From an uncultured Candidatus Melainabacteria bacterium (GTDB taxonomy: Bacteria; Cyanobacteriota; Vampirovibrionia; LMEP-6097): a stretch of 47,958 nucleotides of DNA. Every line of letters starts with the position of its first letter. Within the stretch, counting starts at the first letter, position 1. A program made the position numbers and the translations under genes. This document shows positions 1-47,958 of this stretch, piece after piece. Under the pieces are notes generated by a model. That model saw only the letters and a list, made by a program, of their open reading frames with translations. It did no database searches and was not told the origin of the DNA. The stretch is taken from positions 1 to 47,958 of the forward strand of contig CALBDR010000293.1 of assembly GCA_937927525.1 (NCBI GenBank). Reading direction: 5' to 3'.

Positions 1-223
1 ACTTAAACTCCTATTTTAATTGAATACTTTATCTAGTTTAACGGGGAGGCTCCAAAGCTAAGTTGATTCAGGAAAATATTATTAATTTCAAGATATTGGA
101 TAAAGAGTCTATTAATCATATAGAAAATTTTGGAAGGCAAGGTTCTTATGAAGAATTTCTAAAATTTGCCACATTGTTGAAGAGCAGATTAAACTTTATA
201 TCAAAGCCAGAACAAAAATTTGT

Positions 224-427
224 TTAATAATACCTATACTCATCTTTTCTTTCAGCTTTACCAAAAAACTTCTTCAAGAAAGGCTCTGATTCTTTAAATT
301 TATGTTTATCAACTTGGTAAAAAGCATTGAAAATAAAGCCAATAAAAATTGACATAACGCCACACATAACAACTAGAAAAACTAAACCCTCAAAGATAGT
401 ATCGACTTTACCTTCAATTTCAAACAT
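224..427 (-). CDS. hypothetical small membrane protein (67 aa)
   Basis: ORF with one clear hydrophobic span (VFLVVMCGVMSIFIGFIF). It overlaps the upstream ORF by 8 nt, suggesting coupling. No recognisable family. Confidence 0.35.
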   Translation of the reverse strand: MFEIEGKVDTIFEGLVFLVVMCGVMSIFIGFIFNAFYQVDKHKFKESEPFLKKFFGKAERKDEYRYY

Positions 428-662
428 TTGAACTCTCCTTATTATATTTTTCCATAGACGTATACCCCCCTTCTATCATACAAGATCCAATATAAATCAA
501 CAATACAGATCCTAGAAAGCTCCAGCTAAAAAGAAGGGAAATATTATTTTCAATAAAAGCTAGAAGAACCATTTTCCCAAAAGGCACACAAAGAGCTATC
601 CCTAGTATCTTTAATACTTCAGCTCGATATTTTATATGCTCAGGAACGGGATTACTCACCAT
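420..662 (-). CDS. hypothetical membrane protein (80 aa)
   Basis: ORF with two hydrophobic segments, downstream of lysS on the same strand. A TTGACC-N17-TAATTA promoter-like sequence lies upstream. No recognisable family. Confidence 0.4.
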   Translation of the reverse strand: MVSNPVPEHIKYRAEVLKILGIALCVPFGKMVLLAFIENNISLLFSWSFLGSVLLIYIGSCMIEGGYTSMEKYNKESSNV

Positions 663-745
663 TCTAATTTTGACTAATTAATCTAAAAATTTTTAGGGGT
701 CAAAATTCCGAAAGTTAAAATTCCGTAAATTATAGCAAGCCTAAA

Positions 746-2194
746 TTAAACCTGAGGCTTCATAGTAGGAAACGCAATAATATCTCGAATAGAAGCAGCA
801 TCAGTTAAAAACATAGCAAGTCTATCTATCCCAAGTCCCATTCCACCAGTGGGAGGCAAGCCATACTCTAAAGCTGTGATGAAATCTTGATCATAGATAT
901 GAGCTTCTTCATCACCTTCTTCTCTTTGCTTACCTTGCATTAAGAATCTTTCTTTCTGGTCAAGTGGATCAGTAAGCTCAGTAAAAGCATTTGCTGTCTC
1001 ACGACCATAAATAAACAATTCGAACCTTTCAACAAAACCAGCCTCACGCTTAGCCTTATCTCTATGTCTTTTAGCAAGTGGAGATATTTCCACTGGATAA
1101 TCGTATATAAAAGTAGGCTGGATCAAAGTTTCTTCGACATGAGCTTCAAAAGCTTCATTCAATTCAACGCCGAAAAGTTCTTTACCAGTAGCTTTCTTCA
1201 CAGCTTCCTGCATTGAAATTCTTTCAAATGTTTGTGAAAAATCAATTTCAGTACCTTGATATTCAAAATTCAGCTTACCTAAAACTTTTTCACAAACATA
1301 TTTAAGCATTCCTTCTGTCAAATCCATCATGCCTGTAACATCTGTATAAGCTTGATAAAGCTCAATACTAGTAAATTCAGGGTTATGCTTTATACTGATA
1401 CCTTCATTTCTAAAGATTCTGCCTATCTCATAAACTCTTTCAAAACCACCAATTACAAGCCTTTTTAAATGTAATTCTGTAGCGATACGAAGATACATAT
1501 CCATATCTAAAGTATTATGATGGGTAATAAATGGCTTAGCAGATGCTCCACCAGCTTCAGTGTTTAAAATAGGTGTTTCTATTTCAAGAAAATCTCTTGA
1601 ATCTAAGTAATTACGAATCTCTTGAATCATCAAAGCTCTTTTTCTAAGTCTTTCTTTTGACTCTGGATTAACTATTAGGTCTAAATACCTTTGACGATAA
1701 CGTGTTTCAACATCAGCGATACCAAGTCTTCTCTTTTTACCTTCGACAATTTCAGGTAAAGGTTGAAGTGTCTTAGAAAGTAGAGTAATTTTCTCAATAT
1801 CTAGGGTTATTTCCCCCCTAGGAGTTTTTCTTATCTTACCAGTGACGCCAATGTAATCACCTTTATCAAATAAGGGTAATAATTCTTTTAATTCTTCACT
1901 GCGAGTCTTAGCGTCTGAGAATAATTGTAATTTCCCATCTTCATCATAAAGATCAACAAACATCCAATCATTTCTCTGATTATGAACTTTGCCACAAACC
2001 GAGGCTGTAAATTCAGTTCTTTCACCATCTTCAAGATCTTTGAATTTTTCTTGAATTTCACCAGTCTTATGGCTTCTTTCAAATCCATACGGGTAAGGAT
2101 CAATTCCTTTTTCTTTTAATTTATCTAACTTCTCTAACCTTTGATCTCTAAGATTAGAGCTTGACTCTACTGTACTATCTTGTGTTTTAACCAT
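746..2194 (-). CDS. lysS: lysine--tRNA ligase (class II)
   Basis: 482-aa ORF with an N-terminal OB-fold-like region and class II core motifs (FRNEGIS..HNPEFTS, ELTDP, GGMGLGIDRLAMFLT) typical of LysS. Confidence 0.95.
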   Translation of the reverse strand: MVKTQDSTVESSSNLRDQRLEKLDKLKEKGIDPYPYGFERSHKTGEIQEKFKDLEDGERTEFTASVCGKVHNQRNDWMFVDLYDEDGKLQLFSDAKTRSEELKELLPLFDKGDYIGVTGKIRKTPRGEITLDIEKITLLSKTLQPLPEIVEGKKRRLGIADVETRYRQRYLDLIVNPESKERLRKRALMIQEIRNYLDSRDFLEIETPILNTEAGGASAKPFITHHNTLDMDMYLRIATELHLKRLVIGGFERVYEIGRIFRNEGISIKHNPEFTSIELYQAYTDVTGMMDLTEGMLKYVCEKVLGKLNFEYQGTEIDFSQTFERISMQEAVKKATGKELFGVELNEAFEAHVEETLIQPTFIYDYPVEISPLAKRHRDKAKREAGFVERFELFIYGRETANAFTELTDPLDQKERFLMQGKQREEGDEEAHIYDQDFITALEYGLPPTGGMGLGIDRLAMFLTDAASIRDIIAFPTMKPQV

Positions 2195-2684
2195 TATCTA
2201 ACGCTACTACTATACTAGGCTTTCCTTTAACTATACCAATTCCTGTAACTACAAACGCTCCCATCATCGGCTCTAGCTCTGGCTCTTCATCAATACCAGC
2301 TCTAAATGGTTTCGCTAAAGTTGCATTAGGTTCATACCCTACAGTCCCTGGTAAATCCTGCTCTGGATCGACCAAACCGTCAATCAATTCTACTGGCTCT
2401 TTCGTAAATGGGTTAAGAATTTTTCTAGTTGCCCCCAAATCTTCAACATCATATGAAGATTCTGGAATAACTCCACCAGTATCTACTGCTGAAATTTGGA
2501 TATTAGAAGCTAAAGCCTGAACAGATGCTATAACTTGAGCGTTCTTTGCTTTATCTTGAGCTTCCATTAAATTCGGAATAGCAATGGTAGCTAAAATACC
2601 GATAATAATGACTACAACCATCAGTTCAACAAGTGTCAAACCGCTTTCGGGTCTTCTTTCAAATCGTTTAACAATTCTTAACAT
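2187..2684 (-). CDS. type IV pilin / pseudopilin-like protein (prepilin N-terminal cleavage-methylation domain)
   Basis: N-terminus MLRIVKRFERRPESG|LTLVELMVVVIIIGILATIAIPN has the prepilin leader, the invariant Glu at +5 and a hydrophobic helix. The C-terminal part is not assignable. The stop overlaps the lysS start by 8 nt. Confidence 0.8.
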   Translation of the reverse strand: MLRIVKRFERRPESGLTLVELMVVVIIIGILATIAIPNLMEAQDKAKNAQVIASVQALASNIQISAVDTGGVIPESSYDVEDLGATRKILNPFTKEPVELIDGLVDPEQDLPGTVGYEPNATLAKPFRAGIDEEPELEPMMGAFVVTGIGIVKGKPSIVVALDNG

Positions 2685-2855
2685 ATTACAGATACAATAA
2701 TAACACTTAAAGTGCTTAATATCTCTTTAGGGGGGGGAGACAATATTTAGATAAGATTCTGGGTCAATCATCAAGTTGATGCCACTTTTTATATATAATT
2801 GGGCAAGAAGTTATAAGGATCTTAATTAGTTATTGAAGATTAGGAAAGGGAAAAA

Positions 2856-3419
2856 ATGAATTCAAAATCAGTTGTAACACTGGACGTGATTAGTAATAGG
2901 TTAGATGCTATTGAATCCAAGATTGAAGCAAATTTTAAAAGTATAGGTTCACAGTTAAAAGAGCACACCAGAGCTCTTGCTTTTATTTCTCAAACCCTTG
3001 GCAAGACTGATTTAGTTGGTACATTGCCAAAAAGTACTTCAGATGCAATCGACGAAGTTGCAGATACCAGAACTCAGTATGAGAAATTAAGGGAAGAATT
3101 GTTTCTAAGTATGAATCTTGAGCTTAACGAAGAAAATAAGCGAAGTCCTATGGGTAAGGAGGTAGATGAATTCTTAACAAGAATGAGGCTGACATTCCTT
3201 AAGAGCAGACTTAATATTGCAGATGCACAGCCGTCAAAATTAATCCATGTCATGACCAGTAAATTCCCAAATGTCATGACTAATTTTGAAAGAATAGATA
3301 TGAAAGAAAAAGATTTGATTAAACAAATTAATGGCTTATTTACAGGCAATATTTATCAAGGTACTTACACCAAAGATTTAATCAAGAATATGTATAACAT
3401 TCTTTTAAACTGGGGATAG
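2856..3419 (+). CDS. hypothetical protein (187 aa, helical)
   Basis: ORF with an AGGAAAGGG Shine-Dalgarno-like sequence upstream of the ATG, divergent from the pilin gene. No recognisable motif. Confidence 0.5.
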   Translation: MNSKSVVTLDVISNRLDAIESKIEANFKSIGSQLKEHTRALAFISQTLGKTDLVGTLPKSTSDAIDEVADTRTQYEKLREELFLSMNLELNEENKRSPMGKEVDEFLTRMRLTFLKSRLNIADAQPSKLIHVMTSKFPNVMTNFERIDMKEKDLIKQINGLFTGNIYQGTYTKDLIKNMYNILLNWG

Positions 3420-3426
3420 AGAGACT

Positions 3427-4215
3427 TTATCTACCTTTACTTGAATAATAATCAGCAATTCTATTAAAGGATAAGCTGGTTAAAAAAATTAATAGTGCTG
3501 GAAATAATAAAAGCATAGGATTAGTTCTTATATACTGAAAAGAATCACCAGCAATGGTTCCCCAGCTAGTATTAGGGGGAGAAATACCAAGCCCAATAAA
3601 ACTCAAGGTACTTTCAGAAAGAATCGCACGAGGTAAAGTAAAACCAAGGCTTACTAAAATAAGAGTAGCAGCATTCGGAATTAAGTGCCTAGTAATAATT
3701 CCCCAGTGACTTAAACCTATTAAATAAGAGGCTTTTATAAATTCATCTTCTTTTAGTCGAATTAGTTCAGACCTAGTAATTCTAGCTATTTCCATCCAGT
3801 TAATAAAAGCAAGACCTATGACAATCGCTCCTGAGGAGCGAGAAAACATCAAAGAAATAATACTTAAAACTAAAAGATCAGGTAAAGAATAAATAAAATC
3901 GATAAATCTTAAAATAAGGAAATCGACTTTACCACCGATGTAGGCTGCACAAGCAGCAAGGCTAACCCCGATAATTAAAGCTATTGCTGCTGTAGAAAAG
4001 GCTATAGACAAACTAGTTTGTGCACCTCTAATAAGTCTTACTAAAATATCTCGCCCTAAAGCATCAGTTCCTAAAAAGTGAATTAAGCTCGGTGGATCTA
4101 AAATTTCATTAATATTAATGCTTACATGGTCATAAATAAAGACATTCGGAAAGAACGCATAGAATAGAGATGCACAGCTAATAAATATTAAAAAACTTAT
4201 AGATAGTATTAGCAA
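3427..4215 (-). CDS. ABC transporter permease, oligopeptide/dipeptide/nickel (OppC/DppC-like) family
   Basis: Has the GTDALGRDILVRLIRG motif typical of OppC/DppC N-regions, a multi-TM profile and an EAA-like loop region (SYLIGLSHWGIITRHLIPN). No partner permease, ATPase or binding protein is adjacent. Confidence 0.8.
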   Translation of the reverse strand: MLILSISFLIFISCASLFYAFFPNVFIYDHVSININEILDPPSLIHFLGTDALGRDILVRLIRGAQTSLSIAFSTAAIALIIGVSLAACAAYIGGKVDFLILRFIDFIYSLPDLLVLSIISLMFSRSSGAIVIGLAFINWMEIARITRSELIRLKEDEFIKASYLIGLSHWGIITRHLIPNAATLILVSLGFTLPRAILSESTLSFIGLGISPPNTSWGTIAGDSFQYIRTNPMLLLFPALLIFLTSLSFNRIADYYSSKGR

Positions 4216-4234
4216 ATTAATCTTATTATAGCAA

Positions 4235-5215
4235 TCAAATTGTTGGCAGTGGGAAACGTGTTTTTTCTTCTATTACCTCTAAAGTTTTAATTAAATTACA
4301 AGTGTAGTATTCACTACTGCCATCATCTTCAGAGTGAGTATAATTAGGGTCAGAAACTAGCTTCCTAATCAAAACATCAATCAATTTTTCTGGTGCAGAA
4401 GCACCAGAACTTATACCAATAGTGATATCAGAAATATCCCCCATCTCTTCTAACACATTAAATGAATCAGGATCTGAAACGAGATTAACTTTCTTATTTG
4501 CTTTTTCTGCAAGCTCTACCAGCCTGAGAGTATTTGAAGAATTATTGCTACCGATAATTAAAATATGATCACAGTGTTGAATTAATTCTTTTACTGCATC
4601 TTGACGGTTTTGAGTAGCGTAACAGATGTCATCAGCTTTAGGGAATTGGATATTCGTAAATTTTTCTTTTAAGCTAGTTGTAATTTCTGATGTGTCATCA
4701 ACAGATAGTGTTGTTTGAGTACATACAACTACATCAGAATCCCTTTCCAGATTAAGATTCCCAACATCCAAACTATCTTCAACCAGATAAATATTGTCTT
4801 TAGCATATCCCATAGCGCCAATTACCTCTTGGTGTCCCTTATGACCAATATAAACAATATTTTTATTTTGCTTTACAGCTTTATGGATTTCTTTATGGAC
4901 TTTAGTGACTAAAGGGCAAACCGCATCAATAAAGAATATTCCTCTTTCTCTAGCAGCTTGAATTACAGCTGGATCGGTACCATGAGCTGAGAAAATCAAT
5001 TTAGCATTATCTGGAACCTCACTGAGTTTTTCGATAAACATCACCCCCCTGTCTTTAAAATCATTAACAACATGATGGTTGTGCACAATTTCATGGCGGA
5101 CATGAATAGGCGCTCCATATATCTCTAAAGCTTTATCAACGATATCGATAGCTCGGTCAACCCCAGCACAAAAGCCCCTAGGGCTTGCAAGTATAATTTG
5201 TCTAGGTTTTTTCAC
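4235..5215 (-). CDS. ispH: 4-hydroxy-3-methylbut-2-enyl diphosphate reductase
   Basis: LytB/IspH motifs: ASPRGFCAGVDRAI, HEIVHN, FSAHG, CPLVTKVH, ICYATQNRQ, SNNSSN. GTG start. Confidence 0.93.
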   Translation of the reverse strand: MKKPRQIILASPRGFCAGVDRAIDIVDKALEIYGAPIHVRHEIVHNHHVVNDFKDRGVMFIEKLSEVPDNAKLIFSAHGTDPAVIQAARERGIFFIDAVCPLVTKVHKEIHKAVKQNKNIVYIGHKGHQEVIGAMGYAKDNIYLVEDSLDVGNLNLERDSDVVVCTQTTLSVDDTSEITTSLKEKFTNIQFPKADDICYATQNRQDAVKELIQHCDHILIIGSNNSSNTLRLVELAEKANKKVNLVSDPDSFNVLEEMGDISDITIGISSGASAPEKLIDVLIRKLVSDPNYTHSEDDGSSEYYTCNLIKTLEVIEEKTRFPLPTI

Positions 5216-5252
5216 AGAATTAATAGTACTATCTGAAATACGGGAGAGTAAA

Positions 5253-6203
5253 GTGCAAGACTTTATATTATTTAAAAACTTACTATTAAAGATACTACCA
5301 CTCTATCTAATTACTTTAATCGGCTATATAAGTGGTAAATTCCTCGAGATTGATAGAAAAAGCATAGCTTTAGTAATTATGTACATTATTGCTCCTGTAG
5401 TTTTTTTTACTGGAATCGCCCATGATAATATCCCTATAAAAAACCTCACTATATCCGCCTTCGTATTTTCAACCTGCGCAATTCTTGCTTTGATTTTTTT
5501 AGGCTTAGGGTCTTTGATCTGGAAAGATTCAACAAAAAACATATTAGCCCTTTGTTCAAGTTCAGGAAATATGGGTTATTTTGGAATCCCAGTTGGTTTA
5601 GCAATATTTGGCACTAAGGCTTTAGGGACTTTAATAATGGCAATGCTTGGAATCATAATATTCCAAAACTCCTTAGCATTTTTTATTGCAGCTAATGGCA
5701 AATATAATTTTATTAAAAGCTTACAGAGAACTCTTTTAGTTCCTAATATTTATGCAGTTGCTCTTGCCTTTTGGCTAAACAGTTTCATCGACTTTAAGAA
5801 TCTTCAAGGCTTTTGGGCAAAGACTTTTGACTTAGCAAAAGATTTCACAGGTGCTTACAGTATACTTGGAATGCTTATAGTAGGCTTTAGCTTATCCCAA
5901 ATAAAAAGCATCACTGTTGATAAAAAAACTTGGCTATTTTTATCACTAAGCCTGATTGCAAAATTTATAGCTTTTCCATTATTAACATATTTATTTATCC
6001 TTGTAGATAAACATAATTTTCACTTATTTAATAATAGAATTTATAATATCTTGTTAATGCTTTCTCTAGCACCGATTCCAGCTAATGCAGTGGTAATAGC
6101 TTCAACCTTAAAACTCAATACTGACATGATTTCAATTGCAGTTTTAGTAAGCAACATCTTCGCACTTTTTCTAATACCTTTACTACTAGTGATAATTAAT
6201 TAA
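5253..6203 (+). CDS. AEC (auxin efflux carrier) family membrane transporter
   Basis: 316-aa polytopic membrane protein with about 10 hydrophobic spans. Its two-halves architecture resembles PF03547-type permeases. The assignment is by pattern only. Confidence 0.7.
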   Translation: MQDFILFKNLLLKILPLYLITLIGYISGKFLEIDRKSIALVIMYIIAPVVFFTGIAHDNIPIKNLTISAFVFSTCAILALIFLGLGSLIWKDSTKNILALCSSSGNMGYFGIPVGLAIFGTKALGTLIMAMLGIIIFQNSLAFFIAANGKYNFIKSLQRTLLVPNIYAVALAFWLNSFIDFKNLQGFWAKTFDLAKDFTGAYSILGMLIVGFSLSQIKSITVDKKTWLFLSLSLIAKFIAFPLLTYLFILVDKHNFHLFNNRIYNILLMLSLAPIPANAVVIASTLKLNTDMISIAVLVSNIFALFLIPLLLVIIN

Positions 6204-7102
6204 GGCAGTATATTTAATGCAACACTATTAATGGAGTTTGCTTGAGTTAACATTGAGCCAGCAGCATTTTGTCTAATTTGTTCTCTTGCAATTTTAGCAG
6301 TAGCTGAAGCGAGATCAGAATCATAAACACTTGACCTTAAAATTTTTGCACCTTGTGCCAAAACACTTTGAAATTGCTCTTGCGCTTGAAGTACATTCAT
6401 ATCAGAAGATGTTTCAGTTAGCATTCTTTCGACATTATTTAACATAACATCAAGATCTGCTAGAGTTCCACTTTTCCCAAATGTTAAACCATCTTCAGCA
6501 GCAACTGAATTAGAACCAATATTAAAAGCATTTAACGCAGTCAAAACTCCTTCACCAAGAGAACCATTGGCAGTACTTGAAATAGAAATTTCAACACCTC
6601 TTCCAGCTGTTCCGTTAGTCTCTAAATCTAAGCTCAGGGTATCTGAATCTTCAACACCAAAAAGTATATTAATATCTCGATTCCCACTAAATAAATCAAT
6701 ATCGTTAAAACTAGTATTCTCTGCTATCTCATTAATCACTTCAATACTTCTCACGACATCTCTTTGCATTGCGGCAAGCTCATCTTCAGCATAAGTTGAA
6801 TTTCCAGCCCTAATTGCGATTTCTTTAATATTGTTGAGTTCTTCTTTAACGGCATTAAGGCCTGAGAAGACAGTATCAACGAGAGACATACCTTGGGCAA
6901 TATTTCTTTGTGAATTATCAGTACTTCTAACTACTGTATCAATACCAGCAGCAATCGATAAACCTGCAGCATCATCACCAGGTTTATTAATTCTTAGCCC
7001 AGTACTAACTTCTTTAGTAGCTTTGCTTATATTCATACTCGTTTGATTGAAAGTACGAAGAGCTAAAGAACTAGTCATATTTGCATTTATAGAAATTGTC
7101 AT
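6200..7102 (-). CDS. flagellin (short, about 300 aa)
   Basis: N-terminal D0/D1 (GLRINKPGDDAAGLSIAAG) and C-terminal (REQIRQNAAGSMLTQANSINSVALNIL) flagellin signatures. Preceded by an AAGAGGA RBS and a sigma28 promoter. Confidence 0.9.
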   Translation of the reverse strand: MTISINANMTSSLALRTFNQTSMNISKATKEVSTGLRINKPGDDAAGLSIAAGIDTVVRSTDNSQRNIAQGMSLVDTVFSGLNAVKEELNNIKEIAIRAGNSTYAEDELAAMQRDVVRSIEVINEIAENTSFNDIDLFSGNRDINILFGVEDSDTLSLDLETNGTAGRGVEISISSTANGSLGEGVLTALNAFNIGSNSVAAEDGLTFGKSGTLADLDVMLNNVERMLTETSSDMNVLQAQEQFQSVLAQGAKILRSSVYDSDLASATAKIAREQIRQNAAGSMLTQANSINSVALNILP

Positions 7103-7125
7103 TTTGTTTCATCCTCTTACCCCCT

Positions 7126-7152
7126 TTATCGGTCAAATAGATGATTTCTTTA
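7126..7152 (-). promoter_or_regulatory. sigma28 (FliA)-type promoter of the downstream flagellin gene
   Basis: The minus strand reads TAAA-N15-aCCGATAA against the consensus TAAA-N15-GCCGATAA. It lies about 24 nt upstream of the ATG at 7102. Confidence 0.65.
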
Positions 7153-7204
7153 ACAAAAATCCTAAATAATCTAGATTATATTGACTAGGAATAGCACAAA
7201 AGGT

Positions 7205-8122
7205 CTACGGTATTAGGTTGAGAGCGATTCCGCCTTGAGAGTTAGCTTGACTTAATAAAGAAGCTGCTGAGTTTTGTACTAACTGAGACTTAATTAAATT
7301 TGAACTTTCTGCAGCAAAATCAGTATTGTAAATATTTGAATGAACTTTACTCATTCCGATAGCAAAACCTTCTTGATAATCCATACGGGAATTCAAAGCA
7401 TTTTCATAGCCACCAATCTCAGATCTCATTCTACTTACATTATCGATCATTTGATCAATATCAGCTAGTTCTATATTATCTGTACCATTTGTCGCACCAT
7501 CATATGCATTAACTGTTGTTGAACCAACATTAAATTGATCGAGTGTCATTGTTGCAGTAATTCCCTCAGTAATAGAACCTTGGTTTGAATGTGTACTACC
7601 TACACTTATTAGCACTCCAGTATTAGCAGCAAGATTAGCCTGTAAATCAAAAGTTAGTGTATCTCCATCTTCGACACCGACCTGTAAAGTCCTATTAGAA
7701 ACCCCATCTAATAAATTCATACCGCTGAAAGAAGTATTTTGAGCAATATTATCTATAATCCCAACCCTTTCAACGATTTCTCTTTGCATTGATGCCAGTT
7801 CATCTTCAGAATAAACTCCATTTTTAGCTTGCATTGAAATCTCTCGAATCCTTTGCAATTCATCTGTTACTGAACCAAGTGCTGCATCCATAGTCTGCAA
7901 CATAGACACGCCATCACCTATGTTCTTCTTGGCATTAGTAGTACTTCTTAGAAGTGTCTCAAAACCTTTTGAGATACTAAGCCCAGCAGCATCATCTGCA
8001 CCTTTATTGATCCTGATCCCTGTTGCCAACTTATTTGTTGAATCCGCAACATTTTTAGTTGAATTGTAAAATGTTCTCTGAGAAAACATTGCACTAGTAT
8101 TTGTATGTAAAGAAATTGACAT
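7205..8122 (-). CDS. flagellin (short, about 305 aa)
   Basis: Has GIRINKGADDAAGLSISKG and C-terminal LIKSQLVQNSAASLLSQANSQGGIALNLI. The ORF track begins at GTG 8131. The ATG at 8122 (MSISLHTN...) aligns with the paralog start and follows a GGGGGTGGA RBS, so it is preferred. Confidence 0.9.
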   Translation of the reverse strand: MSISLHTNTSAMFSQRTFYNSTKNVADSTNKLATGIRINKGADDAAGLSISKGFETLLRSTTNAKKNIGDGVSMLQTMDAALGSVTDELQRIREISMQAKNGVYSEDELASMQREIVERVGIIDNIAQNTSFSGMNLLDGVSNRTLQVGVEDGDTLTFDLQANLAANTGVLISVGSTHSNQGSITEGITATMTLDQFNVGSTTVNAYDGATNGTDNIELADIDQMIDNVSRMRSEIGGYENALNSRMDYQEGFAIGMSKVHSNIYNTDFAAESSNLIKSQLVQNSAASLLSQANSQGGIALNLIP

Positions 8123-8154
8123 TATTTCCACCCCCTATTCATTTGTACTAATAT

Positions 8155-8181
8155 CTATCGGCTATTTAGTCTAGATCTTTA
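8155..8181 (-). promoter_or_regulatory. sigma28 (FliA)-type promoter of the upstream flagellin gene
   Basis: The minus strand reads TAAA-N15-GCCGATAg, a near-perfect match to TAAA-N15-GCCGATAA, about 30 nt upstream of the start codon. Confidence 0.7.
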
Positions 8182-8343
8182 ATACTATTTATATTTTTTT
8201 GATTAAAGATTTTTTATATCTTTAATCAATTTTTCTTCAATAAGATATTTTCTACTTTTAGATAAACCAGAAAAATACTTAATTTAAAAAGAAGAAAACA
8301 TTGCTTTTGCTTGTGAAATAGTACCTGATAGATTACCGAAAAA

Positions 8344-9720
8344 TCAATAAATAGACTGGGACAACCATGCAACAATGGTTCCCTTTAACTCTTTTTTATC
8401 TAAGTTTTTAGATTTTGCTAGATATCGGTCACTCTCTGTTGCCATTTGCTGAACTGGTCGCAGATCATAAACATAGCGCTCATTGTCCCGAGAACAATTA
8501 TGGGTATATTGTCCCAGATAAAAATTACAGGTTTTTACTGCTAAATTATCATCACTAGATAAGCCAAAACCTCGACACAATAATGGTCTTGCCTCATATA
8601 TAGAGCAGCGCTTATCTATTAAAAAAGGACAAGAATACTTAAATCCATGAGGGTTCTCTACACCTTTTTTTCGATTCTCAATAAAAGACTTATCTATAAT
8701 TTTTAGCTCATCACCAAACTTAGCTTTATGTTCATTTTGAATTTGTCTAGCACGCTCACGAACTTCTTCTAATGGATAATCATTTTTTTCAGCCCAATCT
8801 TTTAGATACAAATATTCAGTCAGACTCATATGCGGTGAAGTGTAATTACAGCAATCAGAGCAATTAAAGTAGGCACAAGTATCTTCATGAAGACCAGTTG
8901 TCTCAAGAACCTCTTTCTGAGTACTTACAACCTCATCTAAAACTTGCCCCCAGTTACTTAAAGTCTCTGCGGCAGGAAAATAACTAGGGTTCGCTTTAGG
9001 GCGCATTTCTGGAGATAAGTCGATGCTAATATCTGCCGGCATAATCTTACGATATCTCATCATATATTCTTCAGATTTTTCCTTATCCCCAGTAACTCGA
9101 TAATAAAAAGCAAGCAACCTTACTCGTTCGGCTTCCTGCCTCTGTTCAATATTTTCTACTCCGTTGCAAAAATCAATAAATTTAAAATTCAATAACTCAT
9201 CAGCAAGCTGCTGATATTTTTCTTTAATTCTAAATTCTAAAATATACTGAGAGTAGTAAAAAGTAATATCAGGCAAAATATTTTTTAATGAATAAAACTC
9301 AAAATTATCTAGTGTTTTTTGAGTTTGTTCAGAAAAAGTAATATTTACCTTTAAGACATGAAAGAATTCCACTAAGATTTTAGCTAAACTCTGAGAGAGA
9401 CGCTTTCTAGTATGTGCATCGACAAAATTAGGAATAAAATGATTTGCCTGCAAAACCTTACCTTGAAGTATATACACATAAGTCCATAGAATTTTTATTT
9501 CTTTCTCAGCTAAATTTTCTGGTCTTTCTAATATTTGATTTTCAAACTCTAAAAATTCCTCAAAAATCAAAAGTTTCATAAATTTTCGAAAGTTTTTAGA
9601 ATACCTATGTCTATACTTTTTCTCTTCCTCAAGACACACTGAATAATAGTCATTGAACTCATCTCGATTGAAATCAGCACAGCCAGAATTTTCAATTTTT
9701 AAGCAATCTAATGAATCCAT
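8344..9720 (-). CDS. CxxCxxCC / YkgJ-family (putative Zn- or Fe-S-binding) domain protein with helical N-terminal half; possible flagellin-modifying enzyme
   Basis: The C-terminal half carries C-x4-C-x2-CC (CAYFNCSDCC) and later CPFLIDKRCSIYEARPLLCRGFG. This is the pattern I recall for Pfam PF03692, the family that contains Salmonella flagellin lysine-N-methylase FliB. The gene lies immediately upstream of the flagellin genes on the same strand. Confidence 0.6.
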   Translation of the reverse strand: MDSLDCLKIENSGCADFNRDEFNDYYSVCLEEEKKYRHRYSKNFRKFMKLLIFEEFLEFENQILERPENLAEKEIKILWTYVYILQGKVLQANHFIPNFVDAHTRKRLSQSLAKILVEFFHVLKVNITFSEQTQKTLDNFEFYSLKNILPDITFYYSQYILEFRIKEKYQQLADELLNFKFIDFCNGVENIEQRQEAERVRLLAFYYRVTGDKEKSEEYMMRYRKIMPADISIDLSPEMRPKANPSYFPAAETLSNWGQVLDEVVSTQKEVLETTGLHEDTCAYFNCSDCCNYTSPHMSLTEYLYLKDWAEKNDYPLEEVRERARQIQNEHKAKFGDELKIIDKSFIENRKKGVENPHGFKYSCPFLIDKRCSIYEARPLLCRGFGLSSDDNLAVKTCNFYLGQYTHNCSRDNERYVYDLRPVQQMATESDRYLAKSKNLDKKELKGTIVAWLSQSIY

Positions 9721-9780
9721 TTAACTTATTATTCCTCAAAATCTTGGCCTTTGGGCCTTTTACCTGTAAGATAGAGTTGT

Positions 9781-10767
9781 ATGCCTAGCTACTGTACAGT
9801 TTGTGGTGTAAAATTAACCGCTAAAAATAGAATTTCATATAGACCTAGTTCATGTAGAGACTGTGAATTAGAACGTAAAAGATTATATTCACTTAAAAGA
9901 AAACTCCAAAAAGAACAGGAAAATGCAGCTAAGGGTGCTAAAACTACTAAAACTAAAGCTAAAGAAGAGAAAAAGTCTACTAAAACTAAGGTAGTTAAAG
10001 GTACCAGTGCTACCAAAGCAAAAATAGTAACTAAAGTACCGACAAAAGCCAAGGCTGCAGCCAAGTCCACAGCTACGACTCGAGCAAAACGTTCTACAAG
10101 TAAAGCTTCAACAACAAAAACGACAGCAGCTAAAACTAAATCAGCTGCTGTCAAGAAGGAAGTTAAAGTTAAAGTTAAAGCTAAAACAAAGACAACGAAC
10201 AAAGAAATTAAAGCTAAAACAACTACTAAAGCTAAAGCCACTGCTGTTAAAGCCAAGGCAGCAGAAGAAAAAGAAACTAAAGCTAAAACAACAAAAGCAA
10301 AAGCAAAAGAACCAACTAAAATAACAGCTACTAAAAAAGAAGAAACTAAAGTTAAGGAAAGTAAAGCATCTGCAAAATATAAAGCTGTAGAAAAAACAGA
10401 GAAAAAAGAAGCTAATCCATTTGTTGCTTTACCTTCTTACATAAAAGATTCTGCAAAAATTAAAGTCAAGAAAAGAAGACTATCTAAAGATAAAAAATCA
10501 AGTTCAACTTCAGCAAAAGAACTTCCATCATTATCTTCAGAAGGTGATGCTAGCCACATTTTTTCTTTAGGCAAAGAATTATCAGAAGATGATTTATTAA
10601 GAGCCCCATCTGAAACACCATGGGATAGCTCTAGCTTTAAAATCGTAAGTGGAAGTACCGTTGAACATGGGGTAGAAGACCAGGAAGAAAGTAGAGGTCC
10701 AAGCCCTGAAGAAATTAAAAATATTATTGAAAAAATAAGACTAGAGCACAAAACAAGAAGGAGTTAG
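9781..10767 (+). CDS. zinc-ribbon protein with long Lys/Ala/Thr-rich (histone H1-like) low-complexity region and acidic/Ser-rich C-terminus
   Basis: N-terminus has CTVCG...x17...CRDCE (a CxxC...CxxC ribbon). Residues about 50-215 are almost entirely K/A/T/E repeats (KAKTTKAKA etc.). The stop lies 1 nt before the secretin ATG, with GGAG inside the 3' end acting as its RBS. Confidence 0.6.
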   Translation: MPSYCTVCGVKLTAKNRISYRPSSCRDCELERKRLYSLKRKLQKEQENAAKGAKTTKTKAKEEKKSTKTKVVKGTSATKAKIVTKVPTKAKAAAKSTATTRAKRSTSKASTTKTTAAKTKSAAVKKEVKVKVKAKTKTTNKEIKAKTTTKAKATAVKAKAAEEKETKAKTTKAKAKEPTKITATKKEETKVKESKASAKYKAVEKTEKKEANPFVALPSYIKDSAKIKVKKRRLSKDKKSSSTSAKELPSLSSEGDASHIFSLGKELSEDDLLRAPSETPWDSSSFKIVSGSTVEHGVEDQEESRGPSPEEIKNIIEKIRLEHKTRRS

Positions 10768-10768
10768 C

Positions 10769-12394
10769 ATGAGCTTAAAGCGTTTAGCATTGATAGGAAC
10801 ACTAATATTAAGTCCATTTATTGCGCTTACGTGTTTCAAAACACCTAAAGTCCAAGCTGCTAAACAAAGTTCAAAAACTGAAAGTCAGACTCCAGGCAAT
10901 CTTATAAATTTCTCAGCAAGAAATGTTCCTGTAAGAGATGCCTTTGCTACCCTAGCTAGAATCTCGGGGAAAAGTATCACTGTGAGTGGTGATATTCAAG
11001 ACAGACAGACAATTTCAGTAGTAGAAATTAATGATCTAAGTTTCAATGATGCATTTATGAACTTGGTAAGAGCTGCTGGAGTTGATTTTGTTGCAAGGGG
11101 AGATAATAATTTTACTATTCTTAGAGCTAATAGTAGGTCAGATATCAAGCTTTTTTCGAGTTTGGAATCTAGTATTATTGATACTGAGTTACCTTTAGAA
11201 GATAGAAGGACCGACTTAGTATACGACAACCAAGATATATCAAGCATTGTAAAAGACTTGGCTAATATGTATGGGGTCGATATAATACTCACAGCTCAAC
11301 CTACAGAAAGAGTCACTGTGAAACTAAAAGATGTTAACATTGATGAAGCCTTAACTTTGGTTTTAGCTGGTAGTCAATTCAAGCATACTAAAAGTGGTGA
11401 AGCATATGTTCTTTATAACAGCGCTAATAAAAATTTCAGCTTATATAATGAAACAGCATTTATACCACTAAACTATATTGATGCTAAAGAAATACTCAAG
11501 TTCTTACCTGAAGATATAAAAAAATTAGCGAAATCTAGTGAAAAACAAAATGCTCTTATAGCTGATGGCTCAGCTGAAGATATTGAAAAATTGCGTAATT
11601 TTGTAAAGGCTGTCGATCAGCCAATACCTCAAGTAGAGCTTGATGTAAAGCTTGTAGAAATGTCTGAAAGCTTGAACCGTGCTTTAACTCCATATGCTGA
11701 CACATTTAACTTAGGTAGGGTAGGAACCACAATATCCAATGAAGCTACTGGTGCTGATACCACTGATTTACTTGATGGAGCTGGTTTTGATCTAAATTTT
11801 GATGATGATAACTTCTTTATTTTTAATACAAGACCTTCTTATAGCCAAAACTCAGCAAATGCACAAATTAAAGTTAGCCAAAAGCTATTAGTAACTAGTG
11901 GTAAAAGTGCACAAATCAACTTTGACCAAGATATTAACGTCGTTCTAAATGCAGCAAACCCTGGCGGTGGTGGACAAGCCGTTGGAGTTGTTCAAACCCA
12001 ACAAATACAAAAAGTAACTGCTGGTAATTCGTTGAGTATCACTCCTATTGTAGGTCACGGGGGTATTATTACTGTTGAAGTCGAAGTCGAAGTATCAGCA
12101 AACGGAGATATAAACCCTAACACAGGTGTCCCTGTAAGTACGACTAGAAGAAGAATTACTTCAGAAGTCCAAATTCCAAATCATAAAACCATTGTAATTG
12201 GTGGTATCTTTGATGACCAAAAAACAAGATCTACATCAAATGAAATTCCGATTTTAAGTAGAATACCAATAATTGGTAACCTATTCGGTAACACTTCTAG
12301 AGCTAAAGCTCAAACTGAGCTAATGATCTTAATTACCCCTCATGTTAAAGATGCTGACAGTAATATTCTTCAGAAATTTTACTCAACAACATAA
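10769..12394 (+). CDS. secretin (PilQ/GspD superfamily outer-membrane channel)
   Basis: Signal peptide, then two N0/STN-like repeats (NVPVRDAFATLARISGKSITVSGD...; DISSIVKDLANMYGVDIILT...), an N1-like domain, and the C-terminal secretin signature (VIGGIFDD...EIPILSRIPIIGNLFG......ELMILITPHV). Confidence 0.87.
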   Translation: MSLKRLALIGTLILSPFIALTCFKTPKVQAAKQSSKTESQTPGNLINFSARNVPVRDAFATLARISGKSITVSGDIQDRQTISVVEINDLSFNDAFMNLVRAAGVDFVARGDNNFTILRANSRSDIKLFSSLESSIIDTELPLEDRRTDLVYDNQDISSIVKDLANMYGVDIILTAQPTERVTVKLKDVNIDEALTLVLAGSQFKHTKSGEAYVLYNSANKNFSLYNETAFIPLNYIDAKEILKFLPEDIKKLAKSSEKQNALIADGSAEDIEKLRNFVKAVDQPIPQVELDVKLVEMSESLNRALTPYADTFNLGRVGTTISNEATGADTTDLLDGAGFDLNFDDDNFFIFNTRPSYSQNSANAQIKVSQKLLVTSGKSAQINFDQDINVVLNAANPGGGGQAVGVVQTQQIQKVTAGNSLSITPIVGHGGIITVEVEVEVSANGDINPNTGVPVSTTRRRITSEVQIPNHKTIVIGGIFDDQKTRSTSNEIPILSRIPIIGNLFGNTSRAKAQTELMILITPHVKDADSNILQKFYSTT

Positions 12395-12399
12395 ACACT

Positions 12400-12879
12400 A
12401 TGAATAAAAGAATATTCTTATTTTTACTAATATCATTGAGCATAAATTTTGCTCCTGCAAATGCATTCTGGGGCTTTTACGATTCAAGGCAAGACGAGCC
12501 TGAAATAGAATTAGTTCTTAGACAAGTTCCTAAAACCCCATTGAGGATCATAAAACATAAAATGAAAGACTCAGGGGTCAATCAGCTACATGTTAAAGAA
12601 GTGGCTCAAACCTTTATTTTCAAAGTAAAAAATGTCAGTAAGCAAAATATAATCTCCTACAAAATAGGAATGAAAGAATATCATCCTTTTCAAGAAGTTA
12701 AAAGCAAAGAATTTTTTATTAGTTCTGTAAAAAAATTAAAACCAAAACAAACTAATAAAAACTATGATCAGAGAATAATCAACGAAAATATTGATACTCT
12801 TTACATAGCCACCGTGGATGAAGTACTTTTTGAAGATGGTACAGTCTGGAATGCTAAGCAAGGTATAATAAAACCTTAA
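12400..12879 (+). CDS. hypothetical secreted protein (159 aa)
   Basis: Sec-type signal peptide (MNKRIFLFLLISLSINFAPANA|F) with no lipobox Cys. It starts 5 nt after the secretin stop. No recognisable family. Confidence 0.5.
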   Translation: MNKRIFLFLLISLSINFAPANAFWGFYDSRQDEPEIELVLRQVPKTPLRIIKHKMKDSGVNQLHVKEVAQTFIFKVKNVSKQNIISYKIGMKEYHPFQEVKSKEFFISSVKKLKPKQTNKNYDQRIINENIDTLYIATVDEVLFEDGTVWNAKQGIIKP

Positions 12880-12882
12880 ATC

Positions 12883-13056
12883 ATGTCAGAAGAAATACTA
12901 GACGCTGAAGCAAGTACTTTAAATAAAAATAGTGGTCCTATTGATCATTTAAAACATTTATTAAAGATAGGTTGGGCATTAGACTCACCTTTAATTCAAT
13001 CTTTTGTTGAAAAACATAATCTCCACAGGGAATTAAAGCAATTACAAAATGACTAA
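12883..13056 (+). CDS. unannotated small ORF (57 aa), hypothetical
   Basis: My own translation: MSEEILDAEASTLNKNSGPIDHLKHLLKIGWALDSPLIQSFVEKHNLHRELKQLQND. It starts 3 nt after the previous stop, and its stop overlaps the next ATG (ATGACTAA, 8-nt overlap). It falls below the ORF-track length cut-off. Confidence 0.35.
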   Translation: MSEEILDAEASTLNKNSGPIDHLKHLLKIGWALDSPLIQSFVEKHNLHRELKQLQND

Positions 13057-13861
13057 TAATCAAGTACTTAACCAAGAACTTGTTAAATACTTTTATGATT
13101 TTTTATCCGAAAAAAGTCATAAAACAGACTCTGCTATTCATAAAATCATTCTAGATCTTAAAAAGTTTATCGAGAGAATTGAAGATACTCTAATTAGCCC
13201 AGACTCTATTAGAGAGTATATATTCTTGCTAAAAGATGAATATAATCCATCTACATATAAAGTTAAATTAAGCAGTCTAAGACAGTTCTGTAACTGGTTA
13301 GACCTTAAAGACAACCCCTTTTACTATGCCAATGAATTTGAAATAATTGAAGATGAAGAAAAAGAAAACTATTACAATGAAGAAGAGTATCATAACCTCA
13401 AGAAAGAACTTAGCTTCATAGAAAAACTCATAGTTACTTTAATATATGAACTATATCTATCAGTAGATGATTTTTATAACTTAAGCTTAGCTAACTTTAA
13501 CTTTGCAAATCTAAGTTTTAAAATCAGGGAGACTTCTATAAAGTTAAGTAATGATTTAGCAAAAGCTACAAAAGACTTTGTTAGAAGCTTGAGCCAGCAA
13601 GGCTTAGAGTATAAAATTTTTAGCCTAGACCCTATCAGTAATGAAGAAATCAGTCTAGAAAAAATATTTAAAAGAAATAATTTATCTATAAAGAAGTTAA
13701 GAAGATCGAGGATTGTTCATCTACTTAATTCAGGACTTAGCTTAGATGAAGTAAACAGCTTACTTGGCTTAAAGTTAGGTGCAAGCTATGAAAAATTTGA
13801 AACTCAGAAAAAAGATTATGTCTTGCTAAAAGAGTTTAAAAGTTTTCACCCTCGGGGCTAA
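13049..13861 (+). CDS. XerC/XerD-like tyrosine-recombinase-fold protein with degenerate catalytic residues
   Basis: N-terminal SAM-like region (YKVKLSSLRQFCNWL). The C-terminal part aligns by eye with XerD (LRRSRIVHLLNSGLSLDEVNSLLGL vs [25 protein letters not shown]) and ends in FHPRG, like the Xer ending HPRA. Expected Arg-I, His and Tyr positions are substituted. Confidence 0.65.
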   Translation: MTNNQVLNQELVKYFYDFLSEKSHKTDSAIHKIILDLKKFIERIEDTLISPDSIREYIFLLKDEYNPSTYKVKLSSLRQFCNWLDLKDNPFYYANEFEIIEDEEKENYYNEEEYHNLKKELSFIEKLIVTLIYELYLSVDDFYNLSLANFNFANLSFKIRETSIKLSNDLAKATKDFVRSLSQQGLEYKIFSLDPISNEEISLEKIFKRNNLSIKKLRRSRIVHLLNSGLSLDEVNSLLGLKLGASYEKFETQKKDYVLLKEFKSFHPRG

Positions 13862-14121
13862 CTAGCCTCTGGCTCAGCGAGAGAATGTCCTGTAGCCATT
13901 TCTAATGCTCTTTCTAATGTAGCTGCTTTATTCTGAATTTGTCTAATTTCTTCTATCAGAACTTGGTTTTGAATTTTTAGCTTTTTACTTTCATCTTGGT
14001 TAATAAAGTTCTTAGCTGTTAAACCAGGGAGACCGAAGTGCTTAGCAAAAGTTATTAGGACTGAAGCGCTTAAAGCTCCTGCTAAAAAACCAACTAATCC
14101 ACTGCCTAATAATTCTTCCAT
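13858..14121 (-). CDS. hypothetical protein (87 aa; N-terminal hydrophobic segment plus coiled-coil)
   Basis: ORF convergent with, and overlapping by 4 nt, the Xer-like gene. No recognisable family. Confidence 0.4.
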   Translation of the reverse strand: MEELLGSGLVGFLAGALSASVLITFAKHFGLPGLTAKNFINQDESKKLKIQNQVLIEEIRQIQNKAATLERALEMATGHSLAEPEAS

Positions 14122-14287
14122 TTATTGCCCTTTCTCTTTATTTTAACAATTATCCCTGAGCCGTATTAAAATACTGGTACGAAAGTACTTAGTCCCTCAT
14201 AAGTTTAAGATAGGATAAAGAATATTTACGTAAAGTGAAATTGTGATATTATCTTGAAAATTTACTTTTTAGCTAAAATACTAACTA

Positions 14288-15460
14288 GTGAAAGATCTAC
14301 TAATCGAACTAGCAAATATAAACTCATATTCATATAACTTAGAAGGCTTAGAAAAAGTAAAAGACCTGCTTAAAAGCTGGTATCTAGAACTTAATGAAAA
14401 ATTCTCACACTTAAATCTTAAGTTTAGGGAAATTGAACTGAAGCCGCAAAGCTTAGTAAACAAAGCAGGAAAGCTTGAAGAACAAAAGCTTGGAAAAGCT
14501 TTATTAATCACGAAAGAAGTCAACCCAGACCTACCTTCAGTATTATTAATGGGACACATGGATACAGTCTTCCCTCCTACAATAGGTTTTAATGAATGTA
14601 AAGATTTAGGAAATGGCATCATGAATGGACCTGGAGTTTCAGATCTGAAAGGTGGTCTAGTAGTTATGCTTAAAGCTTTAGAAAAATTTGAAGCTAGCCC
14701 AGAAGCAGAGAAACTTAATTGGCAAGTCTTCTTTAATCCAGATGAAGAAATCGGCTCACCTGGTTCAAGTGAAATTTTCTCACAGGTAGCAAAACATAAT
14801 AAATGGGGTTTAATCTATGAACCTAGTCTGCCAGATGGTTCTTTTACTTATAGAAGGAAGGGAGCTGCTAATTATCAGTTAGTAATACGCGGCAAAGCCG
14901 CGCATGTCGGCAGAGCCTTCGGTGAAGGTATAAGTGCAATTTCTATTGCAGCAGAGTTTATTAATGCAGGTAATGTCTTAAATGAAGATCCTAATGTCAT
15001 TATTAACTTTGGGAAAATCGAAGGTGGTGGACCTTTAAACATAGTTCCTGACTTAGCAATATTAGGATTCAACATTAGAATCGAAGAAAACACTGACGAG
15101 GAAAGAGTTTTAAAAACAATTAATGAACTAATAGGGAAACTAAAAAACAAATACCCTGGTGCTGAATTCAATCTTCACGGAAAATTTAACCGTAAACCTA
15201 AAATCCCAAACGAGAAATTAGATTCTTTATATACTATTCTAGAAGAGTGTTGTAGTGAATTAAACCTGAGCTACAAAACGCGAAACACAGGTGGTTGCTG
15301 CGATGGCAACAATATGTGGGAGTATGGACTTCCAAATATCGATACATTAGGTGTAAGAGGAAAAGACATTCATAGTACTGATGAAATCATTTATTTAGAC
15401 TCACTTGAAGAAAGAAGAGAATTATCTTACCTATTATTAAAGCGACTAGCGCTGATATAA
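14288..15460 (+). CDS. M20 family metallopeptidase (carboxypeptidase G2 / ArgE / DapE-like amidohydrolase)
   Basis: Has GHMDTVFP, GPGVSDLKGG, NPDEEIGSPGS and a dimerisation-domain-like middle, all typical of M20 hydrolases. GTG start. It is the first gene of the AST-like cluster. Confidence 0.8.
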   Translation: MKDLLIELANINSYSYNLEGLEKVKDLLKSWYLELNEKFSHLNLKFREIELKPQSLVNKAGKLEEQKLGKALLITKEVNPDLPSVLLMGHMDTVFPPTIGFNECKDLGNGIMNGPGVSDLKGGLVVMLKALEKFEASPEAEKLNWQVFFNPDEEIGSPGSSEIFSQVAKHNKWGLIYEPSLPDGSFTYRRKGAANYQLVIRGKAAHVGRAFGEGISAISIAAEFINAGNVLNEDPNVIINFGKIEGGGPLNIVPDLAILGFNIRIEENTDEERVLKTINELIGKLKNKYPGAEFNLHGKFNRKPKIPNEKLDSLYTILEECCSELNLSYKTRNTGGCCDGNNMWEYGLPNIDTLGVRGKDIHSTDEIIYLDSLEERRELSYLLLKRLALI

Positions 15461-15484
15461 TGATTCTTCAGCAGGTTAATATTT

Positions 15485-16504
15485 GTGGATTTTCTTATTC
15501 GACCAATTGAAAAGTCAGATTTAGACGCTATCTTTGAGTTAGCGAAACAAACAGGACCTGGAATGACCAGTCTACCTGCAGATAAAGTTTTACTCTCAAA
15601 AAAAATCCAAGAGTCAGAGAATGCTTTTAAAATCGAACCTTTAAGCCCAGGAAGTGAGTCCTATAGGTTGGTAATGGAAGTAGACTCAGAAATAGTAGGT
15701 ATTGCTGGTATTAGGGCTAAGACTGGTGGTTTCGAACCTTTCTATTCCTATGAAATGAAACATGCAAGACACAGTTCTCCATCTCTAAAAGTAGATAAAG
15801 AAATTCCTTATCTAGAACTTTCTCAAGAATACGACGGTCCAACGATAATAGGCTCATTATTCCTTTCTCCGAAAATGCGTGGACATGGCTTAGGAGGCTT
15901 CTTAAGCTATAGTCGTTTTATGTTCATGGCAGACCATCCTGAAAGATTCACTGATGAAGTAATTGCAGAAATGCGTGGAGTGATTAATGAGGATGGCAAA
16001 TCCCCTTTCTGGGAGGCTACTGTGAGACACTTCTTTAATATTGAATATGATGAAGCTGACTACCTAAGTGCTAAAGACAAGGGGTTTATAGGAGATTTAA
16101 TGCCGAAATATCCTATCTACATTCCATTACTTAGAGATGAAGCGATAGAAGTTATTGGTGAAGTTCACAAACATACTAAACCTGCCCTAAAATACCTTAT
16201 GGATGAAGGTTTCAAAAGAGATGCCCACGTCGACATATTTGATGCCGGTCCTAGAATTATTGCTAAAACTAGTGAAATCAAGACTATAAAAGAATCAGAA
16301 TCTAAGCAAATCACTGCTGTAATGGATACTAAAGATATCGATAATTGCTCAGATTATATAATTTCCAATTCAAGAATTGATTTCAGATTATCTAAAGCAA
16401 AGGTATTATTCTGTGAAAATAATCAAATTGCCCTTCAGCAAAAAGATATGTACAAATTAGGAGTTAAACTTGGTGATTATGTTCGAATCCGTAAATCCAT
16501 CTAA
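15485..16504 (+). CDS. astA: arginine N-succinyltransferase
   Basis: Collinear with E. coli AstA as I recall it: IRPIEKSDLDAIFELAKQTGPGMTSLPAD, SRFMFMADHPERFTDEVIAEMRGVINEDGKSPFWE, LMPKYPIY, DIFDAGP. Confidence 0.9.
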   Translation: MDFLIRPIEKSDLDAIFELAKQTGPGMTSLPADKVLLSKKIQESENAFKIEPLSPGSESYRLVMEVDSEIVGIAGIRAKTGGFEPFYSYEMKHARHSSPSLKVDKEIPYLELSQEYDGPTIIGSLFLSPKMRGHGLGGFLSYSRFMFMADHPERFTDEVIAEMRGVINEDGKSPFWEATVRHFFNIEYDEADYLSAKDKGFIGDLMPKYPIYIPLLRDEAIEVIGEVHKHTKPALKYLMDEGFKRDAHVDIFDAGPRIIAKTSEIKTIKESESKQITAVMDTKDIDNCSDYIISNSRIDFRLSKAKVLFCENNQIALQQKDMYKLGVKLGDYVRIRKSI

Positions 16505-17906
16505 TAATGAAATCCTTTGGCAGGGAAATGAAGCAAACGAAACTGAAGTAGACCTAGCAGTCATAAAAGCAAGACAAGCTTTACCTGAGTGGGTAAAGCT
16601 AAGCATGAATAAAAGAGCTAGTTTCATCGAAAAGTTTTTAGAACTCGTAAAAGAAAATAAAGATGATTTAGCAAAAACCCTTTCAGATGAAACAGGAAAA
16701 GTTATTTGGGAAGCAAGAACTGAAATCACAGCAATGCTTAATAAGTTTGCTATTTCTAAAGAAGCTTATGAAACTAGAACTGGAGTGACGAATAAAGGAC
16801 TAAGTTATACTAGGCATAGAGCTCATGGCGTAATAGCTGTATTCGGTCCTTATAATTTCCCCGCTCATATTCCTAATGGTCATATAGTCCCAGCCTTACT
16901 TGCAGGAAATACTATAGTTTTTAAGCCTAGTGAATTAACACCATTAATCAGTCAGAGAATTCATCTACTGTGGTTAAAGTCTGGACTCCCTGAAGGGGTT
17001 CTCAACCTAGTTCAAGGAAAAGCTAGTACAGGAATGGCTCTGTCTAGGCATCAAGATATAGATGGCTTATTTTTCACGGGAAGCTCTAGGACTGGGTTGA
17101 TCTTACATAAACAGTTTGCTGATACACCTAATAAAATTCTAGCTTTAGAGCTTGGTGGTAATAATCCATTAATTGTCAATAAAGTTAAAGACATAGAAGC
17201 TGCTGTTTACTTAACTATCCAATCTGCTTTTATTAGTTCTGGTCAGCGCTGCACCTGCGCTCGAAGATTAATTTTGGTCGACAATCCAGAATCTAAAAAG
17301 TTTTTAGACATACTTGTAGAATCATCTAAAAACATTTCTGTCGGCAAAGCTAGTGATGAAAGTGCTTTCATGGGTCCTGTAATCAGTGAGGCTCAAGCAA
17401 GTAAATTACTAGAAACTCAAAACACACTATTACAAAAAGGAGCAAAAGCTTTATTAGAAATGAAAAGTCTAAAAGAATTAGGCTCCAAAGCTTTTCTTAG
17501 CCCAGCAATCATTGACTGTACAGGCATAGATACTGAAGACAAAGAATTTTTCGGACCTCTACTTCAAGTAAAGTTAGTCAAGGACTTTGATGCAGCTATA
17601 GCTGAAGCTAACAATACGAAATATGGTCTTTCAGCTGGTTTACTCAGTGACAGCAAAGAACTTTATGATCAGTTTTACTATGGTATTAAAGCTGGTCTTA
17701 TTAACTGGAATAACCCGTTAACTGGTGCTAGCAGCTCAGCTCCTTTTGGAGGTGTAGGCTTAAGTGGTAACCATAGACCAAGCGCTTTCTATGCAGCAGA
17801 TTATTGTGCTTACCCAGTAGCATCCATAGAATCTACAAGTATTTCATTACCAGAGAAACTTGCAGCAGGGATAAAATTAGAGACCTTAAGTACTAATGGT
17901 AAATGA
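16470..17906 (+). CDS. astD: succinylglutamate-semialdehyde dehydrogenase
   Basis: Strong resemblance to AstD: GVIAVFGPYNFPAHIPNGHIVPALLAGNTIVFKPSELTP, ELGGNNP, GQRCTCARRL, NWNNPLTGASSSAPFGGVGLSGNHRPSA. The ORF track starts at TTG 16470, and an in-frame ATG at 16479 is equally plausible. It overlaps the astA 3' end. Confidence 0.9.
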   Translation: MVIMFESVNPSNNEILWQGNEANETEVDLAVIKARQALPEWVKLSMNKRASFIEKFLELVKENKDDLAKTLSDETGKVIWEARTEITAMLNKFAISKEAYETRTGVTNKGLSYTRHRAHGVIAVFGPYNFPAHIPNGHIVPALLAGNTIVFKPSELTPLISQRIHLLWLKSGLPEGVLNLVQGKASTGMALSRHQDIDGLFFTGSSRTGLILHKQFADTPNKILALELGGNNPLIVNKVKDIEAAVYLTIQSAFISSGQRCTCARRLILVDNPESKKFLDILVESSKNISVGKASDESAFMGPVISEAQASKLLETQNTLLQKGAKALLEMKSLKELGSKAFLSPAIIDCTGIDTEDKEFFGPLLQVKLVKDFDAAIAEANNTKYGLSAGLLSDSKELYDQFYYGIKAGLINWNNPLTGASSSAPFGGVGLSGNHRPSAFYAADYCAYPVASIESTSISLPEKLAAGIKLETLSTNGK

Positions 17907-19275
17907 CAACGAAAAAAACAAACATAACATAGATCTAAGATCTTCAAGATTTGCTAGGGAAGTGAACTTTGAAGGATTACCTGGTCCAACTCATTTATTT
18001 TCAGGTTTATCAGAAGGTAATATTGCCTCTACCAGCCATGGTGGTGAAATCTCTCACCCACGCGCTGCTGCTTTACAATGCTTAGAGAAAATTAAGTTCC
18101 TTGCTAGTCTAAGTTCCACAGAAGCAATTATGCTGCCACAACCAAGACCAGACTTAGCTTACCTTAAAGCACAAGGTTTCACTGGTACTGATTTAGAGAT
18201 TTTAAATACTGCTTATGATCAAGATCCTGGCTTATTAAAAATAGTTTTCAGTTCAGCATTTATGTGGACAGCTAATGCAGCAATGGTTTCACCGAGTAGT
18301 GACAGCGACGATGGCAAATGCCATTTAACTGTTGCTAATTTAGCAGCAAACCTTCACCGTGCTATCGAAGCCAAATATACTTATGATTATTTATCCAAGA
18401 ATCTAGCTAATGAAAATATCGTTGTTGCTCCAGCTTTAGCTTCAGAATTCATGGATGAAGGCGCTGCAAACCATACAAGATTTAGCTTAGATTACTCCTC
18501 ACCTGGAATTGAATTATTTGTTTATGGCTATTCTAAAAATGATCAAAGTATTAAAAACCCAGAGAAATTCCCAGTCAGACAAAGTCTTGAGTCATGCGAA
18601 AAAATAATTACTAAGCATAAATTATCAAAGGAAAAAGTGGTTTTAGCTCATCAGAATCCTAAGGTCATAGATGCTGGAGTATTCCATAATGATGTAATCA
18701 GTACAGGTAACTTAAATTACTTTATTTACCATGAAGAATCATTCTCTAACTCAGATTCAGTAATTAATGAATTAAATGAAAAATTCAAAACACTTACTGG
18801 TGAAAATATGATTTTCACAAAAGTCAAAAGCAGTGAATTAAGTGTTGAAGATGCTGTTAATAGTTACCTTTTTAATTCGCAAATAGTTTCACCTAAAGAT
18901 TCTAAACACATGATTCTAATAGCACCTATTGAGTGTGAAGAAAACAAACGAGTGAAAACTTATATTGATAAACTCATAGGTGATGAAAAAAATCCACTCA
19001 AAGAAGTTAAATTCTTTAATTTAAAGGAAAGTATGAAAAATGGTGGTGGACCAGCTTGTTTAAGATTGAGAGTGATTTTGACTGAAGAAGAAATGAAAGC
19101 TGCTAACCCTAAAATCTTTTATTCAGAGCAATTACATAATGACCTAGAAATGATTATTAACAAATACTACCCAGAGAACTTGACTATAACTGATTTATTA
19201 AATCAGGAGAGGCTTGATAATTTAGAAGCTTGCTACCAAGCCTTTAATAAAATAATTGCAAATAACAAATCTTAA
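17896..19275 (+). CDS. astB: N-succinylarginine dihydrolase
   Basis: Has EVNFEGLPGPTH, HLTVANL, DEGAANHTR, VFHNDVI, YLFNSQ and MKNGGGPACLRLRVILTEEE, which match AstB along its length. It overlaps the astD stop by 11 nt. Confidence 0.92.
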   Translation: MVNDNEKNKHNIDLRSSRFAREVNFEGLPGPTHLFSGLSEGNIASTSHGGEISHPRAAALQCLEKIKFLASLSSTEAIMLPQPRPDLAYLKAQGFTGTDLEILNTAYDQDPGLLKIVFSSAFMWTANAAMVSPSSDSDDGKCHLTVANLAANLHRAIEAKYTYDYLSKNLANENIVVAPALASEFMDEGAANHTRFSLDYSSPGIELFVYGYSKNDQSIKNPEKFPVRQSLESCEKIITKHKLSKEKVVLAHQNPKVIDAGVFHNDVISTGNLNYFIYHEESFSNSDSVINELNEKFKTLTGENMIFTKVKSSELSVEDAVNSYLFNSQIVSPKDSKHMILIAPIECEENKRVKTYIDKLIGDEKNPLKEVKFFNLKESMKNGGGPACLRLRVILTEEEMKAANPKIFYSEQLHNDLEMIINKYYPENLTITDLLNQERLDNLEACYQAFNKIIANNKS

Positions 19276-19359
19276 ACACCGCGCTAAACTCAAGATAACC
19301 CTAAGCATTATATTAGGCTTAATTAAAGCTTAACTATATTCCATTTTTAATTAAAGCGG

Positions 19360-19848
19360 ATGGATTCAGAACTAAACAGGTTAAACTTCAGTATTAAAGA
19401 GGATGATAGCTTAAAGCATATTTCCTTAATACTGCCGATTCAAATAGAAAATCTTGAAGAATTAGAGCTGGAATCAGAAAATAAGAACAGTAAATTTGAA
19501 CTTAACACTAAAAATTTAGCTTACCTATATATTAAACACGATCTCTTAAGCTCCTTAAAAGTCAAACTAAACTTAGTTGTAAATAAAGAATTTTTAACAT
19601 TTACTACTAAAATTTCAGAATCAAAAAAGAAACTAATAGTTTCTAAGGATGAAGTTACTAAATTAATAGAAAATATCGAATCAGACTCACTTAATCATAA
19701 AATCATTATTTATCACGAACAAGAAGCATATTTCATAAGATTAGAAAATTTGATTAAAAAAGTTTGGACTTGTAAGTTACTAAGGAAATCACTAGGACTC
19801 TCTTCTAGCAATGACTACAGTGCATTTAACAATTTCCCAAAGAACTAA
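19360..19848 (+). CDS. hypothetical protein (162 aa)
   Basis: ORF with no recognisable motif. Lys/Glu/Leu-rich. Confidence 0.45.
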   Translation: MDSELNRLNFSIKEDDSLKHISLILPIQIENLEELELESENKNSKFELNTKNLAYLYIKHDLLSSLKVKLNLVVNKEFLTFTTKISESKKKLIVSKDEVTKLIENIESDSLNHKIIIYHEQEAYFIRLENLIKKVWTCKLLRKSLGLSSSNDYSAFNNFPKN

Positions 19849-20032
19849 ATTATAGATATTTTTCACAATTTGGTATCAAAAAAACCACAATACATATTTG
19901 TATATACACAAATCATGATATCCCCCCGATGAACAAATACTTGCCTTGATGAATGAAAGATCCCTCATGCATAAGATATCTCCCATCATCTCCTTATCAC
20001 TTTTGTTAGTCAAGGCAGGTTGATTTTAAAAA

Positions 20033-20062
20033 GAAGCGACAAAGCCGTCGCTTCTTTTTTTT
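20033..20062 (+). terminator. rho-independent terminator-like hairpin (GAAGCGAC-aaagcc-GTCGCTTC + T8)
   Basis: Perfect 8-bp GC-containing stem, extendable by A:T pairs, with a 6-nt loop and a T8 tract. It lies 185 nt after the upstream stop and 34 nt before the ppc ATG. Confidence 0.7.
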
Positions 20063-20095
20063 GTAATTTTATAGACAGGATATACTAATAAGAGC

Positions 20096-23000
20096 ATGGC
20101 AATTAAAAAATCTATCCGCTCTTTATATAAGATCATTGGTAATACCATAGGTAAACAGGTCTGGAATAGAATCAGCGTTGATGAACATATAAGTCTTGAC
20201 CCTACTCTAAGAAAAGAACTTGCATATAAATGCATAGATCTTATTACTGAATGTAGAAAATTGTTACAAGATAACGGTAGATCTCCAGAGAAAATAATTG
20301 AATTTATGAATGATGCTTCTATTGCACCAGAGCATAGACTCAAACTAATATCCTGGGTATTAGAAGCTTATCTGTTACTAAACCAATCAAGCACAGCAAG
20401 TGCAGATGTAACTAAAACTCTAGAATCAGACAAAATTTTTAGTAAAGATCTTATTGAAAACCTACTCGATATGGGAATTTCAAAATCTGAATTAGAAGAT
20501 GTTTTTACTAAAGATATCTCTGCAAGCTTAGTACTTACAGCACACCCCACAGCAGGAATTCAACCTGATTATATGTACCATATAGCTAACATGATCTCTA
20601 GAGTTCAGGAAATTGCTGAAGTCATAAGAGATGGTGAAAATAACTTAGTGTTGGAACATAAGTTAAAAGGAATCCAGGAAGACCTAGCTGCTTCAATCTC
20701 ACACATGGTTAGAGTTAAGCCATATAACGAAAACAAATTAAAACCATCTGATGAGTCTCAGAATTTTTTAGATGCAATAAACCAAATCTATGAAATAATT
20801 CCAGAAAAATTAATTCGACTTGAAACAGAAATATCAAATGTCTTAAATAAAAAATTTAAATTCTGTCCAGAGTTTTTTAAAATACATAGCTGGGTGGCTA
20901 GAGATATTGATGGTAACCCAACTGTAAGTGCTCAAGAGCACTTTAAGGCTTTAGTTCAAGAAAACCTATTCTTTTTCCAAAAGTACTATTTAGATCTCCA
21001 AAGACTATGGAAAACTCTCAGTGACGATTTTTCTTCAGATAAAGACTTGCCAAGCAAAACACTTTTTATCGATGAAGAATTTAAAAATCTCTATGAATCT
21101 ATATTAGCAAAACACCCTGAATTAGGTGCAAACAAGCTTGCATACAGATTAGTTATCGAATATCACATCTTAAGTCCACTATCTAGGTTTATTAGTGAAC
21201 TCGAAATGCTCCATTCAGAAATATATGGAGAGGATAAATACAACTTTAACTTTAACTTCAATAAGTTTTCTATAGATAATATATTATTAAAGCCTTTAAA
21301 AGCAATCATGGCTAATAAAGAGGGGGTCAACACCAAAGAAATTGAAAAACTCATTAAAAAAGTAGAAATCTTTGGTAGGTTTGGTTCGAAAGGACATACT
21401 CGACAAGGAAATGAGATTATAAACCTTTTAGTTAAAAAGTTACTAAACTTTGAAAATTATGGACAAATCGAAGAAAAAACTAAGTTCTTAATCAATCCAG
21501 ATGAAAGATTAACAGATCTTCCTAAAAACATTAAAGCTACTGTTAATGAATTAAAAGACTCTTCAGATAAAAATGAAGCTAAAGCTTTGCAAACCTTAGA
21601 GCTTTTAAGTTTAATTTCAGCTGGAGGTATAAAGAGACAGATTATCAGTATGAATACTTGCTTTGAAGACATGTTGAACGCTCTTTTACTTATAACTTGC
21701 TTTAGAGGTTTTAATTTCGATACTATACTTCACCCTCGCTCTGAGAACTTGCTAGACATAGTTCCACTTACAGAACAAATCATCGATCTAAGAAATTCTT
21801 ATCAGTGCACTATTGAAGCACTGTTGAATCCAGTATGGAGAAGGTACCTATTGAAAAATGCTTTTAAGTTTATTAAAATGCGTGGACCTTCAGATAGCGG
21901 TAAACAAAATGGCTTCACTGCATCTCAATGGGAAATGTTCCGCTCTAAGCAGTTAGATGCTATTACAGTAAATATTTTTAATTCCTTTTTAATGAAGCAT
22001 TTATATAACGATGCCTCAGAACTTGAGAAGTGGCAAAAACTCTATAATCCAGAATTAGAGGATAATTATTCACTTGAAAATAAAGTTGTGGGCTTAAGTC
22101 TTGAGCAATTTATAACTTACTTTGAATCTGAATTTGATGATGAAAAGAACCTATGGCTAGAAACTGCTAAGTACTATTCTTACGAGTTTGCTCAAATCAA
22201 ACTTATTAGCTTTGATGGTTGGGGGGAACCTGTAGAAAGGGGTGGTGGCTTAGAATTCAAGACTACAGCTACTTGCACTCAACCTCTAGGCAGTTTTGCA
22301 CACTATGAGAGAACCCTACAAGGTGGTGGTGCTCAACAATTAGTATCCGTTTTCAGAAGTCATGAAATCATCCAAGATTTTATCGCTGCAGTTTCAGAAA
22401 TCTCTGCTCGAAACACTTTCCTGAATAATTTCAAAGAAAATAAATCACTTATGATTTTAGACCCTGTCTTTGTAAAAGAAATTACAAATATGATTCAACA
22501 TATTCGTGAAAAACTTAGATTTGAGGTATTGGGCTTAGATCTAGATAAAGATGATAAATGTTCTAGTGAAAAGGTTTTAAGGGAATACTTTAACCATGTT
22601 ATAAAATCACCTCTTATATATTTGGATTTATTTAATATCGCAAGTAGACCGACAAGCCGCTCTGGAACAAAGATAAAAGAAGTTTTAAGTAAAGATGGAT
22701 ACAATAATGACTTAAATCTTTTTGCAAATAAGCTTCCAGTTGAAGATATACTTAACACTCTAGCGGATGTCCGCGCCATTCCATATTCTGCGATGTTTAA
22801 TCTTATAGGTGGTAACCATGTTTCCTTCTATGGTTATCAAGGTTTAATTGAGAATAAGAACCTGGTAGAGATATTGCAATATTACTATCACTATAATCAA
22901 AACTCCCAAGAAGCAAGATTAACTCAACACATCATGGATTCTCTTGAAAGAGGTATTTTCACTGCTGATCTGGATATTTACTCATCTGCTAGAGCCGTTA

Positions 23001-23374
23001 TTGAAGGACAGATTTCAGATACTTATAAACCAGAAGAAGATGTTCTTCTACAAAAACTCATCACTGCGAACCAAGCAACCAGAAACTTCATAGCTCACAT
23101 TAAAAAATATCCTGTAGCTAACCCTGAAAAAGTAAAGCTTACTGAATTACTACAAAACAGCCCCGATGAACGTGATTTAATGTTAGCAAGGAGAAATGAT
23201 GCTGCTGTTCCTAGACTAGGAATTGCTTACAGCATGTCACAGATTATTGCTGACTCTAAAGAAAGAAAAGTAAACCCACTCGATATCACGACTATCCAAA
23301 CTAAATACTTAGACTTACTAAGAAAAGCTTTTGCTGCTGGAGCTTCAACTTTCGGTAATGGCTGTATAGATTAA
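20096..23374 (+). CDS. ppc: phosphoenolpyruvate carboxylase family protein (long, highly divergent)
   Basis: Recognisable PEPC landmarks: VLTAHPT, IISM, VPLTEQIIDL, MRGPSDSGKQNG, FDGWGEPVERGGG, ASRPTSR, VRAIPYS. Several canonical residues are substituted (see findings). Confidence 0.75.
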   Translation: MAIKKSIRSLYKIIGNTIGKQVWNRISVDEHISLDPTLRKELAYKCIDLITECRKLLQDNGRSPEKIIEFMNDASIAPEHRLKLISWVLEAYLLLNQSSTASADVTKTLESDKIFSKDLIENLLDMGISKSELEDVFTKDISASLVLTAHPTAGIQPDYMYHIANMISRVQEIAEVIRDGENNLVLEHKLKGIQEDLAASISHMVRVKPYNENKLKPSDESQNFLDAINQIYEIIPEKLIRLETEISNVLNKKFKFCPEFFKIHSWVARDIDGNPTVSAQEHFKALVQENLFFFQKYYLDLQRLWKTLSDDFSSDKDLPSKTLFIDEEFKNLYESILAKHPELGANKLAYRLVIEYHILSPLSRFISELEMLHSEIYGEDKYNFNFNFNKFSIDNILLKPLKAIMANKEGVNTKEIEKLIKKVEIFGRFGSKGHTRQGNEIINLLVKKLLNFENYGQIEEKTKFLINPDERLTDLPKNIKATVNELKDSSDKNEAKALQTLELLSLISAGGIKRQIISMNTCFEDMLNALLLITCFRGFNFDTILHPRSENLLDIVPLTEQIIDLRNSYQCTIEALLNPVWRRYLLKNAFKFIKMRGPSDSGKQNGFTASQWEMFRSKQLDAITVNIFNSFLMKHLYNDASELEKWQKLYNPELEDNYSLENKVVGLSLEQFITYFESEFDDEKNLWLETAKYYSYEFAQIKLISFDGWGEPVERGGGLEFKTTATCTQPLGSFAHYERTLQGGGAQQLVSVFRSHEIIQDFIAAVSEISARNTFLNNFKENKSLMILDPVFVKEITNMIQHIREKLRFEVLGLDLDKDDKCSSEKVLREYFNHVIKSPLIYLDLFNIASRPTSRSGTKIKEVLSKDGYNNDLNLFANKLPVEDILNTLADVRAIPYSAMFNLIGGNHVSFYGYQGLIENKNLVEILQYYYHYNQNSQEARLTQHIMDSLERGIFTADLDIYSSARAVIEGQISDTYKPEEDVLLQKLITANQATRNFIAHIKKYPVANPEKVKLTELLQNSPDERDLMLARRNDAAVPRLGIAYSMSQIIADSKERKVNPLDITTIQTKYLDLLRKAFAAGASTFGNGCID

Positions 23375-23393
23375 TGGGCTATAATAGCTAACG

Positions 23394-24734
23394 ATGGCTA
23401 ATCCTGTAATTTCAAAAATCAAAAACTTTAAAAAATCCATTAAAATACCTGGTGATAAATCAATTTCTCACAGGTCAATAATTTTTGGATCAATAGCTAA
23501 AGGTAGAACTGAAGTAACCAATTTTTTAACTGGTGAAGACTGTATCTGTACTCAGAAAGCTTTTGAAGCACTCGGAGTAGAAATTGAAACTTATTACGGC
23601 ACTCCTGATAATCCGACCCTAAGAATAAATGGAAAAGGCATGCTCGCTCTTCAAGAGCCAAAAGAAGAAATCTACTTAGGTAATTCAGGAACAGGAATGA
23701 GACTACTTTCAGGTCTTTTTGCTGGACTTCCATTTGAATTTAAACTGACTGGTGACGAATCACTTAGCTCTCGACCGATGAAAAGAGTTATCAATCCTCT
23801 GACAGACATGGGCGCCTCAATAGACTCTCAAGATGGTAAAGCTCCACTATTAATTCATGGAACAAATAATCTTAAAGGAATTACTTATAAATCACCGATA
23901 GCATCTGCACAGGTGAAATCTTGTTTATTGTTAGCTGGCTTAAATGCTGAAGGTGTAACTACGATTATCGAACCAGAAAAATCTAGAGATCATTCGGAAA
24001 GAATGCTTGAATACTTTGGTTCACCAATTTCCCACCACAGTGGTAGCCTCGAAGTAAGTATTAAAAAACCAGAGAAAGATCTTTCTGCACAAATAATCAG
24101 GGTTCCAGGAGATATTTCGAGTGCAGCTTTCTTTATCGTAGCTGGAGCTATCTGTGAAAACTCTGAACTAATATTAGAGAATGTTGGCATAAATCCTACC
24201 AGAACTGGAATTTTAGATGTTTTAACTATGATGAAAGTTGATTTTCGTGTAGAAAATATCAGGGATGAGGCTCGTGAACCCAGGGCAGATATCATTGTAA
24301 AATCTTCTAACATTAAAGCCTGTGAAATAAGTGGCAATTTAATTCCTCGATTAATCGACGAGATACCTGTAATTTCTATCCTTGCAGCTCAAGCTGAAGG
24401 TACTACAGTAATTAAAAATGCGGAAGAACTAAAAGTTAAAGAATCTAACCGTATAGCAACTACAGTAAATATGCTTAAGCTTCTAGGAGTAAATGTTGAA
24501 GAGACTGAAGACGGTATGATTATTGAAGGACTAGCAGGCAAAGCCTTCCCTGGTGCTAAAGATAGTGGAGCAACAGTGGCCATAAACAGTAATGGTGACC
24601 ACAGAATTGCGATGAGTTCAGCTATAGCTGGGCTTCACTCTGAAAAAAATGTGGAAATTATTAAAAGTGAATTTGTAAACACTTCATTTCCTGGATTCTT
24701 TGAGATTTTAAGGCTTGAAGAAGCAACAGTTTGA
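23394..24734 (+). CDS. aroA: 3-phosphoshikimate 1-carboxyvinyltransferase (EPSP synthase)
   Basis: Has PGDKSISHRSIIFG, LGNSGTGMRLL, SAQVKSCLLLAGL, PGDISSAAFF, ELKVKESNRI and DHRIAMS. Confidence 0.95.
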   Translation: MANPVISKIKNFKKSIKIPGDKSISHRSIIFGSIAKGRTEVTNFLTGEDCICTQKAFEALGVEIETYYGTPDNPTLRINGKGMLALQEPKEEIYLGNSGTGMRLLSGLFAGLPFEFKLTGDESLSSRPMKRVINPLTDMGASIDSQDGKAPLLIHGTNNLKGITYKSPIASAQVKSCLLLAGLNAEGVTTIIEPEKSRDHSERMLEYFGSPISHHSGSLEVSIKKPEKDLSAQIIRVPGDISSAAFFIVAGAICENSELILENVGINPTRTGILDVLTMMKVDFRVENIRDEAREPRADIIVKSSNIKACEISGNLIPRLIDEIPVISILAAQAEGTTVIKNAEELKVKESNRIATTVNMLKLLGVNVEETEDGMIIEGLAGKAFPGAKDSGATVAINSNGDHRIAMSSAIAGLHSEKNVEIIKSEFVNTSFPGFFEILRLEEATV

Positions 24735-24826
24735 AAAAGAGCATCTTCTCTAAATATTTTTAAAAACTAATAAATTGAACTAATCAGATTCTTATATGTT
24801 AAAATAGTCGATTCGAGGCACATATT

Positions 24827-24928
24827 ATGTCAAAAAAAATCAACCCAGATAAGCAACAGCCAGGAATGAAAAGAGCTGAAAAAGTATTAAAAAGAAAGCA
24901 AAAAAAGGCTAAGCAAAACCAAGCTTGA
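24827..24928 (+). CDS. unannotated small basic ORF (33 aa)
   Basis: My own translation: MSKKINPDKQQPGMKRAEKVLKRKQKKAKQNQA. GAGG lies 8 nt upstream of the ATG, and a TAAAAT -10-like element lies further upstream. The stop overlaps the TTG start of the next gene (TTGA). Confidence 0.35.
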   Translation: MSKKINPDKQQPGMKRAEKVLKRKQKKAKQNQA

Positions 24929-26118
24929 GAGTCCCTTTATTAGATTTACAAGCCCAATACGCTCAGATTCAGACTGAGATAGAACCAGTAGTCATCGATA
25001 TTCTTCGCAGTGGAAGGTATATCATGTCTGAGCATGTAAACTCATTTGAAAAAAATTCAGCTGAGTTTTTAGGAGCTAAGCATTCTATATCTTGTGCAAA
25101 TGGCTCTGATGCTCTCTACATATCACTTTTAGCTTTAGATATTAAAGCTGGTGATGAGGTTATTACGACACCTTTTACTTATATTGCCAGTGCTGAAGCT
25201 ATTGACCAAGTTGGCGCAAAACCAGTTTTTGCTGACATAGACTTAAATAATTTCAATATTTCTCCAGAAAAAATTGAAGAGAAAATTACTGATAAAACTA
25301 AGGCTATTATTGTAGTTCACTTATTTGGCCAAGCCACTAACATGGATGCCATTTTAGCTATTGCTAGAAAAAATAATATAAAAATCATTGAAGATACAGC
25401 ACAGGCATTTGGAACTAAGTATATTGGAGCTGAGCTAGGGCAGCCTAACGCTGGAACAATAGGAGATATAGGAACTTACAGCTTTTACCCTACAAAAAAC
25501 CTTTCCTGTGCAGGAGATGGTGGTCTTATGACTACCAATGACGATGAGTTAGCATCTAGACTTAGAAGAATCAAAGCTCATGGTTCAGATAAAAGGTATT
25601 ATCACTCAGAACTTGGTGTTAATAGTAGATTGGATGAAATCCAAGCAGCTATTTTAAATGCTAAATTAAAATTTATTGATAAATGGAATGAATCTAGGGC
25701 AAAAAACGCTGAAATATATTTTAATGAATTAGCCGACTTGGAGAAAGCTGGAATTATTAGACTTCCAAAAAAAGAATATTATAGCACTCACATATACCAT
25801 CAGTTTAGTGTTCTAATTAGCCCAGACTCTGAGAAATCTGCATCTCATAGAAATCAATTAAAAGAATTTTTATCTGATAATGAAATTGGTTCTGAGATAT
25901 ACTACCCTCTAGCTCTTCACGAACAAGAAGTTTATAAATACTTGAACTATTCTGCTGAAGCATTCCCTAATTCTGTAAAAGCGTCTAATTCGATTCTTTC
26001 TTTACCAGTTTACCCAGAACTAACAACTGAACAAGTTCAGTTTGTTTGTAAGACTATAAAAGATTTTTTTAAGAATAATAAAGAACTTAGCCTAAAGTTA
26101 GAAGAAGCTTTGGCTTAA
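24925..26118 (+). CDS. DegT/DnrJ/EryC1/StrS family PLP-dependent sugar aminotransferase
   Basis: N-terminal VPLLDLQAQY, then SCANGSDAL and FYPTKNLSCAGDGGLMTTND, typical of the family. TTG start. Confidence 0.88.
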   Translation: MRVPLLDLQAQYAQIQTEIEPVVIDILRSGRYIMSEHVNSFEKNSAEFLGAKHSISCANGSDALYISLLALDIKAGDEVITTPFTYIASAEAIDQVGAKPVFADIDLNNFNISPEKIEEKITDKTKAIIVVHLFGQATNMDAILAIARKNNIKIIEDTAQAFGTKYIGAELGQPNAGTIGDIGTYSFYPTKNLSCAGDGGLMTTNDDELASRLRRIKAHGSDKRYYHSELGVNSRLDEIQAAILNAKLKFIDKWNESRAKNAEIYFNELADLEKAGIIRLPKKEYYSTHIYHQFSVLISPDSEKSASHRNQLKEFLSDNEIGSEIYYPLALHEQEVYKYLNYSAEAFPNSVKASNSILSLPVYPELTTEQVQFVCKTIKDFFKNNKELSLKLEEALA

Positions 26119-26123
26119 GTAAA

Positions 26124-26612
26124 TCACAGCATTTTTATAAAAGCATTTTCATTACACTTACCAAAAAACGGACAATTTACACATTCTGTAAAAACTTTCT
26201 CTGGTAATGAATTAATGTCGATGGGCTCGTAATTTAATTTTTTAAAGAAGTCAACCTGATAAGTTAAAGCAAAAACTTTCTTTATCGAGATACCCTTAGC
26301 TTCTCTCTCACAATCTTGTACCAATAGTTTACCGACACCTAAGCCCTGATAATTAGGACTTACAGCAAGGCTCTTAACCTCCGCTAAATTTTCAGTAAAA
26401 ATATCTAAATGAGCGGAACCAATTACTCTATCTTTTCCAGAATGGAGATCTTCGGCCACTGCTACTCTAAATCCTCGAATCTGTCTATAAAGATCATCTG
26501 TGCTTTTCGGTAATAATAGTCTTTTATCAGAGAAATATTTTAGTAACTTTGCAATAGAGTCGATATCCTCAATTTCAGCTTTCCTTACTCTATAGCTTAA
26601 TGCTATATTCAT
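26124..26612 (-). CDS. GNAT N-acetyltransferase, ArgA-C-terminal-like (amino-acid N-acetyltransferase family)
   Basis: Has VRKAEIEDIDSIAKLL, LLLPKS, EVKSLAVSPNYQGLGVGKLL and the C-terminal LPEKVFTECVNCPFFGKCNE pattern characteristic of the short ArgA-like GNATs. Confidence 0.78.
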   Translation of the reverse strand: MNIALSYRVRKAEIEDIDSIAKLLKYFSDKRLLLPKSTDDLYRQIRGFRVAVAEDLHSGKDRVIGSAHLDIFTENLAEVKSLAVSPNYQGLGVGKLLVQDCEREAKGISIKKVFALTYQVDFFKKLNYEPIDINSLPEKVFTECVNCPFFGKCNENAFIKML

Positions 26613-26721
26613 TTCAATCCTTTTTCAAACTAATTTATCATTCAAATATAGATTATATATCAATCTTTGATGGGCCAAGAACGATATCAGAGTTCAGATT
26701 TAATAAGAGATTTATTATAAA

Positions 26722-26765
26722 AACAAAAAAAAGACCATACTCAGGGGGGGGGAGAAGTATGGTCT
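26722..26765 (-). terminator. rho-independent terminator of the rplQ operon
   Basis: The minus strand has a 10-bp stem (AGACCATACT/AGTATGGTCT) around a C-rich loop, followed by T8 interrupted by one G. It lies about 60 nt downstream of the rplQ stop. Confidence 0.75.
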
Positions 26766-26826
26766 TGGATATATTTATAGCATATTATCTGACTAAAATA
26801 AAGTCTTATTAATAATAAGTCAAAAT

Positions 26827-27177
26827 TTACACTAACTGAACAACAGCTAGCTGAGCATTATCTCCACGACGGAAGCCACTCTTAATAATTCTAGTGAAGC
26901 CTGATTTTTGCTCTTTATATCTTTCAGCTACAGCATCAAATAAATCCTGAACAACCTCTTTATCATAGATAAATCCAGCAGCTTTTCTTCTAGCATGAAG
27001 ATCACCGCGCTTAGCTAAACCAATCATTTTTTCTACTTCACATACTAAGGCTCTAGCATTAACAAGAGTAGTATTAATTTGTTTTTCTCTTAATAGACAT
27101 GTAGTTAAAGCTCTAAGAGCTGCCTTTCTTTGGTCAGCTGGTCTATTTAATTGTCTTTTCTTTTTTCTATGTCTCAT
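26827..27177 (-). CDS. rplQ: 50S ribosomal protein L17
   Basis: MRHRKKKRQLNRPADQRKAALRALTT... is the canonical L17 N-terminus. The gene sits downstream of rpoA. Confidence 0.95.
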   Translation of the reverse strand: MRHRKKKRQLNRPADQRKAALRALTTCLLREKQINTTLVNARALVCEVEKMIGLAKRGDLHARRKAAGFIYDKEVVQDLFDAVAERYKEQKSGFTRIIKSGFRRGDNAQLAVVQLV

Positions 27178-27222
27178 GATTTAAACCTTTAATTATGCAA
27201 TTTATTTTATATTTTTAGTTAA

Positions 27223-28212
27223 CTAAAACTCTCCATGAACTAAAGCAGAATCTCTGCTCTTTAAGTTATAGCCCATAGACTCTAACTTATCTAAAACTTC
27301 TTCCGCTGATTTCTTACCGAAGTTTTTAATATTCATTAAATCAAAGTCAGTTAACTTTAATAGATCTGATAAGTTGTTGATATTTGCTCTCTTTAAACAA
27401 TTATAAGATCTAACTGACAACTCAAGTTCTTCGACACTAACATTGTTAGCTTTATCTTCTTCTTGTGTTTCTTCTTCTTGAGTAGTTTCTTCAACAGTCT
27501 TAACTACACCAACTTTAGAACCAGTGAAGTCAATGATAGCCTTCATTAAACCAGTAACTTGGGCAGCAGCTTGACCAATAGCGTCTCTTACTGCCACAGA
27601 ACCATCTCCCCAGATTTCCATTGAAAGTTTATCATAGTCGTTTGACTGACCAGAAGGACCAGGAACTTCTTCTACTGTGTAAGCTACATTTTTAATAGGT
27701 GTGAAAACTGAATCAACAGGAATTACATCCAAAGAAACGACAGCTTCATGCTCTTCAGAAACTACGTAACCATAACCTCTAGCTACTGTAATCTCCACAT
27801 TTAAATTTCCATCTGGGGCTAAATTAGCAATCTCTAATTCAGGATTAATTATCTCAACATCAGCTGGACATTCAATTTGTGCAGCGGTTACAGTTTGAGT
27901 ACCAGAAGCTTTAAGAGTTAAAGTTCTAGCCTCCTCTGTATCCATCTTTACAATTAATTGTTTTAAATTCAGTAAGATATGAAGAACATCTTCAGATACC
28001 CCTGATAAAGAGGTAAATTCGTGATTAACCCCTTCAATTCTTACGTGAGTTACAGCAGAACCCAAAATTCTTGATAAAAGAATTCTCCTTAATATATTAC
28101 CTACGGTATGGCCGAAACCTCTGAATAAAGGCTCAAGTACAACTGTCCCGCGTACACTACCACCTTCATCTGCTTGTTCATCAACGATTATTCTTAATTC
28201 AATATCTTCCAT
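27223..28212 (-). CDS. rpoA: DNA-directed RNA polymerase subunit alpha
   Basis: Has GFGHTVGNILRRILLS and the alpha-CTD motif LELSVRSYNCLKRANI. Conserved operon context. Confidence 0.95.
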   Translation of the reverse strand: MEDIELRIIVDEQADEGGSVRGTVVLEPLFRGFGHTVGNILRRILLSRILGSAVTHVRIEGVNHEFTSLSGVSEDVLHILLNLKQLIVKMDTEEARTLTLKASGTQTVTAAQIECPADVEIINPELEIANLAPDGNLNVEITVARGYGYVVSEEHEAVVSLDVIPVDSVFTPIKNVAYTVEEVPGPSGQSNDYDKLSMEIWGDGSVAVRDAIGQAAAQVTGLMKAIIDFTGSKVGVVKTVEETTQEEETQEEDKANNVSVEELELSVRSYNCLKRANINNLSDLLKLTDFDLMNIKNFGKKSAEEVLDKLESMGYNLKSRDSALVHGEF

Positions 28213-28238
28213 ATTTGAAACCTTCCTACTAATAGATT

Positions 28239-28646
28239 CTACACTCTTCTTGCACTAGGTGCTCTACACCCATTATGTGGAAGAGGAGTTACGTCTTTTA
28301 TTACTGTAACCTTTAAACCTGCTTGTTGTATAGCCCTTGCTGCAGTTTCTCTACCTGCACCAGGTCCACTAATTAAAACTTCAACTTCCTTAAGACCATA
28401 TGATTCAACAGCCTTACGAGCAGCAGCCTCAGCTGCTAACTGAGCAGCGAAAGGAGTACTTTTCTTAGAACCTTTAAAACCAGCAGCCCCTGCTGAAGAA
28501 GCAGCGATAGCACCACCAGCCGTATCCGTATTCGTTACAATTGTGTTGTTAAATGTTGAGCTAATGTGAACAACACCTTTAGGTACTGATCTTTTATTCT
28601 TTTTAGCTTTGCTTTTATCTTTAGACTTACTTTTAACTGCTGCCAT
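28239..28646 (-). CDS. rpsK: 30S ribosomal protein S11
   Basis: Has [26 protein letters not shown] and [15 protein letters not shown]. Confidence 0.95.
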
Positions 28647-28667
28647 TTTAAAATCCTCTTAAATTAA

Positions 28668-29045
28668 TTACTTCTTACCAGGTTGTTTTTTACCAGGAAC
28701 CGCAACTCTCTTCTTACTTCTTCTAGTTCTAGAATTAGTTTTAGTTCTCTGACCTCTACAAGGTAAACCTCTTCTGTGTCTGATACCTCTGTAGCAATTA
28801 ACTTCAATCAATCTCTTGATATCAAGACCAATTCTTCTACGAAGATCACCCTCGAGCTCATACTGCTTTAACGCGTCACGAATTTTTATCAAATCTTCTT
28901 CGCTAAGATCATTTGCTCTCACACTCTCATCAACACCTACTTCTTTTAGTATGCTTTGACTTCTAGTCAAACCTATACCATAAATATAAGTTAAGGCAAT
29001 GACGATTCTTTTATTCGGTAAATCTACTCCGGCTACTCTGGGCAT
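28668..29045 (-). CDS. rpsM: 30S ribosomal protein S13
   Basis: Has [25 protein letters not shown] and [20 protein letters not shown]. Confidence 0.95.
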
Positions 29046-29054
29046 ATTCTCACT

Positions 29055-29168
29055 TTATCCTTGTCTTTGTTTATGTTTTGGGTTTTCACAAATAACCATA
29101 ACTCTACCTTTGCGGCGAATTACCTTGCATTTGGAACAAATTTTCTTAACTGACGACCTAACTTTCAT
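29055..29168 (-). CDS. rpmJ: 50S ribosomal protein L36 (not in ORF track)
   Basis: My own minus-strand translation is [37 protein letters not shown] (37 aa), the canonical L36 sequence. It sits in the expected infA-rpmJ-rpsM position. Confidence 0.92.
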
Positions 29169-29254
29169 TGTGTGTACTTGTCCTATTTAACAAAATCAAA
29201 ATTCTACCATACCACTTGACTAATTTATGAATTATTTATGTTTTACTTAACAAT

Positions 29255-29500
29255 TCAACTCCCAGCTTCAGTGTTTGGTTTCTTTTTAGCTACCCTATAA
29301 GTGATTCTTCCTACCTTTAAATCATATGGAGTGAGCTCAACCTTAACTCTATCACCGGGTAAAATCTTTATATAGTTCTTTCTAATCTTTCCAGAAATAC
29401 TAGCTAATACTTCATGATCATTATCTAAACGTACTACGAACTTGGCACCCTGAACAGTTTCAATTACAGTACCTTCCATTTCAATTATTTCTTTAGACAA
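29255..29500 (-). CDS. infA: translation initiation factor IF-1
   Basis: Has [58 protein letters not shown] start. Short basic C-terminal extension. Confidence 0.93.
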
Positions 29501-29636
29501 CTAATATTTCTCCTTGATTAATATGACGAACAACGCTAGCTAAATCATTAGCACCAACATTTAAAAATAGCATCAACCAATAAAAAAAGTTAAACTTTGT
29601 GTTTAAATTTACAAATATTTAGGATTCAACAGTATT

Positions 29637-30449
29637 TCATTGGAAGATATTACGGGTTTTACGAACATCTGTAATGATTTCAATGCCTTCTTCGGTTACT
29701 AAAGCAGAATGTTCAAAGTGAGCAGAGTTTTTTCTATCAGCAGTAGTAATAGTCCAGCCATCTTTATGTTTTTTAACAGCTGATGTACCTAAATTAAACA
29801 TAGGCTCCACAGCTAGCACCATACCTACTTTTATTTGATCATCAGGATAGTGCTTGAAATATTCAGTAAAGTTAGGAATAAATGGTTGGCAGTGATATTC
29901 AGGACCAATGCCATGGCCACCAAATTCCATTACATTACCATATCTTTTCTCATGAGCAATTTTTTCAATAGCAGAAGCAATATCACTAATGTACCCTCCA
30001 GCTCTAATAGCATCAAGTCCGGCCCACAACCCCCTGTTGGTGTCCATTAAAAGACGCTTAGATTTAGCGCTAATTTCACCACAAGGAAAAGTAAAAGCAT
30101 TATCCCCAACATATGTAAAAGGCTTACCATTAAAATCTTTAGTAACAGTTACACCAACATCAATACTGACAATGTCACCTTCCTTAAGTTCTCTATCATT
30201 AGGAATGCCGTGAACTATATTGTCATTAACCGAAGTGCATAATGTATTAGGGAATCCCATATAGCCTTTAAAAGTAGGGATAGAACCTTGATCACGAATC
30301 CACTCTTCGGCAAAAGCATCAAGTTCAAGTAATGTTACCCCTGGCTTAACACGCTCACCTACCAAATGTAGAATCTCCCCTGCTTGGGCCGCTGCCTCGC
30401 GGATTAGTGGGTATTGTTCCTTTTCAAATATACATATCGGTCCCGACAT
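29637..30449 (-). CDS. map: type I methionine aminopeptidase
   Basis: Has VCHGIP-like NDNIVHGIP, DIVSIDVG, GHGIG, VLAVEPM and AHFEHS metal-ligand motifs. Confidence 0.93.
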   Translation of the reverse strand: MSGPICIFEKEQYPLIREAAAQAGEILHLVGERVKPGVTLLELDAFAEEWIRDQGSIPTFKGYMGFPNTLCTSVNDNIVHGIPNDRELKEGDIVSIDVGVTVTKDFNGKPFTYVGDNAFTFPCGEISAKSKRLLMDTNRGLWAGLDAIRAGGYISDIASAIEKIAHEKRYGNVMEFGGHGIGPEYHCQPFIPNFTEYFKHYPDDQIKVGMVLAVEPMFNLGTSAVKKHKDGWTITTADRKNSAHFEHSALVTEEGIEIITDVRKTRNIFQ

Positions 30450-30495
30450 AATTTATAGAAAAAGCATAACATGATGTGTTATTATTATTTTTCCT

Positions 30496-30771
30496 ATGCC
30501 AAATATTAAATCTGCTAAGAAAAGAGTTGAAATTGGTGAAAGAAACCGTAAAGTAAACATCGAATTAAAATCAAAGGTAAGAACTTTGATCAAGTCAAGC
30601 TTAAGAACTGCTGAAGCAGGCGATGAAAAAGCCGTAGTTGCTGCTGTAGCTCAAGTATTTAAAGCTATCGATAAGGGTGCTAAAGGTAGTACTTACCATA
30701 AAAATAAAGCTGCTAGATTAAAAAGTCGCTTAACAAAAAAAATTAAAGCTATTTTAGAATCATCTAAGTAA
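30496..30771 (+). CDS. rpsT: 30S ribosomal protein S20
   Basis: Has MPNIKSAKKRVEIGERNRKVN... and HKNKAARLKSRL, typical of S20. Confidence 0.9.
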   Translation: MPNIKSAKKRVEIGERNRKVNIELKSKVRTLIKSSLRTAEAGDEKAVVAAVAQVFKAIDKGAKGSTYHKNKAARLKSRLTKKIKAILESSK

Positions 30772-30796
30772 TTCTTTATTACTCGATTATTATTAA

Positions 30797-30829
30797 AATC
30801 AGGAGCTATAAAGGTTCCTGATTTTTTTT
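30797..30829 (+). terminator. rho-independent terminator after rpsT
   Basis: Hairpin AATCAGGAGC-tataaag-GTTCCTGATT followed by T7. Confidence 0.7.
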
Positions 30830-30865
30830 GTCTTAAGCTTATAATACTGCTACCATAAAGACAAA

Positions 30866-31603
30866 GTGCGTATTTTCTTATCAACTTTATTCATTGTTTT
30901 ATCTAGCAACCTAGCTGCAAATGCAGCTCCTGGTTTAAATATATCCTTTGGTGATGGCAGTCCCCAGGGAGTGGGATTAGGTATACAAATACTTGTTTTA
31001 TTAACGATTTTAAGTGTTGCTCCCTCTATACTTCTCTTAACCACTAGTTTTATCCGCTTTGTTATAGTATTTGGCTTACTAAGACAAGCTCTAGGTTTAG
31101 GTAGTCTACCACCAACACAAGTCTTAATAGGTTTATCGATAATCCTTACATTTATAGTAATGAATCCTTACTTTAAAAGAATTAATGATGAAGCCTTACA
31201 GCCTTTCCTTACAAGAGAAATAAATGAAAGAACTTTTCTAAAGAAAGCTTTTGATCCATTAGAAGAATTTATGCTGTCACAAACTCCAGAAACTGAGTTG
31301 AAACTAGCGATTAAGGTTGCTCATATCGATCAACCTGATAAGCCTGAAGATTTACCAATGCATGTTTTAATGGTAGCTTTTATCCTGAGTGAACTGAAAA
31401 AAGCTTTTCAAATTGGTTTTATATTATTCTTACCATTTATTGTTATTGATATGATTTCAGCCAGTGCCTTGGTATCTATAGGTCTGATGTTCCTGCCACC
31501 AGCGACAATTTCTCTACCATTTAAAATTGTCCTCTTCATACTTGTTGATGGCTGGAATATAATTTCAGAAAACCTAGTTGAAAGCTTTTATGTTGGTCAA
31601 TAA
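30866..31603 (+). CDS. fliP: flagellar export apparatus protein FliP
   Basis: Signal peptide, then TSFIRFVIVFGLLRQALG, SELKKAFQIGFILFLPFIVIDMISASALVSIGLMFLPP and LVDGW, collinear with E. coli FliP as I recall it. GTG start. Confidence 0.9.
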   Translation: MRIFLSTLFIVLSSNLAANAAPGLNISFGDGSPQGVGLGIQILVLLTILSVAPSILLLTTSFIRFVIVFGLLRQALGLGSLPPTQVLIGLSIILTFIVMNPYFKRINDEALQPFLTREINERTFLKKAFDPLEEFMLSQTPETELKLAIKVAHIDQPDKPEDLPMHVLMVAFILSELKKAFQIGFILFLPFIVIDMISASALVSIGLMFLPPATISLPFKIVLFILVDGWNIISENLVESFYVGQ

Positions 31604-31641
31604 ATAGCCAGATTCTTCAACAGGGAATATAATTATCAATA

Positions 31642-31911
31642 GTGAAGGACACTTTAATTCTTGAACTTACGAACAAAACACTAATCGTTTCTGCGATGAT
31701 CAGTGTTCCTATACTTATTCCTGGCTTAGTGGTAGGTATTGTTGTTAGTATTTTCCAGACCATCACTTCAATTCAAGAACAAACCTTAACTTTTGTTCCT
31801 AAGTTTATAGTTCTCATTATCACCTATCTCATAGTAGGTGGTTGGATAACGCAGTACGTAGTAAGTTTTGCAAGAGAACTCTTTAACCGAATACCAGAGT
31901 TTGCAACATGA
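31642..31911 (+). CDS. fliQ: flagellar export apparatus protein FliQ
   Basis: 89 aa with two TM segments. Has IFQTITSIQEQTLTFVPKFIV, matching the FliQ core (QAATQINEMTLSFIPK). Confidence 0.88.
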   Translation: MKDTLILELTNKTLIVSAMISVPILIPGLVVGIVVSIFQTITSIQEQTLTFVPKFIVLIITYLIVGGWITQYVVSFARELFNRIPEFAT

Positions 31912-32714
31912 AAAAAAGAACAGCTTTAATTACAGGTGCCTCGAGTGGCATAGGCTATGAACTAAGTAAATGCTTTGCAGCAGAGGGTTATAACCTTATT
32001 TTAGTTGCGAGAAGAGAAGAAAGGCTACAGGCGCTAAAAGAATATATCAATGCTGAGTTTAATGTTCAAGCTGAGTATATAGTCAAAGACTTAAGTAAGC
32101 CTGAAAGTGCAAATGAGCTTTATACAGAAACTATTGAACTTCTAAAAAAAGCTCATATCGAAAAAATTGATGTACTTATTAACAATGCAGGTGTTGGTGA
32201 TTTAACTGAGTTTAGAGACTCTAATCTAGAAAAAATCGAAACTATGATTAATCTAAATATACTTAGCTTGACGAAATTAAGCCGCTTATTTATAAACGAT
32301 ATTTGTTCTTCTGAAGACGGAGCATTGATAAATATTGCTTCAACTGCTGCTTTTCAAGCAATTCCATGCATGGCGGTATATGCAGCAACAAAATCCTTTG
32401 TACTAAGCTTTACGGAAGCCATTTCTGAAGAAATCAAATCACAACAATTAAAAACTAAAATAATCTGTATATGTCCTGGAATAACTGAATCTGAGTTTCA
32501 AGTCAGAGCAGATATGGAATCTTTGAAAATAGATCGAAAATTAGTCGCAAGCTCAGCTGATGTCGCTAAATATACCGTTAAATCACTTAAAAAAGGTAAA
32601 AAAACCACTGCCGTGCATGGATTTATGAATAAAATCGGTACTCTTTTGCCAAGAATTTTACCAAGGAGCTCAGTAAGTAAACTAAGCCATCAAATAATGA
32701 AAAAAATTGTCTAA
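31908..32714 (+). CDS. SDR family short-chain dehydrogenase/reductase
   Basis: Has TGASSGIG, NNAG and the Y-x3-K active site (YAATK). Its start overlaps the fliQ stop (ATGA). Confidence 0.85.
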   Translation: MKKRTALITGASSGIGYELSKCFAAEGYNLILVARREERLQALKEYINAEFNVQAEYIVKDLSKPESANELYTETIELLKKAHIEKIDVLINNAGVGDLTEFRDSNLEKIETMINLNILSLTKLSRLFINDICSSEDGALINIASTAAFQAIPCMAVYAATKSFVLSFTEAISEEIKSQQLKTKIICICPGITESEFQVRADMESLKIDRKLVASSADVAKYTVKSLKKGKKTTAVHGFMNKIGTLLPRILPRSSVSKLSHQIMKKIV

Positions 32715-32716
32715 AA

Positions 32717-32863
32717 CTACTTGTCTTTACGACTATACATTTGTTTAACTAAGTCCTGAGGACGGGTTTGATTAAATACTTTATACATATCCTTATCGAA
32801 ATAATCCATAAATTTCCGGTATGCATCTGCTGTAATATTCTTTACTTTCTGAACTAAAACCAT
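32717..32863 (-). CDS. possible small ORF (48 aa), hypothetical
   Basis: My own translation: MVLVQKVKNITADAYRKFMDYFDKDMYKVFNQTRPQDLVKQMYSRKDK. No clear RBS. It falls below the track cut-off. Confidence 0.2.
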   Translation of the reverse strand: MVLVQKVKNITADAYRKFMDYFDKDMYKVFNQTRPQDLVKQMYSRKDK

Positions 32864-33138
32864 ATATATACCTATAAATCCCTTTTAATAAAAATTTGAT
32901 ATTCAACTTTGATATTTCTACTCCATTTGGACTATAAAACGTCTGCAACTAGATAAATCATTTTTTTGTTAAAGGTGGCTTAAGTATAAGTTCGAAGAAC
33001 CCTAAATCAAATTCACTGGAGTTTACTATAATCAGTAATAATCAGCATTATCATTATTTTACTGTTAATATTTTTTATTTTTTCACCTACAAATGCAAGG
33101 ATTAGGAAAAGTATTCTTGAGTATTTGTTTAAGCAGTT

Positions 33139-35324
<2,186 letters not shown>

Positions 35325-35353
35325 TCGTTACTAATATACTCAAACGATAATTT

Positions 35354-37186
35354 ATGCTTACTCTAAAATACAGACCTAAAACTATAGGTGATCTTATCGG
35401 ACAAGACTCTGTCCGTGAAACTTTAGAGCACGCCTTTAATAATAATAAGCTTGCTAATGCTTACTTATTAACAGGTCCACGCGGTGCTGGTAAAACCAGT
35501 ACCGCAAGGATTATAGCTAAATCTATTAATTGTAAAAATAAGGCTGAGCCAGGCAAGCCTACTTTAGAGCCTTGCGGTACATGCTCTAGCTGCGTTAATA
35601 TTGCAAACTCAAATGATTTAGATGTAATAGAAATCGATGCAGCTAGTCATGGTCACGTAGAAGACGCCCGCTCTCTTATCGAGAAAGCTAGTCTTGCAGC
35701 TATTAACAGTGATTATAAAATCTATATCATAGATGAGGTTCACATGTTAAGTAATGCAGCATTCAATGCTTTACTAAAACTCTTTGAAGAACCGCCTCAT
35801 AATGTAATTTTCATTTTAGCGACGACAGAAGCACATAAAGTGCTTCCCACTATAACTAGTCGCTGCCAACAATTCCGCTTTAAGCCTATTAGCGTTCAAG
35901 ATTGCGAAAGCCGTTTAAAAGAGATCTGTGAATTAGAAAATTTCAACATTAATGACTCAGCATTAGAATTTATCGCAGAGGAATCTGAAGGTGCAATGCG
36001 TGACGCTCTAAGTATCTTAGAGCAAATCAGTGTTTACTGTGAAGATGATAAAGAAATAGACAAAGCCTTAGTAGAAAAAATCTTAGGGAAAGTTTCCCAA
36101 AATGAAATTATTGATTTATTAAATGCTATTTATTCTAAGTCTGATTCAGACTTACTTACTAAATTAAATACTATCTTAGAAAAAAATTCAAATCCTAATA
36201 TCATCGCAGAAGAATTATTTCAAAATAGTATTAATGTTCTTAATAATATTTGTTTAAATGAAACTAATGAAAAATTCAATGCTATAAACAATCACATCAA
36301 TGAAAACAATATTCCTAAAAGTGAATTAGTTTATATTGCCGAAGAGTTATCAAAACTAGATTCTAGCCTTAGACAAACTACTCAAGCTAATAAATTATTA
36401 CAGACTCTTTGCTTGAAGCTGTGCTTCAGAGAAGACTTTATAACTTTAAAAGAATTGAAAGAAAGGTTAGAAAAAATTGAAAATGATTCTGTTTCAATCC
36501 CACAATCAAAAACCTCACTTTCGGTGAATAAGCCGAGCTTCAATGCAGCATCAAATGAGAGTCTGCCACAGACTAGTCAGGCAGCCCCTCAACAGAATAC
36601 TAGCCCAGTAGTTACTGAACCAGAAAAAAAATCTGGCTTTATTGATTTAAGTAACTCAGAAACTCGACCGAGTAATATTTCATCATTAAATAATGACTTT
36701 GTTTCAGAATTAAGTCCAAGCTGTAAAGGTTTATTTATTAGTAGTAAGGCGAGCCTCCACTCCACAAATGGTTCAGTAGCTACTATTCATATCCCAGAAC
36801 GTTTCAAATTCCTAAAAAATAAGTTGGAGGCTAAATCATCAGAGGTCATTACTGCAATTAATAAAACTAGTAGTAAGAGTATTACACAGATTAATTTTGT
36901 ATTATCAAATGATGCTCCAGTTGATAATACCTATACAGCTCAGCCTAAAATAGATGTGAATGATAGCTCAAAGACTAAGAGTCAACTCCAGCCACAAGCT
37001 CAGAGTGCTTCAGCAGAGCCTCAAGTCAGCAAAGAACCCACAGCAATATCAAAGTCTACACAAGCCTATGATTCAAACCAAGAAGCAATTGATAATACAG
37101 ATACATGCTGTGACAGGGAAGCAGCACTAGATGAAGTACTTCAAGCAGGAATATCCATCTTCGGTGGTAGTGTGTTAGATAATTAA
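35354..37186 (+). CDS. dnaX: DNA polymerase III subunit gamma/tau
   Basis: Has YRPKTIGDLIGQD, GPRGAGKTS, the CxxCxxC zinc module (CGTCSSC), the DEVHML Walker B and the SRC motif (TSRCQQF). Long low-complexity tau-like C-terminus. Confidence 0.92.
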   Translation: MLTLKYRPKTIGDLIGQDSVRETLEHAFNNNKLANAYLLTGPRGAGKTSTARIIAKSINCKNKAEPGKPTLEPCGTCSSCVNIANSNDLDVIEIDAASHGHVEDARSLIEKASLAAINSDYKIYIIDEVHMLSNAAFNALLKLFEEPPHNVIFILATTEAHKVLPTITSRCQQFRFKPISVQDCESRLKEICELENFNINDSALEFIAEESEGAMRDALSILEQISVYCEDDKEIDKALVEKILGKVSQNEIIDLLNAIYSKSDSDLLTKLNTILEKNSNPNIIAEELFQNSINVLNNICLNETNEKFNAINNHINENNIPKSELVYIAEELSKLDSSLRQTTQANKLLQTLCLKLCFREDFITLKELKERLEKIENDSVSIPQSKTSLSVNKPSFNAASNESLPQTSQAAPQQNTSPVVTEPEKKSGFIDLSNSETRPSNISSLNNDFVSELSPSCKGLFISSKASLHSTNGSVATIHIPERFKFLKNKLEAKSSEVITAINKTSSKSITQINFVLSNDAPVDNTYTAQPKIDVNDSSKTKSQLQPQAQSASAEPQVSKEPTAISKSTQAYDSNQEAIDNTDTCCDREAALDEVLQAGISIFGGSVLDN

Positions 37187-37192
37187 TACCAT

Positions 37193-37912
37193 TTAAATCC
37201 TCAACTTCATAGGACCATCTAAAGCGCCATCTCTAAACTGCTTAGCAAAAGGATTATCATTATTATAATCAAACAACTCCTTTGGAGTCCCTTCCCATAC
37301 AATATACCCTTCGTATAACATTAAAACTCTTTGGGCTGTTCTCCTAATAGTCGAAGCTTGGTGAGTTACTACTATGGAAGAAGCCTTTTTTTCACGCTGA
37401 AGCTTCACTATTAAATCCTCAACAACTGTGCTTGCCATCGGATCGAGTCCAGCCGTAGGTTCATCATAGAGCATAATCTGTGGATCGTTAATAATAGCTC
37501 TAGCGAAGCTTACTCTTTTCTTCATGCCACCAGACAATTCTGAAGGGAACTGGTGTTCAATATTAGGTAAACCTACTAAATTAAGAGTATCACTGACTTT
37601 AATATTTATTTCTTTTAAGCTATAACCTGGTAAATCTTCACCAACCTCAAAAGGAAAAGCAATATTATCTCTAACCGTAAGTGAATCAAATAATGCAGAG
37701 TATTGAAAACTCATTCCAATATTATCTGATGAAAGAGTTATATTTCCATCATTATATGTTTCTAAACCAGCTATGATTCTAAGAGCAGTACTTTTACCAC
37801 AGCCGGAAAAACCTATTAATGCTACGACTTCCTCGTCAGCTACTTCAAAGCTAACATCTTTCAAAACTTCATTTACCCCAAAGGATTTTTTTAGATTTTT
37901 AACTTTAATCAT
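37193..37912 (-). CDS. ABC transporter ATP-binding protein (MlaF/Ttg2A-like)
   Basis: Walker A variant GFSGCGKST, Q-loop, LSGGMKKR signature and Walker B MLYDEPTAGLD. The size and C-terminus resemble MlaF-type ATPases. No permease is adjacent. Confidence 0.82.
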   Translation of the reverse strand: MIKVKNLKKSFGVNEVLKDVSFEVADEEVVALIGFSGCGKSTALRIIAGLETYNDGNITLSSDNIGMSFQYSALFDSLTVRDNIAFPFEVGEDLPGYSLKEINIKVSDTLNLVGLPNIEHQFPSELSGGMKKRVSFARAIINDPQIMLYDEPTAGLDPMASTVVEDLIVKLQREKKASSIVVTHQASTIRRTAQRVLMLYEGYIVWEGTPKELFDYNNDNPFAKQFRDGALDGPMKLRI

Positions 37913-37926
37913 TAACTTTAACTATT

Positions 37927-38877
37927 TTACCCCTTATCAAGTCCATCGATAAAATATTTCCTACCCTTAAGCTCCTTGGGTAAATATTCTTGATCTACTC
38001 GAGAATTAGGATAATCATGAGGATATTTATACTTAGTAATGGGGTTCTCTTTTTCATTATCAGACTTAGCTGGACAAGCGTAATTTACAGGCTTCAAGTG
38101 AACTGGGACCTCAAATTCAGGAAAAGAATTACAATCCTTCATAGCCATATTCATAGCTTTATAAGAAACATTTGACTTAGGAGCATTTGCGATATAAATT
38201 ACAGCCTGAGCTAAAGGAATTCTTGCCTCTGGCATACCTAGCTCTAAAGCTGCCCTATAGGCAGCTTCAGCTATTAGAAGAGCATTATTATCAGCAAGCC
38301 CAACATCTTCACTTGCTGTAACTAAAACTCTTCTAGCAACAGCTTTCAAGTCAGCTCCACCGTTCAAAAGTCTTTCAAGCCAGTAAACCGAAGCATCTGG
38401 ATCTGAGCCTCTCATTGATTTCTGTAAAGCAGAAACACACGAATAGTAAGCATCAGGGTCACCAGAAAAAATCTTTCTCTCAACTAACTCTTCACAAAGT
38501 TTAAGTGAAATATCTGCTCCCATTTCATCTTCAGAAAAACTTAAAAGACAAGCCTCTATAGCATTAAGTAAAACCCTTGCATCTCCTCTAGCGGCTTTAA
38601 TTAAAAATTCTTTAGCATCGTGATCAATGCTAAAACCTTCCTTGTTAATTACCTTAGTAACAAGATTACGTAAATCCTCAAAGCCATGTGGCTTCAACTC
38701 AAACTTCAAAATTCTACTCAACAGTGCTTTGTTAACTGAACTTGCTGGATTTTCGGTAGTCGCCCCAATGAAAATTATTTTACCTTGTTCTATTGCATTC
38801 AAAAGGGAATCTTGCTGAGTCTTACTAAAACTGTGCAATTCATCTACAAATAAAATCCCTGGCTTTAACTGCTGCAT
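37927..38877 (-). CDS. rarA: replication-associated recombination protein A (RarA/MgsA) homolog lacking the N-terminal P-loop region (truncated; possible pseudogene)
   Basis: Begins at ILFVDELHSFSKTQQDSLL (Walker B / sensor region) and continues collinearly through GATTENP, GDAR, the MgsA C-terminal domain (YY..SALQKSMRGSDPDAS.YW) and PVHL. The roughly 110 aa carrying GPPGxGKT are absent. Confidence 0.75.
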   Translation of the reverse strand: MQQLKPGILFVDELHSFSKTQQDSLLNAIEQGKIIFIGATTENPASSVNKALLSRILKFELKPHGFEDLRNLVTKVINKEGFSIDHDAKEFLIKAARGDARVLLNAIEACLLSFSEDEMGADISLKLCEELVERKIFSGDPDAYYSCVSALQKSMRGSDPDASVYWLERLLNGGADLKAVARRVLVTASEDVGLADNNALLIAEAAYRAALELGMPEARIPLAQAVIYIANAPKSNVSYKAMNMAMKDCNSFPEFEVPVHLKPVNYACPAKSDNEKENPITKYKYPHDYPNSRVDQEYLPKELKGRKYFIDGLDKG

Positions 38878-38895
38878 ATATCGTTAATCTGGCTA

Positions 38896-40713
38896 TTGAG
38901 TAATACTATAGCTAAGAGTATACTTTATATTGAATTGAGTCGTTCAAGTATATTAATTTTAGTCTGTGTCAGCCTCTTTGCAGTTTTAGCTGCAAGACTG
39001 TTTCAGATGCAAGTAGTTGAACACGAAAAATACAAAGTACTAGCTAAAAACAACTCCACTAAGGCATCTATTGTTAGAGCACCAAGGGGAATAATTTATG
39101 ATAGAGATGGTGCTATTTTAGCGACGAGTAAACTTGCTCTAAAAATCATTGCCTACCCTAGGCTTCTTGCAAAAGTAAAAGAAAAAGAGCAGTTAGCCTC
39201 AAGACTTGCTTTCCTTACAGGTAAAGACTCAGAAAAAATCCTTAAGCAAATCACTGATATAAACTCAAGACTTCCTTTACCAATAACTCTTGCAAATGAC
39301 ATTTCAGTAGATAAGGCATTACAAATTTTTGAAAATGCTCATCTGTTACCTGGAATCGATGTAGAAAGTCAGCCACAAAGATATTATCCATACGGTGCAG
39401 TTCCTGCCCACATCTTAGGTTATGTAGGTGAAGTTAATGAAGCCGAACTTAGAGACAATAATCGGATAAAAAAGAAACTAAAACTTAGAGATCAAATCGG
39501 TAAAAGCGCTCTTGAAAAATATTATGATCAAACTTTACGTGGTATCGATGGTGAAAAACGAATCTTTGTGGATAGATACGGAAAGTCCTTTGCTAAAAGA
39601 GCGAATCAAAAAGAACTACATAATGACGCTGTCAAAGGCTCTGATATTCATCTCACTATAGATATTGATATTCAAAAAGCTGCCTATAATGCTCTTGGCG
39701 ATATTCATGGAGCAGCAGTTGCTATTAATCCCAAGAATGGCGAAATACTTGCTTTAGTGAGTAAGCCTAGCTACAATCCAAATTTATTTGCTCAAGGAAT
39801 ACCCTACTCCATCTACCAAGAGCTTAATAAGAAAAAAGCATTTTTAAATAGAGCTGCCTCTGGATTCACTCCTGGGAGTATATGGAAACCGATAACCGCT
39901 CTAACAGCCTTGGAAAAGCAGGTTATAAGCCCTGACAAACAACTATTTGTTAGTGGTGCAGTAAATTTTGGGGGCTTTCGTTTCGGAGACTGGACCAGTA
40001 AAGAAGACTTCATGGATATTAAAGAAGCTTTAGCTTGGTCTAGGAATACCTACTTTTACCAAATTGCAAAAAAAATGAAGCCTGAATGGCTTGCTAAATC
40101 TGGGCGAAGCTTTGGCTTAGGGTCTAAAACTAATATTGAAATAAACAATGAAAGTAGTGGTATAGTCCCTGATCCAACTTGGAAAAAAAAACATATGGGT
40201 GAACCATGGTTCCCAGGGAACACTCTTCATCTATCTATTGGGCAAAGTTACCTTATGGTAACTCCACTTCAAGCTGCACGAATGATTGCAGGTATAGCTA
40301 ATAGAGGAGATATCCCACAACTTCATATCATCAAAGATAAGAGTAAAGAAAAATTTGACTATGAGAATAAAGAATTCTCTGAAACCAGTTATGACATAGT
40401 TCATGAAGGTTTAAGGCGCTGCGTGAAAAGTGGGACTGGAACCGCTGTTAACTTAAGAGGACCATACAAAAAAGTGAAAATAGCAGGTAAAACTGGTTCA
40501 GCCGAAGTTTCTGGCTATGCACACTCTACTCATGCTTGGTTCGTATCATTTGCCCCATTTGATAATCCTGAAATTGCAGTAGCTGTATTTGGAGAAGGAG
40601 CTGGTCACGGAGGGAGTATCTGTGCACCTGTAGCTAGGGAAATCTACCAAAAATACTTTGAAAAGTACCATCCTGAAATAGCTGAAGGACGCACTAAAAA
40701 GCAAAGTTTTTAG
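38896..40713 (+). CDS. mrdA: penicillin-binding protein 2 (elongation-specific transpeptidase)
   Basis: N-terminal TM, then RLFQMQVVEHEKYKVLAKNN...PRGIIYDRDG (PBP2-type dimerisation domain). Also has SxxK (SIWK), SxN (SRN) and KTG (AGKTGSAE). TTG start. Confidence 0.85.
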   Translation: MSNTIAKSILYIELSRSSILILVCVSLFAVLAARLFQMQVVEHEKYKVLAKNNSTKASIVRAPRGIIYDRDGAILATSKLALKIIAYPRLLAKVKEKEQLASRLAFLTGKDSEKILKQITDINSRLPLPITLANDISVDKALQIFENAHLLPGIDVESQPQRYYPYGAVPAHILGYVGEVNEAELRDNNRIKKKLKLRDQIGKSALEKYYDQTLRGIDGEKRIFVDRYGKSFAKRANQKELHNDAVKGSDIHLTIDIDIQKAAYNALGDIHGAAVAINPKNGEILALVSKPSYNPNLFAQGIPYSIYQELNKKKAFLNRAASGFTPGSIWKPITALTALEKQVISPDKQLFVSGAVNFGGFRFGDWTSKEDFMDIKEALAWSRNTYFYQIAKKMKPEWLAKSGRSFGLGSKTNIEINNESSGIVPDPTWKKKHMGEPWFPGNTLHLSIGQSYLMVTPLQAARMIAGIANRGDIPQLHIIKDKSKEKFDYENKEFSETSYDIVHEGLRRCVKSGTGTAVNLRGPYKKVKIAGKTGSAEVSGYAHSTHAWFVSFAPFDNPEIAVAVFGEGAGHGGSICAPVAREIYQKYFEKYHPEIAEGRTKKQSF

Positions 40714-40749
40714 TGCTAACTGAACCTGGATTGCTATAATTTAGGCTGC

Positions 40750-42330
40750 ATGAATAAAGCACTATTATTAATTTTAGATGGTTGGGGTTACTCTGAAGAA
40801 AAAAAAGGTAACGCTATTAAAGCTGCAAACACTCCTTGTTTTGATTCTCTGATCAAAAAATACCCTAACACTCTTTTAAATGCTAGCAGCACCCATGTAG
40901 GTCTTCCAGAAGGAATTATGGGTAATTCTGAAGTAGGTCACGAAAACATCGGTTTAGGTAGACCGATTAAACAAAAACTCACTCAGATTTCTGACATGGT
41001 AAAAACTGGTGAATTCTTTGAAAACCAAGTTCTAATCGATGCTGTAGAACATGCTAAGAAAAACAATTCTAAACTACATTTCATAGGATTAATCTCAGAA
41101 GGTGATGTTCATTCTCATTTAGGACATCTTTATGGGCTTCTAGAACTAGCTGAGAAGAAGGGTTTAAATAAATCTCAAGTATATCTTCAGGCTATCAGTG
41201 ATGGACGTGATGACCCACCTAGGGTAGCTGAAAAGCTCATGGAAAGACTAGAGTCTAAAATGCAGATCGCCACTGTTTCAGGTCGCTATTGGGCTATGGA
41301 TCGTGATAAGAATTGGGAGAGAACAGATAAATACTTTAATACTATCCTAAAAACACCTACTGCTAAACTCGAAAACTTCACCCCGCTTAAAGCTAGTTCT
41401 GCAAAGGAGGCTATTGCTAATTATTATGAGTACGCAGAAAAAAATCCAGATAAAGTAGTCGGTGATTCTGATGAATTTGTAGAGGTTACTTTAATCAATG
41501 AAAAAGGTTTAATCGAAGATAAAGACTCAATTATATTCTTTAACTTTAGACCGGACAGAGCAATCCAAATATCAACTCGTTTTAAAGAACTTCAAAAATC
41601 TCGTCCTGGTTTACATTATGCTTGTTTTACAGAATATAGCTCTGACTTAGATTTACCTATAGCATTTGATGCGAATAGTTTACCTAGACAAGAATTTGCA
41701 AATGGTTTAGGAGAGTGGATTTCTAAAAAAGGCTTCAATCAATTCAGGGTAGCTGAAACTGAAAAATATCCACACGTTACTTTCTTTATTAATGCTAAAA
41801 CTTCAAAAAGAAAAGATCCTTTCCCTAACGAGGATAGACTTTTAGTGCCTAGCCCTAAAGTTGCAACTTATGATCTTAAGCCAGAAATGAGTGTAGTCGA
41901 GGTTACAGACGGTCTTTTAGAAGCTATGGCTAATAAGGAAAAAGATTATCAACTTATCATTTGTAATATCGCAAATCCTGATATGGTTGGACATACCGGC
42001 AACTGGGATGCCGTATTAAAAGCTTTAGAAGAAGTTGATAACCAATTATCCCGTATAGTAAAAGCTAGTGAAGAGAATGAATATAAATTATTAATCACAG
42101 CGGATCACGGTAATGCTGATCAAATGTATGATGGTGATGGTACTACTAGGACAGCACATAGTACCAATAAAGTTCCTTTCATAGTTTTAGATAAAAATTA
42201 CAAGCTTAAAAACGACGAAGCTAATTCCCTTAAAAATATTGCGCCTACTATCTTAGATTTAATGAATTTAGAGAAACCTGCTGAAATGACTTGTGAAAGT
42301 CTTCTTCTTAAGCAGGAAGCTAATGTTTAA
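40750..42330 (+). CDS. gpmI: 2,3-bisphosphoglycerate-independent phosphoglycerate mutase
   Basis: Has LLILDGWG, GNSEVGHENIG, SDGRDD, ETEKYPHVTFF, NPDMVGHTG and TADHGNA. Confidence 0.95.
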   Translation: MNKALLLILDGWGYSEEKKGNAIKAANTPCFDSLIKKYPNTLLNASSTHVGLPEGIMGNSEVGHENIGLGRPIKQKLTQISDMVKTGEFFENQVLIDAVEHAKKNNSKLHFIGLISEGDVHSHLGHLYGLLELAEKKGLNKSQVYLQAISDGRDDPPRVAEKLMERLESKMQIATVSGRYWAMDRDKNWERTDKYFNTILKTPTAKLENFTPLKASSAKEAIANYYEYAEKNPDKVVGDSDEFVEVTLINEKGLIEDKDSIIFFNFRPDRAIQISTRFKELQKSRPGLHYACFTEYSSDLDLPIAFDANSLPRQEFANGLGEWISKKGFNQFRVAETEKYPHVTFFINAKTSKRKDPFPNEDRLLVPSPKVATYDLKPEMSVVEVTDGLLEAMANKEKDYQLIICNIANPDMVGHTGNWDAVLKALEEVDNQLSRIVKASEENEYKLLITADHGNADQMYDGDGTTRTAHSTNKVPFIVLDKNYKLKNDEANSLKNIAPTILDLMNLEKPAEMTCESLLLKQEANV

Positions 42331-42337
42331 TAGCTGG

Positions 42338-43060
42338 CTAAATCATCATAGCCTTGACTGGTTGCTTAAGCATATATCCAGAACCACGCTTAGTATGAAT
42401 TAACTTCCCGTACTTTTTCTCCATTAATTTAGAGCGAAGATATCTAATATAAACTTCGATAACATTACTTTCACCGATAAAATCATAACCCCAAACCTTA
42501 TTAAATAAGAATTCACGAGTTAAATACTCTTCAGGATGCATCATAAATATTCTTAATAAAGAAAATTCTTTAGTTCTTAAAGAAAGCTCTTCATCTTTTC
42601 TTTTCGCAGAGCGGCTTAGTTGATCTAGCCAAAGATCTCCATAAATCAGAATAGAGCTCTGACCAGGAGCCTTTCTTCTAAATATAGCCCTAATTCTAGC
42701 GAGCAATTCTTCAGCAACAAAGGGCTTTACTAAATAATCATCAGCACCACTATCTAAACATTTGACTTTATCTTCAATACCATCTTTTGCAGTGATAAAG
42801 ATAATTGGTTGATCAAAACCCTCTTCCCTTAACTTTAGACAAACCTCTTCTCCACTTAGACTAGGCAGCATACAGTCTAACAATATTAGATCTGGGTTAT
42901 GTTCTCTTACTAATACTAAAGCTTCTTTACCATCCGAGCTGGTGATAACCTCATACCCTTCATATTTTAATTCCAACTCAATCAACCTCAGTATCTGCGG
43001 TTCATCTTCTACTACTAGTACTTTTGTGAGTTTAGGATCTTTTGAAGAATTACTTTGCAT
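42338..43060 (-). CDS. OmpR/PhoB-family response regulator
   Basis: Receiver domain (VLVVEDE, LILLDCMLP, KPF) plus a winged-helix output domain (VWGYDF...NVIEVYIRYLRSKL). The start is set at the ATG (MQSNSS), 9 nt inside the GTG-initiated track ORF. No histidine kinase is adjacent. Confidence 0.9.
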   Translation of the reverse strand: MQSNSSKDPKLTKVLVVEDEPQILRLIELELKYEGYEVITSSDGKEALVLVREHNPDLILLDCMLPSLSGEEVCLKLREEGFDQPIIFITAKDGIEDKVKCLDSGADDYLVKPFVAEELLARIRAIFRRKAPGQSSILIYGDLWLDQLSRSAKRKDEELSLRTKEFSLLRIFMMHPEEYLTREFLFNKVWGYDFIGESNVIEVYIRYLRSKLMEKKYGKLIHTKRGSGYMLKQPVKAMMI

Positions 43061-43190
43061 GACGAACACTAATGATTCTACAAATTCGCTCCCTAGAATG
43101 TCAATTTATATTTTTATAATCATAAATAATACACTCTAAAAACTTAAAGTTTTCAACCATGATCAGCTTTTTTCTATTATTATTAACACT

Positions 43191-44600
43191 ATGGAAACAA
43201 GAATTGAAAAGGATACTATGGGTGAATTAAGTGTGCCAGCAAACAAATATTATGGTGCACAAACAGCAAGGTCATTGATTAATTTTAAAATTGGTCACGA
43301 TCATATGCCTTTAGAAGTAGTAAAAGCTTTTGGTATCTTAAAAAAAGCAGCAGCGCTGGTTAATTCTGATCTAAGTTTACTAAGTAAAGATAAAGCTGAA
43401 TTAATTTCAAAAGCAGCAGATGAAGTTATCTCTGGAAATTTAAATGATAATTTCCCTTTAGTAGTTTGGCAAACAGGATCAGGCACTCAATCTAACATGA
43501 ATGTTAATGAGGTTATCGCTAATAAAGCGATAGAGTTTGCTGGTGGAGTTTTAGGCTCTAAAGACCCTGTTCATCCGAATGATGATGTTAACAAGTCGCA
43601 GTCATCTAATGATACTTTCCCTACAGCCATGCATATTGCAGGAAAGTTATTTTTAGAAGATTCATTAATCCCTTCTTTAGAACTACTTCAAGAAAGTTTA
43701 AACAAGAAAGCTGAAGAGTTTAAAGATATTACTAAAATCGGCAGAACTCACTTAATGGATGCAACACCTTTAAGTCTAGGACAAGAATTCTCTGGCTATG
43801 CTACTCAGCTAAAGAAAGGTATAGAAAGAGTGAAAACTACTCTAGCAGATCTTTCTGAACTAGCTTTAGGTGGAACCGCTGTAGGAACAGGTTTAAACTC
43901 ACACCCAGAATTTGCAGTTAGAGTTGCAGCTAAAATCTCAGAAATTACTGGTAAGGATTTTATTACTGCCCCTAATAAATTTGAATCTCTTGCTGCACAT
44001 GACGCTATCGTGATGGCTTCAGGAGCACTAAAAACAGTAGCAGCATCTTTGATGAAAATCGCGAATGATATTCGTTTACTTGGTTCAGGACCGCGTTCTG
44101 GCTTAGGTGAGTTAAATCTCCCAGCAAATGAACCAGGTTCATCAATCATGCCAGGTAAAGTTAATCCTACTCAATGTGAAGCTTTGACTATGGTTTGTGC
44201 GCAGGTTATGGGTAATGACGTAGCGATAAACTTCGGTGGAGCGACAGGGCATTTTGAATTAAATGTTTTTAAACCAATGATGATCTTTAACTTATTAAAT
44301 TCCGCAAGATTGCTTACTGATGCAGCTCAGTCATTTAGAAACAACTGTGTAATCGGAATCGAAGCTAATAAAGAGAATTGTAAAAAACATTTAAACAATT
44401 CACTAATGTTAGTAACAGCTCTTAACCCATATCTCGGCTATGATAAAGCCGCTGAGATTGCGAAAAATGCTCATAAAAAGGGGGTAACACTCAAAGAGTC
44501 TGCGATATCTCTAGGTTACTTAACAGAAACACAATTCGATGAGTGGGTTAAACCTGAGGAAATGTGCGCACCTAATATTTCAGCTAAAGCTGGGGTCTAA
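43191..44600 (+). CDS. fumC: class II fumarate hydratase
   Basis: Has [22 protein letters not shown], the [16 protein letters not shown] signature, and the typical length. Confidence 0.95.
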
Positions 44601-44601
44601 A

Positions 44602-45360
44602 CTAAAACCTCATTCCTAAGTAAGACTTAATCCCAGGCACAGCCTGATGCACAGCTTTAGGGTCCCAAATCCAATCATGCTCTGTATTCTTAAGCTCTAG
44701 AATAGACTTTTCTAGAGCTGGTATTTCAGCGAAAAGTTCGTCCATGACTTGGTTGTTTACAACTAAGTCATTTTCAACTTGAATTAATAGCATTGGATTT
44801 TCAAACTTAGATAGCTTCTCTGGAAGATTTTGTGACATCATTAAAATCTGCCAAAGCAGGTTAGGACTAACTTCGTATACTTTAAGTGGGTCTTCATCGG
44901 TAGCATCTGCCTCATCCTTTGAGCTCGGCAAACGAATTAAACGATCTTCATGCTTTATAAACCTGTCTTCAAAAAGCTGCCAAATAGTTTTAATAGTAAA
45001 CCATAGACTAAATGTAGACTTCGCACCTTTAAAACCAGGCACTGAAAAAATCAATTTATCTTCAGGATCAATATGAAGATTAGTGAGAATCACAGCCCCT
45101 AAACTATGCCCCATTAAAACAAATTCAGCTTCCGGATATTTTTTCTTTAACTCTTCATACTGTGCTTCAATTTGCTCTAACCACTGTTGATATGAATCCA
45201 AATGCCCTCGAGGCTCATTTTTACCGAAGCCCTGCAAATCAGGACAATAAAACTTAATCTCATCTGATTCCAACTCTTTCACCAAATTGTCAAACCAAGC
45301 GCCCCTACCACCTAAGCCATGAATAGCTAAAATTACTTTCTTCATATTTAATTTATACAC
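44602..45360 (-). CDS. alpha/beta hydrolase (lysophospholipase/monoacylglycerol-lipase-like)
   Basis: HGLGG oxyanion region, GHSLGA nucleophile elbow, and C-terminal D/H candidates. Confidence 0.75.
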   Translation of the reverse strand: MYKLNMKKVILAIHGLGGRGAWFDNLVKELESDEIKFYCPDLQGFGKNEPRGHLDSYQQWLEQIEAQYEELKKKYPEAEFVLMGHSLGAVILTNLHIDPEDKLIFSVPGFKGAKSTFSLWFTIKTIWQLFEDRFIKHEDRLIRLPSSKDEADATDEDPLKVYEVSPNLLWQILMMSQNLPEKLSKFENPMLLIQVENDLVVNNQVMDELFAEIPALEKSILELKNTEHDWIWDPKAVHQAVPGIKSYLGMRF

Positions 45361-45573
45361 TGAAATAATGAATTTATAAGCTTACCGGTTCAAAAACAAA
45401 GAAATTACTAAACCTTAATTATATGTTGCACATCTATGCCTTTTTCCATAATCAATTGATGGATGGACTTAGACCCAAAATTTTTAATTTTTAAAGAGGA
45501 GATACTTTTATGCTGATTGGAAAAGGATTTTACTTTTTACCTGCATTCAACTGGGGCAGTTAATAACATCACC

Positions 45574-46035
45574 TCAAATCACAAATAAATGCACAGCAAA
45601 GCTAACAGCAACACCAAGCACAGCACCAGCTAAAACCTCACGCGGACTATGTCCTAAAAGTTCCTTTAGACTAACTTCCTTAAGATCGTGCCCATCAGGC
45701 AATTCATGGATGATTTTATTTAAAGCTGCCGCCTGTCTACCAGCAGATCGACGAATTCCAGCCGAATCATACATAACCACTGCTGACATAGTCAGTGCTA
45801 TCGAAAATGAAACCGAATCAAAACCAGCTATTAAACCTGTAGAACAAGCAAGTGCAACAATCGAAGAACTATGACTAGAGGGCATACCACCTGTGTTAAT
45901 TAACATATGCCACATAATCCTCTTTCTAACTGAAGAATAAATAATAGTCTTGACTATTTGTGCAATAACATTAGCAAGAATAACAGAAGCTAGAACTTCA
46001 TAACCATTGTTTTTAATTGTTTCTGCTAATAACAT
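45574..46035 (-). CDS. divergent PAP2 / acid phosphatase-vanadium haloperoxidase-related membrane protein (DUF212-like)
   Basis: Has GGMPSSHSS, MYDSAGIRR and GHSP.EV, spaced as in PF02681-type proteins, with 4-5 TM segments. It overlaps the upstream polyprenyl synthase by 23 nt. Confidence 0.75.
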   Translation of the reverse strand: MLLAETIKNNGYEVLASVILANVIAQIVKTIIYSSVRKRIMWHMLINTGGMPSSHSSSIVALACSTGLIAGFDSVSFSIALTMSAVVMYDSAGIRRSAGRQAAALNKIIHELPDGHDLKEVSLKELLGHSPREVLAGAVLGVAVSFAVHLFVI

Positions 46036-47035
46036 AATCTGCGATCAATTTTAGTTTATCAGAATAAATTGAAGTGGTCTCTATAATTTCTTTCGCTTCC
46101 TTTATTAAGTCTTCAGATATTTTGCGCGCTTCTTCTAAACCATAGATGTCGACATAAGTAAGCTTATTCTGCTCAGCATCTTTTTGAGTTTTTTTACCCA
46201 TCTCTTCAGTGCTAGCAGTATGATCTAAAATATCATCTGCAATTTGAAAAGCTAATCCAAGATTTTTAGAATATCTTTCTAAAGCAAAAACTTCTTCATC
46301 TGTTGCTCCAGCTAAAATCGCTGCATTGACTATAGCCGCTGATAATAAAGCTCCCGTCTTATACTCTTGCATTAATTTAGATTCTTCAAAACGCTTCTTT
46401 ATATACGTTTCCGTTTGCTCATCAGTATTAACATTTTCACGTGCTAATTCTAAATCCATAGCTTGTCCAATTATCATTTTTTGAACAGCTATTAATATGT
46501 TCTGACTAACTTTAAGAACCAATTTTGCATCTAGACTCAAATTATCTTGACTGTATTCTATAAAGACAGAGATTGGATTTACTAATAAATAATCCCCCGC
46601 AAGTAAAGCCATATCCTCACCATACATAATATGACTTGTAGGTTTACCTCTTCTTAATTCATCATTATCCATACATGGCAAGTCATCATGGACTAAACTC
46701 CCACAATGTATTAACTCAATAGCAAGCGCTAATCCTAAGGCAGGGTTAAGATAAACATCTCCAGGCTCGTTATTTTTTGCAACCGCATCGGCTGTCATTA
46801 ACGCCAAAACTGGTCTTAACCTTTTTCCACCATTGGAAAAACTATATTCAATAGCCTCAAAAAGTCTATTTTCGGCATTTTTTTCAAAAAACTTTAAAAA
46901 TTTTAATTTTTTTTTCAGATTCAAGAGAATATTTTCGAAATTTCGGGTATATAGTTTATGTGAATCGGCAAGAGAATAGATCATAAGATTGATTCTACCC
47001 CAATTCACAAGACAAGTTAACATTTTCTTAATCAA
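46013..47035 (-). CDS. polyprenyl diphosphate synthase (FPP/GGPP synthase, IspA/CrtE-like)
   Basis: Has GGKRLRP, the first Asp-rich motif LVHDDLPCMDNDELRRG, and the second, FQIADDILD. The true start is probably internal (the track uses TTG at 47035; ATGs lie at 47023 and 46984). Confidence 0.88.
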   Translation of the reverse strand: MIKKMLTCLVNWGRINLMIYSLADSHKLYTRNFENILLNLKKKLKFLKFFEKNAENRLFEAIEYSFSNGGKRLRPVLALMTADAVAKNNEPGDVYLNPALGLALAIELIHCGSLVHDDLPCMDNDELRRGKPTSHIMYGEDMALLAGDYLLVNPISVFIEYSQDNLSLDAKLVLKVSQNILIAVQKMIIGQAMDLELARENVNTDEQTETYIKKRFEESKLMQEYKTGALLSAAIVNAAILAGATDEEVFALERYSKNLGLAFQIADDILDHTASTEEMGKKTQKDAEQNKLTYVDIYGLEEARKISEDLIKEAKEIIETTSIYSDKLKLIADYVISRNN

Positions 47036-47086
47036 GAAATAGTTTAATGATGTGAGTGTAAGTGATAATCAAGGAGGCAGTGAAAG

Positions 47087-47485
47087 ATGGCGGCAATAAA
47101 CACAGCACAACAGTTAGCGAAGGTTAGATCGAAGATCGACGCGCAACAACAAATCGTAGATACATTAGAACTAGAATTACAAAAAGCGATTTTAGGTGAC
47201 GATACTCAAACAGTAGGTAGTATCTTAGCGGATATCTCTACTAGTTACGCAGGTGTTCCAGACGGAGCTACTTTAGAAGCATCAGTTCTTCAAGGTTTAC
47301 AAAACTTTGCTGGTACTGCAGGTACAGTAACTGGTAACACAGCGGACCAAACAATGTTAAGACAACTTCTTTATCAAGCAAGAGCTATGTTAGGTGAGCT
47401 TAGAATCGAAGAGCAACACTATAACCAAGAAGTTCAGCAAGAACAAACCCTAAGAAAATCATTAATAGACTTATCGAAGGCTTAA
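47087..47485 (+). CDS. hypothetical helix-loop-helix protein (132 aa), likely highly expressed
   Basis: Consensus AAGGAGG RBS 8 nt before the ATG, a double stop (TAATAA), its own downstream terminator, and visibly different codon choice (gcg, tcg, gac, atc) from neighbours. No recognisable family. Confidence 0.6.
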   Translation: MAAINTAQQLAKVRSKIDAQQQIVDTLELELQKAILGDDTQTVGSILADISTSYAGVPDGATLEASVLQGLQNFAGTAGTVTGNTADQTMLRQLLYQARAMLGELRIEEQHYNQEVQQEQTLRKSLIDLSKA

Positions 47486-47567
47486 TAAAATTTTTCCATC
47501 TTTGCCTTGCCGTAGGGGGGGAGTTGAAGAAGAAAAGCAATTTTATTACAATCCATCAATTTGCGCC

Positions 47568-47603
47568 AAACCCAGCAGCTCCAGCTGCTGGGTTTGTTTT
47601 ATT
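47568..47603 (+). terminator. rho-independent terminator
   Basis: AAACCCAGCAGC-tcca-GCTGCTGGGTTT, a perfect 12-bp stem, followed by GTTTTATT. Confidence 0.8.
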
Positions 47604-47903
47604 ATAAATTCAAAAATACTCCTGCTTAGCTTCTGCATGCCTTTCAATGAGACCCACTGCATGAGCAAAGATTTTATTCCCCATAAAAGCAAAAAAACGA
47701 AAACCATAAAGACTTTCGTAAAATAAATAATTTTTGTTTGTAACTATGTTATGCCCAGTTTTGAAATGTTTTAAACCTATTTTTAAAAAAAATTAAAAAC
47801 TTTTCAAATATTTTTTTAAGCAACTTTCTGTCTGAATATTATAGTTTTTATATTTACTCTAGACTTTAAAATTAAGATATAAGTTATAATTAGTCTTTGA
47901 TTT

Positions 47904-47958
47904 GGTCCCATAGCTCAGTTGGCTCGGAGGCGACCAGCCTCTCGTAATAAAGAGTCAG
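47904..47958 (+). tRNA. tRNA-like 5' fragment, cut by window edge; non-canonical D-arm region
   Basis: GGTCCCA-TA-GCTC-AGTTGG is a textbook acceptor, D-stem and D-loop 5' half. The expected xxAGAGC does not follow. Instead there is a hairpin (GGAGGC-gacca-GCCTCT), then TAATAAAGAGTCAG. Confidence 0.35.

Follow-up and report, generated by a model that had tools for sequence, protein, structure and literature searches.

A conserved secretin operon with a layered evolutionary history in Caenarcaniphilales-type Melainabacteria

The whole stretch of DNA analysed here, referred to as the window, is 47,958 nt long. It is part of a Caenarcaniphilales-type chromosome (Vampirovibrionia/Melainabacteria), and the host of the operon is a flagellated, non-photosynthetic relative of the cyanobacteria of this type. 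Five open reading frames follow one another on the forward strand. They encode a zinc-ribbon polycationic protein of 328 aa (g1, 9781–10767), a secretin of 541 aa (g2, 10769–12394), an exported beta-rich protein of 159 aa (g3, 12400–12879), a soluble protein of 57 aa (g4, 12883–13056), and a pseudo-recombinase of 270 aa derived from XerC/D (g5, 13049–13861). The first three junctions measure 1, 5, and 3 nt and g4 overlaps g5 by 8 nt; all coordinates and gaps of the original prediction were thus reproduced. The Shine–Dalgarno sequence of the secretin gene, GGAG, lies 7 nt upstream of its ATG within the 3′ end of g1. The forward strand of the operon shows no terminator-like site. Upstream of g1 lies a divergent control region of 60 bp (9721–9780, no strand assigned), which contains CTTGGCCTTTGGGCC at 9743–9757. 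In this region a 17-nt spacer separates TTGGCC from TAAGAT downstream, and the ATG of g1 lies another 8 nt on. Nearly all lineages carry one to five [AT]TGGCC hexamers upstream of g1. GGCC occurs just 11 times in the 48-kb window, and two of these copies are in the control region. Two genes on the reverse strand border the operon. The first (8344–9720) is divergent from g1 and encodes a CxxCxxCC protein of 458 aa, predicted to be soluble, with a match to the metal-binding domain PF03692 (Pfam, 1e-5). The second (13858–14121) is convergent with g5, its stop overlapping that of g5 by 4 nt, and encodes a protein of 87 aa with one predicted N-terminal membrane helix and a coiled coil.

More than 25 independent loci (L001–L005, L007, L010–L015, L020–L034, and L041) share the gene order of the window but differ in their outer flanks. 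Therefore, the gene linkage is under selection. The junctions and the synteny together describe a tight, conserved operon, as expected from the earlier proposal of one coupled unit, and a lack of synteny among relatives, which had been considered as an objection, was not observed. In the clade that contains g4 and g5 the conserved block comprises seven genes rather than five. The CxxCxxCC gene adjoins g1 in almost every locus of this clade and the 87-aa gene adjoins g5 in most of them; L010 and the deep group L035–L037 lack the former next to g1. The deep core is the trio g1-g2-g3, which persists down to 38–42% secretin identity. At this depth the most distant relatives, L035–L037, carry the trio without g4 and g5, and it sits behind a sigma-70-family gene. 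g4 and g5 are confined to one sub-clade, and so are the CxxCxxCC gene and the 87-aa gene. The five genes do not form one evolutionary unit. The idea of a single indivisible module has to be given up, as the deepest relatives have neither g4 nor g5 and the g4 family is also found without a secretin. No paper describing this gene arrangement was found in the literature, which agrees with the earlier remark that no described system has such a composition.

The assignment of g2 is firm at the level of the secretin family. Its Pfam matches are Secretin (2e-33), STN, and Secretin_N, and the predicted PilQ/GspD-type secretin with duplicated N0/STN domains was recovered. The protein consists of a signal peptide, an N0-like domain (residues 44–128), an STN/N0 domain (146–222), a single Secretin_N domain (230–288), and the secretin domain (360–526); neither an S-domain nor an AMIN domain is present. 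The two N0 copies align in register but weakly (hhalign P = 0.016 over 65 columns). Conservation within the protein peaks in the copy at 44–128, which also holds its longest run of invariant residues. The Cys of an 'LTC' sequence is not conserved in the family alignment, so g2 is not a conserved lipoprotein. Among the cellular NCBIfam models PilQ scored best, with 132 bits against a cut-off of 284, and GspD reached 116 bits against a cut-off of 351. As the best single PDB match was also a GspD (5wq7, 2e-17), the channel might serve type II-like protein secretion and not a pilus or competence system. This assignment has a slim chance, since g2 has one Secretin_N domain rather than N1–N3, lacks the S-domain, and has no gsp gene nearby, while the PilQ model scores higher. 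PilQ structures are also matched in the PDB, and Myxococcus PilQ aligns with g2 from N0 to the end. With PilQ of the pilMNOPQ system (type IVa pilus, competence), g2 shares the secretin domain, the N0(STN)-N1-secretin order, and a prepilin gene in the same region. On the other hand, g2 falls far below the PilQ family cut-off, lacks AMIN, and possesses a second N0-like domain.

The surroundings of the operon were searched for the usual partners of secretins. Genes for PilMNOP, PilB/T/C, Gsp, or Zot proteins were absent within ±10 kb in the window and in the relatives with precomputed Pfam calls. The earlier statement that no usual partner lies within 8 kb is correct for these families, but a gene for a type IV prepilin or pseudopilin (2187–2684, reverse strand; Pfam N_methyl, 2e-7) is situated 7.1 kb upstream of the operon. 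It is canonical, with the G/LTLVE motif in RPESG/LTLVELMVVVIIIGILATIAIPNL. The linkage is loose, and the ortholog in L002 is 8.5 kb upstream. In L035–L037 the trio is followed by a protein of about 910 aa starting with G[MF]TLPFALILTFIFSALV. By eye, this start resembles a pilin/PilX-like leader; Pfam support for the likeness was not found. Members of another melainabacterial order, the Gastranaerophilales, are reported to carry pilA/B/C/T/D (PMC5877343). In contrast to pilMNOPQ, no adjacent pilM/N/O/P gene is seen in about 35 loci, and the conserved neighbours of the secretin gene encode a cytoplasmic zinc-ribbon polycation and orphan proteins.

The g3 protein has an N-terminal hydrophobic leader (ANA/F), as expected for the secreted 159-aa protein of the original prediction, then a variable linker and, at the C-terminus, a conserved beta-rich domain that ends in V.F.DG..W. 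The linker is KE-rich and much longer in the deep relatives. Matches to DUF5780 are weak yet recurrent (8 of 14 members, best E 0.0067), and a match to the PDB entry 5tta, a 'putative exported protein', covers the last strand only (E 0.14). The AlphaFold model is poor (pLDDT 50) and a fold search with it is therefore meaningless. This leader-linker-beta-domain topology is the one expected of a PilP-like connector, but homology to PilP is not detectable, and no sequence similarity to GspC, TsaP, or pilotins was detected either. Membership of g1, g3, or g4 in known accessory families had been raised as an alternative; none of the three matched a known accessory family among the profiles of Pfam, NCBIfam, PHROGs, PADLOC, or PDB.

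Three parts make up g1. At the N-terminus is a C4 zinc ribbon, which is invariant in the family alignment (CxxCG...YRPxSCRDCELERKxLYS). A strongly basic linker of about 230 aa follows, and then a conserved C-terminal module with the motif R[AP]PSxTPW...F.[IV]V.G.F...G[PL]S..E[IV]K.IIE[KR]I..EHK. In every lineage the linker carries a net charge of +20 to +79 and has a pI near 10, whereas its sequence is not conserved and its composition shifts from K/A/T to K/R/E between lineages. Therefore, the CxxC...CxxC motif and the K/A/T-rich tail reported earlier are present, but a histone-H1-like composition is specific to the sub-clade of the window and only the strong net positive charge is conserved. 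Neither a hydrophobic segment nor an N-terminal leader was found, and g1 is predicted to be soluble and cytoplasmic. No DNA-binding domain was detected in it, and no entry of Pfam or the PDB matches it. The family has 59 members among 5.8e9 proteins. All named members are 'hypothetical' and come from Caenarcaniphilales, Melainabacteria, or Cyanobacteria MAGs.

After the secretin, g4 is the best-conserved protein of the block (52–93% identity across the block loci). It has three main predicted helices (AlphaFold pLDDT 75), no N-terminal hydrophobic leader, and the core motif DAE..NK...P.[DE]HL.HLL.IG[WY]...S.[LI]I..F. The fold search with its model in PDB and BFVD gave no match. Among 1.84e9 proteins the family forms 29 clusters, whose representatives are all 51–79 aa long. 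Relatives without a secretin occur beside the L21 and AhpC genes of a melainabacterial locus (L018) and on three phage-like contigs (L016, L017, and L019).

The XerA/XerD fold of g5 is recognised by sequence (PDB 4a8e, 6e-11; 1a0p, 7e-5). Like the XerC/XerD dimer resolvases, it has a SAM-like N-terminal core-binding domain, the catalytic-domain fold, and the canonical C-terminal tail, here ...FHPR; a hydrophobic leader is absent from its N-terminus. The catalytic signature is R-K-H-R-[H/W]-Y (PMC5357621), and g5 has lost it. In the family and PDB alignments an invariant Ser138 stands in place of Arg I, and Lys in place of the HxxR His. The His/Trp of LLGH is replaced by Leu, Ile, or Val, and the nucleophilic Tyr by Phe or Leu. 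At the Arg II position the closest sub-clade of the window has Arg, and the other members have Lys. The proposed XerC/D fold with substituted catalytic residues is borne out, and a functional XerC/D is ruled out by the lost signature. Judged by its residues, g5 cannot cut DNA and has probably retained DNA clamping. Just 21 relatives were found in 5.8e9 proteins, and some lineages are only 29–38% identical. All Xer models of NCBIfam score far below their cut-offs on g5. The best match is PRK02436 (1.7e-9, 38 bits against a cut-off of 178), named 'site-specific tyrosine recombinase XerD' by NCBI, a model that covers the degenerate streptococcal XerD-like protein. The XerD-like proteins of Lactobacillales in this group have a degenerate active site and are linked to scpA/scpB. 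They resemble g5 in being Xer-derived, about 250–270 aa long, and complete in fold, but differ in phylum and context, since g5 is coupled to a secretin operon and a 57-aa gene.

The match to PRK02436 bears on the view that the genes are merely co-transcribed, that g2 and g3 act in the envelope while g1, g4, and g5 have unrelated roles in the cytoplasm, for example in organising the chromosome or regulating genes, and that their order persists owing to a narrow clade. The layered history of the block, the independent distribution of g4, and smc-scpA-scpB directly upstream of the cluster in the deep group agree with it. We nevertheless regard it as unlikely, because g1 is joined to the secretin gene at every sampled depth, with the Shine–Dalgarno sequence inside its 3′ end, and the block survives where all surrounding genes are reshuffled.

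A phage origin was also considered. The pIV family of M13 (PHROG 1012) matches residues 148–526 of g2 at 8.7e-39 over positions 22–399 of 403, which is almost the whole profile, and like g2 it has N0, one N domain, and the secretin domain without an S-domain. With the integrase PHROG match of g5 (1e-9) and the g4 relatives on phage-like contigs, the operon could be read as a domesticated filamentous, inovirus-like prophage remnant with a pIV-type secretin, a decayed integrase, and small phage genes. Its chance is very slim. The operon occupies the same position on a cellular chromosome across the whole clade, lacks a Zot/pI ATPase, a replication gene, and a coat-like gene, and has no relative found in IMG/VR or GenBank phages. 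Moreover, the XerC/D-specific HPR tail of g5 speaks against descent from a phage integrase, and the phage-like contigs bearing g4 relatives have replication modules of the tailed-phage type, not of the inovirus type.

As in the earlier proposal, all five products could instead constitute one undescribed secretin-based DNA-handling machine in which g1 and g5 bind nucleic acid. The tight translational coupling, the order kept despite scrambled flanks, the g1 linker charge maintained while the sequence varies, the Xer core-binding domain and tail retained in g5, the absence of classical partner genes nearby, and the lack of a known family for g1, g3, and g4 are consistent with this. However, such a machine appears decidedly unlikely, given the bare trio of the deepest relatives, the g4 relatives free of a secretin, some of them on phage-like contigs, and the absence of a detectable DNA-binding domain in g1. 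In addition, g1, g4, and g5 are soluble and cytoplasmic, and no inner-membrane conduit is evident in the block, whose sole membrane protein is the single-pass coiled coil of 87 aa on the other strand. A function in DNA uptake, export, or tethering would be a guess from the positive charge of g1 and the Xer fold of g5.

The reading that we prefer, at about an even chance, assigns g2 to a type IV filament machine as its PilQ/pIV-type channel, accompanied by lineage-specific accessory proteins. The nearby pilin gene and the pilin-like giant protein connect the channel with the familiar biology of type IV filaments. This link is circumstantial because no pilM/N/O/P, pilB/C/T, or gsp gene was seen near any of the loci. 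The PilQ and GspD models score far below their cut-offs, and the phage pIV model scores equally well. The gene structure, the conservation, the domain identities, the lost catalytic residues, and the layered history are established by the data, and every function beyond that of a secretin is our inference. The ancient core g1-g2-g3 would be transcribed from one conserved promoter, and g2 would form the outer-membrane channel of the type IV filament machine of the cell, serving a pilus, DNA uptake, or both. The ATPases and the platform of this machine would be encoded elsewhere in the genome. In classical systems, docking on the N0 domain of the secretin is done by PilP or the GspC-HR domain. 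Here g3 may be the periplasmic partner docking on the duplicated, unusually conserved N0 domains of g2. g1 and the channel would be produced at a constant ratio, and the role of g1 would require the zinc ribbon, the basic spacer, and the conserved C-terminal helix. g5 is more likely a DNA-binding regulatory or architectural factor than a part of the channel. However, the tight coupling of g4 and g5 to the secretin genes, across lineages as distant as 29–38% g5 identity, speaks against their being mere passengers. The overall result points not to an entirely new machine but to a lineage-specific form of the channel used in type IV pili or DNA uptake.

All five genes of the operon lie on the plus strand in the six-frame ORF list: g1, encoding a zinc-ribbon polycationic protein (9781–10767, 328 aa); g2, the secretin (10769–12394, 541 aa); g3, an exported beta-rich protein (12400–12879, 159 aa); g4, a small protein (12883–13056, 57 aa); and g5, a Xer-like pseudo-recombinase (13049–13861, 270 aa). 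The first three junctions are gaps of 1, 5 and 3 nt, and g4 and g5 overlap by 8 nt. GGAG stands 7 nt ahead of the g2 start, and no terminator-like site was found on the plus strand within g1–g5. Coordinates, junctions and domain calls all agree with the original prediction of five tightly coupled ORFs. Hydropathy placed N-terminal leaders in g2 and g3 only, with g1, g4 and g5 soluble, in agreement with the expected export of the 159-aa product. The divergent intergenic region of 60 bp ahead of g1 (9721–9780) contains CTTGGCCTTTGGGCC; in this region, a spacer of 17 nt separates TTGGCC from TAAGAT. The g1 ATG follows only 8 nt after TAAGAT, and therefore the g1 mRNA may be leaderless. Hexamers of the form [AT]TGGCC, in 1–5 tandem copies, precede g1 in nearly all lineages, the deepest group included (cTTGGCCa-N17-TATACT), and GGCC occurs only 11 times across the whole 48-kb window. 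The hexamers might serve as a dedicated –35 element or as the binding site of a regulator. The window itself is part of a low-GC (~34%) chromosome with ribosomal, RNA polymerase, AST-pathway, cell-wall and flagellar genes (flagellins, FliP). The nearest genome records are MAGs named Candidatus Caenarcanales (Caenarcaniphilales isolates), Vampirovibrionia or 'Melainabacteria', with secretin identities of 94–70%.

Synteny was analysed by mapping profile HMMs of each gene onto all the relative loci fetched for comparison (L001–L041). The conserved order is a 458-aa CxxCxxCC gene on the minus strand, then g1 to g5, then a membrane/coiled-coil gene of ~80 aa on the minus strand. It is complete in the window, L001–L005, L007, L011, L012, L014/15, L020, L025 and L041, and about 15 shorter loci keep it as far as their contigs extend. 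Thus, the operon claim was upheld by many relatives. Among the loci that keep the order, identity falls to 29–33% for g5, to ~21% for g3 and to ~50% for the secretin. The genes outside the block vary by locus, being AST genes in the window and AMP-ligase, SOD, ADH or toxin-antitoxin genes elsewhere. Because the order persists at such divergence while the outer genes change, the g1–g5 linkage is, by comparative evidence, maintained by selection. At the downstream edge, g5 and the small convergent membrane gene overlap by 4 nt in the window. In L001, which is the closest relative with a secretin identity of 94%, the two genes are separated by an inserted IS-like element (13087–14620); its split ORFs (92 and 147 aa) resemble a transposase on visual inspection. 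At the upstream edge, the 458-aa gene (PF03692; 8344–9720, minus strand) separates the secretin operon from two flagellin genes (7205–8131 and 6200–7102, both minus). PF03692 also occurs in the flagellin lysine methylase FliB. The lysine-rich g1 and the adjacent flagellin genes made a FliB-like methylase a tempting reading of the 458-aa protein. It was rejected, as no NCBIfam match was obtained and flagellins are adjacent only in the window and L001.

The most distant secretin orthologues (38–42% identity) come from three loci, L035, L036 (part of a 433-kb contig) and L037, and only g1-g2-g3 is kept there. HMM mapping found none of g4, g5, the 458-aa gene and the small membrane gene within ±10 kb in these loci. 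A sigma-70-family gene stands before the trio, with smc-scpA-scpB further upstream. The smc, scpA and scpB genes lie just upstream of the sigma factor–g1–secretin cluster at 545–5769 in L036 and 82–4891 in L035. The best NCBIfam match of g5 is PRK02436, the model for a degenerate streptococcal XerD-like protein whose gene stands beside scpA/scpB. The two observations may agree by chance, or they may be a trace of some tie to chromosome organisation. Directly after g3, the deep group encodes a conserved orphan of ~910 aa (L036 12431–15178; L037 6088–8814; L035 11795–14533), without homologue in the window or the other block loci. Its N-terminus, G[MF]TLPFALILTFIFSALV, resembles by eye only a pilin/PilX-type leader lacking Glu5, and the protein has no Pfam match even at E≤10. 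Since the deep loci hold only g1-g2-g3 and relatives of g4 occur elsewhere, the trio is, on gene content, the deep core, and g1–g5 is not one indivisible module. By the same mapping, g4 and g5 are confined to one sub-clade, having been gained there or lost in the deep group. Of the predicted single five-gene module, the coupling and the conserved order therefore stand and the indivisibility does not.

As a rule, it is the operon partners of a secretin that tell which machine it serves. The secretin domain of g2 (PF00263, residues 360–526) scored 115.7 bits against a Pfam gathering cut-off of 27.5 (2e-33), and the STN (36 bits) and Secretin_N (29 bits) matches are each above their Pfam cut-offs. 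These domains and the N-terminal hydrophobic leader place g2 in the secretin superfamily. Its layout is a leader, a first N0-like domain (44–128), an STN/N0 domain (146–222), one Secretin_N, the secretin domain and a 15-aa tail. Duplicated N0/STN-like domains had been proposed; the STN copy is clear, and the second copy aligns with it in register, although weakly (P=0.016). The longest invariant-residue run of g2 falls in the first N0-like domain, which suggests that this domain would have a conserved binding partner. A lipoprotein form of the secretin was considered and rejected, as the Cys of 'LTC' is not conserved. More distant secretins (L007, L010, L011, L012 and L014) carry, in their N-terminal ~200 aa, an extension that is absent in full from the sub-clade of the window. 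Its D/E/W repeats are extremely acidic (DDDWDDED...), and it also has a linker rich in P and T and the conserved segment LYxxYGxxLxGLNPxxPKDLKEIxKLxEIVG.

Class models do not discriminate on g2, with 132.4 bits for PilQ (TIGR02515, curated cut-off 284.35), 116 bits for GspD (TIGR02517, cut-off 351) and 134 bits for inovirus pIV (PHROG 1012). Both curated models are thus well below their cut-offs. A GspD would be expected to have an N0-N1-N2-N3 array, an S-domain and a gsp operon, whereas g2 has one Secretin_N, a 15-aa tail and no gsp genes nearby. On the other hand, Myxococcus PilQ aligns with g2 from N0 to the end. The pIV match is essentially full length (8.7e-39, profile positions 22–399 of 403), and g2 could accordingly be read as the remnant of a domesticated inovirus. 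However, the pI/Zot, replication and coat genes expected next to a pIV are not found beside g2, the chromosomal site is fixed and g5 carries a Xer-specific tail. Moreover, neither the secretin nor g4 had relatives in IMG/VR or among GenBank phages. For these reasons, the inovirus reading is unlikely. A defence-system reading was also dropped, since PADLOC gave no match.

The original prediction further held that none of the usual secretin partners lies within 8 kb. This was correct for PilMNOP, PilB/C/T, Gsp and Zot, none of which was found in the 48-kb window. Likewise, none of them was found within ±10 kb in L007 and L010–L015, the loci with precomputed Pfam calls. However, a canonical type IV prepilin (RPESG/LTLVELMVVVIIIGIL...) is encoded at 2187–2684, 7.1 kb upstream of g1. 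Its orthologue in L002 is located 8.5 kb upstream. For Gastranaerophilales, another melainabacterial order, pilA/B/C/T/D have been reported (PMC5877343). The most economical reading is that g2 would serve as the outer-membrane channel of a type IV filament machine, for a pilus and/or DNA uptake, with lineage-specific accessory genes.

Among these accessory genes, g1 adjoins the channel gene at all depths sampled, and its product is probably made in a fixed ratio with the secretin. Alignments showed two invariant parts, an N-terminal C4 zinc ribbon followed by ELERKxLYS and a C-terminal module, R[AP]PSxTPW ... IIE[KR]I..EHK. The linker of 216–345 aa is not conserved in sequence, and its net charge is always +20 to +79. 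It is K/A/T-rich only in the sub-clade of the window and K/R/E-rich elsewhere. Therefore, the histone-H1-like tail originally described is a sub-clade feature, and the conserved property is a polycationic spacer. Such a charge would allow binding of nucleic acid or another polyanion. PDB profile searches with the conserved ends found nothing. The family has 59 members, and each one that is named is a 'hypothetical' protein of a MAG assigned to Caenarcaniphilales, Melainabacteria or Cyanobacteria. In the g3 protein, the leader is followed by a variable linker, which in the deep group is long and KE-rich, and then by a conserved domain, rich in beta structure, that closes with V.F.DG..W. Its AlphaFold model, built from a 5-sequence alignment, had a pLDDT of 50 and was unusable, which made the Foldseek output on it meaningless. 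Against Pfam and NCBIfam at E≤0.1, g1, g3 and g4 had no match except for weak DUF5780 matches in 8 of the 14 g3 family members. Together with the PDB profile searches, which found nothing, this sets the three proteins, by sequence, outside the known secretin accessory families (PilP, TsaP, pilotins, GspC/GspS), as anticipated. From its location and topology, g3 might connect to N0 in the periplasm, in the manner of PilP or the GspC-HR domain.

The last two genes have a different distribution. The AlphaFold model of g4 has three main helices (pLDDT 75) and no structural neighbour in PDB or BFVD by Foldseek. An exhaustive HMMER search gave 29 cluster representatives, all of 51–79 aa. One relative, in another 'Melainabacteria' MAG, stands alone between L21 and peroxiredoxin genes, and two others belong to replication modules of phage-like contigs (Dam, DEAD helicase, D5 primase, HNH). 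Relatives with ~44% identity are encoded in the phage-like contigs L016 (7243–7437), L017 (7226–7420) and L019 (10001–10210), among replication and early genes (Dam, DEAD helicase, PDDEXK, D5 primase, AEP primase). Because of these phage-encoded relatives, g4 is assigned, by homology, to a small three-helix family common to Melainabacteria and phages, possibly their own. A role of g4 as an FtsK-gamma-like activator of g5 was considered on an in-register IG[WY] likeness seen by eye, and it was not supported. The hhalign comparison with FtsK-gamma sequences gave only P=0.086, no match came from the PDB profile search, and the helical model has no wing and no Foldseek match.

Profile searches matched g5 to PDB 4a8e (XerA, 6e-11) and 1a0p (XerD, 7e-5), which assigns it the two-domain Xer fold, and it aligns to a genuine Xer sequence through the canonical C-terminal ...HPR. 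In the same context, chain 14 of PDB 9i5v, deposited as 'Ribosome-associated translation inhibitor RaiA' (401 aa), was found to align over residues 1–296 with an entire XerC/D-type recombinase that has its catalytic residues intact and terminates in ...HPR. Apparently, the reference sequence of this chain results from a read-through or a fusion. The catalytic signature of Xer proteins is R-K-H-R-[H/W]-Y (PMC5357621). In g5, the place of Arg I is taken by Ser138, which 16 sequences share without exception; Lys replaces the His of HxxR and, in most members, Arg II. The His/Trp of LLGH is Leu, Ile or Val, and the position of the nucleophilic Tyr is Phe or Leu. The predicted substitution of the catalytic residues was thus verified, and g5 is not the working XerC/D of the organism, because the signature is gone. 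The family is small, with only 21 members in 5.8e9 proteins. The only dif-like candidate, a 14-6-14 palindrome (13091–13124), lies inside g5, is conserved no further than the nearest relative and was attributed to chance. Most simply, g5 would be a clamp of Xer origin that has lost the chemistry and binds DNA in a regulatory or architectural role.

That all five products form one integrated DNA-handling machine, as first envisaged, draws on the coupling and conserved order of the genes. However, no inner-membrane conduit is present and the separability of g4 and g5 weakens the proposal, which we regard as improbable. Another possibility is that the trio would form a self-contained, undescribed Vampirovibrionia secretin system that needs neither a classical type IV filament machine nor a T2SS. 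The Caenarcaniphilales would have extended it with g4, g5, the CxxCxxCC protein and the small membrane coiled coil, coupling cytoplasmic polycationic and DNA-clamping proteins to an outer-membrane channel for nucleic-acid uptake, export or anchoring. This appears improbable. The type IV filament reading of g2 is preferred: the central component is an ordinary secretin channel, the accessory genes are novel, and circumstantial evidence favours type IV filament biology.

In the searchable literature on Melainabacteria/Vampirovibrionia with secretin, PilQ or pili, no description of the g1–g5 arrangement was found, in line with the claim of an undescribed composition. Three of the five proteins (g1, g3 and g4) are orphans. 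The operon is not yet evidence for a new kind of machine. What it does reveal is an order-level lineage of uncultured cyanobacterial relatives that keeps a secretin tied to proteins of no described family. Among the partners are a zinc-ribbon polycation inseparable from the channel gene and a recombinase that has kept its fold and lost its chemistry. If the accessory proteins dock on the channel, they would be new answers to the PilP/pilotin problem. If the cytoplasmic proteins act with the channel, DNA-binding proteins would be joined to a conduit of the envelope in a new way. Experimental knowledge of the cell envelope is almost absent in this group, for which the block offers a target that is compact and easy to synthesise. 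It would suit specialists in secretins and type IV pili as well as studies of the envelope biology of non-photosynthetic cyanobacteria.
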